The notes beneath the pieces are model-generated. The model was not told where the DNA came from. It did not search any database and was given only the letters and a program-made list of their open reading frames with translations. A stretch of 64,000 bases of DNA from the NCBI GenBank assembly GCA_030324005.1, contig JARDVH010000073.1, positions 52,569,169 through 52,633,168 on the forward strand, in the 5' to 3' direction. This stretch comes from Negaprion brevirostris. Taxonomy: Eukaryota. The translations under genes were made by a program, and so were the position numbers. Positions 1 through 64,000 of this stretch are shown here, piece by piece. How positions within the stretch are numbered: the first letter of the stretch is position 1; each line of letters starts with the position of its first letter.

Positions 1-600
1 GTTTCAAGGTTCATAAGGTTGAACCTTATGAACCTTGGTTCATAAGATTACTATGAAAACTAAAATGAAGCCTGTCCTCTGTCTCAACAGGAAAAAGACA
101 ATCCAAGGAAAAGGCTATTTGACTGTTCAAGCCTGCTCCACCATTAAATAAGATGGTTGGTTTGATTGCTATTGTGCCTCAACTCCACTCCTGCCTGCCA
201 TCAATAATCCTTGACTCACTTGTCAGACAGCCTGCCTGACAATGTGTTCCCAGTTTCTACATGCTGTAATAGAACATCAAAGATTAACACTAAGAAATTT
301 CTTCACCCGTCTTCATACAATTAATCTGTAACTGTGCCCCAGAGATCTAGATACCCCCTCCTCCAAGAAGGGGGCTCTCAGAACCTACCTTGTCGTCAAT
401 AAGTTACTTTTACAATACTGATTTAAAATTAAACACCTACTAATAAAAAATAATTGCCACAAGATTCACATTTCTCCATGAAAAACTTCCTCTTAAAACT
501 AGCTAAAGAAAATGAAGCCAGTGCACTCAGGAATCAAGGTGGCAGAGAATTTTGAACTAAATTTAATGGAAATTTTCAAAATAACATACTGTATCCTTAC

Positions 601-695
601 CCTCTGAGTATATGGCATCCCAGGGTACTCTCTATTTGGAAAGGGTCCATACGTTCCATTGCCAGGAATGGGAATTCCTCTGTAGCCATCAAATC
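601..695 (-). CDS. CAPRIN2: Caprin-2 last coding exon visible in the window (gene continues off the left edge)
   Basis: acccag|(G)FDGYRGIPIPGNGTYGPFPNREYPGMPYTQR|gtaagg; 95 nt; phase 1/0; resembles GFDTYRGLPSISNGNY...REYSGAPYSQR. Confidence 0.9.
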
Positions 696-1589
696 CTGGG
701 TGATGAAAGACCATCACAAGCTTATTAGCATTAGACTTTCATTGAAACAGAATGCAACAGACTTGATGCAAGTGTGCAAAAGCAACATCAAGATATCAGC
801 ATTATTTCTGACAGGTCCCAGTAATAGACACCAAACATTTTTCAGATTTATTGAACAAATGTTTATTTATCCACCAGCTGCCTATGGGTCAGTTCACCAA
901 ATACCCAATGTCCCAAGGCTACAGAATTGTTTAAGCCATTAAACCTATCCCATAATAACCTGATTAACTTGCCCACAGTTGAGCAGAAAAGACAGACCAA
1001 ATATTGAATCATTTCATCAGAACAGAATTTGACTTGTTTGTTGAGTAATCATGCTATAAAAGCAGATTCAGGTCTCTGTTGGTAGTTGCTTCTGGGTTTC
1101 AATTTTTCATAACAGCACACTTAAAAACAAGCATTGAAAACTATATCCACTAGAGTGGCCCAACCTGGAAGAGTTGTGTTTCAAAAAAAAATTAAAAACA
1201 AAACTAAAAGCTGTCCAAAAGGTGATAGCAATTTGCAAACAAGACAAAAATGATGTTGAAGATTAGAGAAAAAGTTTAAAAATCTATACTAGCACATTAT
1301 ATCCAAATTTCTACAACAAACAGAGCAGTTGAAAGCTTGAAAACATTCTCCACTGCACAGTGCAGTCAAACCCAAATTCAAGACAGATCATTTCCTATGT
1401 TTTTGCCACTTGTGCCTCAAGGTTTTATAAAAATTTACATCTTTCCAGGCAGCAGCCATGAACTGGAAAAGCTCCGATTCAGTTTAATGGTACAATGCAT
1501 TCAATAGGTATCTTAATAGTCTGACTTCAGGAAGCGTCAGAGAGGACATGTCCATAGAGTTTAACCAACCCTGTCAATGTTGACAGGAG

Positions 1590-2180
1590 GTGAGGTAGAA
1601 ATGGTTGAGCGTTTAAATTTAAGTGTCCAGATCCATCCTGAACATTGGTGTGGAGAGACCCAGACAGATTGTCAATGCTACAAGGTGACCTGCCAACATC
1701 TCTAATTTCTCAGGAGACCAAGGAAGTTGGGCACGTCACTGACTCTCAACTTTGACAGATGCACCACAAAGCATTCTGTGGTTGCATCACAGCTTGGTGC
1801 AGCTCCTACTTGGTCCAAGACAGCAAAGAAAATTAAAGGGTCATGAATGAAGTTCAGTCTATCACTCAAACCAGCCTCCCATCCATTGACACTGCCTTGG
1901 AAAAAGCAGCCAGCACGATTAAGGACCCGACACACTCCAGACATACTCTTCCACCTTCCATCAGGAAAAAGATACAGGAGTCTGAGGACATGTACCAATT
2001 GACTCAGCTTCTTCCCTGCTGCCAAATTTTTGGATGGATGTACCTCATTAAATTGATCTCTACACCCTAGCTGTGACTAATTCTACATTCTCTCCTCCTC
2101 TATGTACAGTATGCTTTGTCTGTATACTGCACAAAACACTTTTCACTTACACTAATACATGTAACAATAATAAAATCAAA
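1590..2180 (+). mobile_element. Degenerate Rex1/Babar-like LINE 3' end
   Basis: Remnants of FLRRLRKF...FYRCTIESIL-type C-terminus; 3' tail aacaataataaaatcaaa. Confidence 0.6.
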
Positions 2181-3399
2181 CCTATTGTATTGTCCAGGAG
2201 TTGGCAAGCAGAGATGATTACACATGATGGATAATCAATCTTTACAATTCTAATACCAAAGAAGTGTAAAATACACACAATACCAGGCTGGTTAGGGACA
2301 GCAGAGTGTTTAAATCAAATGACTTGAAGGTATGAGTACCATGGCTATTAAAAACAATAGTTGTCCAAAGTTAGTCTTGTCCCTGGATCAAATTGAAGCC
2401 ATGACTGAAATTTCAGTGACTCCAAATTTGCTACACTAACTGCAATTTTCAATATTAAAAAAGTCTGCCTAATAAGATAGGTATTACTAAAAAGAGTAAA
2501 TACATGCATATGGTGTGTGGAGGTAGTCCCTACTGGAGTCAACTACATCATACTTCAGAGCTAGATAAATATCTGTTCCCAGTCAGAGACAAACACTTCT
2601 TACCTGTCTCTACATAAGAGATTTGTAGATAGCATGGCAGTGACTGGGTCTATTCACAGGCAACTTAAGGGTTGGTGGCATCTTGGCTGGTGCATGAGGG
2701 AGAATGCCACCAAAACCCTCAGGGCAAAATCTGCTGCCTTCACGGTACTGAAAACACTGATGCAGGCAACTATCAAGGCCCATCAACACAGGCACAGAAG
2801 ACGCTGCAGTCAATCACATCTCCAGTCATCTCAGCTTAGGAAGCCACAAAAAAAAAATGATATGCAGAACCATGAGGTTGGTTGAGCACAATCCATCACC
2901 ATTTTTATCAACTCCAATGCAGGTGTCTGTGTGCACACCTTACCAACTCTAGTTATATCTTGAAATACACATGTTCATGGTTCAACCAGCCATTATACTA
3001 GATCAAGTGAGCCAAGAAGAAACCAGAACTCTGGTAAAGCAGTTCTCCTTATTCCAATGCAGAACTGCTCTGGTTGGCATGAAGTTGTAGTAAAACAAGA
3101 ACTGCCAGTTAATATTGTATTTATACAAGTCCATCTTCCAAGATACTTTTCTCCCTCCTTTGGAGAAAGGACCACACACAATAAAGGTGGAAGATTTCCT
3201 GAGCTGATTCAGTCTGTTGAACCAGATCACAAATGCTCCTTCTGTGGCTAACAAGTTCTAATGTAGGGCCTAGAGATAGGAACACAACCACTCCACCAAA
3301 AGTCGTCCACTTGTCTTGAGCAAAACTCATGTAGGAGGGTCAGCTCTCTACAGGCTGCATATTCTTCTGTCACCCAGAGCATAAGGGGGGGGTCAGTTT

Positions 3400-5900
3400 T
3401 TCTATCAAGTTTTGCTTAAGAGTATGAACACTTTCCATAGAGCCACAAAGAACTGTCATAATCAAGATGGATAAATATGACAATAAATACATCCAAACAA
3501 ACAATCGTCCTTGACATTGACAAGATTGGTTAAACTCTATAAGGGCTTGACAAAGCAAATACTCCACAGGAGCCAAGCTCACTGATGAGGACTTGGGGGG
3601 GGGGGGGGTAGTGCTTTGGTGGGGGGATATCAAGGTGTGGAGAAATGCACCAGCAATGGTATGATTCAGAGTCTTTACACCTGCTGGAAAGTCAATAACT
3701 GAAGACAATGTTACACAGATGCACTCAATATGTAAACACTGGGAGACTAATATAATCACCACCTCCCAGAGCAGCAAGAGATATGATCAACAGGGAATGC
3801 TCCTCAGACCACAGGATGCTACATATCATGAAAATTTAGCCCCTCACCTAAAAAGAGCAACATCCCATCAGAAGTTACACTTCAGTAATTGGGGTCCTTC
3901 AGGTTCTGAAAACAACGGTCTTTGAAAATAAATTCAAGTTATGTTGAACAGCATGGTCAGAAAAGACACCAAGATTGGTTTGTGGAAAAATCATCCAGGA
4001 ACTGCTGTTATCAGACAATTTCAGCCTCGTTGAAAACCAAAGATACACCCACTGTTAAGAAATCCCAGCAAAGTGAAAAAGGAACCTGCAGAGGCTGCAT
4101 GGGATGCAAGGGCCAAACAAGCCAGAGAACTTCAAGACTATACTAATCAGCACAACATTTCCATAAAGTCCTGGACAACACATGTTCCTTTCCCTTGGCT
4201 GCTCACCTATTTTTAGCACTGTTAGGGAGAAACACAACAGCACTGGGCTGAGTATTTGTGTGTGCTTGACCACACATCCACCTTACATGGCACAGTACTG
4301 TTCAGCTTCTGGACTGGAAACCAGGTTGGTTTTCCAGGCCATTAGATCCCTATCTTCCCCCAGTGCAGACAGGATCTTAGGAAAGACCTACTAATCTGGG
4401 ACAGTCCAGTTAGCCAAACTCAATGTGGCCTTTCCCCAGGAGTTCATAGTTGCCACAACTGTTACAACCAAAGAGGAATTTTACTATGATGATTTTATCA
4501 TGTCCTCCGCAAAACTGTTAAGCTACATAGTAGAACATCTTCTGAATGTTAAAGTAGCTTCAGAAAAAGCAGGGTCACTGGTGACCAAATGTGGCACAGA
4601 TGAGAATCTACTGTGCCTATGAATCTGACAAAGGCCTTTGACACATGAAACAAATCAAAGTCTTTAGCTAAATTTGATGTTCTGCAGGAACTCCAATGTA
4701 ACAGCTTACAATGATTGCTGACTGTGGTAAATGCAGACATTTACAAAGGGGTCCCTTTAACACAAGCAGTATGAAGCAAGGATGGGTCATGATCTGTACT
4801 CATTCTTTGCAGTCAAAGAGGCATGTGATGGAACAAACATCCAATTCAGGACAGATGCCAATTTCCAACCTGTGGCTAATTTAATCCTCAATTTAAAAAA
4901 TGACAGGAATTGTTTACTAATTATTTGTGGCCTTATGTATACCAATCATGGTATTTGTGGATCATGAGACTGTTTTTGAAAAGTGGACGACTATGGGCAC
5001 TAATCAGCTTAAGGATGAACATTCTCCACAATTCTGGATTATATTCCAACTATTATAACTATTAATAACACTGAAGACGGTAGATAGCATCAATCACCTC
5101 TCCAGAAATGTCTGCATTGACAGTGAAGCGGCAAACAGAATTGAGAGCGCAAGCTCAGCATTTGCACATTTATGCAAGAGATTAAATGAATTACAAAACT
5201 TGCTGTGTACAAAAGTTATTGTACATCTATTTGCCACTACTTATGAAATGCTGATATTTCTGGAGATTGAGGTGGCTACAGTGATGTGTATCCTTTAGGG
5301 TTGGCAATGTGTTATAATAGCTGTGGTCATACCTACCCTCTGCCTGGAGAGATACANNNNNNNNNNNNNNNNNNNNNNNNNNNNNNNNNNNNNNNNNNNN
5401 NNNNNNNNNNNNNNNNNNNNNNNNNNNNNNNNNNNNNNNNNNNNNNNNNNNNNNNNACCTATTCCAGACATAAGCAGTTAGACAGGTTCCACACAATATG
5501 CATTTGTAACATCATAGGCATCTGGTCAAAAAGCCCAACACAAGTGCTTCAATTCTAGATATTTAAGCACCTAAAGAACTCAGCTCAGATGGGAGTGAAT
5601 ATGTACTGTGACTAAAAATCTCCAGAAGATAAAGTATTCATACAGAACTCCAAGGTAGACAAAAGATAAAGATTCAGGCAGGCCTCAGGAAAATATGGCA
5701 CTTACACCACAGATACCTGGAGTATCATCTCCAGTGAGATCACTACTTCAAAGAATACAGGCAGCCCCAAAGTGAATTGATCTTTGACCACATTGTAAAG
5801 CCAACTAGATCTACAACTGCACACGTCTCCACCTGAGCTGTGACTGACTGTGGCCTACATGGGCAGGCAAGGTGAGTTCCAGTCTTGATAGCATCAGATA
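3400..5900 (+). mobile_element. Heavily degraded RTE-clade LINE
   Basis: Ordered frameshifted motifs: KRHQDWF, NLTKAFDT, GTNIQFRTD, NRIESASSAF, YSRHKQLDRFH, QLRW. Confidence 0.7.
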
Positions 5901-6719
5901 AATTGAGAAGGCATACTGGAGTACACACTTACTAGTTCTCATTTACAAGAGGACAAGTAGCTGCATCAATTAACTACTTGCATCTTTGTTTCTAGTGGGC
6001 CCACTACCTCCCCTTTTCTCTATTTTGGGATAGTTGAATTTAGCTCTCCAAGTAGGCACAAGAATATCTGCCTAAATTGTGCTGGTACTTTGAGATCTGG
6101 GTGCGAGTCTTGTTTGGTAATGTTGCCACTATGAAAACTCTGCAATCTGTTGAACAATTTCCAATTCAAAACTAATGAAATTTACTGTTCCCTTCCAACC
6201 CATATAGGAAGAGGTCTGATGACTCTAATAAAAAAAGCTTGCTATTCATCACTTTTCACATTTTCAAGGGCTGACCTTAACTGCTGGAAAGCTTTTTGTT
6301 CTTATATGGCAAGTGGTACCAAATACAAATTCTTACTCATTTAAATTGAAGTTTAGCAAGTTAATCAATGTATCCAATCTTGTCAAATTAGGTACTTGTT
6401 TAATAAAACTTTGGTAATGTTCTTTTCCACCTTAGGTCTCATCTTGCAAAAATGTGGTTTCAACCACAACTTCCCCAATAGCTTTTCAGCATTTAGACCT
6501 GTAGTTTTGGGATAGCTGGACTCCTTTCTAAACACCTCAACATATTGGAGTTTGATGCCTTGATTTATTGCCATTGGTTTCCCTTCATTATTAAAAGATG
6601 GTTGTTTGTCTGCCAAGTAATCTGTGTTCTAATCTGGCTGTTGTAGCAGGTGGAGAAAGTATTCACCACAATTTAGAAGCTTGAACAACTATTAGGGATG
6701 TTTCAAACCCTGCAGGAAT

Positions 6720-7488
6720 TCTTCAGTGTAGGGTTCTGGACCAAACCATCAGCTGCTTCAGTGATCTTCTCTCCACTTGAAGACCAGAAATGAGGATATT
6801 GCACCATGTTCAGCAGCGTTCATGACTCAAATACTGAAGCAGTTTAGTGACAATATGCAACAGGAGGAGATGGACAACATTCAGACTTGGGCTGAAACAT
6901 GGCAATTTGCCACAAGTGCCAGGCAATGACTGTCCCTAACAAATTGAGAATCTAACCATCTCATCTTGACATTCAGGAACATTGCCATCACCTACCCCCA
7001 TAATCCACATCCTGAAGCTTACCAATGACTAGGCATAAAAACTGGCTACAAGAGCAGGGAGATTGGGAGTTCTGGGAGTGTAACTCACCACCTGACTCAC
7101 CAACCTGCATACCATCCACAAGATACAAGTCAGCAGTGTAATAGAAAAATCTCCACCCGGCTCTGTTTACATTCAAGCAGCTCAACACTATCCAGGACAA
7201 AGCAGCCTGTTGTTTGGCACCCCACCCACCAAAGCACAATAGCAGCAGCATGCAGCACCTACAAGATGCAGCACAACTTGCCAAGCCTCCTCCAACAGCA
7301 TCTTCCAAACCAGTGATCGCTACCATCTGGAAGACTCAATGGGAAACACCTAGCATCAAGTTATCCTCCAAATTACTCACCATCCAGACCTGGAATTCTA
7401 TTGCTGTTTCTTCACTGTCAAAATATTGGACGTCCCTTTGTAAGAGCATTGTTAATGTACCTTCACAACAGGGATTGCAGCAACTCAA
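6720..7488 (+). mobile_element. Degenerate CR1/L2-group LINE 3' part
   Basis: Remnants MQQ..DNIQTWAETWQ, TIHKIQVSSVIE, QLNTIQDKAACC; related copy at about 17410-18000. Confidence 0.6.
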
Positions 7489-10400
7489 NNNNNNNNNNNN
7501 NNNNNNNNNNNNNNNNNNNNNNNNNNNNNNNNNNNNNNNNNNNNNNNNNNNNNNNNNNNNNNNNNNNNNNNNNNNNNNNNNNNNNNNNNNNNNNNNNNNN
7601 NNNNNNNNNNNNNNNNNNNNNNNNNNNNNNNNNNNNNNNNNNNNNNNNNNNNNNNNNNNNNNNNNNNNNNNNNNNNNNNNNNNNNNNNNNNNNNNNNNNN
7701 NNNNNNNNNNNNNNNNNNNNNNNNNNNNNNNNNNNNNNNNNNNNNNNNNNNNNNNNNNNNNNNNNNNNNNNNNNNNNNNNNNNNNNNNNNNNNNNNNNNN
7801 NNNNNNNNNNNNNNNNNNNNNNNNNNNNNNNNNNNNNNNNNNNNCAATCCTAGCATTGGCAATCAGAAGGGAGTTGTCATGGACCAAAGCACTCAGCCCA
7901 TAACTTAAGATTTGGATTAAGATGTGCACTAAGATTGCAATAATTTGGAACAGTTGTGAGCAAGAGACAGAAACAGTCACATTAAAAGATGAGGAAAACA
8001 ATTGCTCAGAATGGAACCAACATAAAAGTGCTATATATTAGTTTCTACACAAAAACAAACTATTTTGTTCTTGGGACAGGGCAACCTATTCAGGCCCTCA
8101 AAAGGTCATTTCAATTAGAGCATAGCTGATCACAATTCTGTCCATCCACCTTGGTTCAATTAACCTGAATAATCTTCTACAAGCCTCAACTTTTAAAAAT
8201 CTCAACTGAGCCCTAGCCTCAATTAGGTTTTCAGTGACAAGCATGGCATTTTCCCACCACTTTAAAATAATTTTTTTGCCAGTACTCCTGAACATCTGAG
8301 CTCTAATTTAAGCCTCTGCTCCTACTTCTAGGCTTTCCTGAGGACATATTATCTCTCTCTGCCTATTGCTCCTTTACACCTCAGTCAGATCGTTCCTTAA
8401 CCCACTATACTGGAGCACATTCAAGCTTCCTCTATACAGTCTGCACATCCAACTCATTAGCTATGGTAGGCTGGTGAGTCTGCTTTTCATTCCTGCCAAG
8501 GTCAATTATTTTGACAGACTCTGCTGCCCATGACTGAATTCAGCAATAAAAAAAACAGGACTGAATGCAGAGCTAGAAACGTAACACCACTTTCACAACT
8601 TGAAGCAAGGTCCAAATTCCATTAGCCTTTATTTTTGTACCTGTCCAGGGATTTACCAACTTCTACTGGAGTGTCTCTGGTAGTCCACACCTCCCAGCTT
8701 CTGGTCCAAAGTTAATGACTTAATTGGAATGCTATCTGCCAGTTTTGATGTCTGCTTCAGTTACTCCAATTCAAGTGCTGTGAGCAAACAAGTATGATTC
8801 CATTCTTCTCCCAATGCATGAATGAAAAGCTAGGTATACTAGCACCTTACCCCTTTTGAGTACATATCCATCATTCCCATCCCCCAACCAATTCTCCAAG
8901 CCAACAGATTCACAAATGGAAAAAAGTGTGGAGAACCTGACTGAAGGCCTTTCAGCAGTCCACTTTGTATCAGGACTATCCTCACTGATGCATCATTAAA
9001 AAATTAGGTAAATGAGACAGGATCCTTTAAAATTAGATTATTTGAGAAATAATGTGATTTGAATGTTTAAATGTTCATTATATCCAACAAATTGCAGCAA
9101 TGTCCTCACAATTAGCATTGGACCTATATGTTTATAATCCTCAAGTGTCACTCCTACCTCCTCAAATAAAGGAGGTGACATTGACCCCTTATCTAATGCA
9201 ACAATTTCCTCACCTACTTTCAATACACTAGTGTAAAAGCCATCAGGTCTTGGAGATTAGTCTCAATGTTTCTCAACTTTAAATTACTAGTTCCTGTGTT
9301 TACTTTAACTTGTCCTGTATTTACCTATGAAGATTGATACAATGCAACTGTTTAGCAAGTCTGCATTTCTTGACCGTTAATCACATTGCTTGCATTAATG
9401 CCTCAATTTTAAGCCTCTTAAAATTTGAAAAAGCCTCCAGTGTTATCCTTGATAGGCCAAATGTAGAGGCTTTTTTTATTTCCGAATACTTTTTGGTACT
9501 TTACAGGGGCTCTATTTTGTATTTTTAAATATCATTTTGGTTAATATTTGCAAGTCATTTNNNNNNNNNNNNNNNNNNNNNNNNNNNNNNNNNNNNNNNN
9601 NNNNNNNNNNNNNNNNNNNNNNNNNNNNNNNNNNNNNNNNNNNNNNNNNNNNNNNNNNNNNNNNNNNNNNNNNNNNNNNNNNNNNNNNNNNNNNNNNNNN
9701 NNNNNNNNNNNNNNNNNNNNNNNNNNNNNNNNNNNNNNNNNNNNNNNNNNNNNNNNNNNNNNNNNNNNNNNNNNNNNNNNNNNNNNNNNNNNNNNNNNNN
9801 NNNNNNNNNNNNNNNNNNNNNNNNNNNNNNNNNNNNNNNNNNNNNNNNNNNNNNNNNNNNNNNNNNNNNNNNNNNNNNNNNNNNNNNNNNNNNNNNNNNN
9901 NNNNNNNNNNNNNNNNNNNNNNNNNNNNNNNNNNNNNNNNNNNNNNNNNNNNNNNNNNNNNNNNNNNNNNNNNNNNNNNNNNNNNNNNNNNNNNNNNNNN
10001 NNNNNNNNNNNNNNNNNNNNNNNNNNNNNNNNNNNNNNNNNNNNNNNNNNNNNNNNNNNNNNNNNNNNNNNNNNNNNNNNNNNNNNNNNNNNNNNNNNNN
10101 NNNNNNNNNNNNNNNNNNNNNNNNNNNNNNNNNNNNNNNNNNNNNNNNNNNNNNNNNNNNNNNNNNNNNNNNNNNNNNNNNNNNNNNNNNNNNNNNNNNN
10201 NNNNNNNNNNNNNNNNNNNNNNNNNNNNNNNNNNNNNNNNNNNNNNNNNNNNNNNNNNNNNNNNNNNNNNNNNNNNNNNNNNNNNNNNNNNNNNNNNNNN
10301 NNNNNNNNNNNNNNNNNNNNNNNNNNNNNNNNNNNNNNNNNNNNNNNNNNNNNNNNNNNNNNNNNNNNNNNNNNNNNNNNNNNNNNNNNNNNNNNNNNNN

Positions 10401-10557
10401 NNNNNNNNNNNNNNNNNNNNNNNNNNNNNNNNNNNNNNNNNNNNNNNNNNNNNNNNNNNNNNNNNNNNNNNNNNNNNNNNNNNNNNNNNNNNNNNNNNNN
10501 NNNNNNNNNNNNNNNNNNNNNNNNNNNNNNNNNNNNNNNNNNNNNNNNNNNNNNNNN

Positions 10558-10920
10558 TCCACCTGCAATGTCACTTCAAAGGGTATGCTATACTTATATT
10601 CCCAGATCCCTCTGTTCATCTGCACTCTTCAGAGTCCTACCATTTACCCTGTGCGTTCTACTTTGGTTTGTCCTTCCAAAGTGCAGTACCTCACATTTGT
10701 CTGTGTTACATTCCATTTGCCATTTTTCAGTCCATTTTTCTAGTTGGTCCAAATCCCTCTGCAAGCTTTGAAAACCTGCCTCACTGTCCACTACATCTCC
10801 AATCTTGGTATCATCAGCAAATTTGCTGATCCAATTTACCATATTATCATCCAGATCATTGATATAGATGACAAACAACGGACCCAACACCGATCCCTGT
10901 GGCACACTAGTTACAGGCCT
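10558..10920 (-). mobile_element. CR1/HER1 LINE reverse transcriptase fragment
   Basis: VPQGSVLGPLFVIYINDLD...SKFADDTKIG...LQRDLDQLEKW. Confidence 0.9.
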
Positions 10921-12904
10921 TCTACTTAGCTAGGTACTCCTCACTGAGCAATTCAGGTTTGTATTTTTCACAAATTTCAAGAAACTAGACAGAAATTTAC
11001 AATTCCAATGTTCAAACCAAAATTGCAGTGGAGTATTGCTTTAAAAGCAGCAATGATCTACATTACCTTAAAAAGTACTGTTGCATTTGAGAGCTTTGTA
11101 ACCAACATGCCCTACAATCTCAGCTTGATAACAAGCTAAGAAATTTTAGACAAGTTCCAAATTACAGGGGGTATAGAAGCACAGAAAACAGCAGTGGTCC
11201 ATGCTGTTGTCTTTTGCCCCAATGCAATTGGTGTTCCAGTAATGCATTTCACAACCGACACTTGCATGTATACAAAACCCCATTTAGAGACTGATGTGAC
11301 ATATGGAGACCCACTGAGCCATGTACTTAGTCTTTCCATCTGTAGGATTACTGGAAAATTGATTTCCTTGTTGCTTCAGCAATCAGATATGGATAGGCAC
11401 ATCATTTCAGCATGCAAATCCAGAACATTTTTTGGGATTACATCCAATTCCCCTCAGGCTGCTCAAAACACAATGTCCTGTTTGCATATGCCAGTGTGAA
11501 CCAAGCATAAGCCAGCAAACACTATGGTAACAATCAAGGTTTTCTGTAACATATGGATCAGTCAACTGAGCTCATTCCATACAAGAATGGAAGATCCAAA
11601 GGAAAAACAAAAGTGCAAAGTTGGGACTCATTGAGGTAAAATTTTGCTTGCGTATAGACAGGCCATTCAAGCTTTACTAGTCCAGGCCACTGTTTGTGCT
11701 TCAAAAGGAATCACTTCCCATGTAACCATAAGTATATCCTCCTGTCCCTCATGCTGCTCTTTGAATGACCAAGTACATGCAACTATTCCAAGGTAGGGGG
11801 TTGCCAATTCTATCACTTTTTGGATAATGAATTTGCTCCTCAGTTCAGTTGGATTTATTAATCTTATTTATGGCCATTAGTCCTGACCTTCCCACAAGTG
11901 GAAAATCTCATCAACCCTGGCAAATCTNNNNNNNNNNNNNNNNNNNNNNNNNNNNNNNNNNNNNNNNNNNNNNNNNNNNNNNNNNNNNNNNNNNNNNNNN
12001 NNNNNNNNNNNNNNNNNNNNNNNNNNNNNNNNNNNNNNNNNNNNNNNNNNNNNNNNNNNNNNNNNNNNNNNNNNNNNNNNNNNNNNNNNNNNNNNNNNNN
12101 NNNNNNNNNNNNNNNNNNNNNNNNNNNNNNNNNNNNNNNNNNNNNNNNNNNNNNNNNNNNNNNNNNNNNNNNNNNNNNNNNNNNNNNNNNNNNNNNNNNN
12201 NNNNNNNNNNNNNNNNNNNNNNNNNNNNNNNNNNNNNNNNNNNNNNNNNNNNNNNNNNNNNNNNNNNNNNNNNNNNNNNNNNNNNNNNNNNNNNNNNNNN
12301 NNNNNNNNNNNNNNNNNNNNNNNNNNNNNNNNNNNNNNNNNNNNNNNNNNNNNNNNNNNNNNNNNNNNNNNNNNNNNNNNNNNNNNNNNNNNNNNNNNNN
12401 NNNNNNNNNNNNNNNNNNNNNNNNNNNNNNNNNNNNNNNNNNNNNNNNNNNNNNNNNNNNNNNNNNNNNNNNNNNNNNNNNNNNNNNNNNNNNNNNNNNN
12501 NNNNNNNNNNNNNNNNNNNNNNNNNNNNNNNNNNNNNNNNNNNNNNNNNNNNNNNNNNNNNNNNNNNNNNNNNNNNNNNNNNNNNNNNNNNNNNNNNNNN
12601 NNNNNNNNNNNNNNNNNNNNNNNNNNNNNNNNNNNNNNNNNNNNNNNNNNNNNNNNNNNNNNNNNNNNNGTCCAAAATTAGAATGTCACCAAGCATCTCT
12701 TGGAATATGCACCATCTTTGATATACAGTTTGGGCAAGATGTTCTTGGAGAGTCAGTGCAGGCATCTTGGGCTGAATACCCTCCTTCTGCATTGTAGGGA
12801 TTCTATGATTCTATTCCATGCAGACTACAAGCCAGACTCAAAAGGGGTTAATATACACTTCAGATAGCAGTACCATTCCCAAATCGTGTACATAATTTTA
12901 ATAC

Positions 12905-13067
12905 CTGTTAAAGCATCTTGTGTCAGTGCATTTTGCAGAGACACGGGCTGAGGTGGAGTTTGAGTGCTAGCTGTTATCAAACTTTGATTAAAGACAGGGG
13001 AATATGGAGCATCAGATTTCACTTCCTGCTCACTTCTTGGAGGCAGAGGTGCATTCACATTGAACAC
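12905..13067 (-). CDS. CAPRIN2: Caprin-2 coding exon 15
   Basis: ttgcag|VFNVNAPLPPRSEQEVKSDAPYSPVFNQSLITASTQTPPQ...DALT|gtatta; 163 nt; phase 0/1. Confidence 0.92.
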
Positions 13068-14920
13068 CTGCAAGACAAAGATGAAAGTTACATTTCATTC
13101 ATTTCTTTATGTACTATTGCACATTTAGTCACAGGTCGATTGCAACTGGGCCACCATTTCAACCACTGAAAGACAATTAGGAATGGACAAATAATGCTGG
13201 CCCAGCCAGCAACATCCTCATGGTGGTGAAAGATTAAGTAACGTCACTGTGTTAAGAAACTCCAATGGGACTGTCATGAATTTTTCACTTTCCTATTTCA
13301 AATTAAAGTCTAAGAATGCACTTGACAATGAAATCACTATTAATGTGAATGGAGACAATCTTGGGTTTTTGACTGCCAAATCAGGAAATATCAGTCTGTA
13401 CTAGGCCAATCTTGGAAAACAAATTAGCTTCAGAAAAGCTAAATATCCCATTATGCCTGATGAACAGCAATCTAGGGCAACATTAGAAAAACCAACACTG
13501 CTACAATAAACCAATTCTACTCCCAAAATTATCACTCTCTGTAAGTACTACAAGTTTTTCCAGAATCATGCTGGGTCTGTGCTGTGGTGATTCAAGTGAA
13601 AGGCTGCAAGAGTGCAACATGTCTGCCACATCCTGCGCCTCTGGAGTGTGTAATCTGACAATGCAATTAGCACATGGCATTAAACAAAATGGTACATACT
13701 TCAATTTCTGGGCCCTTCTAGAACCTTCAATTAAGCAGAGTTAAGCAGAAATTAGTTTCAAGCCTCAGGTAGCAAATGATCTAAACAACTCACACCATAC
13801 TTAGCATTTACAATTTGGTTCTGGTTATTTTAAAAGCATTGACCAGTAAGAAGCACTAATGATATGGACACTGACATGTCCAAATCATTGGCAATATTCA
13901 AGTCTTCTGTACAGCCAATTTCCAGGCTAGTGCAAGAGTTTCTGCTGGGTCTACTCTTTGCAGTTAGTATTGGCAGCTGACAAGCTTTAAAAACATCAGG
14001 ATATCAAATCAAAGAGAATCAATACAATAAAGTGGGTAATCAAGAATTTGGTACCTTAAGTACAGATGATCCATCAAATGGATGAAGTTGGACTTCCAAG
14101 CTTGCAGAATGGACATGCACTTCAAANNNNNNNNNNNNNNNNNNNNNNNNNNNNNNNNNNNNNNNNNNNNNNNNNNNNNNNNNNNNNNNNNNNNNNNNNN
14201 NNNNNNNNNNNNNNNNNNNNNNNNNNNNNNNNNNNNNNNNNNNNNNNNNNNNNNNNNNNNNNNNNNNNNNNNNNNNAAAACATTTCCTTCAGCTCCTGAT
14301 GTGACCATGTTTGTAAATACCTCCAAGAAATAACAAAGAACACTTGCTCCATTCAAGAGGCCACAAAGTGCAGATGTATACCAATCTTCACTTTTAGCCC
14401 AGTCCCAAAACTGCTCATTTCATTACCCCTAAATGCCTCCCAAAAAGAGCTGATTAAAGCCCACTTTTGTCCACCTCATTCAGCATCCTCTCCCTCTGAG
14501 GGGTGACGAATTACATACAGGCTATTCTATGAATTGTCCATCAGGAGATTGCCCACTGTTGGGTTAGCAAGCTGACCCAGAAACCCGCTTGTGCTTATTC
14601 CAAAAAAAGAAACAAAACAATGAGCAAAGTCAACAAGTGAACTGATCCAAGTGTTGAGGCACAGGTGTATTCCTACACTGAAGTTAGGCACTGGCTGGAT
14701 TAGCATGACCCATCAAAAAAACTAAATCATTAAAGCACATCCTATTGGACCTACACAATTGCTTCTTAGGCACCTACAAATTCCATTTGTAGAATAGGGT
14801 TCAACAGATGAAAAAAAACCACTATTCCTTCCAAGATAATAATTGCAAATGCTTTATGCTAAGACAGCAAGAAAAAGGACAGCAATTTTGTCCAAGTTAA
14901 AACCAGTCTCAGCCACTCAC

Positions 14921-15055
14921 AGTCTGCATAGCCTGAAAGGGTGTGGTCTTCATGCTAACTGGAGAATTGCTTACTCGAGTCTGGAGTACCCGTCCTTGGG
15001 ATGCTGGGGTTATTGCTGTGCTCGAGGCAGTCTGGTTATTAGGCAGAGCAGTCAC
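14921..15055 (-). CDS. CAPRIN2: Caprin-2 coding exon 14
   Basis: caccag|VTALPNNQTASSTAITPASQGRVLQTRVSNSPVSMKTTPFQAMQT|gtgagt; 135 nt; phase 0/0; PFQAMQT is a caprin motif. Confidence 0.9.
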
Positions 15056-15989
15056 CTGGTGGAATTGACACAAGGAATCAGCACTTGACAAACAGCTGTC
15101 ACTATAAAAATAGTTTCAAATCCACACTTAAGCCTGGCTGCCAGAAGTCAGCATTTTCAAACAGCACAAACTCATTAGTCACCAGTGCCAGAAGCAAGTG
15201 CATGCTGACTACAAGCAAATCAGGTTTTAAAAACAGCCAAATTTGAGGGGATCAGTTTTTCAGACTCAGTACCATTAACATGAAGCAATTTGTATTCACC
15301 CATGGTATGTGGGCATCGCCCATGAGGCCAGCAATTACTGACCACCTTAACTGCTCTAAAGATGCTGATGAGCTGCCTTCTTGGACTGCTGCTGTCCATG
15401 AAGTTATGCACAGCCAATACCGTTAGTCAGGAAGTTCCAGGATTTTGACACAGCAATAGCAAAAGGGATGACACTATGCTTGCAAGTCAGGATGGTCAGC
15501 AGCNNNNNNNNNNNNNNNNNNNNNNNNNNNNNNNNNNNNNNNNNNNNNNNNNNNNNNNNNNNNNNNNNNNNNNNNNNNNNNNNNNNNNNNNNNNNNNNNN
15601 NNNATTTTGACACAGCAATAGCAAAAGGGATGACAATATGCTTGCAAGTCAGGATGGTCAGCAGCTTGGAAGGAAGTGAACATTCTGAAGCTTCTGACAA
15701 TTTAGTCTTCCAAGGAGCAGACAAGTATTCAACAGGAGCAGAAAGTTCAGTCACGACTCACTAGTTCAAAATTCCGAGAGCTATCTGGATCATCACTTAG
15801 AAGGGAAAAAAAAATGCTTAAACAGAAATAATGGCATATCTGTCACAAGCAAAGAAAACAAAATGATATTGGATTCAGTGGAGCATTGCAGGATGGCTAC
15901 TTTAGATATATATTAATTGTTTTGAGGTCATATACTTAGGTAGGAGGAATCAAAAGGGAGATTTTAAAAAGGAGAGAGGCTGCAGGTGT

Positions 15990-16580
15990 AGTGCAGAGGG
16001 ATCCAAGTGTTCTAGCGCATGAATCACAAAGCTAGCAAGCAGTTAAAACTAGTTAAGGCAATCATTTTGGCCTTTTTGCAAGGGGATCAGAGTTTAAATT
16101 GTACAAGTTATGGTGAAACCTCACCTATGCAGTTTTGGACCCCTTACCTTAAAAAAGGATATATTAACATTGGAGACAGTCCAAAGGAGATTCGCCAGGC
16201 TATTTCCTGGAATGAGGGGATTGTCCCATGAGGGGACACTAATTTGTTTGGGTCTGTATTTCTTACAGTTAAGGGGTGATCTTATACAAAACGCTGAGGC
16301 AGACTTGACAAGTTAGATGGTGAGATGTTTTCATTAAATGGGAGAGTCTCAAACAAGGGCACATGCTCCAAGATAAAAGGCCAGTCATTTAAAACTGAGG
16401 TGCTTAGATTGTTCTGAGGGTACTGAATCTCTGGAATCCTCTGTCCCAACAGGGATTGAAGGCTGGATCATTAGAAGTATTTAAAGTGGAGGTGGATAGG
16501 AGAGATGGCACAGAAAAAAAAAGGAGTCAAGGCCAGCACAGATAAGCCAAAAATCATACTGGCCTACTCTTACTTCTATT
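15990..16580 (+). mobile_element. CR1 LINE 3' fragment
   Basis: KKDILTLETVQRRFARLFPGMRGLSHE...LRGDLI. Confidence 0.8.
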
Positions 16581-17409
16581 GTGTACAGATTGCTGCAAAT
16601 TTGAATGTTTCAGTTCTGACCAAACAGAAAAGGGTTCATGGAAGTGATCACTCGTTGTTACACCTCTTGCAGGGATTCACACCTGTCCTTCACCACAAAA
16701 CTCAACTTTATATGAGCTGCACCATGTGGAGCAATGTGTATGAATACTAAAACATCATGATGCCAATGCAGGAAAAATTATCCTGCTACCTTAGACCAAA
16801 TACTTCAGCACAATAACCAGTTAATTCTCAGGAGCATTTGGTACCCCACATGGAACAAGCACTCTAGGATTCACAGCTAAGAGCACAAGACATTTTAAAA
16901 TGGAGAGTTCAGATTCAGAACTTATACTGCTACTGTATCCCAATGCAATGCAAGGGATGACAGTTAAGCAACCCTGCAACAGGGATTCAAGGCTGGAAAT
17001 TTATGCCCTTGAGGGCATTTAGAAGTATAAAATTTGCAGCCATGGCATTACAGTCATTGCCTACTTACCACCAGGAATTGTGTTCATCGGTAGTGGTGAG
17101 GAATAGGTGAGCTGCTCATCCATGGGTCAATTGAGGCCCTAAGAGGCCAATTCCTGCCACTGAGAATGCTATCACATTGGCAGGTACCAGGACCAAGTGT
17201 CAAGGCTGCCAAAAGAGGTTCCTCCTGTTCACACATCTGTCCAATAGAATCCCACTGCCGTAACCAGCTGCTGATTGGGTTTGCAGTGTGAATCAGCCAA
17301 GCAAGGAAGACTGATCCATCTTCAGGATCACCTGAGTAAAAGTTCAATACCTATGCAACTAAAGTTGCAAGGCTCCCAGTGAATTAACAGTCAGACTGTA
17401 TAAAGCACC

Positions 17410-18000
17410 AGATAATGGCCATCTTGAACGAGAGAATCTAATTCAAATGCTTTACCATCTCAAAATTTCCCAACATCTTGGCATTCACCACTGATGAGCA
17501 ACTGAACAGGTGCAGTGGCTGGGAATTTTCAGAGGTTATCACCACCTAACTTTTCAAAGCCTGTCCACCATTAACAAGACAAGGATGATAGTAATCTATT
17601 TGGAGCTGCAATCATCCAGACAAACTCATTATCCAGAACAAAGCAGCACACTTGATCAACACCACATCCACCACCTTGAACAGTTACTATGTTGTAGGTG
17701 GAGACAGTAACTGCAGCATACACCATCTGTAAGATGCACTGCAGCAACTCACCGAGGCTCCTCAGACAGGACCTTCCAAACCCATACCCTCCACCAACTG
17801 AAGAGGAATGGTTAAAGTGCTTGGGACCAAGTCTCCCTGCAACATCATTCTGATTTTTAATTACATCACTTGTTGGATCAAAAATGCTTTTCCATCAGCA
17901 ACAAGGATTTACCTACACCTTTACTAATGCAGTTCAAGACCATCACCACCTTCAAGGTGAATTAGGGATGAGCAATACATGGTCTTGCCAATGATACTGA
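17410..18000 (+). mobile_element. Degenerate LINE 3' fragment (same family as 6720-7488)
   Basis: Shared segments such as caccatct..aagatgcactgcagcaactcacc and ccttccaaaccc. Confidence 0.55.
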
Positions 18001-18043
18001 TACTACAGAAACTGAACAATCCAAGTCTGCTTGAGCATAACCA

Positions 18044-19540
18044 TAATGTGCAGATACCAGTGTTGGACTGGGGTAAACACAGTAATAAGTCTCACAACAC
18101 TAGGTTAAAGTCCAACAGGTTTATTTGGTAGCAAAAGCNNNNNNNNNNNNNNNNNNNNNNNNNNNNNNNNNNNNNNNNNNNNNNNNNNNNNNNNNNNNNN
18201 NNNNNNNNNNNNNNNNNNNNNNNNNNNNNNNNNNNNNNNNNNNNNNNNNNNNNNNNNNNNNNNNNNNNNNNNNNNNNNNNNNNNNNNNNNNNNNNNNNNN
18301 NNNNNNNNNNNNNNNNNNNNNNNNNNNNNNNNNNNNNNNNNNNNNNNNNNNNNNNNNNNNNNNNNGAACCCAAGATCCTGGTTGAGGCCATCCTCATTTG
18401 TGCAGAACTTGGCTATCAAATTGGTGCTCAGTGACTGTGTTATCATGTGGTGAAGGCCACCTTGGAGGATGCTTACCCAAAGATCAGAGACCAAATATCT
18501 GTGACTGCTGAAGTGTTCCAACAGGAAGAAAACACTCTTGCCTGGCGATTGTCGAATGGTGTTCATTCATCTGTTGTCGTAGCGTCTGCATGGTCTCCCC
18601 AGTGTACCATGCCTCTGGACATCCTATCCTGTAGCGCATCAAGTAGACTGCATTGGCTGAGTTGCAAGTGTATGTACTGTGTACCTGGTGGATGGTTTTC
18701 TCATAAGATGGCATTGGTGTTGATAATCTTGCAGAGGCTGCTGTGGCAGGGTTGTGTGGTGTCTTGATCACTGTTCCCCTGAAGGCTGGGTAGTTTGTTG
18801 CAGACAATGGTCTGAGGTTGTGGTTGTTTGAAGGCAAGTGGGGGTGCAGGGATGGCCTTGCATGATGTCTGTCTGCAACAATGTTGAACACTCTGAAGAT
18901 GATGTTGTAACTTCTCCACGCCAGGGAAGTTTTGGACAGAGGGTATTCTGTTTGCTGTGCCCCATGTTTGTCTTCTGAGGTCAGTGTGGTTTTTCACTGT
19001 GGTGTATTGGAACTGTCGACTGCCATATCCTGTTCTTATCAGGGCACCTTTCAGCATCTGGAGGTGTCTGTTGTGATCCTCCTCATCTGAGCAGGTCCTG
19101 TGTTTCAAAGGAGGGCTTGTCTGTAGGGGATGGCTTCTTTAAAAGAGGTTTAGGGAAGCTGGAGAAATGGAGCATCGTGAGGTTATCCGTGGGCTTGCAA
19201 TACAATGAAGTGCTGAGGTGACAGTCCTTGATGGAGATGTGTGTCCAAGAATGCATTCCATAGAGTAGTCCACGGTGAGTCTGATAATGGGGTGGAACTT
19301 GTCATATGTTGACCAATCACTGAAACAACTATGAGTCCAAAGAAGAAAATGTCATTGATGATCTAATGTATAGCACTGATTGAAGGTCCTATGTGTTGAA
19401 GAGATCTTGTTCAAACTTATGAAAGATGTTGGCATATTGGAGCTGTGAATTTGGTCCCCATGGCTGTTCGTGTCTGAATGCAAACACACCCGGCCATCCC
19501 ATCATTTGGGCAATGAGACCCTGTGCGAGAACCTCTGTAC
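18044..19540 (-). mobile_element. Penelope-like element, left arm
   Basis: RT motif TAMGTKF and GIY-YIG motif YTCNSANAVYLMR...WYTGETMQTLRQQMNEH; terminal repeat at 18044-18138. Confidence 0.88.
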
Positions 19541-19589
19541 AATGGGTTTCAGAATGCCCTTGACGTTGTCAAAGAACCCCCAGCTTTAG

Positions 19590-21231
19590 TCACAATGGAT
19601 GTCTTGAAACTGCCATCTTTGTGGGAGATGCTGGTGTAATGTTGAGACATCCATTGTATCGTTGAGTGCTCCTGGTTCAACTGCTCTGTGCGCGCTGAGC
19701 TTCTGTAGGAAGTCTGTAATGTTGCAACAAAAGCTGGAGGTTCTTGTACAGTGGGTTTATGTCCTTGACATAGCTGGAGAGGCTTTTGCACAGGGTCCCA
19801 TTGCCCGATACGATGGGACAGCCTGTTGTGTTTGCATCCAGACAGAGTAGCCATAGGCAACAAATTTGCATCTCAATATACTAACATGTTCATGCATAGG
19901 TTTGAACAAGACCTCTTCACCACATAGGACCTTCAACGTATGCTACACACTAGATACAATAACATTTTCTTCCTTTGGACTCATGGTGAACAAATCACAA
20001 ACAACTATATGACGACAAGTTCAATCCCACCAGACTCACCATGGACTATTCTCCAGAATCGGTTGCATTCTTGGTCACGTATCTCCATTAAGGACAGTCA
20101 CCTCAGCGCCCCCCACATCACAAGCCCATGGATAATCTCATGATGTTCCACTTCTCCAGCTTCCAACCTAAACACGTTAAAGAAGCCATCCCCTATGGGC
20201 AAGCCTTAGGACCTACTCAGATGATCACAAGAGATACCTCCAGATGCTGGAAGATGCCCTCATAAGAGCAGGATATGGCAAATCGACATTTCTGACACAC
20301 CAGAGAAAAACCACACTGACCTATGACAAACACAGGATACAGCAAACAGAATACCCTTCGTCATCCAGTACTTCCCCAGAGTGGAGAAGCTATGACGTCT
20401 TTGCTGGACTTTAACATGTCATTGATGACAAACATCATGCCAAGGCCACCCCCACTTCTTGCCTTCAAAACAACTGCACAACCTCAAAACAGACCACTGT
20501 CCACAGCAAACTATCCAGCCTTCAGGAGAAGTGACCATGACACCACACAACCCTGCCACAGCAACCTCTGCAAGTAGTACCGGATCATCGACAGATGCCA
20601 TCATCTTATGTGAAAAGACTATCCACCTGGTACACAGTACATACACTTGCAACTCGACCAATGCTGTCTACTGATACGCTGCAGGAAAAGGATGTCCTGA
20701 GGCATGGTAGATTGGGGATACCATGCAGACACTGACAATGGATGAATGAACACTGCTCAATCACCAGGCAGGAGAGTGTATTCTTCCTGTTGGGGGAACA
20801 CTTCAGCAGTAATGGGCATTCAGCCTCTGATCTTTGGGAAACAGTTCTCCAAAGCAGCCTTCACGACACATGACAACTCAAGAGTTGCTGAGCAGAGACT
20901 AATAGCCAAGTTCTGCATACAATGATGGCCTCAACTGGGACCTTGGGTTCATGTTACATTATCTGTAACCCCTGCGACTTGCAAAATCTCCTGGCTGCAA
21001 ATACACTTCTCCAAGTTGTGTTCAAGCTTCTCTCCACTCATTGTCTGTACCTTTAAGACTTGATTACCTGTAAAGACATGCATCCCACCCATTATTTTGA
21101 GTTTGTCTTTATATGCCCTGTTTGTGGATGGAACTCCCACTCACCTGATGAAGGGGCAGCGCTTCAAAAGCTAGGGGCTTGTGCTACCAAATAAACATGC
21201 TGGACTTTAAGCTGATGTTGAGACTTCTTAC
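19590..21231 (+). mobile_element. Penelope-like element, right arm with inverted 5' segment (about 19590-19835)
   Basis: Mirror image of the left arm; STYTCNSTNAVY; degenerate hammerhead core ctgatga-aggggcagcgcttc-aaaa at 21145-21169. Confidence 0.88.
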
Positions 21232-21299
21232 TGAGCATAACCAAGCATAGAATCTGAGCACAAAAACCTCCCAGTCACAGGTAGTCCAGTAGCACGATC

Positions 21300-22620
21300 C
21301 TTTCTGGAAAGAAATGCAGTTCAAGCTTCATCTTGCACACTCAGGGACAAATCACAAGATTACCAACAGTAAAGGTAACAATTTAGACTGCATGAGGGGA
21401 GACTGTTGATTGACAGGCTAGAGATGTTGCCATGGAGAATGCATCTCAATTGAATGGTGTCTAACCTCCTACCCTTTGCAATTTTCCAATGGCTTGCTAC
21501 ATTTGGATTTGCAGCTGCATGCTGTGCCTTAAAGGGCTCCACCCTGCACTCAAATTTAACCACTGAAAAGCAGGAGCACCATTTCCTCAATGCATCTGCT
21601 GAAAACTCTGCTAGCGCTCTTTAGTACCATATACCACAAGCTTCCCTTCACCAGTTAATATACATGTTGGGATTCCTGCAGTTCCACACGTTACAAGATT
21701 GGCCTCAATAGCAACTTCATAAATAGGACCTGAGCCGTTTGCTCTCCAGGCAAGCTTGATGCTGAACGAGGGAGCATAAAACCATCCCACAGGGTAATGG
21801 CCACCATGATCAGATCACTGTTTTGCATGCATTAATTGTCCTGAGGCTGCCACTTTCATACTTGAAAAGTGCCCAGTTGACATCAAGAATACAGTGGAAG
21901 GGCGAGGTATCTCAAAAACATAACAGGTGAAGTTAATTGTCCCATATAGTAGCAACACGAGTTGTATCCTCCAGTAATGAGGTGCTGCCGTCAAGCCAGA
22001 AAGACATTCTATCACAAGTAATGTGGTCTATAATTCAGTCTTAGTCTGATGCCAGGAATGTGGTACGTACATCCCAACGACTGGTGGATCAGATCAAACT
22101 GCATGTCCTTTCAGCTGTTTGCAACAGGAAGAACAGCCTATACCCAACCAGCCTGTGCCTATAAAAATAAAAAAACTTGAAACAAGTGTCAAAAAATAGA
22201 TGGATTGAATAACATTTGTTAACACAATCCTGACTGCTTGGAATTACACTAAAAAAATTAGTCAATCAGTATGGCTCATTTGGCATGCTAGAAGTCATTC
22301 ACACAGCCTGTCCTTGGTAAACAGAAAAGGATGTCCACAATTTGTGCCTTTAACTATAGGGAACAGCCATTCCCTGGTTCATTCTTCATGACAATGCACA
22401 GACCAGAGTCGACCTGATTGGTCTGAATTTGACAAAGCTTATAGTTAATGCTGCTTTTGCCATGGCAACACCTCTACCAGCATCCACCTGCCAAACAACT
22501 AGCAGTCTACACAATGATTTGTTCCTTTTACTGTTGGCAATCTTGCAAACTGTCCTACTGAGTACAGGGGAAATGCTTCAACAGCATGGCTCTTTATCAT
22601 CAACACAAAATACTCCTTAA
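21300..22620 (+). mobile_element. Second Penelope-like family, 5'-truncated, with inverted terminal repeat
   Basis: GIY-YIG remnant SNVVY...RTSQRLVDQIK at 22018-22110; about 21310-21450 is the reverse complement of about 22450-22590. Confidence 0.7.
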
Positions 22621-23475
22621 TTGGAGCTGTCATTTTTGTGCGACTCAAGTCTTCTAAAGTTCAGGGCACAGAAGGCATTTTTCTGCCATTTACTCAATCC
22701 AGAAGGGCACCAATAATACCACACTTCTCAGAAGGCCATCCTTTTCCTGCCAAAGGGTATAAACTGACTTCATATAAAAAAGACAGTGAAGATGAAAATC
22801 AGATTTGCAAGAATTGGGAGGGATCCAACACAGCCAAGCTAATTATTGCAGTGAGGTGATCCAGCTTAATGCACTTATCCATACAACATTCAGGATCACA
22901 CATGCCAACATAAAGTAGTTCTACNNNNNNNNNNNNNNNNNNNNNNNACACTGGATGCCATCTTGTGCTGAAGATATTTATACATATTCTTACTAATCCA
23001 TGACAACTACAAATCCCTTAGTATTAAAAACTACTAAGCTTGATTGAAATCAGCAAACAATTGTAACCTGTCAGTCAAGTGTAATGTGCACAAGACACAT
23101 CAACTACATTCACTGTTCCCATTACATAAGAGGCAGAAACCCATGTTAACTCCTCCCCAATATTCAGCTCCAAACTATTTGTGATTTGCATACAATTTAG
23201 AAGTTATGGGGGGCATTTTGTACAAATATTAGTTTCCCACCCACTCACTGACCACCTCCACCCCCCCCCATCTAAATAATAGGTTAACAGTTAATTTAAA
23301 AACCTTTCCCCACACAAATTAGAACTAGATGCTGGATTGCACTGTGCAGCACTTGCAGAATTTACTCAACAAAACACAAGGTTTGAGACACATCTGATTA
23401 GAGGTTTTATATTTCAGATAGTCAAACCACAAAAAAAGGGATTTCGCNNNNNNNNNNACCACAAAAAGCACTCAC

Positions 23476-23589
23476 CTGATTTGTCTCCAAGGACTTTTGT
23501 GTTAAAGATTCACTGATGGGTGTGCTCACTTGGTACATCTGTGGTGGTGGAATGTACGCTTCACTTTCCGAATTGCGTGCAGCCGAATT
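23476..23589 (-). CDS. CAPRIN2: Caprin-2 coding exon 13
   Basis: ccttag|NSAARNSESEAYIPPPQMYQVSTPISESLTQKSLETNQ|gtgagt; 114 nt; phase 0/0; consensus donor. Confidence 0.75.
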
Positions 23590-23689
23590 CTAAGGATATA
23601 AAGTCAAGAGTCAAGCCCAGCCACTTTAAATTACTAGTCTTCCTTCATTATCAAAGGACAGATAGGTTGATGGTAATAGACAGGTAGGT

Positions 23690-24410
23690 AGCAGATGAAG
23701 CTCAATGTGGAGATAAGTTCTTTTATTAGGAACAACATGGACACAAATAAGGGGTGCAGGAGCAGAGGGACCCGAGTGTATATGTACATAGATTTTTGCA
23801 GGACAGGCAGAAGCAGCAGCCCCATATGCTTTATGAAGTATATGGTACTTCATGCCCTAATAAAATCCTGAATACAAGAGGAAGGAGATTATGCTGAGTT
23901 TATAACAAGACCAGTTAGACCAGGCATGCACTATTGTGTACAGCTCTGGGTGCCATGCTATAGAAGAATGAGAATACACTGGAGTGCAGAAGTGGTTACA
24001 AGAAAGTTATAAACTAGATTGGAGGGGGTTGCAGCTGGGCTGTTCTCCTTGGAGCTGTGGCCAAGAGGAGATTTGATCGATGTCCAAATTCTCGGAGGGC
24101 TGAATAGTAGATAGGGAGAACCTGTTCCCATTTGTAAAAGAATATGAGAACAGGAGGACACAGACCAAGTGATGTGCAAAAGCAGCAAATGTGATGCAAG
24201 TACTTTTTCCATACAGCAAGTGGTTCAGGTCTGGTTCTTTCTCCATACCAAGTAGTTAAGGACTGGAATGCACTGCCTGACATGTGGGAAGCAGGTTCAA
24301 TCGAGGCATCCAAGATGATTTGAATAGCAACAGCACTAAGTTACGATATTCATTTGGGTACTTGATGCAGATGTGATGGGCCAAACAGCCTCCCTTTGGC
24401 CCCATAACAA
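23690..24410 (+). mobile_element. CR1 LINE 3' fragment
   Basis: YCVQLWVPCY and RGDLI remnants; gatgggcc... tail. Confidence 0.75.
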
Positions 24411-25886
24411 TTGTTATATCACTAGGTGTAGTTGCTTGATCAAATCTTGAATTAGACTTTTGGCATTCTATGAGCTTGCTATCTTGGAGAGGTGGAAATG
24501 CAAAGTCAACCATCTATCTCAACCTTAAGGATTTATCATAAAGGCAAACTGTGCATATTTCCTCCTTCTTTAAGGATCACACAGTCAGTGACATTACTAC
24601 CTCTTTAACCAAGTTTAATATGCAAAACTGATTTGGTTCACAGGAAGAAAAACAAATCAGGAATTATTCTATGGCATCAGATGTGAGCAACATGTATCCT
24701 GCACAAAACATCTGTGCAAATTACTAGTACAGCCACATTTGTAATACTCAAGTGCAATGTTTACTATCCAGTCCCAACAGGGAAAAATCAAACCATTTTT
24801 AGAAATGTTGCTCCCCCTCCAAGGGACAATGCCTTGACTGAACAAAGGTTGAAGAACCAGCAGTGATTAAGATTTATTTTCTTCAATAGACGTGGTGTTT
24901 ACACCAAATTCTCCTTAAACCTTTTGCTTCCCACTCTCCCAGTAATGCTCAGTTAAAAATTAAAATATTCCTATAAGAAAAAAAGGTCCACTAACATTCA
25001 GATGCATTAAATAAAGTAAAAATAGATTAAAATGTTAAGACAAGCAGTGGAGTCATTTCATTATGACAATCACTAAAATTTATAAAGCTATAGTATATTA
25101 AGCACAGCTAGGAATCTGCAGGGGAAGGGCACGAGAAGTATTACTAGGCCGGATTGGCCAAATATCTTCCCTCCATCTCATCCCTATTCCCCAGCTCACC
25201 AAAAAGATGTGCCACATGGAGAAGCATAGCCTTCCTACTAGAGCAAAATAAAAGGTAACAAACATGGAACTCATTGATGGGAGGCAGGACTTGTTGTGGT
25301 TCCAATATGTAGGTCAGAACAAAAGTTTAATAAGGTTTTTCAAAATAAAATCACCCATAAACATTTTTTTTAAAGCACTAACTTTTTACCTCAAGGTACA
25401 GGTAAAGTGTTAATGCACAAAGATAATTGTGTTTGCACTCTTATGCCACTCAGTAGAGCACTTGGTACAGCTAGTCTATTCAGGTACTGAAATTTTTTTT
25501 TTGAGAGAATTCTTTAATAATTGGCTGAAAGAAAGATAGGGAGGGTATTCTGGCACTTCATAAACAGTTCTAAAAACTTTTGACTCAGGAAATGTTGATG
25601 GTTCAAACAATTAATTTTTTAATGAAATGAAGTCTATCAACTGATTGCATAAAGCTTTAACTAAGTGTTAACTTGATCCATCTTTGGAGAGAAGTTGATA
25701 AAAATTCCAGTCCAGATCACAAGGTGGTTGTATCATGTCCCTAATGTTTGTCTATTTGCAAATAGACAAATGGCAACAGCTGTGTTCAGATTGTGGACAG
25801 AAAAAGTCATGTCATAACCAGAGTCCATATCTACACTTACAAATTCATAAATGAGATAGACAGGGAAGTCAATTATAAAATCTCAC

Positions 25887-25994
25887 CTGTGGTGTTTGCC
25901 CCGAAAGATCAGATGTGGAACCAGATAGTGAAGACTGGTCATCCGAACCAGAACTGGCCCCAATATTGGAAAGGGCACTCAATTCTGAAGCAGG
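25887..25994 (-). CDS. CAPRIN2: Caprin-2 coding exon 12
   Basis: ctctctcag|PASELSALSNIGASSGSDDQSSLSGSTSDLSGQTPQ|gtgaga; 108 nt; phase 0/0; DQSSxSGS resembles CAPRIN2 DQASSGS. Confidence 0.8.
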
Positions 25995-26651
25995 CTGAGA
26001 GAGTAGAGGAGTTTAGAGTAGCAGTGCAAAATAAGTACATCAGGTTCTCCACTATCCATTAAAGTGATATTCCTGGGCTAGTCCAGTGACAACTTCACAC
26101 AGCCCAAACAATACTGCAAGAATTGGAGGTTCATTTGCGACACAGTTGAGTCATGTCAGCTATGTTGCAAGTATGGTGGCTCTCCACTGGAGTGTCATTA
26201 GGAAGGCTCTGCAGTCATTTCCTTGATATTGCTAATGATGCTCCAAATAGGAAAAAGCGCAATGGGAAATTTGAGGATAATTGTTGAAACGAGCCATTTT
26301 GATCAAAATAAAATAAATTGGGATACTTTCCTGTGGTTGGAGAATCAGGAATCAAGGGGAAAAAATTATACCCCTGAAAGAAGTGGCAGTAGCAAAATCT
26401 ACAAGGATTTCCATAAATGTTTTCTCAAAAAGAATTATGGGAAAAGAAATTTAATGGGTAGCTCAAATTGACAGGATATAATTGAACAGCACCATTTCAA
26501 AAGATACTAAACTAGGTAACAAGATGTGATATTTACATCAAAATGGATCTAAAATTAGACAACTGAAATGCACTGCATTGTTATTGTATCACATATTGGC
26601 AGCACACTGCCAATAAACAGTAACCTCAGCCTTTTACAAGAGAACCAGAGT

Positions 26652-26815
26652 CAACATAGAACATAGAAGATTACAGCGCAGAACAGGCCCTTGGGCCCAC
26701 GATGTTGCGCCGACCAGTTAAAAAGCAATGACCCTCTCACCTAAACCAAACCCTTTCCATCCATAAACCTATCCACGGATCTCTTAAACGCCCCCAAACT
26801 AGGCGCATTTACAAC
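26652..26815 (-). mobile_element. Young CR1-type 3' end running into a gap
   Basis: (aacatag)n tail followed by acaggcccttgggcccacgatgttg; CpGs retained. Confidence 0.7.
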
Positions 26816-27963
26816 NNNNNNNNNNNNNNNNNNNNNNNNNNNNNNNNNNNNNNNNNNNNNNNNNNNNNNNNNNNNNNNNNNNNNNNNNNNNNNNNNNNNN
26901 NNNNNNNNNNNNNNTGTATTCTAAATTGGTCTCAAGAAACCATGAGTCAGACAGCTATCCAGCAGGGGACGCCTGGAGATGCAGGAGATACATTGCATAT
27001 CCAAGTGCTGCCAGGCTCAAGATTCTTGTGGATTCTTTGAAACTGTACACACCTTAGAAGCAGGAAGACCATACTCTTCTCTTGCTGCCACAGCTCATAC
27101 TGCACATGGCAACTTTAATCACTAAATTCTGTTAAGAGTCAAGGAGTTTTACTGAAAATCTGTTTGAAAGAACTTAGATCTAATGTGATCAGAATCCTGT
27201 CATGTCAATGTTGAGATCCTCAAATTTTATCCTTTAATAAATGTTCCCATACTCTACCCTCTGCAGTGAGCCCATGTTTAATGAGAGTGGATGGGGTTTG
27301 AACATTTACCCCATCCACCCACCCCAAGGGGGAAAAAAATCACTGCACAACTTGCATAAAAAATTTTGTATACCATTTTTTCATGTTCACCAAAAGAAGC
27401 CTGGTTAGAATCTTTGATAATGTTGCTCCCAGTATTTAAAAAAGTTGTCAGTTTTGTGGATAAGGTAGTCTTTTAAATTGTTACAACCAATAGGGAAGTG
27501 GCACTAGAATTGACTGCACACTGATGGGCCATAACCGTCTGCAATAGCAAACAAGCTCCAAGGTGACAAGTGCACAGCAGCACTTGTGAAGTCAAATCTC
27601 ATCTCATAAGCCAACCATCTCTAGCAAGAGTTTGTACAATTTTTCCACTTTATTCAAATAAGCCATTACAATAGCTGCTCTCAATGTACAAAAGGAACAT
27701 CTGTACGATAACGGTCATGGCACTATCAGCTTCAGTTGAGTGGTGCACCTGTTAGCTATATGCTTACAGGCTGTACAAGAACTCATGGTGGCAGTTAAAT
27801 GGCCAAGTTTAACATGAAGTACTCAACTTCAAAATGTCCTCTAGCTGTCACCAGACTGCATTTGGAAACTGGCATTCTAATTCCCAATGCAGGGCAGAGG
27901 AGCACCACAACATTCAGCATCCACAGTTCCAAAGTCAGCCAAATGTAAAAAGTTAGTTCTTAC

Positions 27964-28007
27964 CTTAGGTGGGGATGGAATGGCTTCAGTCTTGCTTTGT
28001 TTTGAAA
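27964..28007 (-). CDS. CAPRIN2: Caprin-2 coding exon 11
   Basis: tttttcttggtag|(V)SKQSKTEAIPSPPK|gtaaga; 44 nt; phase 1/0 as required. Confidence 0.7.
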
Positions 28008-30536
28008 CTACCAAGAAAAACACATTAGACTGGCTGGCACAGAGACAAGGAAACTGCTCAGTTTAAATGAAAAGTCCAATTTATAGTTATTAATGATGAG
28101 TCATGAACTTAAGCCTCTAGAGAAGCTGAAGACAATTGAGGTGTGAGGATGAAAGTGAATGAAGCAATACCAGATTTAAATTCGCACACTCGAGACTGGA
28201 ACACAAACTATGCTAGTCTCTGCTGTACTATTGACAACATGTTTGTCTTCATAGTCCCTATGGAAAGGAACCATGACACTAGCAGGCAAGTCTGCCCAGC
28301 ATCACAGCCAACATTGTTTAAGTTTCATAGTGGACCCTGCTGTGCAAAAACTGGCTATTTTCTAGCATCTACACTTTAAAACAACATAATGCTGCAAACA
28401 AACAGGTCTGGTAACATCTGTGAAGTAATAAACTTTAATTCACTCTACAGAGTGATACTGCCAGACCTGGGAAATATTTTCAGCATTTTCCATTTCTCAA
28501 AATTTCCTATAATTGTTATTTCAGTTCTTCAAAAATTCCTTCATTCTAAAGTACTTTAGAACAGAGGGAATGCAAAGGTCATGTTGAGGCAATTATTTTC
28601 TTCCTCCAGCACTGAAGACACAATACCTTAGGTAAACAATGTGGTTCAGTTGTGTCCCGTGCTCTCAATGCATCCACTGCATTGTTACATAATTACCATA
28701 GCTGATCAAGGGAATAGTTAAGCATGCTTTAAATATTCTGAGCATCTGAGAAATTCACACTTTGTTTGAAGAATTTAACCTCATGTGCAAGTTAGTGAAT
28801 AGGTTCAAGATGCATCAGTAGGTCATGTTTGAAGTTGTAAGCATGGAGACCATTAGGAAATGAACTCTACATGCACTCACTACAAAAATAGCATTATAAT
28901 TAAATAGTGTACCTTTTCCTTCTGAGGGCTAACAATCAAGAACAAATTGTCAAACTTCAAAGGACAATACAAAATGCATACTTTAAAAATTGGAGGAAAA
29001 ATAGCTGTTAACCTTAGCCCCATAATAGTATTATGGGACTAAGATGATCACTAACTAGTGCCTATGTAGAAAAGCAAAATACTGCCGATGCTGGAAATCT
29101 GATAACAATATTGAAAAACTCAGCAGTTCTGCTCGAAATGTCAACTGTCTTTCTTTCCCCCCTCCTCAACAGAACATTACAAACACCCCTCCCCCACCAG
29201 TGCTGCCAGACCAGCTGGCCTTTTGTTTTTTTTAANNNNNNNNNNNNNNNNNNNNNNNNNNNNNNNNNNNNNNNNNNNNNNNNNNNNNNNNNNNNNNNNN
29301 NNNNNNNNNNNNNNNNNNNNNNNNNNNNNNNNNNNGCATTTGCTGTTTTAATATTAGCCCAGTTTCTTTGAAAGACTTAATATTTTAATCACTAAAGCAT
29401 TGAGAATTTTCCAAGGACTACAATTCTCAAATGTTAACACTTGACCAAGAGCTTAAATCAAAAAGGTTAGTTATAAAATGACATCCTGAGGGGAGGGAAT
29501 ACTAAAGCATGAGGCCAAGTTGTAAAACAGCCAGAGGATTACATATGAGAGGTCACGTCAGAGGGAACAGAGATCTGGCAAGGGTGGAGCAAGTTTGTGA
29601 CAGAAGTGATTAAGCAATGGAAATTTAAAAAGAACCTTGAGGTACTGGGGGCACAAGTTTTTTTTTAAAAAGTCCACAAAAACATAACATATGAGAGCTA
29701 CTTTTTAAACAAAATTACATCTGTCTGACCTGAGAGACTTCTTACTGTGTTTACCCCAATCCAATGCTGGCATCTCCAAATGATCTGTGAAGGGCCAGGC
29801 ACTTGGGCTCCCCAATATTCAGGAAATGCAATACAGGACTACATCCAACAGTTCCACTTCAGTCACATGGGAATCAACAGCTAACGGTCAGAACAAATTT
29901 CTCTCCTTGCAGCAATTCACTAAAAATACATTAGGAACAAAGTGCTCATCAGCAAGCTATTCAATTAGTGCCGAGTGGCATTTTCTCAATTACATCTTCA
30001 TCTGAAATTCTCTTCAGGCTTGGTCCATCTCAGTTAAAAGGACAAGAGCAAGCCACATCTAATTTTTCAACAATTAAATCCATCTGGTCCAGTATATTAT
30101 ATATGGAGTCAATTTCTCTCTCTACAGATTGCTGAGTTTTCTCAGCATTGTTATTTCAGGTGTCCAGCATTTTGCTTTTGTTAAATCCATTCACTAGCCT
30201 GAAAACTGTTGCAACAATTCTCCAAAAATTGTGCCATTACTAAATCGCAGATCTTGCCAATGCTCAAACACAAGCCCTTCTGCTTTTCTCTCATATACAT
30301 ACTTCAAGTGAACAATTTCTTGATGCCAGATGTCTACTAGCAAGTGTTAACATCCATTAAAAGTTTTAAACAAAATGCCTTGCTTTAAAGCTCTTACAAC
30401 TCAAAATCCAACTTCAGATATCCAAGCACAAGTGTAGCTTTAAGTTAAAATGGCTGCATGTTGGTTACCTTGCACAGTAGATGGAAGTAGTTTAACTGAA
30501 GTCCAATAATAAATCTTAGTTAGAAAAGCACCATAC

Positions 30537-30614
30537 CTGCAGCATTGAGNNNNNNNNNNNNNNNNNNNNNNNNNNNNNNNNNNNNNNAGGGGTGTCAGAA
30601 TCCAACATGGAATC
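30537..30614 (-). CDS. CAPRIN2: Caprin-2 coding exon 10 (interrupted by an assembly gap)
   Basis: ttctag|DSMLDSDTP-[38 N]-LNAA(G)|gtatgg; needs phase 0/1, so the nominal gap length must be slightly wrong. Confidence 0.8.
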
Positions 30615-31496
30615 CTAGAATTGTAATAACAAAAAAGTTCAAATAAGCTGAGTACCACAACATTCAAATTGTTTAATGCAACAGAACGGAAAGCCAGCAA
30701 TTATTAATTCATTAGATAAGACTACAAAACTTAGCAGAAAGCACTGATAACTGGTGAAGTGACTTGAACAGGTTTTCATCCTGGTCACTTGGCCTTTAGC
30801 CAAGCAGTGTTCCATTCTGTTAATAACCAATAATATTCAGCACAACATTTCTGCACTGAGCTTTGGTAGGTGATGGAACACTAACCAGTTGCATTTCCCA
30901 TCAATCTTCCTAGCTGCATCCTGAATTCAAAGACATTCCAGCTAAGATCTAACCACCTTCTAATTTGAAGGAAAAAACATTCCAGATTAAGGGATTTATT
31001 GGCCACCAACAACAGCCCAAAGTGATGGGAGCCACCTTGAACCCCTGAAGGTCATGTGGAGTAGGTACATCTGTTAAATAAAATAAATGACTTTTTTAAA
31101 CCACTTTCCCAAACGGTCTTGTCAAATTCAAATATCTGTGTATACATCTGTTCCCCATACCATTTCAAATTTTATCATTTATCTTAAAAAAATTCTGTCA
31201 TCTTGTCAACATGTACTTGTTCTCCTGAAGTCAACTATTTTAAAATTCAAGTCATCTGCAAACATATACCAAATCTAGGGCCCCCAAAAGGCCTGGGGAG
31301 CAAGCTGCATACACTGCCATTCTACATGGTCTCTTTCCACTGTCCTTCAAATGCTAACAAGTCTATTTGTCATTTCACGTTCCTTTTGAAAAATACAAAT
31401 GCCAATTGAACCTTATGATCATGAGTAACTGGTGAAAGGAAAAAAAATATTAGAACACTGGGCCAGGAAGCTACAATGTGCAAAACAAATACATGC

Positions 31497-31628
31497 CTGA
31501 ATGAAATGACATGTCCCTTGTATTTGGGACATCAGGTCTTGAAGCTTCTGCCTCCTGAGTTCTGGATCCTTTGGCAGTGACGAGTTTGAGCAGAACTCTC
31601 CAGTAACCTGCTGCACCACCTTTGACAC
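31497..31628 (-). CDS. CAPRIN2: Caprin-2 coding exon 9 (start of HR2; GC donor)
   Basis: ttttag|VSKVVQQVTGEFCSNSSLPKDPELRRQKLQDLMSQIQGTCHFIQ|gcatgt; 132 nt; phase 0/0. Confidence 0.9.
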
Positions 31629-32151
31629 CTAAAAGGATTTAAACCAGTTCACAAGATGAGCTCCGCATTAAAATTCAAACCAAAAGAAAACAGCTGCTTA
31701 AAACAGGAACAACATCTTGACAGTGAGAAACATGGGCAAGTTCACCTTGCTACTAGAAACAGACTAATTGAAAAGCAAAATTCTTCTTTGGTTTTCTAGC
31801 CTCTTATCTGACTTGACCACAATATTTTGCAGTTAGTTGTGGATCCAGGTTATATTTCTTATTGGATGTGCACGATGGAAGTTAGCAACTGACACCAAGG
31901 AAAAGCTTGCAACCATCACCTAGCTGGGAATTTTTTTGTTCAGTTTTGGTAAATCTACAAAAACTTCCAATTGTTTCAGTATGAGAAAAAATGCCATAGC
32001 CATCATCTGGTTGACCAAATTGGGACTTCAGGGATGATCTAAAGCACTAGCATTTCTTCTAATCCTGATTAGCTAACATAGATTCCGTTTTTCTGCTAGG
32101 TGCCACAAGTCAGTACAACACAGCACTGTTCATTCAAAGGTAGTGCAAGAC

Positions 32152-32379
32152 TTTATTCAGGCATGTATTTGTTTTGCACATTGTAGCTTCCTGGCCCAGT
32201 GTTCTAATATTTTGTTTTTCCTTTCACCAGTTACTCTTGATCCAGTAAGAAATATAACCTGGATCCACAACTAACTGCAAAATATTCTGCTCAAGTCAGA
32301 TAACAAAGAGGCTAGAAAACCAAAGTAGTTTGCTTTTCAGTTGAAAAGTCTGTTTTTAGTAGTAAGGTGAACTTGCCCA
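32152..32379. repeat. Composite inverted duplicate of 31417-31505 and 31733-31867
   Basis: 32152-32242 is the reverse complement of 31417-31505 (2 mismatches, one 2-nt indel); 32240-32379 is a more diverged reverse complement of 31733-31867. Confidence 0.95.
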
Positions 32380-33102
32380 AGGTGAATCCAGCATGGAAGT
32401 AATCCTGTACATTGTCACTATGGTTCCTGGGTTCATGAAAATAATCCCCCTCCCCAGGGCCCCAAAACAAGGAGACAAAATCTTTTGCTGCAATACATGT
32501 GAAATTAGAAACCAATAGACATCAACAAGAGCCCAATCTGGAAATAAGACCCAGCCAAAAGGCCGTGGGAGACTGTTTCATCACTTCAGCCAAGCTCAAA
32601 CTTTAGATACCTGTCCTCCAAAACATAACTTACACCAGTCAGGTGAAAAGCCATTTAAATCATGTGTTGGGTCAGAGCATGCTAGCCAATTTAACACGGT
32701 GGCACATTTCCTTCCCTATCCACAGGGAGAAGGTAGGTATAAAGTAGAATTTGCTGAAGTTGAGTTTGTTAGAGAGCAAATGTGGGGTTTGAGATTTACT
32801 TGGTTGGCTAAAGGCTCATTCCAAAAATTAGGTCCATTAGAAGAGAAATTCCTTTTGTTATTTGTGTTCCAAAGCTTCACCCCACCATAGTAGCCAACAG
32901 CAAAATTAAAAATGTGTGTGCCATTTTCACAAACAAGTGCCATTCATCACCACTAGTAGGTGCTTCAAAGCAGATTAGGTTTTACCCACTTGCTTTGCTT
33001 CAGTTTCGTGTTTTGATATACGATCCCGTTTCTAAAGAGAAAAAGAGGACCATTAGTCATGAAATACAAGCATTTCCTGGCCAAAGCCTGCCATCTTCTC
33101 AC

Positions 33103-33474
33103 CTCTTTGGGCTCAGGCAGATTTCTCTTTGGTTCAGCTGATTCTTTTGGGACAGATCCCGATTCCCACCTTGGTGTCTCTGGCACGTCAGCATATGGTA
33201 CATCCCACTTTTTGGGCTGCTCCTCCAGTTTCTGATTGACGTACTCTGTACCCCATTTTTTGAGGGATTCCTTGTCCTGTTTTGCATCAACATACTCGTC
33301 GTCCCACTTTTTAGGAGACGTTTCCTCCTGCTGCTTTCTACTGATGTAAGCAGTGTCCCATGTTTTGGGAACATCCTCTTGCTTCCTGCCAACATACTCA
33401 GCTTCCCAGTTCCTTGGTTTCTCTGGCTGTTTTACAGCATAGTCATTTTTGTTCAGGTACTGCCTATTCAAAAA
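33103..33474 (-). CDS. CAPRIN2: Caprin-2 coding exon 8 (Trp-repeat region)
   Basis: tcttag|FLNRQYLNKNDY...PKRNLPEPKE|gtgaga; 372 nt; phase 0/0; FLNRxY start and PKxW repeats are CAPRIN2-like. Confidence 0.92.
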
Positions 33475-34737
33475 CTAAGAAATAAGTTTGATTACATTTA
33501 ATTCCACTCACCACTGAGCAAAGTATCAGAACAAACACAAACTCTCAATTTCTGCTCATTCTACTGAAGTGGAAAAGGCTATTTGCTCACTATTCCTCCA
33601 ATGATGAGCTGAACACAAGTCCAGCGCAAAAGTTACCACTGCTCAAGAGATGATTGTTGTGGCAACCTCTGATCAAAAGCAAAGATGATCAATCCAGCAG
33701 TACAAATTCACCCAACTGAAAAGCCTCAATGGGTCAGGTTGACAATGAGAAAGTTTTCACAACATGGTTACCAATTTCTTCATCGTCAGCTTCATATCAG
33801 TTTCTGATCAGCTATTTATAAGTGAATCTTGCAAAAGATAATTCTCTTAAAAAAATCTGGCTTTGAAATATTCATATAAAAGTGAAGTTGCCACAGTCCC
33901 ACTTGACCATAGACACTTCCCCTGCCCCACCCCCTTGAGGAAGAGAGCTGACATGATGATTAGCCAGAGGATCACCACACCTCAGGCAAGGGGCACAGTG
34001 GAGAAGGTAGTGCTTCATGAATAGCCTCATATGGAAATTGAGCCCATGCTGTTGGCATAGCTCTGCATCACAAACCAGCTATCCAGCCAAGATATTTTAG
34101 CATGAACAAAACACATTTGAGAATAAAAACAGCACACTTGAAACAAATTTTCTAGTCCTGCCCACTGTAGCAATCACAGGTGAGATAGAAGGTTTGGCAA
34201 ACCATTAAAGATCTGTTGACTTTGCACTGGAATTTCCAGTCTCTGGCTGGGTGTGATTGGAAAATCCCATCCAAGATGAATATTAGTTTATGGTTCAGTG
34301 TTAGTAATCTCAAACCCACACAACCTTTTGAAGCATCCAAACTTCAGTTTGGATGCCTCAAGATTGCATAATCTAGGCAGACTACTGCAGTAGTGAGGGA
34401 GTTTGGCATTATTGATGGGGGCTTTCTCATTTTTGTCCAATACTTAGCAAAATAGCAAAAAAAACCTGGTTACTCAACAGTTCTTTGTAGGAAATGCAGC
34501 AACACGATTCTACATTGAAAGTGATTGTAATTCAGAGCATGTGGAAAGCATGACCTAAACAAGTTTTGCTTCCCCAGTCTATTCTCAATTTGAAGTGCAT
34601 ATAGGAAAACAGAACACAAAAATGCAGCACAAAGTTATCACATAACTGGTACTCATTTCAAAATTTCCCCTCGACAGTGTAAAAGCCTTCAAAACCATAA
34701 TTTGAAAAGGATGGCTATGAGCAAAACTAAAACGTAC

Positions 34738-34784
34738 CTCTCTTGGCTGCATTTCACTCGAGCACAAAAAATGCCGGTCAGATT
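34738..34784 (-). CDS. CAPRIN2: Caprin-2 coding exon 7
   Basis: ttgcag|(E)SDRHFLCSSEMQPRE|gtacgt; 47 nt; phase 1/0 bridges exons 6 and 8; resembles ...PEIQPQE of CAPRIN2. Confidence 0.85.
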
Positions 34785-37059
34785 CTGCAATAAAAAAGCA
34801 CCAAGTTTAAAACTCATACAAAAAGGTTACAAGCAAGCAAGTGCACCAAATCTAACAGTTCAACATTTTGCTAATCTCCAGAGGTATCCAGTCTTTAAGG
34901 TTTTCAAAAAAGTTTACCTTGAAGCCAGTTTTTAAAACATGGGGCCCCCACTTACAGATACATACAAAAACCTTTCACAAGAGCTGCAAGTATGATGGCA
35001 TTGGGTTCAAATGCATGATTACTGCCACCGCTATTACAGTTTATAAGACATCAAGTCATCATAGAGATTAAACTCCAGGATCCAGTGATGTATTAATGAG
35101 TACTTATTAAATGCTAATATTGGCAAATCCATTTACTCTACAGCAAGTGGCAGGATTTTGTGCTTGAGATAATTAAACATGCAGGCTGTTAGACTAGATG
35201 GAACCAATTGTAAAAACCACGTGCAGCTTGTGATTAAAATTTCCCACTAAATACAACACTTATTCCACAGAAATAGGGAAAAGGTAAAACGATAAAGTTG
35301 AAGCTAACCAACCATTCCACATCTGCACCACGGCNNNNNNNNNNNNNNNNNNNNNNNNNNNNNNNNNNNNNNNNNNNNNNNNNNNNNNNNNNNNNNNNNN
35401 NNNNNNNNNNNNNNNNNNNNNNNNNNNNNNNNNNGCACCACTGCCCCCCCCCCCCAAGAAATAAAGCCAAAACGCCTCTCCAGCTCAAGAAAATAGAAGC
35501 CGCCATCAATAACAAACTTCCACATTCAATGCACTAACTACCAAATCTATACATTGCATTATAGAATGGAGCTGCCCAAAGTAAAGTAATTTCCTCCCAT
35601 TCTAACTCAAATGTTAGACTATTTTTACAGTCTACACATCCATCATTCGATAAGATTGAAGGCTTGACAGAAGACTGAACCCTGATCATAATTATATATA
35701 TTTTAAATAGTCAAATGGTCAAAATAATGAAAGAATACATCAGTACTCAATGTCCCTTGTTGTTAAGTCACCTCTTCACACTTGCAGAATAATTTCATCT
35801 TTCAAGTATGTGAAAAGGACAGAACAAGATGGATACTGGAGCATCTTTTCAGAGCAGTTTTTTAAAAAAAAAATCAAAACTGAAGCACCACATTTTCTGC
35901 CCAAGAGGTTTGAGTTCTGCCTTCCTATTTGTTTGAAGCAAAAAAAATTCCAAAGTCAAAAAACTCAATACTGTCAAACTGGGCAAGGCTCCCAAAAATG
36001 TGGCTATGTTATTGAAAACCAAGGACAGCGAACTCATAGGGCTAAGCCCCATCGCAAAGCATTCAACCCTATGAAAAAGGAATAGAGCTTCACTCAATCA
36101 CTAAAGAACCAAAACCACAAAAAAAATTAAACACTTATGGGAAAAATGTATGTTTACGCTTGCAGAATTAAAGGAAAGCCCTCATTAGAGCCAATTCTAC
36201 TAACATGCACTTCAGAATAGTTTCTGCAGTGCAACAATACCAAGACTTCTCCACATCCAACCTAAAGGAAAGGTTTACATTAGTTCTCATTCACCAATAT
36301 TAGGAGGCAAATGAAGTTAATTGCAGATTCAGGTCTTAATATTTAATGAAGCCATGCAAGGTACAGTAATTGGGTCACTGAACTAGAAATCTAGACAGCT
36401 GAACTGATAGTGATACAACACCAGAGCAGTCTAGGAATTTAAAGCCAATTATTAAATAAATTTGGATTTTAAATTATGAAACTACATGATAATACAGTGA
36501 AACAGTTTAAAACCCACACCTCAGGCAAGGCTCAAGGCGGCAGGGGCTTCAGGAATAACTTCAGCCAGTACAGAAATTCACCCCACACTGCCAGCACTGC
36601 TCTGCATCACAAACAGCTATTCAGCTAACTGAGTTAAATCAACTGCCAAATCATTCAGATTATGGTAAAAATCCAATAATATAACTTGGGTATTTACAGA
36701 ACAAGGGGAGCGGGAGTCATGTCAATGGTGGAAAACAGGGCCCTGAAGTAGTAACCACACATGGAATAGCTTTCCAATTATCCACTGGCTCCAGAGCTAA
36801 ACAACCACATTGAGAGAAATCCAAGTTGACATCACATGAAAACATAAGTAATTGGTTGGTGGATATCTTATCTTCAAAACACACCTTACTGTAAGGTTGG
36901 GAGTACAGTACTTAATTACAAAATAAAGCAGAATTGTCACATTGCAGGGGACCATTTAGCCCATCGTGGCTTAGTACTATTTCCTGCCTCTTCTCCCTAG
37001 TGCTGCAGTAGAATCTGCCTCCATGAGAAATTGTAGCTGCAGAATGTGGGAGCTCCTGA

Positions 37060-37325
37060 ATGCCAGTGTGATCCTGGGCCATAAGAGATAGGAGCAGAAT
37101 TAGACCATTCAGCCCATTGCTCCACCATTTGATCACAGCTGATGTTTGTCAACCCCATTCTCCCACCTTTTCCCTGTAACCTTTGATCCACTTATCAAGG
37201 ACCTAATACACTCCATGAACTGACCTCAACAGCCTTCTGTGGCAATGAATTCCAGATTCCTCCTCACCTCTGTTCTAAAGAGAGTCATCTCTTTACTCGT
37301 GGCTGTGCCCTTGATCCTAGACTGT
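37060..37325 (-). mobile_element. CR1 3' end
   Basis: ataggagcagaattagaccattcagccc tail; related copies at about 52610-52990 and 61985-62080. Confidence 0.7.
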
Positions 37326-37699
37326 GCAGTCAGTGCCTGCAACTGAAGAAACTTTGATGCAGCCAGCCAACTAGTGGCCAAGTTGCAGACACTGGTGCAG
37401 CAGAGCAAGGGACAGTTAACTGGACACTTGGGCCAGAATTTTACTGGCTCAGCAGTTAATGGCTCATAGAACAGAATGCCATGTTGGCTTTGGGCAGGGT
37501 TTTATGAGCCTCGCCCGAACAAAGATGGTAAAATCCCAGCCTATGTACCAGGAAACAGTCATAATCATACCTCTTCGGATAAGGTCTTCTGATTTGGTCA
37601 GTGAGCAGGGACAGTAAGATGTACCCAGAAGATACAGCCTCAGTTTTTGCCATTGTCCAATAGGTCCAAGGTTCTTGCAACCTGTATGGATGAAAGCTG

Positions 37700-39830
37700 C
37701 AGCAGCAGGGTGGCTCAGGAAACTAACCACAGCACAGGAAGCCTTTCAAGTAAGGGGAGTTAAATAACTGGAGGACAGTAAACCCAAGAGCAGGAATCCA
37801 GAGAGCTGCATTGTCTATCTGGTCAAGGTTCAGGATATCTGGATTAGAGAAGGATTTGCAGTGGGAGAGGAAGATCTAGTGGTCGAGGAAGATCTAGTGG
37901 TCATGGTCCACATACGTACCAATGACAGGTTAAACTAGGAAATAGATTCTGTTTATGGGGTATGACCAGCTAGAGGCCAAGTAGAAACTCAAAAGGGAGT
38001 GATTTCAGGAGCATGATCTGAACCACAAAAAAAAATGTCATAGGATAAATCAGATGTGAGGAAGGACTGCACGGCTTAAAGACTGGTGTATAAGAAATGG
38101 GTTTCAAATCATGGAGCGTTGACACTAGTACTGGGGAAGTAGGAGCTGTACCATTAATTCAGTCTTTTCCTGAACACTGTCTAGTCATAACCAGGGAAAT
38201 AGAGAGGACTTTAAAATGAAATTAGGGGCAAAGGATTAAGTTGGAGTAAATGAGAGAAATAGGATGGCAAAAGAGCAAGGTAAGAATGTTAAATGATCAG
38301 AATGTACAAACCAAAGAGTGCTCCAAGACTAGAGGTTACAAAGAAAGTAGACAGAACTAAAAGGCTCTGTAGGCAAATGTATGTAGCATTCATAAAGATC
38401 AATTAACAGCACAAATTGAAATAAGTAATCTGATAGTCACTGGAGACATGGATGCATGGTGACAAAGACTGAGACATGAATGTTCAAGATTTAGGAAAGA
38501 AAGCAAGGAAAAGATGAGTAGGTAGCTCTGTTAAGGAATGATAGTCCAATAGAGATGACCTCAGTTTCAGCACATGCACATTTTAGTAGTTAATAGATGT
38601 GCTCTTTGATGCAAGAAATCTTATTTGATTGTCTTTAATTGTATGCAATAAAGAACCATTCTGATTTGGAAAAGGTATATCTTGGTCTAAAGAAAAAAGC
38701 TTCCTTTGCTGTGATCAATCAAGGATGACCAAATAGGAGAACGCTAATTCAATCCCCTCCTCAGTTATAACAGACCAGCTATACAGTGGGCGTGTAAGAA
38801 AGGTACAGCAATTAATTACAGGCAATTTTAATCTGCATATGGATTGAACAAATCAGATTGACAAAGTTAGCCTGGATCATGAGTTCAGTGTTGTCGCAAC
38901 AGTTTCTTAGAGCAACACTTTAGGCAGACATAGACTGCATGCTGATCTGGCAACATGCAATAAAATAGGATTAGTGAATGACCTAGTGAAGGTGTCCATG
39001 AATTTCAGTCTGAGAGGGGAGAGCATTTAAGACAAGCTTTTTTTTAAAAAAAAGGGCAATTTTGAGGGCATCTGGCAAAAATGAACTGCAAAATTAGGTA
39101 AAGAGATTTAATAGATCATGCAGTGGCAGACACTGAGGAAATATTTCAGAATAATCAGTAAAGATAGTCAATGCCCCATCAATGGCTAAAGTTAAATGTA
39201 CAACTCTGCAAGTCAGAAGAGTGTAAAATACAGCAGATAATTACTAAAAGATTGAGGAAGAAATTAGAATACAAGAGAAAGTAATTAGAAACATCAAAAC
39301 TGATACCAAGGTATGAGCATTGGCCTTCAAGAATGGGGAATTAATGGAATGGGAAAATGAAGTAATTGCAGGGGACTTGAATAGATATCTTGCATCAGTC
39401 TTCACTGTAGAGACACAAATAATATTCCAGAAAAAACTGGAGAAATCAGGTGAAAAGGAAGGTAAGTGATCAGCAGGGAAAGGGTAGAGAAAATCAGAAA
39501 TCAAAAGCTGCCAAGTCCCCANNNNNNNNNNNNNNNNNNNNNNNNNNNNNNNNNNNNNNNNNNNNNNNNNNNNNNNNNNNNNNNNNNNNNNNNNNATGTT
39601 ACAGCTACATCATGGTAGGAGCACAGTCAGAAAGGCAATAAGCTGTTCAAAGGTTCACCCATTACAGCTGGACTGGAAGATCCCAAAGTGGCTGTAAAAG
39701 TCCACCCAATGATTTTAAATTTTCCCAAAGTTGTCCAGATTCTGGATGCTCTGTCAGAGATAAAAGGAGGGTGACAAAGCAGGAAACTACAGGCTAGCTA
39801 CCTTATTGATTATAGGAAAGCTGAAAGACA
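37700..39830 (+). mobile_element. Degenerate CR1 LINE 5' half (ORF1 esterase, ORF2 endonuclease)
   Basis: VVMVHIRTND (esterase VHIGTND), VTGDM/ITETW-like, GNFNLH, YLASVFT, KSP remnants. Confidence 0.7.
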
Positions 39831-39861
39831 TTGGCTAGTTGGATCTTGCCATTTCACATAC

Positions 39862-40014
39862 CAGAATCCTTTCCAGACAAGGCCTTGGAAGTTACTTGCA
39901 CTTCTTTGATTTTATCTTCAGTGTCATCATTCAGCAACCCATTGCGAGGAACTGGAATTCTATCAAAGTAGGTACAGTTCAATAATTTGCCTATTGCCTC
40001 CTTCAGGTGTTTAT
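39862..40014 (-). CDS. CAPRIN2: Caprin-2 coding exon 6
   Basis: tcctag|(Y)KHLKEAIGKLLNCTYFDRIPVPRNGLLNDDTEDKIKEVQVTSKALSGKDS|gtatgt; 153 nt; phase 1/1; follows a 137-nt intron. Confidence 0.92.
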
Positions 40015-40151
40015 CTAGGAGAAAAAATTTAGAGGATAGTCACTATTGCACATCAACATGAGTACTCAATCCAGAAATTTGAGTCACAAATCTGACTAAT
40101 TAGTACACAAGATAAAAGCCCAAATCCACCAAGAAAAAGATTTGAACTTAC

Positions 40152-40234
40152 AGGTGCTACCAGCCACCATTTTATCAGCTCCTTCTAACAGCTCCCACAT
40201 TTGATTTGACACCAATTCTATTTGATCTTCAAGG
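40152..40234 (-). CDS. CAPRIN2: Caprin-2 coding exon 5
   Basis: tttcag|(S)LEDQIELVSNQMWELLEGADKMVAGST|gtaagt; 83 nt; phase 2/1. Confidence 0.95.
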
Positions 40235-41019
40235 CTGAAAAGACAAAGCTTCAGGTCATTCCTTTTCACTCCCATCACTGGGGATGTGAACACACCAGCA
40301 CCTCACTAAATGCTTGCCTCCCAGTAGCAGGGTATACAGAAATCCCTGCTTTTCAGACCAATAAAACAAGTTTAGTTTAAAATAGGGACTACAGTGTGCT
40401 TTATATACATTAAGGTATATAAAAGATACCTGTACAGACAATACATATGTTGAACAAGTAGAGTTAAACTGTATTTTTGTATTTTGTGAGCTTCAGTCAG
40501 ACAATTTACCCCTTAGCATAATGGGAAGCAAGTATAATTAGACAGATCACATACTTTTGGAACAATGAAGCATAGAGCATATATCCTATTATCAGGGGCA
40601 GGCCAGGCAGCTACTGGCATCCAAGGTTATCGAAATGAATAGAAGGATTCAGCTTCTAGCTGTAATGAATAGCTGCAATTCAACCTCTGCTGATAAAGGG
40701 ACAGAAAACAGACAAGAGAATACAACTCCCTTCGAGTTCTCAGGACTGCAGGTGTTAGGAGGCACCCTTGAACCTATCAGATTTGCGTAGGTAAGGTTAC
40801 TAGGCAACAGAGCAAAGAACTTCTGGGCTCAGTTGACTGATGAATTCCTAATTCTGCTGACAAGTAGAATGCTATTGGCCAAAGTAAATGAAGTGTACTA
40901 ATGTAATTGGACCATCCAACTTGGGTGAAATTTGGGCAGGAGGATCAAATCTTCAGACATGTACATCTGTTGTACTCATGTGTTGCAATATCACAGATCA
41001 GAATTTTATGACCATCTCT

Positions 41020-41825
41020 CTCCCAATGAGTGGTTGGAGGCTTACGTAGAGCGATAGCAGATGGAGTTTAACCTGGACAAATGAGGTAATGCATTTTGGA
41101 AGGTCTAATACAGATAGGAAATGTACAGTAAATGCCCGAACCCTTAAGAGTATTGATAAGCAAAGGGATCTGGGTATACAAGTACACAGGTCACTGAAAG
41201 TGGCAACGCAGGTGGAGAAGGTAGTCAAGAAGGCATATCTGATGCTTGCCTTCATCAGTTGGGGCATTGAGTTTAAAAATTGGCAAGTAACGTTGCAGCT
41301 TTATAGAACTTTAGTTAGGCTGTACTTGGAACAGTGTTCAATTCTGGTCGCCACACTACCAGAAGTATGTGGAGGCTTTAGAGAGGGTACAAAAAGATTT
41401 ACCAGGATGTTGTGTGGTATGGAGCACAGTAGCTATGAGAAGTTGGAGAAACTTGGTTTGGTCTCACTGGAATGATGGAGGTTGAAAGGCAACCTGATAG
41501 AAGTCTACAAGATTATAAAGGGGCATGGACAGAGTGGATAGTCAGAAGCACCTTCCCAGGGAAGTTGTCAATTATTTGGGAGCATAGGTTTAAGGTGAGG
41601 GGCAATGTTTAAAAGGAGATACATGAAGCAAGTTGTTTTTTTAAAAACAGAAGGTGGGTGCCTGGAACTCTCTGTTGGAGGTGGTCATGTAAGCAGATAT
41701 GAGAGTGACTTTTATGGGGTAGAGGTTCCCAGAAGGCTAGGAGATTTAGTTCAGTTGGGCAGCATGGACAGTGCAGGCTTGGAGGGCTAAAGGGCCTGTT
41801 CTTGTGTTGTAATTTTTTGTTCTTT
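41020..41825 (+). mobile_element. CR1 LINE 3' fragment
   Basis: MHFGRSN...QRDLGIQVHRSLKVATQVEKVVKKAY...LQLYRTLVR. Confidence 0.9.
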
Positions 41826-42880
41826 AAGTGTTGTTCAAATAAAACAACAGCATGGTCTTTGCAGGTCTGTGTTAAGCTAAGATCAGCTGAATGCAAGACT
41901 GCTCCCCCCCCCAAACTCACCAGGAGGCCCCAGGAAAATCCCCTTACACCCCCAATGACATGAAAATGTATTAAATCTGTGCCAAACCAAAAATCAGAGG
42001 CAGAAGTGCAGTTTTGTTCCAAGAAATAGGTTTAGATACTGGATTAATACACTTGAGACATTGATGNNNNNNNNNNNNNNNNNNNNNNNNNNNNNNNNNN
42101 NNNNNNNNNNNNNNNNNNNNNNNNNNNNNNNNNNNNNNNNNNNNNNNNNNNNNNNNNNNNNNNNNNCATTGATGTAAAACCCACTATCAAAAATTCTTCT
42201 CGCATTCACTTTCTCAAGGAACACTGCAGGAAAACAAGGTTGTAAGCAAACACATAGCTCATTAGCAATATTAAGTGAGACAGGAATTAGTGCTGAATGC
42301 AGAGTTGCCCCCATGATGCTAATTGATGGCAATTTCAACCTCTGCAGCAACCAAGACATCACTTGATACCACGGCAACACTGCTACCATCCAAATATCAG
42401 AAAAGAAAAATCTCTTCCAAAGACTCACTCCCACAAAAAGTTGTTCACCAGTGATAACAGATACTCCACTTTATTCTAACCCCCTGCTGCGCTCCACAAA
42501 TAGTTGCTTTCCTATAAATCAAGGTGCTCCTTTGAGACTGATACTAAAATGGAACAAGATATGCAGATTCTCAAGCATCTCTTCCAGGCACTCCCAGCTG
42601 TTAATCTTGCTTCAGAAGTCTATGGAGATATCACTTTAGATGGATGGCTAAATTTGCTGATCACCTATCTACATTTCAAAAGCAGAGAGTTTGAATTGCA
42701 AGTAAGTATTACTAATATCCATTTTAGAGCCTGGAACTCCCTACCCAACAGCATTTTCACCACAAGGACTGCATTCAAGGGTCAAACAACGAAAGTCAGT
42801 GGCAACCATTAAGCCAAGAAGAGATTTTGTAAAATGTCAGACAGATGAAGCAAACTACCTCATGTCAAGCCATTACTTAC

Positions 42881-43119
42881 GATATTCTTTCATCCCTTTC
42901 AGGGCAAGCAAGTTTGCAGAAGTCCTTAAGGAGGCTGATTTCCTTCCGAGAAATAATAAATGCACCATTAATGCCATCTTTGAAGTCATTCTGAACATGC
43001 TCCTGTTTGAAGTTCTCTAGTACATATTTAATATGCAATACTGTACGAAGACGGCGCTTCTCCATTTCTGTCCTCATGAGTTGCTCACGTCGCAGCATTT
43101 TCTTTTGTGCTTTTAGCAG
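42881..43119 (-). CDS. CAPRIN2: Caprin-2 coding exon 4 (HR1 dimerisation region)
   Basis: gaacag|LLKAQKKMLRREQLMRTEMEKRRLRTVLHIKYVLENFKQEHVQNDFK...ACPERDERI|gtaagt; 239 nt; phase 0/2. Confidence 0.95.
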
Positions 43120-43679
43120 CTGTTCAAAACAAAATACAGTTGAGTTTACACCAAAGTCTAATGTTCCCCTTGATAATTAGTCCACTAACTAGACCAGATT
43201 AAGACAGAGGCCTAGGTTCAATTCACCAATCTCAGTTTGAAGCAGCACAGCAAATGGCCTTCACGTGCTTTCATTCAGGGATTTGGGGAAGGAAAGTATG
43301 AGTTCATGCTCTTAGATCACTGTCCTTGATCAACCTTGATGTTAGTGTAAATTTGCATTCCCAGCAGACTGCCCCACACAAAGCTGCCTAAACCAGACAA
43401 TTTTAAACCCATATACTAAAAGACTGCACAATTCCAATCTACCAACTGGAATTGGCAACATTAAAACATGATGAATAAAGTAAGATATCACATCCAAGAA
43501 TGACTGATAGCCAGTTTTCAATGTTGGCTTAGCAAATCGAAAGCTTAGCTGTTGCAGCAACAGTAATGCCATATCTTGACATTTGCAACAATCAGGGACA
43601 GCAGATAGCACAATACAACTTCAACTGCAGCGCTCATTATCCAACCCTCAAACCCTTAGCAGCAAATGAAAGATCTTAC

Positions 43680-43766
43680 CTCTTGGTTGAGTGCAACAAA
43701 GGTTTTCTGCAGCTCCTTGGCAAATTCCAGATTATGAATTACTTCTTCATATTTGTCTACGGCATC
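43680..43766 (-). CDS. CAPRIN2: Caprin-2 coding exon 3
   Basis: tcacag|DAVDKYEEVIHNLEFAKELQKTFVALNQE|gtaaga; 87 nt; phase 0/0. Confidence 0.95.
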
Positions 43767-45279
43767 CTGTGAAAGACAGCATTTGGGCATTATGGTTTTG
43801 TTTGACAGTAACAAACAAAAGACCTCAATGACTAATGTCACTCAGGGATCACCAAGCTTTACTTATGGCATCTTAGCAAGAGGGGCCAGTTTACTGAGTA
43901 GTTGGCAAATGTTTAAAATATTTGCACTTTTTTTTTTAAAAAAGCATAATTCTAATCAAAGTTGTTTTCTCTTGCAAAATACGAAGTCAAGCCTTCAATA
44001 ATTAAGTGAGTACATTTGTCCCTTACTTCTTTATAATTGCCTCTCCCAAACCCCCACAAATAGCTTCTCATTAGGTCACAAAACTACCAAAAAACCACAG
44101 CAATGCAATTCATCTGGAAGGAGCTCGTTCGATTTTTCTCTTACCTCCTTCTATATATTGCACAATAGAGAGAAACAAAATGATGGTGCTTATAGGAAGA
44201 GGAAAGATCCATTTCTGGTGATGGATGTCCCCATTCTTGATCAGGTCATGCTTACTGATTCTCTAGCTTTACACAACCAGCTGCTCTAGCCAACATAGGC
44301 CACAAGAGGAGGGTTAACAAATGCAACAATGACAAAGGTGGGATTTAAATGCCAGATGTCACAATGTGCCAATGTGCATATGCACCACAGGATAACACTA
44401 CACAAACCTGCTGTGGATCCGACTCATCTTACTCCAACTTCTGGAGTCCCCAACAAGGACCCCAGCCCACTTTTCATCCAAGTGCCACGTCTCATAGTTG
44501 ATCATCAGGATTCATGATCAAAAATTTTCTCCAACGAAACTTTGGGATGCTGGAAATCATTATGTTTAGCCCCCTCCTCAAACTCCATTCCCTAGCCACT
44601 GTCAGACTTCATAACCTTGATTGATACCAAGAGAAGCACAACCCTACATCAAGTCCATCATAGAGACAGTTTGCTTCCACGGTCATACAACATTGCCTTT
44701 TGGGAAACTCTCACCCATGATCATGTTACACCAAGGTTTAATTGTTCCATCACTCTCCTAATTAGCACCTTTAAAAAGAGGTGGTCATTCAACCTCTGCT
44801 GCCTGGATACTATCTTGCCACCCATGCTCAGAGTTGTTTGTACTAGGCAGGGATCACATATCACCCTCACTTTCAAAATTCCTGTATGGCCTCTTGATCA
44901 CCAAATCTACCAGCCTGTTCACCAATCCCAAGTCTCAAATGGCTCAGTGTCAGANNNTGATCAAGCTCTTAGTGCAGCATTTGCAGGACATCTCACCATA
45001 AAAGGCAAAATACAAACTGAAACAGTGACAGGCATGTGAAGTTTGGATCAGCTAAAATCAAGGGTTGGTGAGCAGTGTACAAAACAATTCCAGGCTTTGG
45101 GTATGTCATTTGTATGAGAACGTGGTTTCATTGCAGCACTTGAGTATATTTTGCATCCAGAATCCAGCAAAAAACTGCCACTAGTTCTGAAAGCCTCACT
45201 TCACCCTTTAAGTTAGCAATTTAATATCTCCAAAGCAGAACTTCATACAAAATCCAGTTTCAGTGGTAAGATCATTCAA

Positions 45280-46015
45280 AGGTGATGCACAGACCTCTGA
45301 AGGATGCCACTCAAGTGGCTAGCGCTGTGAAGAAGGCTTATAGTGTGTTAGTGTTTATTAACATGGGGTTTGATAAGAGCTGTGGGGTTATGCTACAACT
45401 ATACCAAACGTTGGTGAAACCACATTTGGAATATTGTGTTCAGTTCTGGTCACCTCACTCTCAGTAGTATGTGGAAGCATTGGAGAGAGTGCAGAGGAGA
45501 TTTACCAGGATGCTGCCTAGTTTGGCAGCTAGGTCTCATGAGGAAAGGTTGAGGGAGCTGGGGCTTTTCTCTTTAGAGCAGAGGAGGATGAGAGGCCACT
45601 TAGAGGTTTATAAGACGAGGGGGATAGATAGAGTTGACAATGCAGAAACTATTTCCTCGGGCAGATGTAACTGTTACTAGGGGGCATAACTGCAAGGTTC
45701 ATCGTGGGAGATATAGGAGGGATGTCCAAGGTAGATTCTTCACTCAGAGTGGTTGGGGTGTGGAATACACTGCCTGCTGTGACAGTGGAGTCAGACACTT
45801 TAGGAATTTTCAAGCGGTTATTGGATAGGCACAGANNNNNNNNNNNNNNNNNNNNNNNNNNNNNNNNNNNNNNNNNNNNNNNNNNNNNNNNNNNNNNNNN
45901 NNNNNNNNNNNNNNNNNNNNNNNNNNNNNNNNNNNAGTGGGATAGCTTGATCTTGGGTTTAGACATAACACGTCAACATTGAGGGTCAAAGGGCCTGTAC
46001 TGTATTATGTTCTAT
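45280..46015 (+). mobile_element. CR1 LINE 3' fragment
   Basis: LYQTLVKPHLEYCVQFWSPH...ALERVQRRFTRMLP; tail tgtattatgttctat. Confidence 0.9.
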
Positions 46016-46180
46016 AGTAAATTGTGCCTGTACAGGTAGCCTAGGGAATGCCAAGATTGTTCAAGCAAGCTTAATGGAAGAGAACACTGTCAATTTGGTA
46101 AGAACAATGGCAAATGTTATGCAATTGGAAAATTTAGAAGATTATCAGCCCCCAGCATGAATCAATTCAAACATACATAC

Positions 46181-46240
46181 CAACTGATCTTGATTAAGTT
46201 CTTCTCGTTTTAGGCGTTCTTTATAGTCATCCAGTTTTGC
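46181..46240 (-). CDS. CAPRIN2: Caprin-2 coding exon 2
   Basis: ttccag|AKLDDYKERLKREELNQDQL|gtatgt; 60 nt; phase 0/0. Confidence 0.93.
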
Positions 46241-47522
46241 CTGGAAAAAGAATGAGACCACCACATGGTCATGCAACTGGAGTATGAGCTCACTTTTTTA
46301 AAAGAAGTGTTCACTGCATTCCCATTTGTTAAATTTGTTAAACTATATTCAACACCAGAAATACTTCTGTTTCACAATGTAACCTCAATGTCAAGCTGCA
46401 GCATTCGTGTCATCCACTGAAAGATGTAAAGTGCACAAAATGCTGCATAAAACAAGCAACATTACAAGCTTCACCCCAAAGAGGGCAATGGTAGGTCAAT
46501 TGCTGCATGCATTCTAACAGGACAGAGAACCAATCCCTGTCTGTGAAGTATGAAGCAGCTTTCGAGCAAGTTACTTAGACTGGCACGTTTTAGCAATAAA
46601 AACAGATAACCGGCTTATTAACAAAATAAAAACGTGCTGGAAAATGAAATTATTAAATTCTGTACAGATACTGCCAGACCTGCCGAGTTTTCCCAGCACT
46701 TTTTGGTTTTTATTTCAGATCTGCAGCATCCGCGATATTTTGCTTTATTCGCATTACAACCTTTTTTTTGGAAGGTCGATAGAGAGATTAATGCAAATAA
46801 CTCCAGCCTGGGGACACAGGTTTGTCTGAAGCAAATATATATTTGAAAATGTAAGCAATGCAAAAGGGACCAAGCTCCCTGATGAATGTGCAAAGGGATT
46901 ACACATTTGGGCTGTTTATGTTATGTGCAGTGATTTATCACTGAAGACAACTGGGGCAGCGAATGCAATTTAGACAAACATGTTCTGTGTGTGTTTGTGA
47001 CTGTAAGATCATTGAATTTTTGTTCAATAGCCCAGGGTGAACTAGTGTGTCCAATTTTATTTAGAAACCTCCAGATTTAGCCAACACGGCATTCACGCTG
47101 CTATTTTAATCTTCCACAAATTAGTGTTTAAGCATTCCACTTTTTTTTGGAAGGGGGGGGTTGAGAAAGGGTGGAAATCTAGCTGCGCAATGTGGGCGCT
47201 GCCCCTTTTAACACTTCAAATGCAAAACCTGTGTCCTCAATATAGAAAAGTAAGGTTACCTGTACTGTTTAAAAAACAAAAGCATTTTAGCGTAACGAGT
47301 AGCAAAACAATGCATAGGGAAAAATATATTTTTAATTACAAAGTTTAGGAGTTGACTGATTTTTGTTTCGCGGATGGGAGGGAGAAGTGTGTAACCCAAT
47401 GCAATGCAGCTGGACTGCAGCAACTGACACTGCAGAAATTATCCAGGTAACATTAAATGGATTCAGAGCCATAGGAGCGAGGGAGGGGGTTATGAGAGGA
47501 GAGGCGAAGATGCTCATGTTAC

Positions 47523-47762
47523 CTTCCTTTTCTCAATGTTTCGGATTTTATGCTTGAGACAGATCATGCCATTCTCCAAGTACGTCTCGTACGCCTGATA
47601 TTGGTTGTTCGCCGCCGCCAGAGCCTGGCTGAAGGGGGCCGGCCCCTGGACCACGGAGCTACTGCTGCCTCCTCCACCACCACCACCACCACCGCTGTTG
47701 CTGCTGCTACTGCCACCTCCACCGCCGCTGGAAGGCGACCTCTTCTCGGCCTTCATCTTCAT
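47523..47762 (-). CDS. CAPRIN2: Caprin-2 coding exon 1 (Gly/Ser-rich N-terminus, start of HR1 coiled coil)
   Basis: MKMKAEK...QAYETYLENGMICLKHKIRNIEKRK resembles CAPRIN2 QAYETYIENGLICLKHKIRNIEKKK (recalled); 240 nt; donor AAG|gtaaca; phase 0. Confidence 0.93.
47655..47730 (-). repeat. Coding trinucleotide tracts (GGN)n and (AGC/AGT)n giving poly-Gly/poly-Ser
   Basis: SSGGGGGGSSSSNSGGGGGGGGGSSSS read directly from exon 1. Confidence 0.9.
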
Positions 47763-47765
47763 CTT

Positions 47766-47846
47766 TCACCGGCTGTTGCTACCGCTACTGCTGTCTATGA
47801 AGCTGCTCCGGAGGGAGGGGAAGACAGGCAGCAGAAGCTGAACCAT
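47766..47846 (-). other. In-frame upstream ORF MVQLLLPVFPSLRSSFIDSSSGSNSR*
   Basis: ATG at 47846, 26 codons, TGA at 47768-47766, then AAG and the main ATG at 47762 in the same frame. Confidence 0.7.
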
Positions 47847-49054
47847 GGGAGAATGGGGAGTGTGCAAAGGGAGGCTGTCCAGCTGCTGCCGCTACACCAC
47901 TGGGTTATGAAGTGGATACAGGGGGGAGGATCTGCTACATCCTCCCGCCGGACTGTAGCCCGGCCTCCGGCTCGCGCCGCCGCTTTTATGTCACCGAATC
48001 CTGTGAGTTCTCCCTGCCGACACCACGTTCCATTGCGTCCCCCCAACGTTCCAATCAAACAGCACGCGCACCCCGCACCCGCCGCGCAATTCCGCCCGCC
48101 CGCAACATTGCAAATACCATTTTTTAAAAAAAATACGCTTGACATCCTTTTTTTCTTTTTGCAATTAAATGCAACGGGGGCAGATCGATTACAACGAACT
48201 CGCCATGTGGAAACCTTTGCAACACCAATCTAACATCAAAAACCAAATCAGTGCAACATGTACAAATAAAATGCAACGTTTATAATCGAAGCTCTCTTGT
48301 TTTATCTCAAAGCGGATGTTGGAATCTGTCTTGTTTTACCCTCCAAAAAAGTATTTGCAATGAACCTTGATTTTATTTATTTTTTGTATTTCTATTTGTA
48401 AAGTTTCATTGCCCCATCATAGTGTGATATATTGTCTTGAAGTTTATAGTCTCAATGTTGGAATTTTTATGTTTGCCCCACGCTATCATGATATGGATGT
48501 TTGCCCCACACGATCATGGTCATGGTAGGCATGGTCGTTAACAGCAAATGATAGATTCTAAACGAACCTTCCGTGCAAAGTGCTAAATTAGATGAAATAA
48601 TTATATTATTCTAAAAAAGATATTTTGCCCAATCTGTTGCATATTCAGTTCACTGCCTTTTTGTTGAATGTTATGGAGCAGATTTTCGAAGTTGAGCAAT
48701 CAGCAATATAGGAACTGCACTATTCGGCTGCTGTTATTTAAAGGGACACAGTTTAAAATGCCAAGAAAAATGTTTCCATTTGTAAACAAGCACCACGTGA
48801 TGACATCAATTATATCAAAATAGCCCATTGCATCACTGACTGACACGCGATGACGTAGGGAGATGTTTGTCAATCATTGGTGATGAGTCTCCCAGAGCAG
48901 TGTTTATTCAGAAGTCTATTTGCACCCAAAAAATTAATTTATCTCATCATCTGTACCAAACAAAAGTGGAAACCAGAATTAATGGAAATATGAATTATTA
49001 GGCAGTAAAAGTTTCCCTGAGCTAATCTTTCCCTACTCCTTTTTCCCTAGACAA

Positions 49055-49342
49055 TATCATAGCATCCCTAAAGTGCAGAAGGAGGCATTTGGCAGAATAC
49101 ACTAACGCTCAGACAGAATGTCTTATCCAGGCTCTCTCCCCCACCCTATTCCTGTAACCCTGCACATTCACATCGGCTAATCCATCTAACGTACACATCT
49201 TTGGACTGTGGGAAGAAACCGGAGCACCCGGAGGATACCCACACAGACAATGTGCAAACTTTGCCCAGACAGTCACCCAAGGCTGGAATTGAACTCAGGT
49301 CCCTAGCACTGTGAGGTAGTAGTGCTAACCACTGTGCCACTG
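49055..49342 (-). mobile_element. HE1-type tRNA-derived V-SINE
   Basis: A box tggcacagtgg, B box agttcaattcc, V-domain, CR1-derived tail. Confidence 0.85.
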
Positions 49343-49569
49343 TGTCAACAACTCTCTGAATGTGACTTAAGTCGCATCCCAGCCCCTCCAAGCCATCTCC
49401 CTCCAGTCAAACTCCATTGTGACAACAAACCCTACTGATTACAGGGGAAATGATTTTTCTAATCTTCTTTCCTAATGCAATGTTACTTCCCTGCAGTAGT
49501 AGAGCTTAAGAAATAGGAGCAGCAGCAGACTGTATGGCTTTCCAAGCCATCTCCATCATTCAATAACAG

Positions 49570-52450
49570 TTACATGAATTAAAGGCACAAATAGAAACAA
49601 GTCTGAAAACCATTACCAAGACATATTGCAAGGGCATCAATGTTTGAAACCAAATATTCAAGAACACTTGATATTTCAGAATGATAGGCAGCAAGGAAAA
49701 GAGGATAGGATGCCTCTGCTAATAAAGGACAAAATCAGTACAGTGGTAAGAAATTATCTTGGCTCAGAAGATCAAGATACAGAATCAGTTTGGGTGAACA
49801 TAAGAAATAGCAAGGGAATAGGTCACTGGTGGGAATTGTCTTTAGGCACTGAAAGTAGCTACTGATCAAACAGAGTATAATGCAAGAAATACTGTTAAAT
49901 TGTGAGAGATTTAATTTTCATATTGATGTGACAGATCAAATTGGCAAAGGAAACCTTGAAGACGACTCGCCAGAATGTATTTGGAACAGTTTCTTAGAGT
50001 GATACATTGTAGAACCAACCACAGTACAGACTATTTTCAATCTGGAAATGTGTAACGAGATGGGATTAATTAATGATCTCACAGTAAAACATCCTCTACT
50101 GAAGAGTGAGCATAACATGGTGGAATTTCAAATTCAGATTGAGGATGGTGAACTTGGGTCTTAAAGTGGTTAAATGTGGACTTGAAAATTGATTAAAAGG
50201 TAAGAGAGTAAATAATTAATTACAGAAATTTGTGGAGATAGTTCAGATTTCTCAAAATGCTATGACTGAACTTCAAAAATAATTAATTGACTGTAAAGTG
50301 TTTTGAGATATCTCGTGATTGTGTTATATAAATTCATGTCTTTTTTTCTTTATATTCCATTTGAGAAAGACTCCAGCAGAAAGGTGAACTATCTACTTGA
50401 AAGTCAAAGATGGTATCAAAGATTGAGAAATTTTAGAAACAAGCGCAAGATTTCTAAACAAAAGGAAAAATAAATAAATTATGAGTGTAAACCAGTGAGA
50501 AATATAAAATCAGACACTCAGAGCTGCCACAAATATATTAAAAAGGAAGAGAATAGCTGAAGTAAAATGTTGATCCTTTGGAGGATGAGACTGGGGAGTT
50601 AATAATGGGAAACAAATAAATGTCACCTTTTGAACAAGTATTTTATACATGTATTCATGGCAGAAGATACCAACGGCATTCCAATAATAGTAGCTAATCA
50701 AAAAGAAATGGAAAGAGGAATTTAAAACAATCATTATTATTAGGAAAAACTAGGCAAACTAATGAGACCAAAGATTGTAATTTCCTTTGGACCTGATGGT
50801 TTGCTGCAGATATAGTTACATTAGTTGTAATCTTCCAAAATTCCCTACAATCTGGGAAGGTCCCAGTGAATTGGAAAACTGCAAATGTAACTCTCCTATT
50901 CAAGACAGACAGAAAAAAAACTGTCAGCCAGTTAGCCTAACCTCTGCCATTGGGAAATTACTGGAATCCATTATCAAGAAAGTGGTTGCAGGGCATTTAG
51001 AGAATCGTAATGCAATCAAGCAGAGTTAACATGGTTTTACAAAAGGGCATTGCGCTTGACAAATGTATTAGAGTTATTTGAGGATGTAACAAGCAGGATG
51101 ATTAAAGGGGAACCAGAAGACGTGGTATATTTGGGTTTCTAAAGGGCATTCAATAAGATGCTGCAATAGTTAGTTCACAAGAGCTTGTTGCGTGTGAACT
51201 AATTAGCACTGGTGGGGAACTGACTAGGTAACAGAAAGCAGCAATTGAGGATTAATGGGTAATTTTGAGTATGGCAGTTTGTAACTAGCAGAGTGCTACA
51301 ATGATCAGTGCTGGGCCCTCAACATTTTGCAGTTTATGTTAATGACTTGGATGAAAGGACAGATTGCAGCCAAACTTACTGATGATACAAAGGTAGGTAG
51401 AATTGTAAGTTGTGAGAAGAACATTAGGGGCAAAGCAGTGTCATAACTCTAATGCCAGGGTAAATTCAGGGCGCCATCTCCAAACAACAACTGCATCAAT
51501 CACATGATGCTATTTTGAAATGTCAATGCCTTAATTAGGCCATAGGTGAACTTGGTGTCCAATGAGTGGCACAAATGCCTCTAGGAGGCAGGATCTGTCT
51601 AAAACATGCAAACAACAAAGGCAGAAGACAGCCATGATGAGGGCTTGCCACTGTCTCGCTGAGGAGAGCGGACCGGATACCAAAAGGGTAACAACACAGA
51701 AGCTTAAAAAAGTTTCTGGACAAATCAGGGATAATATGCCTGATCCATGTAAGATCTCCCATAGTCCAATAAATTCCAATTAATCAAAGAAATCATTTCC
51801 CTTTGCCCGGACTGTTTAGATTCACCAAATCCATTTCGAAAAATTGCAGTTTTGACCTCACCAGCCCACTAACATGCTTTTCAAGGAGCTTAATGGGCCA
51901 TTAATTGTAGGCGAGCAGGTTCTCTGTTACCTTCCTGGCCCCGCATTTTGAAAATTGACGACTGCCACAGAAGTGTCGGGATCCAAATTTGCCGATGAGG
52001 AATCTGATTTTTAAATCACACCCGCACCCCATCCTGATTCTGCTAACAATTAAAAATCTGACCCAAAGAATCCACATAGCAATATAAATAGGTTAATTGA
52101 ATGGGTTAAAATCTAGCAGATGGAGTATGATATGAGGTTGCCCACTTTCGCAGGAAAAATAGAAAAGAGAATAGAAAGAGCAAACTGAATGCTGCAAAGG
52201 TATCTGTCTACTTGAATCACAAAACGTCAGCATGCAGGTACAGCAAGTAATTAGGAAAGTAGTGAGTTATTCATCTTTATTACGTGGAGGATGGAATATA
52301 GAAGTGGAAAAGTCTTGCTACAGTTGTGGAGGGCATTGATGAAACTGTACCAAGAGTACTGCATACAGCTATGGTTTCCTTATTTCATGAGAAATATATT
52401 TGTATTTGAGGTAATTCAGAGAAGTTCATTAGGTTGATTTCTGTGTTGAA
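49570..52450 (+). mobile_element. Degenerate CR1 LINE ORF2, interrupted by an insertion at about 51425-52065
   Basis: ESVWVNIRN, WKTANVTLLF, PVSLTSAIGKLLESIIK, SVLGPQHF..YVNDLD, KLTDDTK. Confidence 0.85.
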
Positions 52451-52609
52451 AGGATCACTAGGATTGTTTGTCTTCTAAATAACAATGATATTAATTGGTT
52501 GTGAAAGATTTTGGCAAATGAATGGGCTTCTGAACACACAGAAGTATGCGCAATTCATCCCTGGCTATTCTCATAAATTCTGCTCTCTGTAAACCTCATA
52601 ATATTATGA

Positions 52610-52990
52610 GAAGATAAAGGAGCAAGGTAAGCCCATTTGGCCCATTTAGCCTACTCTGCCATTCAATAAGATCATGGCTGATTTGATTGTGGCTTTATTT
52701 CCACTCAATAACATTCCCTATAACATTCAACTCCCTTGTAGATCAGAAATCTGTCAAATTCATCTATTTTTCCATCACTCTTGGGTTGGAGGGTAAAGAA
52801 TTCAAAATAATCTGTGTGAAGAAATTCCTCCTCATCTCTGACTCAGATGGGAAATCCCTTATTTTGAAACTGCATCTCCTAGTTCTAGATTTTCCCATGA
52901 GGGGAAACATCTTCTTGTCACCTACCATGTCAAGCCCCATCAAGATTCTTCTAAACACCATTGAGTGTAGACCCAACCTGCTCAACCTTT
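52610..52990 (-). mobile_element. CR1 3' end
   Basis: KMFPLMGKSRTR...EMRRNFFTQ; CR1 tail. Confidence 0.8.
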
Positions 52991-53177
52991 CCTCAAGACA
53001 CTCCCTATTTCTTTCTGCTTCTTCACCCCCATTTGGAATTGTATCCTTTAGTTTATATTGTCCCTCTTTGTTCCTCCTACCAAAATGAACATTTTACTAT
53101 TTTTGGCATTGATTTTTATTTGCATATGTCTGTGACTTAGAAATGATGATTAAATGAATTGTGATGTATGAAGAAGA

Positions 53178-53488
53178 TGGGGTGGCATAGTGGTTAGCGC
53201 TGTTGCCTCAGAGTGCCAGAGACTCTGGTTCAATTCCAGCCTTGGGTCACTGTGTGGAGTTTGCACATTCTTCTCTTGTCTGCATGGGTTTTCTCTGGGG
53301 GCTCCAGTTTCCTCCCACAATCCAAAGATGTGCAGATTAGGTTGATTGGCCATGCTAAATTGGCCCATCGTGTCAGGGGACTAGCAGGGTAAATATGTGG
53401 CGTATGGGAATAGGGCTTGGGTGGGATTGTGGTCAGTGCAGACTCAATTGGCTGAATGACATCCTTCTGCGCAGTAGGGATTCTATGA
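53178..53488 (+). mobile_element. HE1-type V-SINE
   Basis: tggcatagtggttagc...ggttcaattcc...tgtggagtttgcac...gtagggattctatga. Confidence 0.9.
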
Positions 53489-54090
53489 AGATAAAATAGA
53501 AGTTACTAAAGGATAAGCAGTGGGGAGAGACGTGGCTGTAATTGAGGCTTGATTTGAAGTCATGCAGTCAATGTGACAGTTGTGGGTCAGAGGATGTTAT
53601 AATGGCCTCAAGTCCAGTCTCAGGAATAAAGTATTTTTAAAAGATAGATGCCAAAGAGGGAAAAGCTATAGTTCATGAATTATTGACAATAGTATTGACT
53701 AAGGGCTGTGGAGGTTTTGAGGTTGGGAGGTATGCCAAGGAGGAGTTGGAAGCAGGCAGTTAAATCCCAATCTCACAAAAATTGAGCCATAAAAAGTTAC
53801 AGAAAATCCTCTGCAATTAATTGTGTGCAGTACAAGGAGGCAGAATCCAGCATTCAAAATATTTAATTCATCAGAGTAGGAGGGAGGGCAGTTGAGTTGA
53901 TGCAACAAAAAGTGAAGGGACAGCAAGTTTACAGTCCACAAAAAGTATTTTTACTGTCAAGATATTGTGGTGGAGGAATTGAAAATAGGCNNNNNNNNNN
54001 NNNNNNNNNNNNNNNNNNNNNNNNNNNNNNNNNNNNNNNNNNNNNNNNNNNNNNNNNNNNNNNNNNNNNNNNNNNNNNNNNNNNNNNNNN

Positions 54091-54510
54091 TGTCACTACC
54101 TGCCTCATGGTTCACAATTATTTCAAATTTTGTGTCATCTGCAAATTTTCAAATTTTGCCTTGTACTCCCAAGTTAAAGCCATGAATACATAGCAAGAAA
54201 TGTTGTGGCCCCAGTTAAGGCCGCTGTATACCTGCTTCCCGTTCAAAAAACAGCTGTTCCATCACTACTCTCTGTTCATTGTCACTTAGCCAATTTTATA
54301 CCCAAGTTGTTGCTGTCCCTCTTATTCCATGAGCTTGAAGTTTGCTAGCAGTCCGATTACCAAATACCATTTGGAAGTCCATATACACATCAACCACATT
54401 ACGCCCTCATCAACTCTCAGTTACCTCATCAAAAATCTCAGATGGTTAGTTAAACACAATTTGCCTTTAACTGATCGGTGCAAGTTTTCTTTCATTAATC
54501 CACAATAGTC
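54091..54510 (-). mobile_element. CR1-group RT fragment
   Basis: Reverse-strand DVYMDFQ and KFENFADDTK-like remnants. Confidence 0.65.
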
Positions 54511-54521
54511 CAAGTGACAGT

Positions 54522-55532
54522 TTGGGCAGAATTCTCACAATAAGATTCTGTGTCAAATTCGCGTGAAAACTGGAGTAATTCACACTTTTTTTCCAATGAG
54601 AGTTCAGAGAAGAATCTCCCAAACTCTGTGCACTGCAGAGGCCACCAGCATGACTATCATTAAATTTCAGGGACGGGGTNNNNNNNNNNNNNNNNNNNNN
54701 NNNNNNNNNNNNNNNNNNNNNNNNNNNNNNNNNNNNNNNNNNNNNNNNNNNNNNNNNNNNNNNNNNNNNNNNNNNNNNNNNNNNNNNNNNNNNNNNNNNN
54801 NNNNNNNNNNNNNNNNNNNNNNNNNNNNNNNNNNNNNNNNNNNNNNNNNNNNNNNNNNNNNNNNNNNNNNNNNNNNNNNNNNNNNNNNNNNNNNNNNNNN
54901 NNNNNNNNNNNNNNNNNNNNNNNNNNNNNNNNNNNNNNNNNNNNNNNNNNNNNNNNNNNNNNNNNNNNNNNNNNNNNNNNNNNNNNNNNNNNNNNNNNNN
55001 NNNNNNNNNATCCCAACTGTAGAGTGGCAGTGGACCACCCATTCCCACCAATTGTCCCATAGCCCTGACCCCTTGGCACTGCCTCATTCCCAATGGGCAG
55101 TGCCATGGTGCCTCATGGTGCGTCATGGGCATTGGCACTTTGCCCCTTGCGTAGTGCCCAGGCTGGCACTGCCAAGGTGCCAATGCCCAGGGGGTAACAC
55201 CCCACACCACCCGACCCCCTAGGGGCCCTGATTGTCGCTCTTTACTCCAGTGGGGTTGGGCTGCCAGCTCCCCAAAGGTGGAGAGCAAGTGTAATCCCTG
55301 CTGGAGTGAAACACTCTGGCAGGGTGGGAGACACTAGCGGACTCAGAGACTTCAGTCCCTGGGCCTGCTAACGATATTCAAATAATATTTAAATGGCCAT
55401 TTAAATAGTCTGTGCATTTCCTGTCAATTTCTGGCACAGAGCAGGCTCTGCCGGAAATCCAGCGCCAGGAGGTGCTAGCAGGGTGCAAACACACATGCAA
55501 ATCGGCCGCAACAAGGTGGGAAAATCATTGCC
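54522..55532. mobile_element. GC-rich interspersed repeat, probably a non-autonomous DNA transposon
   Basis: gggcagaattctc start; ggcact/gtgcc-rich body resembling 63300-64000; no ORF; terminal repeats weak. Confidence 0.4.
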
Positions 55533-57217
55533 TTAATGTTTCCCACTCCTGTGAAGTGTCTTGGAATATTATACTACGTTAAAGGCACATTATATGTCGG
55601 TATTGTTGGATAGTCATTTCTAAAAACATTCCCAACATCAAAGTAGTTTATGCTCCATACAATCTTCTTCCCACCCTACTGTGTCTAATCCTACCATACC
55701 TCCTTCTAAAGCTTCCTTGTGGAGAGAACACAGATGTGGAATCTTGCAGTTCTGCAACTATCTCTGCCAAATAATCAATCAATTATTAATCTGTGATTAT
55801 TTGGTTAATGCTAAACTAGCTGCTCTTCAGGTTAACGTGCATGTGTTAATCAGGTGCTAAGGTTATTACATCTGTCAAGATCACATCACATTAATACTGC
55901 AAGCATTGCATAGAGCAGTTTGTGTACGGAACACATTTGCATTCGTGTTTTCAAATGCAATTATTACAATCTTGGTGGAGACCAGTAAAGTTTTTTAGAA
56001 TCTAAAAACCTGGGTATTTACTGAAGCCACAAGATTCACTGTTTTAAGCAAAGCTTGCTCCACAAAATCAGATAAATTGAAAATTAATAGCTACATTCTA
56101 TCTTAAATAGTCATTATGGTGAAGATATTAAAAGTACAAAATTCTTAACTCAAATTTCCTTCCATACACATTTGACTTTCACCCCAAAATCCCAAATTAG
56201 AGACATATCATAATATTGGGATGAGGACTACTTTGAAGATTTGTATAAGGGTTGAGGTTCTTGGGTCTTCGGTTTACTTCTGGCAAGATTTCCCTTCAAG
56301 TCTCCTACAACAACCCCAAGGTATAGACTCCCAGTTCATAAGACTTGCTAACAGCTTAAGCGTAGCCATTTCAGGTCAAAAATCTTCTAGTTTCAAAGTT
56401 CTTTAACTCTGATCTTGTATCAAGGACTCTCTCTTTCTTCTCAGCTTCTATGTCCCAGAAGTCCAACTCACTATCAGCACAATCTTTCAGTTATCAAGAT
56501 TTTTAGAACTCTTGACAAGAACGCAAAATTTTAACTGAAACCTGCTTGGAGGAGATGTTCCTTGCATCCAGCTTGTTCTAAATTAAAACTGAATTATTTG
56601 AATACAAAACCACACCCAGGAAGCTACTCGCACCTATAATTAATTTCTGTTGTTTATCTCCTAGGCACATTGGTCAAATGACCAGCAACTGGAAGCAAGT
56701 GGCTGTTTACAAGGCATCATTTTTCAGAGAACCAGTTCTTAAAGGGACCATCATGCCAACAGAAAATGTAAGTTTTCCCCCAAAAACACATAGGCCATCA
56801 CACAATTCTTGCACTGTGTGCAAGTTGGGTCAATCATTTTTTTAAAAAGCTAATTTTGGCCTTATGGTGTCTGTTTCCCTACTCCAGATTGGACAGCAAG
56901 TGTCTATGATAATCCAAGGCATTGGCTTTTCAAAATGGGTCAATGGACGGGATTTTATGCCTCGCTCAAATGAGACTGGAAATTCCTGACAGAAGTCAAC
57001 AGACATTTCCATTGTCCACCCCTTGCCTGTTTCAATTCCGTGGTGGGTGAGGTGGCAGAATTCTAGCGAATGTGTCTACATGGTGGTCTGGAGCTGGCCT
57101 CAACTCATGCCATTTGTACGTTAGTCCTGAATATCATAAGCCCACAGTCCCACAAGTAAGACAGGCAATCGTGGCTACCAGTGCCTGACAGTATAGACCC
57201 ATAAAGTATCATTGGAC

Positions 57218-57518
57218 TAAGAACATAAGAACATAAGAAATAGGAGCAGGAGTTGGCCATCTAGCCCTTCGAGCCTGCCCCGCCATTCANNNNNNNNNNN
57301 NNNNNNNNNNNNNNNNNNNNNNNNNNNNNNNNNNNNNNNNNNNNNNNNNNNNNNNNNNNNNNNNNNNNNNNNNNNNNNNNNNNNNNNNNAGTTCCTGGCC
57401 CATTCGCCCAGCCTATCTAGATCCTTCTGCAGACTCTCCACACCCTCCGCGCAATTTGCCGTTCCATCAGCAAATTTCGACACCAGACACTCGGTTCCCT
57501 CCTCCAGATCATCTATAT
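57218..57518 (-). mobile_element. Young CR1 3' fragment spanning a gap
   Basis: SKFADGT...LQKDLDRLGEWA; (aagaacat)n tail. Confidence 0.85.
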
Positions 57519-58586
57519 ACTAGAATGGGCATCTCATTTGCATGGTGTCATATGGTTCCTGCACTCATGAGGTAGAAACAATTTTTTTGAATTGCTCATC
57601 TCAAGAGTCTATACCATTTTCTTTTTGTTAGATACCCCCATGAAACGCTGCTGCAGATCAATGTGGCCTCGAAAAATACACTGGCTCCTATTGAGGCAGT
57701 GGAAGCAGGGACACTTAGCTTTTAGTATTTTTATCCCTTGGGATCACCGGGAATACAAAGAGCAGCTGGAGGACTCAATCTTTTATCAGAACTCCCAGTC
57801 TTATTCATGATCCACCCTATCCTGGTTCCTTCCAATTCCAACTGAGTCAGCTATGGCCAGGACCTGGAGTTAGATTCCAATCTATAATCTTAAGCAGCCT
57901 TGGATGACCAGTACAGTTTTGAGGAAGTTCTGCAGTGTCAGTGGTGCTGTTTCTCGGTGGTCGTACAGGATCCCACAAGTTTGAAGAACAGTAAGGGAAT
58001 TCTCCCTAGTGCCCTGCAACAAATTGATAGTGTCAATTACTTAAAGCAAGATCGTGCTCTCATTGAACATCAGAAGCTCTGTCGATAGTTATAGGCAGAG
58101 TGTGGGAGAAGAGGGTGCGCTGGATACAAAATGCAGAGGCTCAGGGACTAGAGGGATCCAGGCTTTCTGTGTTTGAAATGGAGTTTTTGTCATCCAGACT
58201 AAGCAGCCAGACCTGCAAGAGTGGCTGGCCCTTCAGGTCAGTTTTACTGACAGTTGCTATGCTACTGCTTCAGACCTTCGGGCAACTTTGTGGTTCCAAT
58301 TTCTTTTTAAATTTCGCCAGAAAAGTATGAAGCTGCCAGAAGGCCAACAGCAGCAGTTTGTAATCGCAGCAACTGTCACCACAGAGTGCCCACAGCTGCA
58401 AGTTTGGTTGACAAATGGTTAATTAAATCCCTGTAATCAGTTTAGAACCAATGAACGTGAGACGTGGGCCGGGTGGGAGGTAGGGTTGGCTGGTGGAACT
58501 TTAATGCCTCAAAATAAGGAACCGTTATGCTTCTCAAAATTCTTCTGACTTTAAATCCGCATGTATTTAGCAGTCTAAATTTTCAT

Positions 58587-58950
58587 TATAGAACAAAGAA
58601 CAAAAACAGCCCGGGAAACAGGCCCTTCAGCCCAACGAGCCCGCGCCGCCTATCTTAACACCACCAGTCCCCCCCTCCACCCATGACCCTTATCTATTGT
58701 TTTATGGCCATCCACATTGAGGGAAATTAATTTAGGGACAATTTATTCCTGCCAATCAGCCNNNNNNNNNNNNNNNNNNNNNNNNNNNNNNNNNNNNNNN
58801 NNNNNNNNNNNNNNNNNNNNNNNNNNNNNNNNNNNNNNNNNNNNNNNNNNNNNNNNNNNNNATCCTCCAGTCCTCTGGGACCTCACCTGTGTCCAAAGAA
58901 GAGACAAAGATTTGCGTCAGAGGCCCAGCAATCTCACCTCTCGCCTTCCT
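58587..58950 (-). mobile_element. CR1 LINE collapsed across a gap
   Basis: RLLRKARGEIAGPLTQIFVSSLDTGEVPEDWR; 3' tail agaacaaagaac. Confidence 0.8.
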
Positions 58951-59002
58951 AAGCAGCCTTATGCCCTTAAATAGACACAATTCTGATGGCATGCTTTGTT
59001 CA

Positions 59003-59297
59003 TCATCATAGAATCCCTACAGAAGGAGGCCATTTGGCCCATCAAGTCTGCACCAACAACAATCCCATGCAGGCCCTATCCCCATAACCCTGTATATTTA
59101 CCCTGCTAATCCCCCTGACACTAAGGGGTAATCTAGCATTAGCAATCAACCTAACTCACACATCTTTGGACTGTGGGAGGAAGCCAGCACAGACACAGGG
59201 AGAACATGCAAATTGCACACAGGCAGTGACCCAAGGATTTGAACCCGGATTCCTGGCACTGTGAGACACTAGCGCTGATCACTGTGTCACCATGCCA
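59003..59297 (-). mobile_element. HE1-type V-SINE
   Basis: Reverse complement of the 53178-53488 family. Confidence 0.88.
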
Positions 59298-60848
59298 TTG
59301 CAGACAAATTCTGCATGAGAATCGCGGCCTCATCAGAATAAGTGCAAGAAACTAAAAACCGGGAGTGATGCAAAATATGGCGTTAATTCACAGTCACCCA
59401 TTTTATTATTCTTGAAAAGTCTGGGATAGAAGTCCCTATTTGTCATGGAGAGATTGCTTAAAGAAAGTTTTACAAATCTCTACTCCATTCTAGGTTCACT
59501 ACCCCATTTAAAATTCAACAGAGGTGGTCACAATGTGGGACTAAAATTTCTCTGGGGATGAGGATTCCCGATTATCCATTGCAATTTTGGAAAAAAAACC
59601 ATTGAAGTTCCAGAGAAACAGGGTTTTTCCCAAAATCCTATGCTTCTAAAAATGCATTTTGCTCTTAGAATATTGTTGTCACACTTTTTTACTTTAGAAT
59701 TTCTTACTTATTAGTTACATTTTTTCTCTTAATTTGTCTGCTTCTCTCACACACATCAGACACATCAGAATTTAAGAAAAAAATGATTTGCATATTTACT
59801 TAGAACAAATATAATATCAGATCATGTTGAACCTGTGGGGATAGGCTATATACTCACAGTGTACGACACAATTTGCATGACAGCTTCTGGGGAAATGAGG
59901 GAAGAAAACAATTCTTGAGATAAGGCTGCACTGAATTTTTGTACTATATATCGTCCTCTGAAAAATTTGGATCAACAATTCATTCAACACTTTTCTTGAG
60001 CTGATGCTAGATATCTGATTGATTAATTATGTTATCCACAGGATCAAAGTAAAGGGGATAGATGCAATTTATGCTAAAATTTGGTAGGCACCAGAGAAGC
60101 CAGAGTGGTAAGGTTGTATTAACTATAGAGTTGAATTGTTTTGTAAATGTAGTGATTTATTTGTAGTCAGTTTCCTAACATTAGTTAATTGTCCTGTGAT
60201 TAATTATCCTGGGAAATCAGCATTGAGAATTTCACTATTGCTCGTCACGCTGTGTACTGTATGCAGATCTAAAGATACATTTATACAGCACTTTTCGCAA
60301 TGTTCCAAGTCACTTTACAACCAATTAAGTACTTTTAAATTGTAGTCATTAACATAACATAGGCAAAGTTATGAAATGGCAGAACAGGCTTGGGAGGCCA
60401 AGTAGCCTTTTCATGCCTCTGTATATCATTCTGGATGGATGATATTAACTAAGCTAGATGGCTCTATCATCCATAATTATCTTGAGATCAGAGAGTGGAA
60501 TCATGGCTGTAGTTCTGTTTATTTTGTTGCTCATGGAAATTTACTGAGTGCAGGCATGGTGGGATGAAATTGTCAGGCCAGGAGAGCATAATGGACTCAT
60601 AATGAATCAGTAACCTGTTCTACACTGCACATGATTGTTCAAGTCTTTTCCATTGGCTTCCCCATCTTTCCATTCTACCTCGGTGCTTTTATGAGTTTTT
60701 CAAGGTATTTATCATGATAAAGTTATGCTGCAGTGTCGATATTGAAAATATATTGCAGTGAGAAGCAGCAATCAGCAGGCATCTCAGACTCGCTGAAGAA
60801 AATATTTGCAGGATTTTCCCTGGATTAGTTACAAAGGTGATATCCATT

Positions 60849-60867
60849 GGGCCACTAGGTGGCGGTA
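60849..60867 (+). promoter_or_regulatory. Candidate CTCF site
   Basis: gggccactaggtggcggta is a close match to the CTCF core CCACYAGGKGGC; motif only. Confidence 0.55.
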
Positions 60868-61069
60868 TATTACCCTCCAAAAAACAATGCTCCCACGCCG
60901 AAGCCAGAGATTAATTGAAGTGATGTATTTGTTAATCAATTAATAGCTAACTACAAAACCAAAATTGCATATAGTATGTTTTGTTGTTCAAAACGTATCA
61001 AATTCTTTCTTTCAAGGGAATTAAAGAAGAGAAAATAACTCTTGCAGAAGTAAAGCTATTGCCTGATAG

Positions 61070-61277
61070 TGTGGCGTTGGGCGTTTGCTCCACAGTAAGA
61101 AGTCTGACAACACCAGGTTTAAGTCCAACCGATTTATTTGATAGTAAACTCACAAGCTCTCGAGGTTAACCCTCTTCATCAGGTGAATGGAGAGTTCTGG
61201 CCAGAACATGATGTGGAGATGCCAGCGTTGGACTCCATTACCCCAGTCCAACGCCGGCATCGCCACATCATGTTTGG
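61070..61277 (-). mobile_element. Penelope terminal-repeat fragment with hammerhead-like core and fold-back hairpin
   Basis: Same terminus as 18044-18138; minus strand ctgatga-agagggttaacctc-gaga; inverted repeat 61206-61273. Confidence 0.8.
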
Positions 61278-62844
61278 TCCACAGGCAGAGTTATTCAGAT
61301 TCTCAAATCCAATTACCATTCAGTTATCTCAACTCCACTCTGTTCCCTAACTTCCCTTACTTAACAAAAAAATCTAACAATCTCACTTTGCTGTCTCAAC
61401 AGCTTTTTGAGGAGAAGTTCCACATTTCCAGTATCTCTTTATGAGAAAACGTGTCTCCTCATATTACCCTTGAATGGCTTTGCTCTGATTTTAAATTTAT
61501 GCTCCCTAGTTCTGGTCTTTCTCACTCAAGAGAAAAAGTTTCTCTCTGTCTACTCTATCAAATTCTTTAATTATCTATACACTTAAATCACCTTTATACT
61601 TTATTCTTAAGGAATAATCTTAATCAATGCAATTTGCCCTTATAGTTTAACCCTTCTAGTCCCTGAAATGGGATAAAAGTGGGAGACTTTGAAGTCAACC
61701 TATGGGTCAAAGTTTTTTAATGTGTCTTCCCACTCGCACTGTTTTTTACCTTTAGGGAAATAATGGGGAAATGGTGGAAGGATTCCTGAACTGATTAGCA
61801 GCTGAATGGCATTATGCACACTCCTTCCATGGCCACAAGGTCCTGGCGTTATACATGAAGTAAAAAGTCTGACAACACCAGGTCCCAGGCCTTCTATGGG
61901 TCACATGGCCAAACAACATTAAAGATACTGGAGGCCCATGAACAAGAATCAAACAGGCCTGCATTCACCATTAAGACAATAAGGTTTGGAGCAGAATTAG
62001 GCCATTGGGCCCATTGACTTTGCTCTGCCATTCAATCATGGCTGATATGAGTCTCATACCCATTCTCCTGCCTTCTCCCTGATAAGATATTGGAGGAGGA
62101 TTATAGGAGTATAGGACGATATTAAGAGGGGACTTCACAATGTAACTGGATCACCTAAGCTACATTCTGGTCACACAATGAGGAGATGCTCTAATAAACA
62201 TTCTCTGGCTGATCTTCCCTCTCTTACTATCCCCTTCCCTCCCTCTCCAGGACAACTTCGCTTTCCTCAGTGGGTGACCAGCGTTCTGACGTTCTTTGGT
62301 GCTGGAAATTATCCCACCCCAATATTCCTGACACAACACACTCAGGGATTCATGAAAATATTCCAATCAGCCAGCAGGTGTTAACATTGTTGGGGGATTG
62401 AGTGCTGAGGGAGTGGGCAGAGGTGGTGAGAGTGGAATGGTACGCTCGTGTGTTGGCAACTGAACATAGCACAGCAGGACAGCCTCATCGAGGTCAGGCA
62501 AAGAATTTTGGTGAGTCCTAACTGAACCGACCCCAGCCAGAGTGTTTGCTGGCATGTTCCAACTGGCCACACCACCCTCGAACCAGGGATAGGAGAAATC
62601 CATTCGTGTTCCTTGGGTAGCTGGCTGATCCCAGGTGAAAAGTTAACAGCATCTTGGGTAATTAACAAGATTGGATTTGGCCATGCCGCACCTAAAGTCA
62701 AACAGCCTGCCAGAAGCCCTGTGAAGAACACCCAGTTGGACAAAGCCTGAAATCTCAGGGTGCGCTGAGCAGTAATAGCAAACTTTGCACTTGTAAAGCG
62801 TTCTCTACAGCCTCAGCACAAAGCGCTTCACAGCTGTTCCGCGG

Positions 62845-63156
62845 CTCGGTGGCACAATGGTTGGAGCTGCTGCCTTACAGTGCCAGGGACCTGGGTTCAA
62901 TTCCAGCCTTGGGTCTGTGTGGAGTTTACATGTTCTCCCCATGTCTCCATGGGTTTCCTCCAGATGTTCTGGCTTCCTCCCACGGCCTAAAAATATGCAG
63001 GTTAGGTAGATTGGAATGTACATTAATATCCCAAGGTGTGTCAGTTAGGTGGATTAGCCATGGTAAATACAGGGGGTTATTGGGATAGGCCTTTTAGACA
63101 GTCAGTGCAGGCTTGATAGGCTGAATGGCTTCCTTTTCCACTGTAGGGATTCTATA
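62845..63156 (+). mobile_element. HE1-type V-SINE
   Basis: tggcacaatgg...gggttcaattcc...gtagggattctat. Confidence 0.88.
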
Positions 63157-64000
63157 GTTCTTGAAGTGTAATTCCTGGGACCATGTACTTAGCTGGGGAT
63201 GGGGAAAAAAAGTTATGGGTGGAATTTTACCAGTTTGCCTCTCAGCTCTTGTCATCTTACAGAGGCTGGAATTCCAGCAAGAGGCTGAATAAATTAGTTA
63301 AATATATATCAAACATCTTTAGCATGTGACTAGCATGCTTGGCGCTCAATCATCCGGGCTTACTTGCCTTTATGGCCTCGCCAGGAAAGTTCTCTCCTGC
63401 AAGGAAAACACCTGCTCCCCCAGAGGAACAGTTGTGTTGGCCTTGCCGGTAGAACTGGAGGCCATTGAGGCACACCCAAGAAAGCTGAGGACAAGAGGGG
63501 TGATTTTTGGTTAGTGCCCATTTGGCACTTTGGCACTGCCAGCCTAGCACCTCAGCACTACCCACTGGGTAGTGCCATGGGTGTGACCTATCAGGGTGGG
63601 GACTGAAATGTGGGGTCTATATGGGACAGAGACTGAAGGGCGGGGCCAGACCAGGGGAGCACCACTGGAGAGAGAGAGGGGTTCTCTGCCACTTTGCCTG
63701 CAATCGGTGGGGTGACGGAAGGGGGATCCACTGCTGCTCTGCCTGTGATCAGTGGGGTGAGGGAGGAGGGGCCCCTCTGCCAACAATTAGTGGAGTGGTG
63801 CAATCAGTCTGGCTGGTAGGATGGGTGGAGGGGGCTACATTTGCAGGCAGCGTGGGGCTTACAATTGGCTGTGGCACCCCCACGATTGCAGGGGATGGGA
63901 GTTGGTTGAGGCTGGCTCCAAAAGCTGAGGCCTGACAGCTCTCTCTTTCTGTCAGTCGTCTGCTGTTGTTATGCACATTTGCAGCATTATAGGTCTGCAC

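Follow-up and report, generated by a model that had tools for sequence, protein, structure and literature searches.

The window, that is, the whole 64,000-nt stretch of Negaprion brevirostris DNA that was analysed, carries a shark CAPRIN2 gene on its minus strand, with the Pfam families Caprin-1_dimer and Caprin-1_C. In protein searches the best named relative was caprin-2 of Mustelus asterias, which was 98% identical across a 132-nt exon. Shark proteins were mapped onto the window to obtain the exon positions, and the following four exons are relevant here:

33103 to 33474, minus strand: exon 8 (shark protein mapping)
32990 to 33031, minus strand: 42-nt cassette exon 9 (shark protein mapping and isoform counts)
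31497 to 31628, minus strand: coding exon 10, 132 nt, phase 0/0, with the GC donor CAG/GCATGT (shark protein mapping)
30537 to 30614, minus strand: exon 11, starting at 30614, partly in an N gap and with an approximate end

The size of the 132-nt exon, its phase of 0/0 and its GC donor agreed with the original prediction. However, its number did not: the 42-nt cassette exon at 32990-33031 had been overlooked, and the exon that had been labelled exon 9 is actually coding exon 10. With the additional exon, the intron that hosts most of the features described below is intron 9 instead of intron 8. The cassette exon 9 lies 71 nt past exon 8 and was missing in 30 of 104 shark and ray isoforms, according to a pattern count.

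Exon 10 encodes residues 444-487 of the protein P0029, residues 469-495 of which match the Caprin-1 peptide of PDB 6TA7 (E 0.0004). Exon 10 supplies the first 19 of these 27 residues that match the G3BP1-bound Caprin-1 peptide, and exon 11 encodes the second half of the G3BP-motif-like peptide. The Caprin-1 peptide binds G3BP1, and the exchange F372A abolishes binding (excerpts of PMC10170197 and PMC9636964). Judged from the sequence, skipping of exon 10 would drop the Phe that is equivalent to F372 of Caprin-1. In the excerpts of the G3BP and caprin texts that were searched, no statement about binding of Caprin-2 to G3BP was found. Elsewhere in the window, an exon at 14921-15055 (minus strand) contains an Arg at a position that is a Pro in two of the three shark proteins compared, and one Mustelus isoform leaves this exon at the Arg/Pro point via an alternative donor.

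Two pairs of inverted segments are found around exon 10. Their parts are listed below; the letters J and E denote two of the related sharks that were used for comparison.

31417 to 31502, minus strand: W, the likely original, comprising the last 6 nt of exon 10, the GC donor and the first 80 nt of intron 10; presumed template of Z; single copy in organism J
31629 to 31732, minus strand: A, the 3' end of intron 9 with the acceptor; missing from the copy
31733 to 31867, strand not given: Y, likely newly copied from X in inverted orientation; not found in organism J
31868 to 32154, strand not given: M, a 287-nt spacer, inverted relative to organism J
32155 to 32242, strand not given: Z, likely a new inverted copy of W; absent from organism J, and its first 15 nt or so unaligned in organism E
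32240 to 32242, plus strand: the ATC microhomology at the putative Z-X return switch
32240 to 32379, strand not given: X, the likely original, continuous with the reversed spacer in organism J

Both pairs had been proposed to be reverse complements, and alignment verified this. The segments 31417-31505 and 32152-32242 (W and Z) yielded 87 matches, 2 mismatches and one 2-nt gap, and the segments 31733-31867 and 32240-32379 (Y and X) yielded 125 matches, 7 mismatches and 3 gaps totalling 11 nt. The ATC that Z and X have in common is real and is located at 32240-32242. It was also correct that the exon body and the acceptor had not been copied, the 3' end of intron 9 with its acceptor being missing from the copy. 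In contrast, the claim that the last 9 nt of the exon had been copied had to be corrected to only 6 exonic nt, with the copy limit at 31502/32155 in the carrier relatives. Positions 32152-32154 belong to the spacer and not to Z: in organism J the spacer extends as far as 32154, and in the carriers the contigs with two copies stop at 32155/31502. No transposon had been recognized in the arms, and indeed they matched nothing beyond the local copies, neither in the own genome nor in the 264 kb around the gene, so they did not appear as copies of a dispersed repeat in either. The own-genome search returned only the four local matches, with uniqueness left unproven by a search that skips very common words.

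W contains two further sequence features. At 31429-31452 (minus strand), 68 nt past the GC donor, a branch-point-like CUAAU, a U/C tract and a CAG follow one another; from these letters, a cryptic acceptor that is also covered by Z is possible. It was used by no isoform, and the sequence after it has indels between species. The GC donor at 31492-31496 (minus strand) reads GCAUG, which we take to be the core of an RBFOX site, and a protein bound there could compete with U1.

To place the structure among sharks, 6 of 24 listed related-shark runs were compared, each of them a set of contigs; none of the listed runs is on record as RNA, six others were guessed to be RNA at shares of 0.07-0.14, and the best match, X1, was excluded as a possible source. 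The structure was present in five of the six runs, which represent the organisms B, C, D and E and the sample S5 and come from five studies. In B, D and E the Z-X joint was bridged by at least 31 nt to either side; in C and S5, the Z side of the bridge had 26-28 nt. In organism E, all four arms were contained in one contig of 8,231 nt. The 21 N gaps in the window might suggest that the arrangement is an assembly artefact of a gappy short-read genome. However, the presence of the structure in five other samples from five studies, with the Z-X joint bridged in three organisms, refutes this explanation, and the arms also differ by lineage-specific changes; an artefact can therefore be practically discounted.

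In organism J a simpler state was found. One contig of 4,169 nt (depth 27.6) covers neither Y nor Z, and it runs along the plus strand from 30620 to 31708, through 119 unaligned nt (Q), along the minus strand from 32154 to 31862, and again along the plus strand from 32249 to 33515. The order of segments is thus A-Q-reversed M-X in J versus A-Y-M-Z-X in the window. By parsimony, and with J as the one outgroup organism, the state in J is taken to be ancestral, because the reverse route would need the exact loss of two arms, a re-inversion and the gain of new sequence. X had been described as the reverse complement of Y; the comparison with J adds a direction, X being the original and Y the copy. 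This direction and the flip of the spacer at 31868-32154 relative to J had gone unnoticed.

Organism E represents a third state. Its Z begins at 32170, opposite intron position +10, and the entire 5' splice site is uncovered. A 66-nt stretch in E is possibly no more than the normal end of M (68 nt) that failed to align, but the start of Z at 32170 holds either way. In addition, E has lost 7 nt from W and 6 nt from X. The event falls after the split from J and before that from E, the flanks of which differ from the window by about 7-8%. Three other observations were made in the neighbouring sequence. In organism E, 85 nt at 31134-31218 are replaced by 94 other letters. The run X7 (organism D, depth 2) contains an opposite-strand joint at 30926-30972, which is possibly a second small inversion in intron 10, or else a contig artefact. 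A 40-nt remnant of a dispersed repeat is located at 31029-31071, where many unrelated contigs align.

Judged from these arrangements, a single replication template switch of the 3-1-4-2 type likely gave rise to 31733-32242 in an ancestor shared by several related sharks, and we are highly confident of this origin. From the comparison of sequences, Y and Z are likely new copies and the spacer was likely flipped, as in a 3-1-4-2 switch less about 325 nt of its mid-piece. The original prediction had named a template-switch scar as its fallback, and this turned out to be the best reading, as one 3-1-4-2 event gives both pairs, the crossing order and the Z-X joint. The polymerase would have left its template near 31732 (switch point 1) and moved to the opposite strand at the right end of X (point 2). 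It would then have copied backwards through M as far as the left end of W (point 3), about 840 nt in all, before returning to the left end of X (point 4) by means of the ATC microhomology. The predicted output is W-exon-A, Y, M, a reverse copy of Q, A and exon, Z, and X. Of this output, the window lacks about 325 nt, namely the reverse copies of Q, of the acceptor and of the exon body; this part would have been skipped at once or deleted later, and the antisense exon body may have been removed as harmful or unstable. The adjacency of Z and X and the crossing order X-Z-Y-W follow from the 3-1-4-2 geometry alone.

The four-point 3-1-4-2 switch has been described by Loytynoja and Goldman 2017 (PMC5453318, excerpts). 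As in that type, the insert is a reverse-complement copy of local sequence, two inverted repeats surround a spacer that is inverted in comparison with the unmutated state (one outgroup, J), the templates are local, a 3-nt microhomology is present at one switch point, and no prior repeat is needed. Identity at the switch points amounted to the ATC at Z-X, the one junction that could be read. A search for a nearby template of 31709-31732 gave no match of at least 8 nt. However, the copied piece is not continuous, and because the absence of about 325 nt between M and Z requires a further jump or a later deletion, the structure is a variant and not a plain member of the type. It also differs from the short events in the excerpts of PMC5453318 in its size, with about 510 nt present (about 840 nt for the whole piece) and a loss of about 325 nt from the mid-piece, and in being old, fixed across several shark species and placed with one arm over a splice donor.

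The broken copied piece, with about 325 nt missing that a single switch would yield, and the junctions A-Y and M-Z, which are unreadable in J, could also be explained by two separate events, i.e. an inversion with a duplication of X and then an unrelated templated insertion of W, or by the remnant of a repeat element. Against these explanations, the order Y-M-Z-X, all orientations and the Z-X joint are predicted by a single 3-1-4-2 event, none of the runs compared had Y without Z, and the arms had no match elsewhere in the own genome or in the 264 kb neighbourhood. Therefore, we consider them extremely improbable and retain the single switch. In the 264 kb around the gene (235 kb of which are called), 18 local inverted hits of at least 40 nt were listed, comprising the 2 pairs described here, 2 other unique pairs, 1 unique palindrome, and 13 hits that overlap dispersed repeats wholly or in part. 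Around the gene there is thus about one unique local inverted copy per 100 kb, so that such events are not rare, and at this frequency some would be expected to hit a donor by chance in a 2.7-Gb genome. One of the two other unique pairs (L010, G000:C73 near 52417392-52419216) has 60 nt, 96.7% identity and a distance of 1.7 kb, and the other one (L019, G000:C73 near 52505798-52506336) has 77 nt, 80.5% identity and a distance of 388 nt. No second crossing pair was found beside L010 or L019.

FoSTeS/MMBIR events involve several template switches, microhomology, and a mixture of inversion, duplication and deletion. The structure shares all of these characteristics, but in contrast to FoSTeS/MMBIR everything took place inside 1 kb of one intron. 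Complex rearrangements of this kind are also named in the excerpts of PMC5453318.

The transcript of the region was folded in silico. The duplex energies were -189.7 kcal/mol for X:Y and -145.7 kcal/mol for Z:W; stable predicted pairing is a feature of ATE1-type elements, but it follows from any inverted copy. Using ViennaRNA, which models nested folding and leaves pseudoknots outside, the ensemble of 31380-32450 contained 123 X:Y pairs and 0 Z:W pairs at -406 kcal/mol. When X or Y was blocked, 84 Z:W pairs formed and the donor was fully buried, at -357 kcal/mol and thus at a cost of about 49 kcal/mol. X:Y is complete 230 nt ahead of the synthesis of W, and the predicted folds agree with the earlier claim that X:Y forms first and holds Z in a loop. 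In RNA, X:Y would thus dominate, with Z perhaps still reaching the donor through a short helix. For Z:W to form in full, the strand tethered to the polymerase would have to be wound through the X:Y loop about eight times. The 12 donor-facing nucleotides of Z were 73% unpaired in the predicted nascent fold and opening them took 0.7 kcal/mol. The 12-bp helix that they could form with the donor had -17.7 kcal/mol and would prevail over pairing with the U1 motif (-6.1 kcal/mol). The donor of exon 10 had the weakest U1 pairing of the six that were scored. According to these models, a one-turn clamp of Z on the donor is physically possible. Back-splicing via Z:W had also been proposed; it is excluded in the window's form, because the donor lies inside the Z:W helix.

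An open donor-facing end of Z, a helix of -17.7 kcal/mol and a weakest-scoring donor would suit a second reading, namely, that the same template-switch birth was followed by a later co-option as a splicing modulator, with selection keeping Z and W matched. We regard this as possible but doubtful. In the tentative route, Z held in the loop would pair with the emerging exon end and the GC donor through a short pseudoknot helix, lower the binding of U1 and tune skipping of the exon that encodes most of the G3BP-motif-like peptide; alternatively, full Z:W pairing would occur once X:Y had been unwound or edited. Co-option predicts that pairing is under selection, and the substitutions in the arms bear on this prediction.

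All 12 assignable arm substitutions were one-sided; 9 break a pair, and 3 give a G-U pair, all of them within Z:W, two of which come from the run X7 with a depth of 2 and may be errors. Five further changes in X of organism E were left unscored, the matching part of its Y being unaligned. The compensatory changes that had been suggested as a check thus numbered 0 in 12 scored arm changes, which argues against co-option. At 3-8% divergence the power of this check is low, and the missing compensatory pairs are weak evidence, because such pairs are rare at this depth even under selection. Indels in one arm only were also observed, i.e. 4, 3 and 4 nt between X and Y as well as the two losses in E.

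Over four branches, 13-15 substitutions were found in the arms, less than half of the 33-36 expected from the flanking intron, with baselines for D and E that are rough, being piece totals with assumed exon counts. The Poisson P was 6e-5 to 3e-4, or 0.003-0.07 with an assumed regional rate variation. For Y and Z together, 2-4 substitutions were found versus about 13 expected (P 0.003-0.004, or 0.02-0.10 with rate variation). Arm by arm, W had 2 versus 8-9 expected, Z had 2-4 versus 8-9, Y had 0 versus 4.6 (A and B branches only), and X had 9-11 versus 12-13, which is the flanking rate. In the A-versus-B comparison, 1/215 in W and Y was contrasted with 37/1089 (Fisher P 0.008; random window pairs 0.018). 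Within the window, Z and W differ by 1 substitution and one indel, where 6.8 were expected. The rate test excluded the branches C and S5, which have no baseline; in these branches, 3-4 further one-arm changes occurred in Y and Z.

A rate deficit that is strongest in W and Z, together with retention of the structure in all five carriers compared, speaks for co-option, whereas the flanking rate of X and the additional one-arm changes on the C and S5 branches speak against it. Flanks of cassette exons are conserved, and the slowness of W has an ordinary explanation, namely its position beside an alternative exon whose GC donor is weak. GC donors are overrepresented in alternative introns and rely on enhancers (excerpts of PMC3167603). 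The rate deficit is thus a real lead, but not a demonstration, and on balance the arms are probably not under selection for pairing.

The close match of Z and W would also be accounted for by copy correction between the inverted repeats at the DNA level, through repeated template switching or gene conversion and with no role of the RNA. Template switching can create and maintain hairpin stems (PMC8794818, excerpts). However, unbiased correction should spread new mutations to both arms about as often as it erases them, but 0 concerted changes were found, either in the lineage of the window or in C, D and S5, and X and Y retain three old indels. We therefore regard copy correction as highly improbable.

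Annotated isoforms were used to determine whether exon 10 is skipped. It was missing in 6 of 104 annotated shark and ray caprin-2 isoforms, one from Chiloscyllium plagiosum (bamboo shark) and five from Pristis pectinata (sawfish). Because the lineages of both are more distant than J, from which we infer that they do not contain the duplicate, skipping is very likely older than the structure. Exon 10 has weak splice sites and was likely skipped now and then before the event. In the carrier B both changes in exon 10 are synonymous, which fits its continued use. Two protein searches returned no proteins from species known to carry the duplicate. The locus was not found in the accessible parts of the literature on caprin-2 in sharks and on CAPRIN2 exon skipping, the supplements of which may hold data on the human exon.

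In favour of co-option, exon 10 is a natural in-frame cassette, and crossing intronic helices that steer splicing have a precedent in ATE1 (PMC7797038, excerpts). Against co-option, skipping predates the structure, and organism E has neither the donor-facing end of Z nor 7 nt of W. Taken together, the skipping in distant lineages, the one-sided arm changes, the missing donor-facing end of Z in E and the preference for X:Y by about 49 kcal/mol argue that the structure is probably a tolerated scar and not a selected splicing switch.

A bolder reading, which we consider unlikely, is that one replication slip created a ready-made splicing or editing element that was kept by a shark clade, the Z clamp raising exon-10 skipping or allowing an ADAR edit. 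X:Y would present Z in an open loop, and Z would clamp the emerging GC donor of exon 10. This could either result in more skipping of the exon with the anchoring Phe of the G3BP-binding-like motif, or ADAR would edit the A at donor position -2 (window 31498), which would change Gln to Arg and weaken the donor. Editing-site complementary sequences are exemplified by the Q/R and R/G sites of GluA2. As in GluA2, an intronic strand could pair with the exon end and the donor, and a CAG codon is located at the donor; in contrast to GluA2, the pairing strand is found upstream, the helix ends only 4 bp away from the A, and editing is a candidate.

Two further systems can be compared with the scar. The ATE1 elements R1-R5 (excerpts of PMC7797038) likewise show long-range intronic complementarity near the splice sites of an alternative exon and a pseudoknot order, and conserved complementary regions can also be set beside the structure (PMC8052449). 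However, ATE1-type elements are conserved across vertebrates and were proven by compensatory mutagenesis (PMC7797038, excerpts), whereas the shark arms are limited to a clade, have one-sided changes and no common strand, and their pairing is predicted only. Primate inverted Alu pairs have been tied to exon skipping (excerpts of PMC13019944), and here, too, a lineage-specific pair spanning an exon could alter its inclusion. In contrast to the Alu pairs, the shark arms are unique sequence derived from the donor flank of the exon itself, and the helix would cover the donor.

As a scar, the structure is a clean, polarised case, nearly a kilobase in size, of the template-switch type that has been observed least often, and it is a clade marker in sharks. 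A further lesson is that crossing helices over a splice site can come from the geometry of a mutation alone. If splicing were tuned by it, this would be a rare case in which an RNA structure that controls splicing was born in one step, at an exon that contains most of a stress-granule binding motif. If this were true, the sharks with a full Z, with a truncated Z (organism E) and with no Z (organism J) would constitute a natural experiment on how such a regulatory RNA structure arises.
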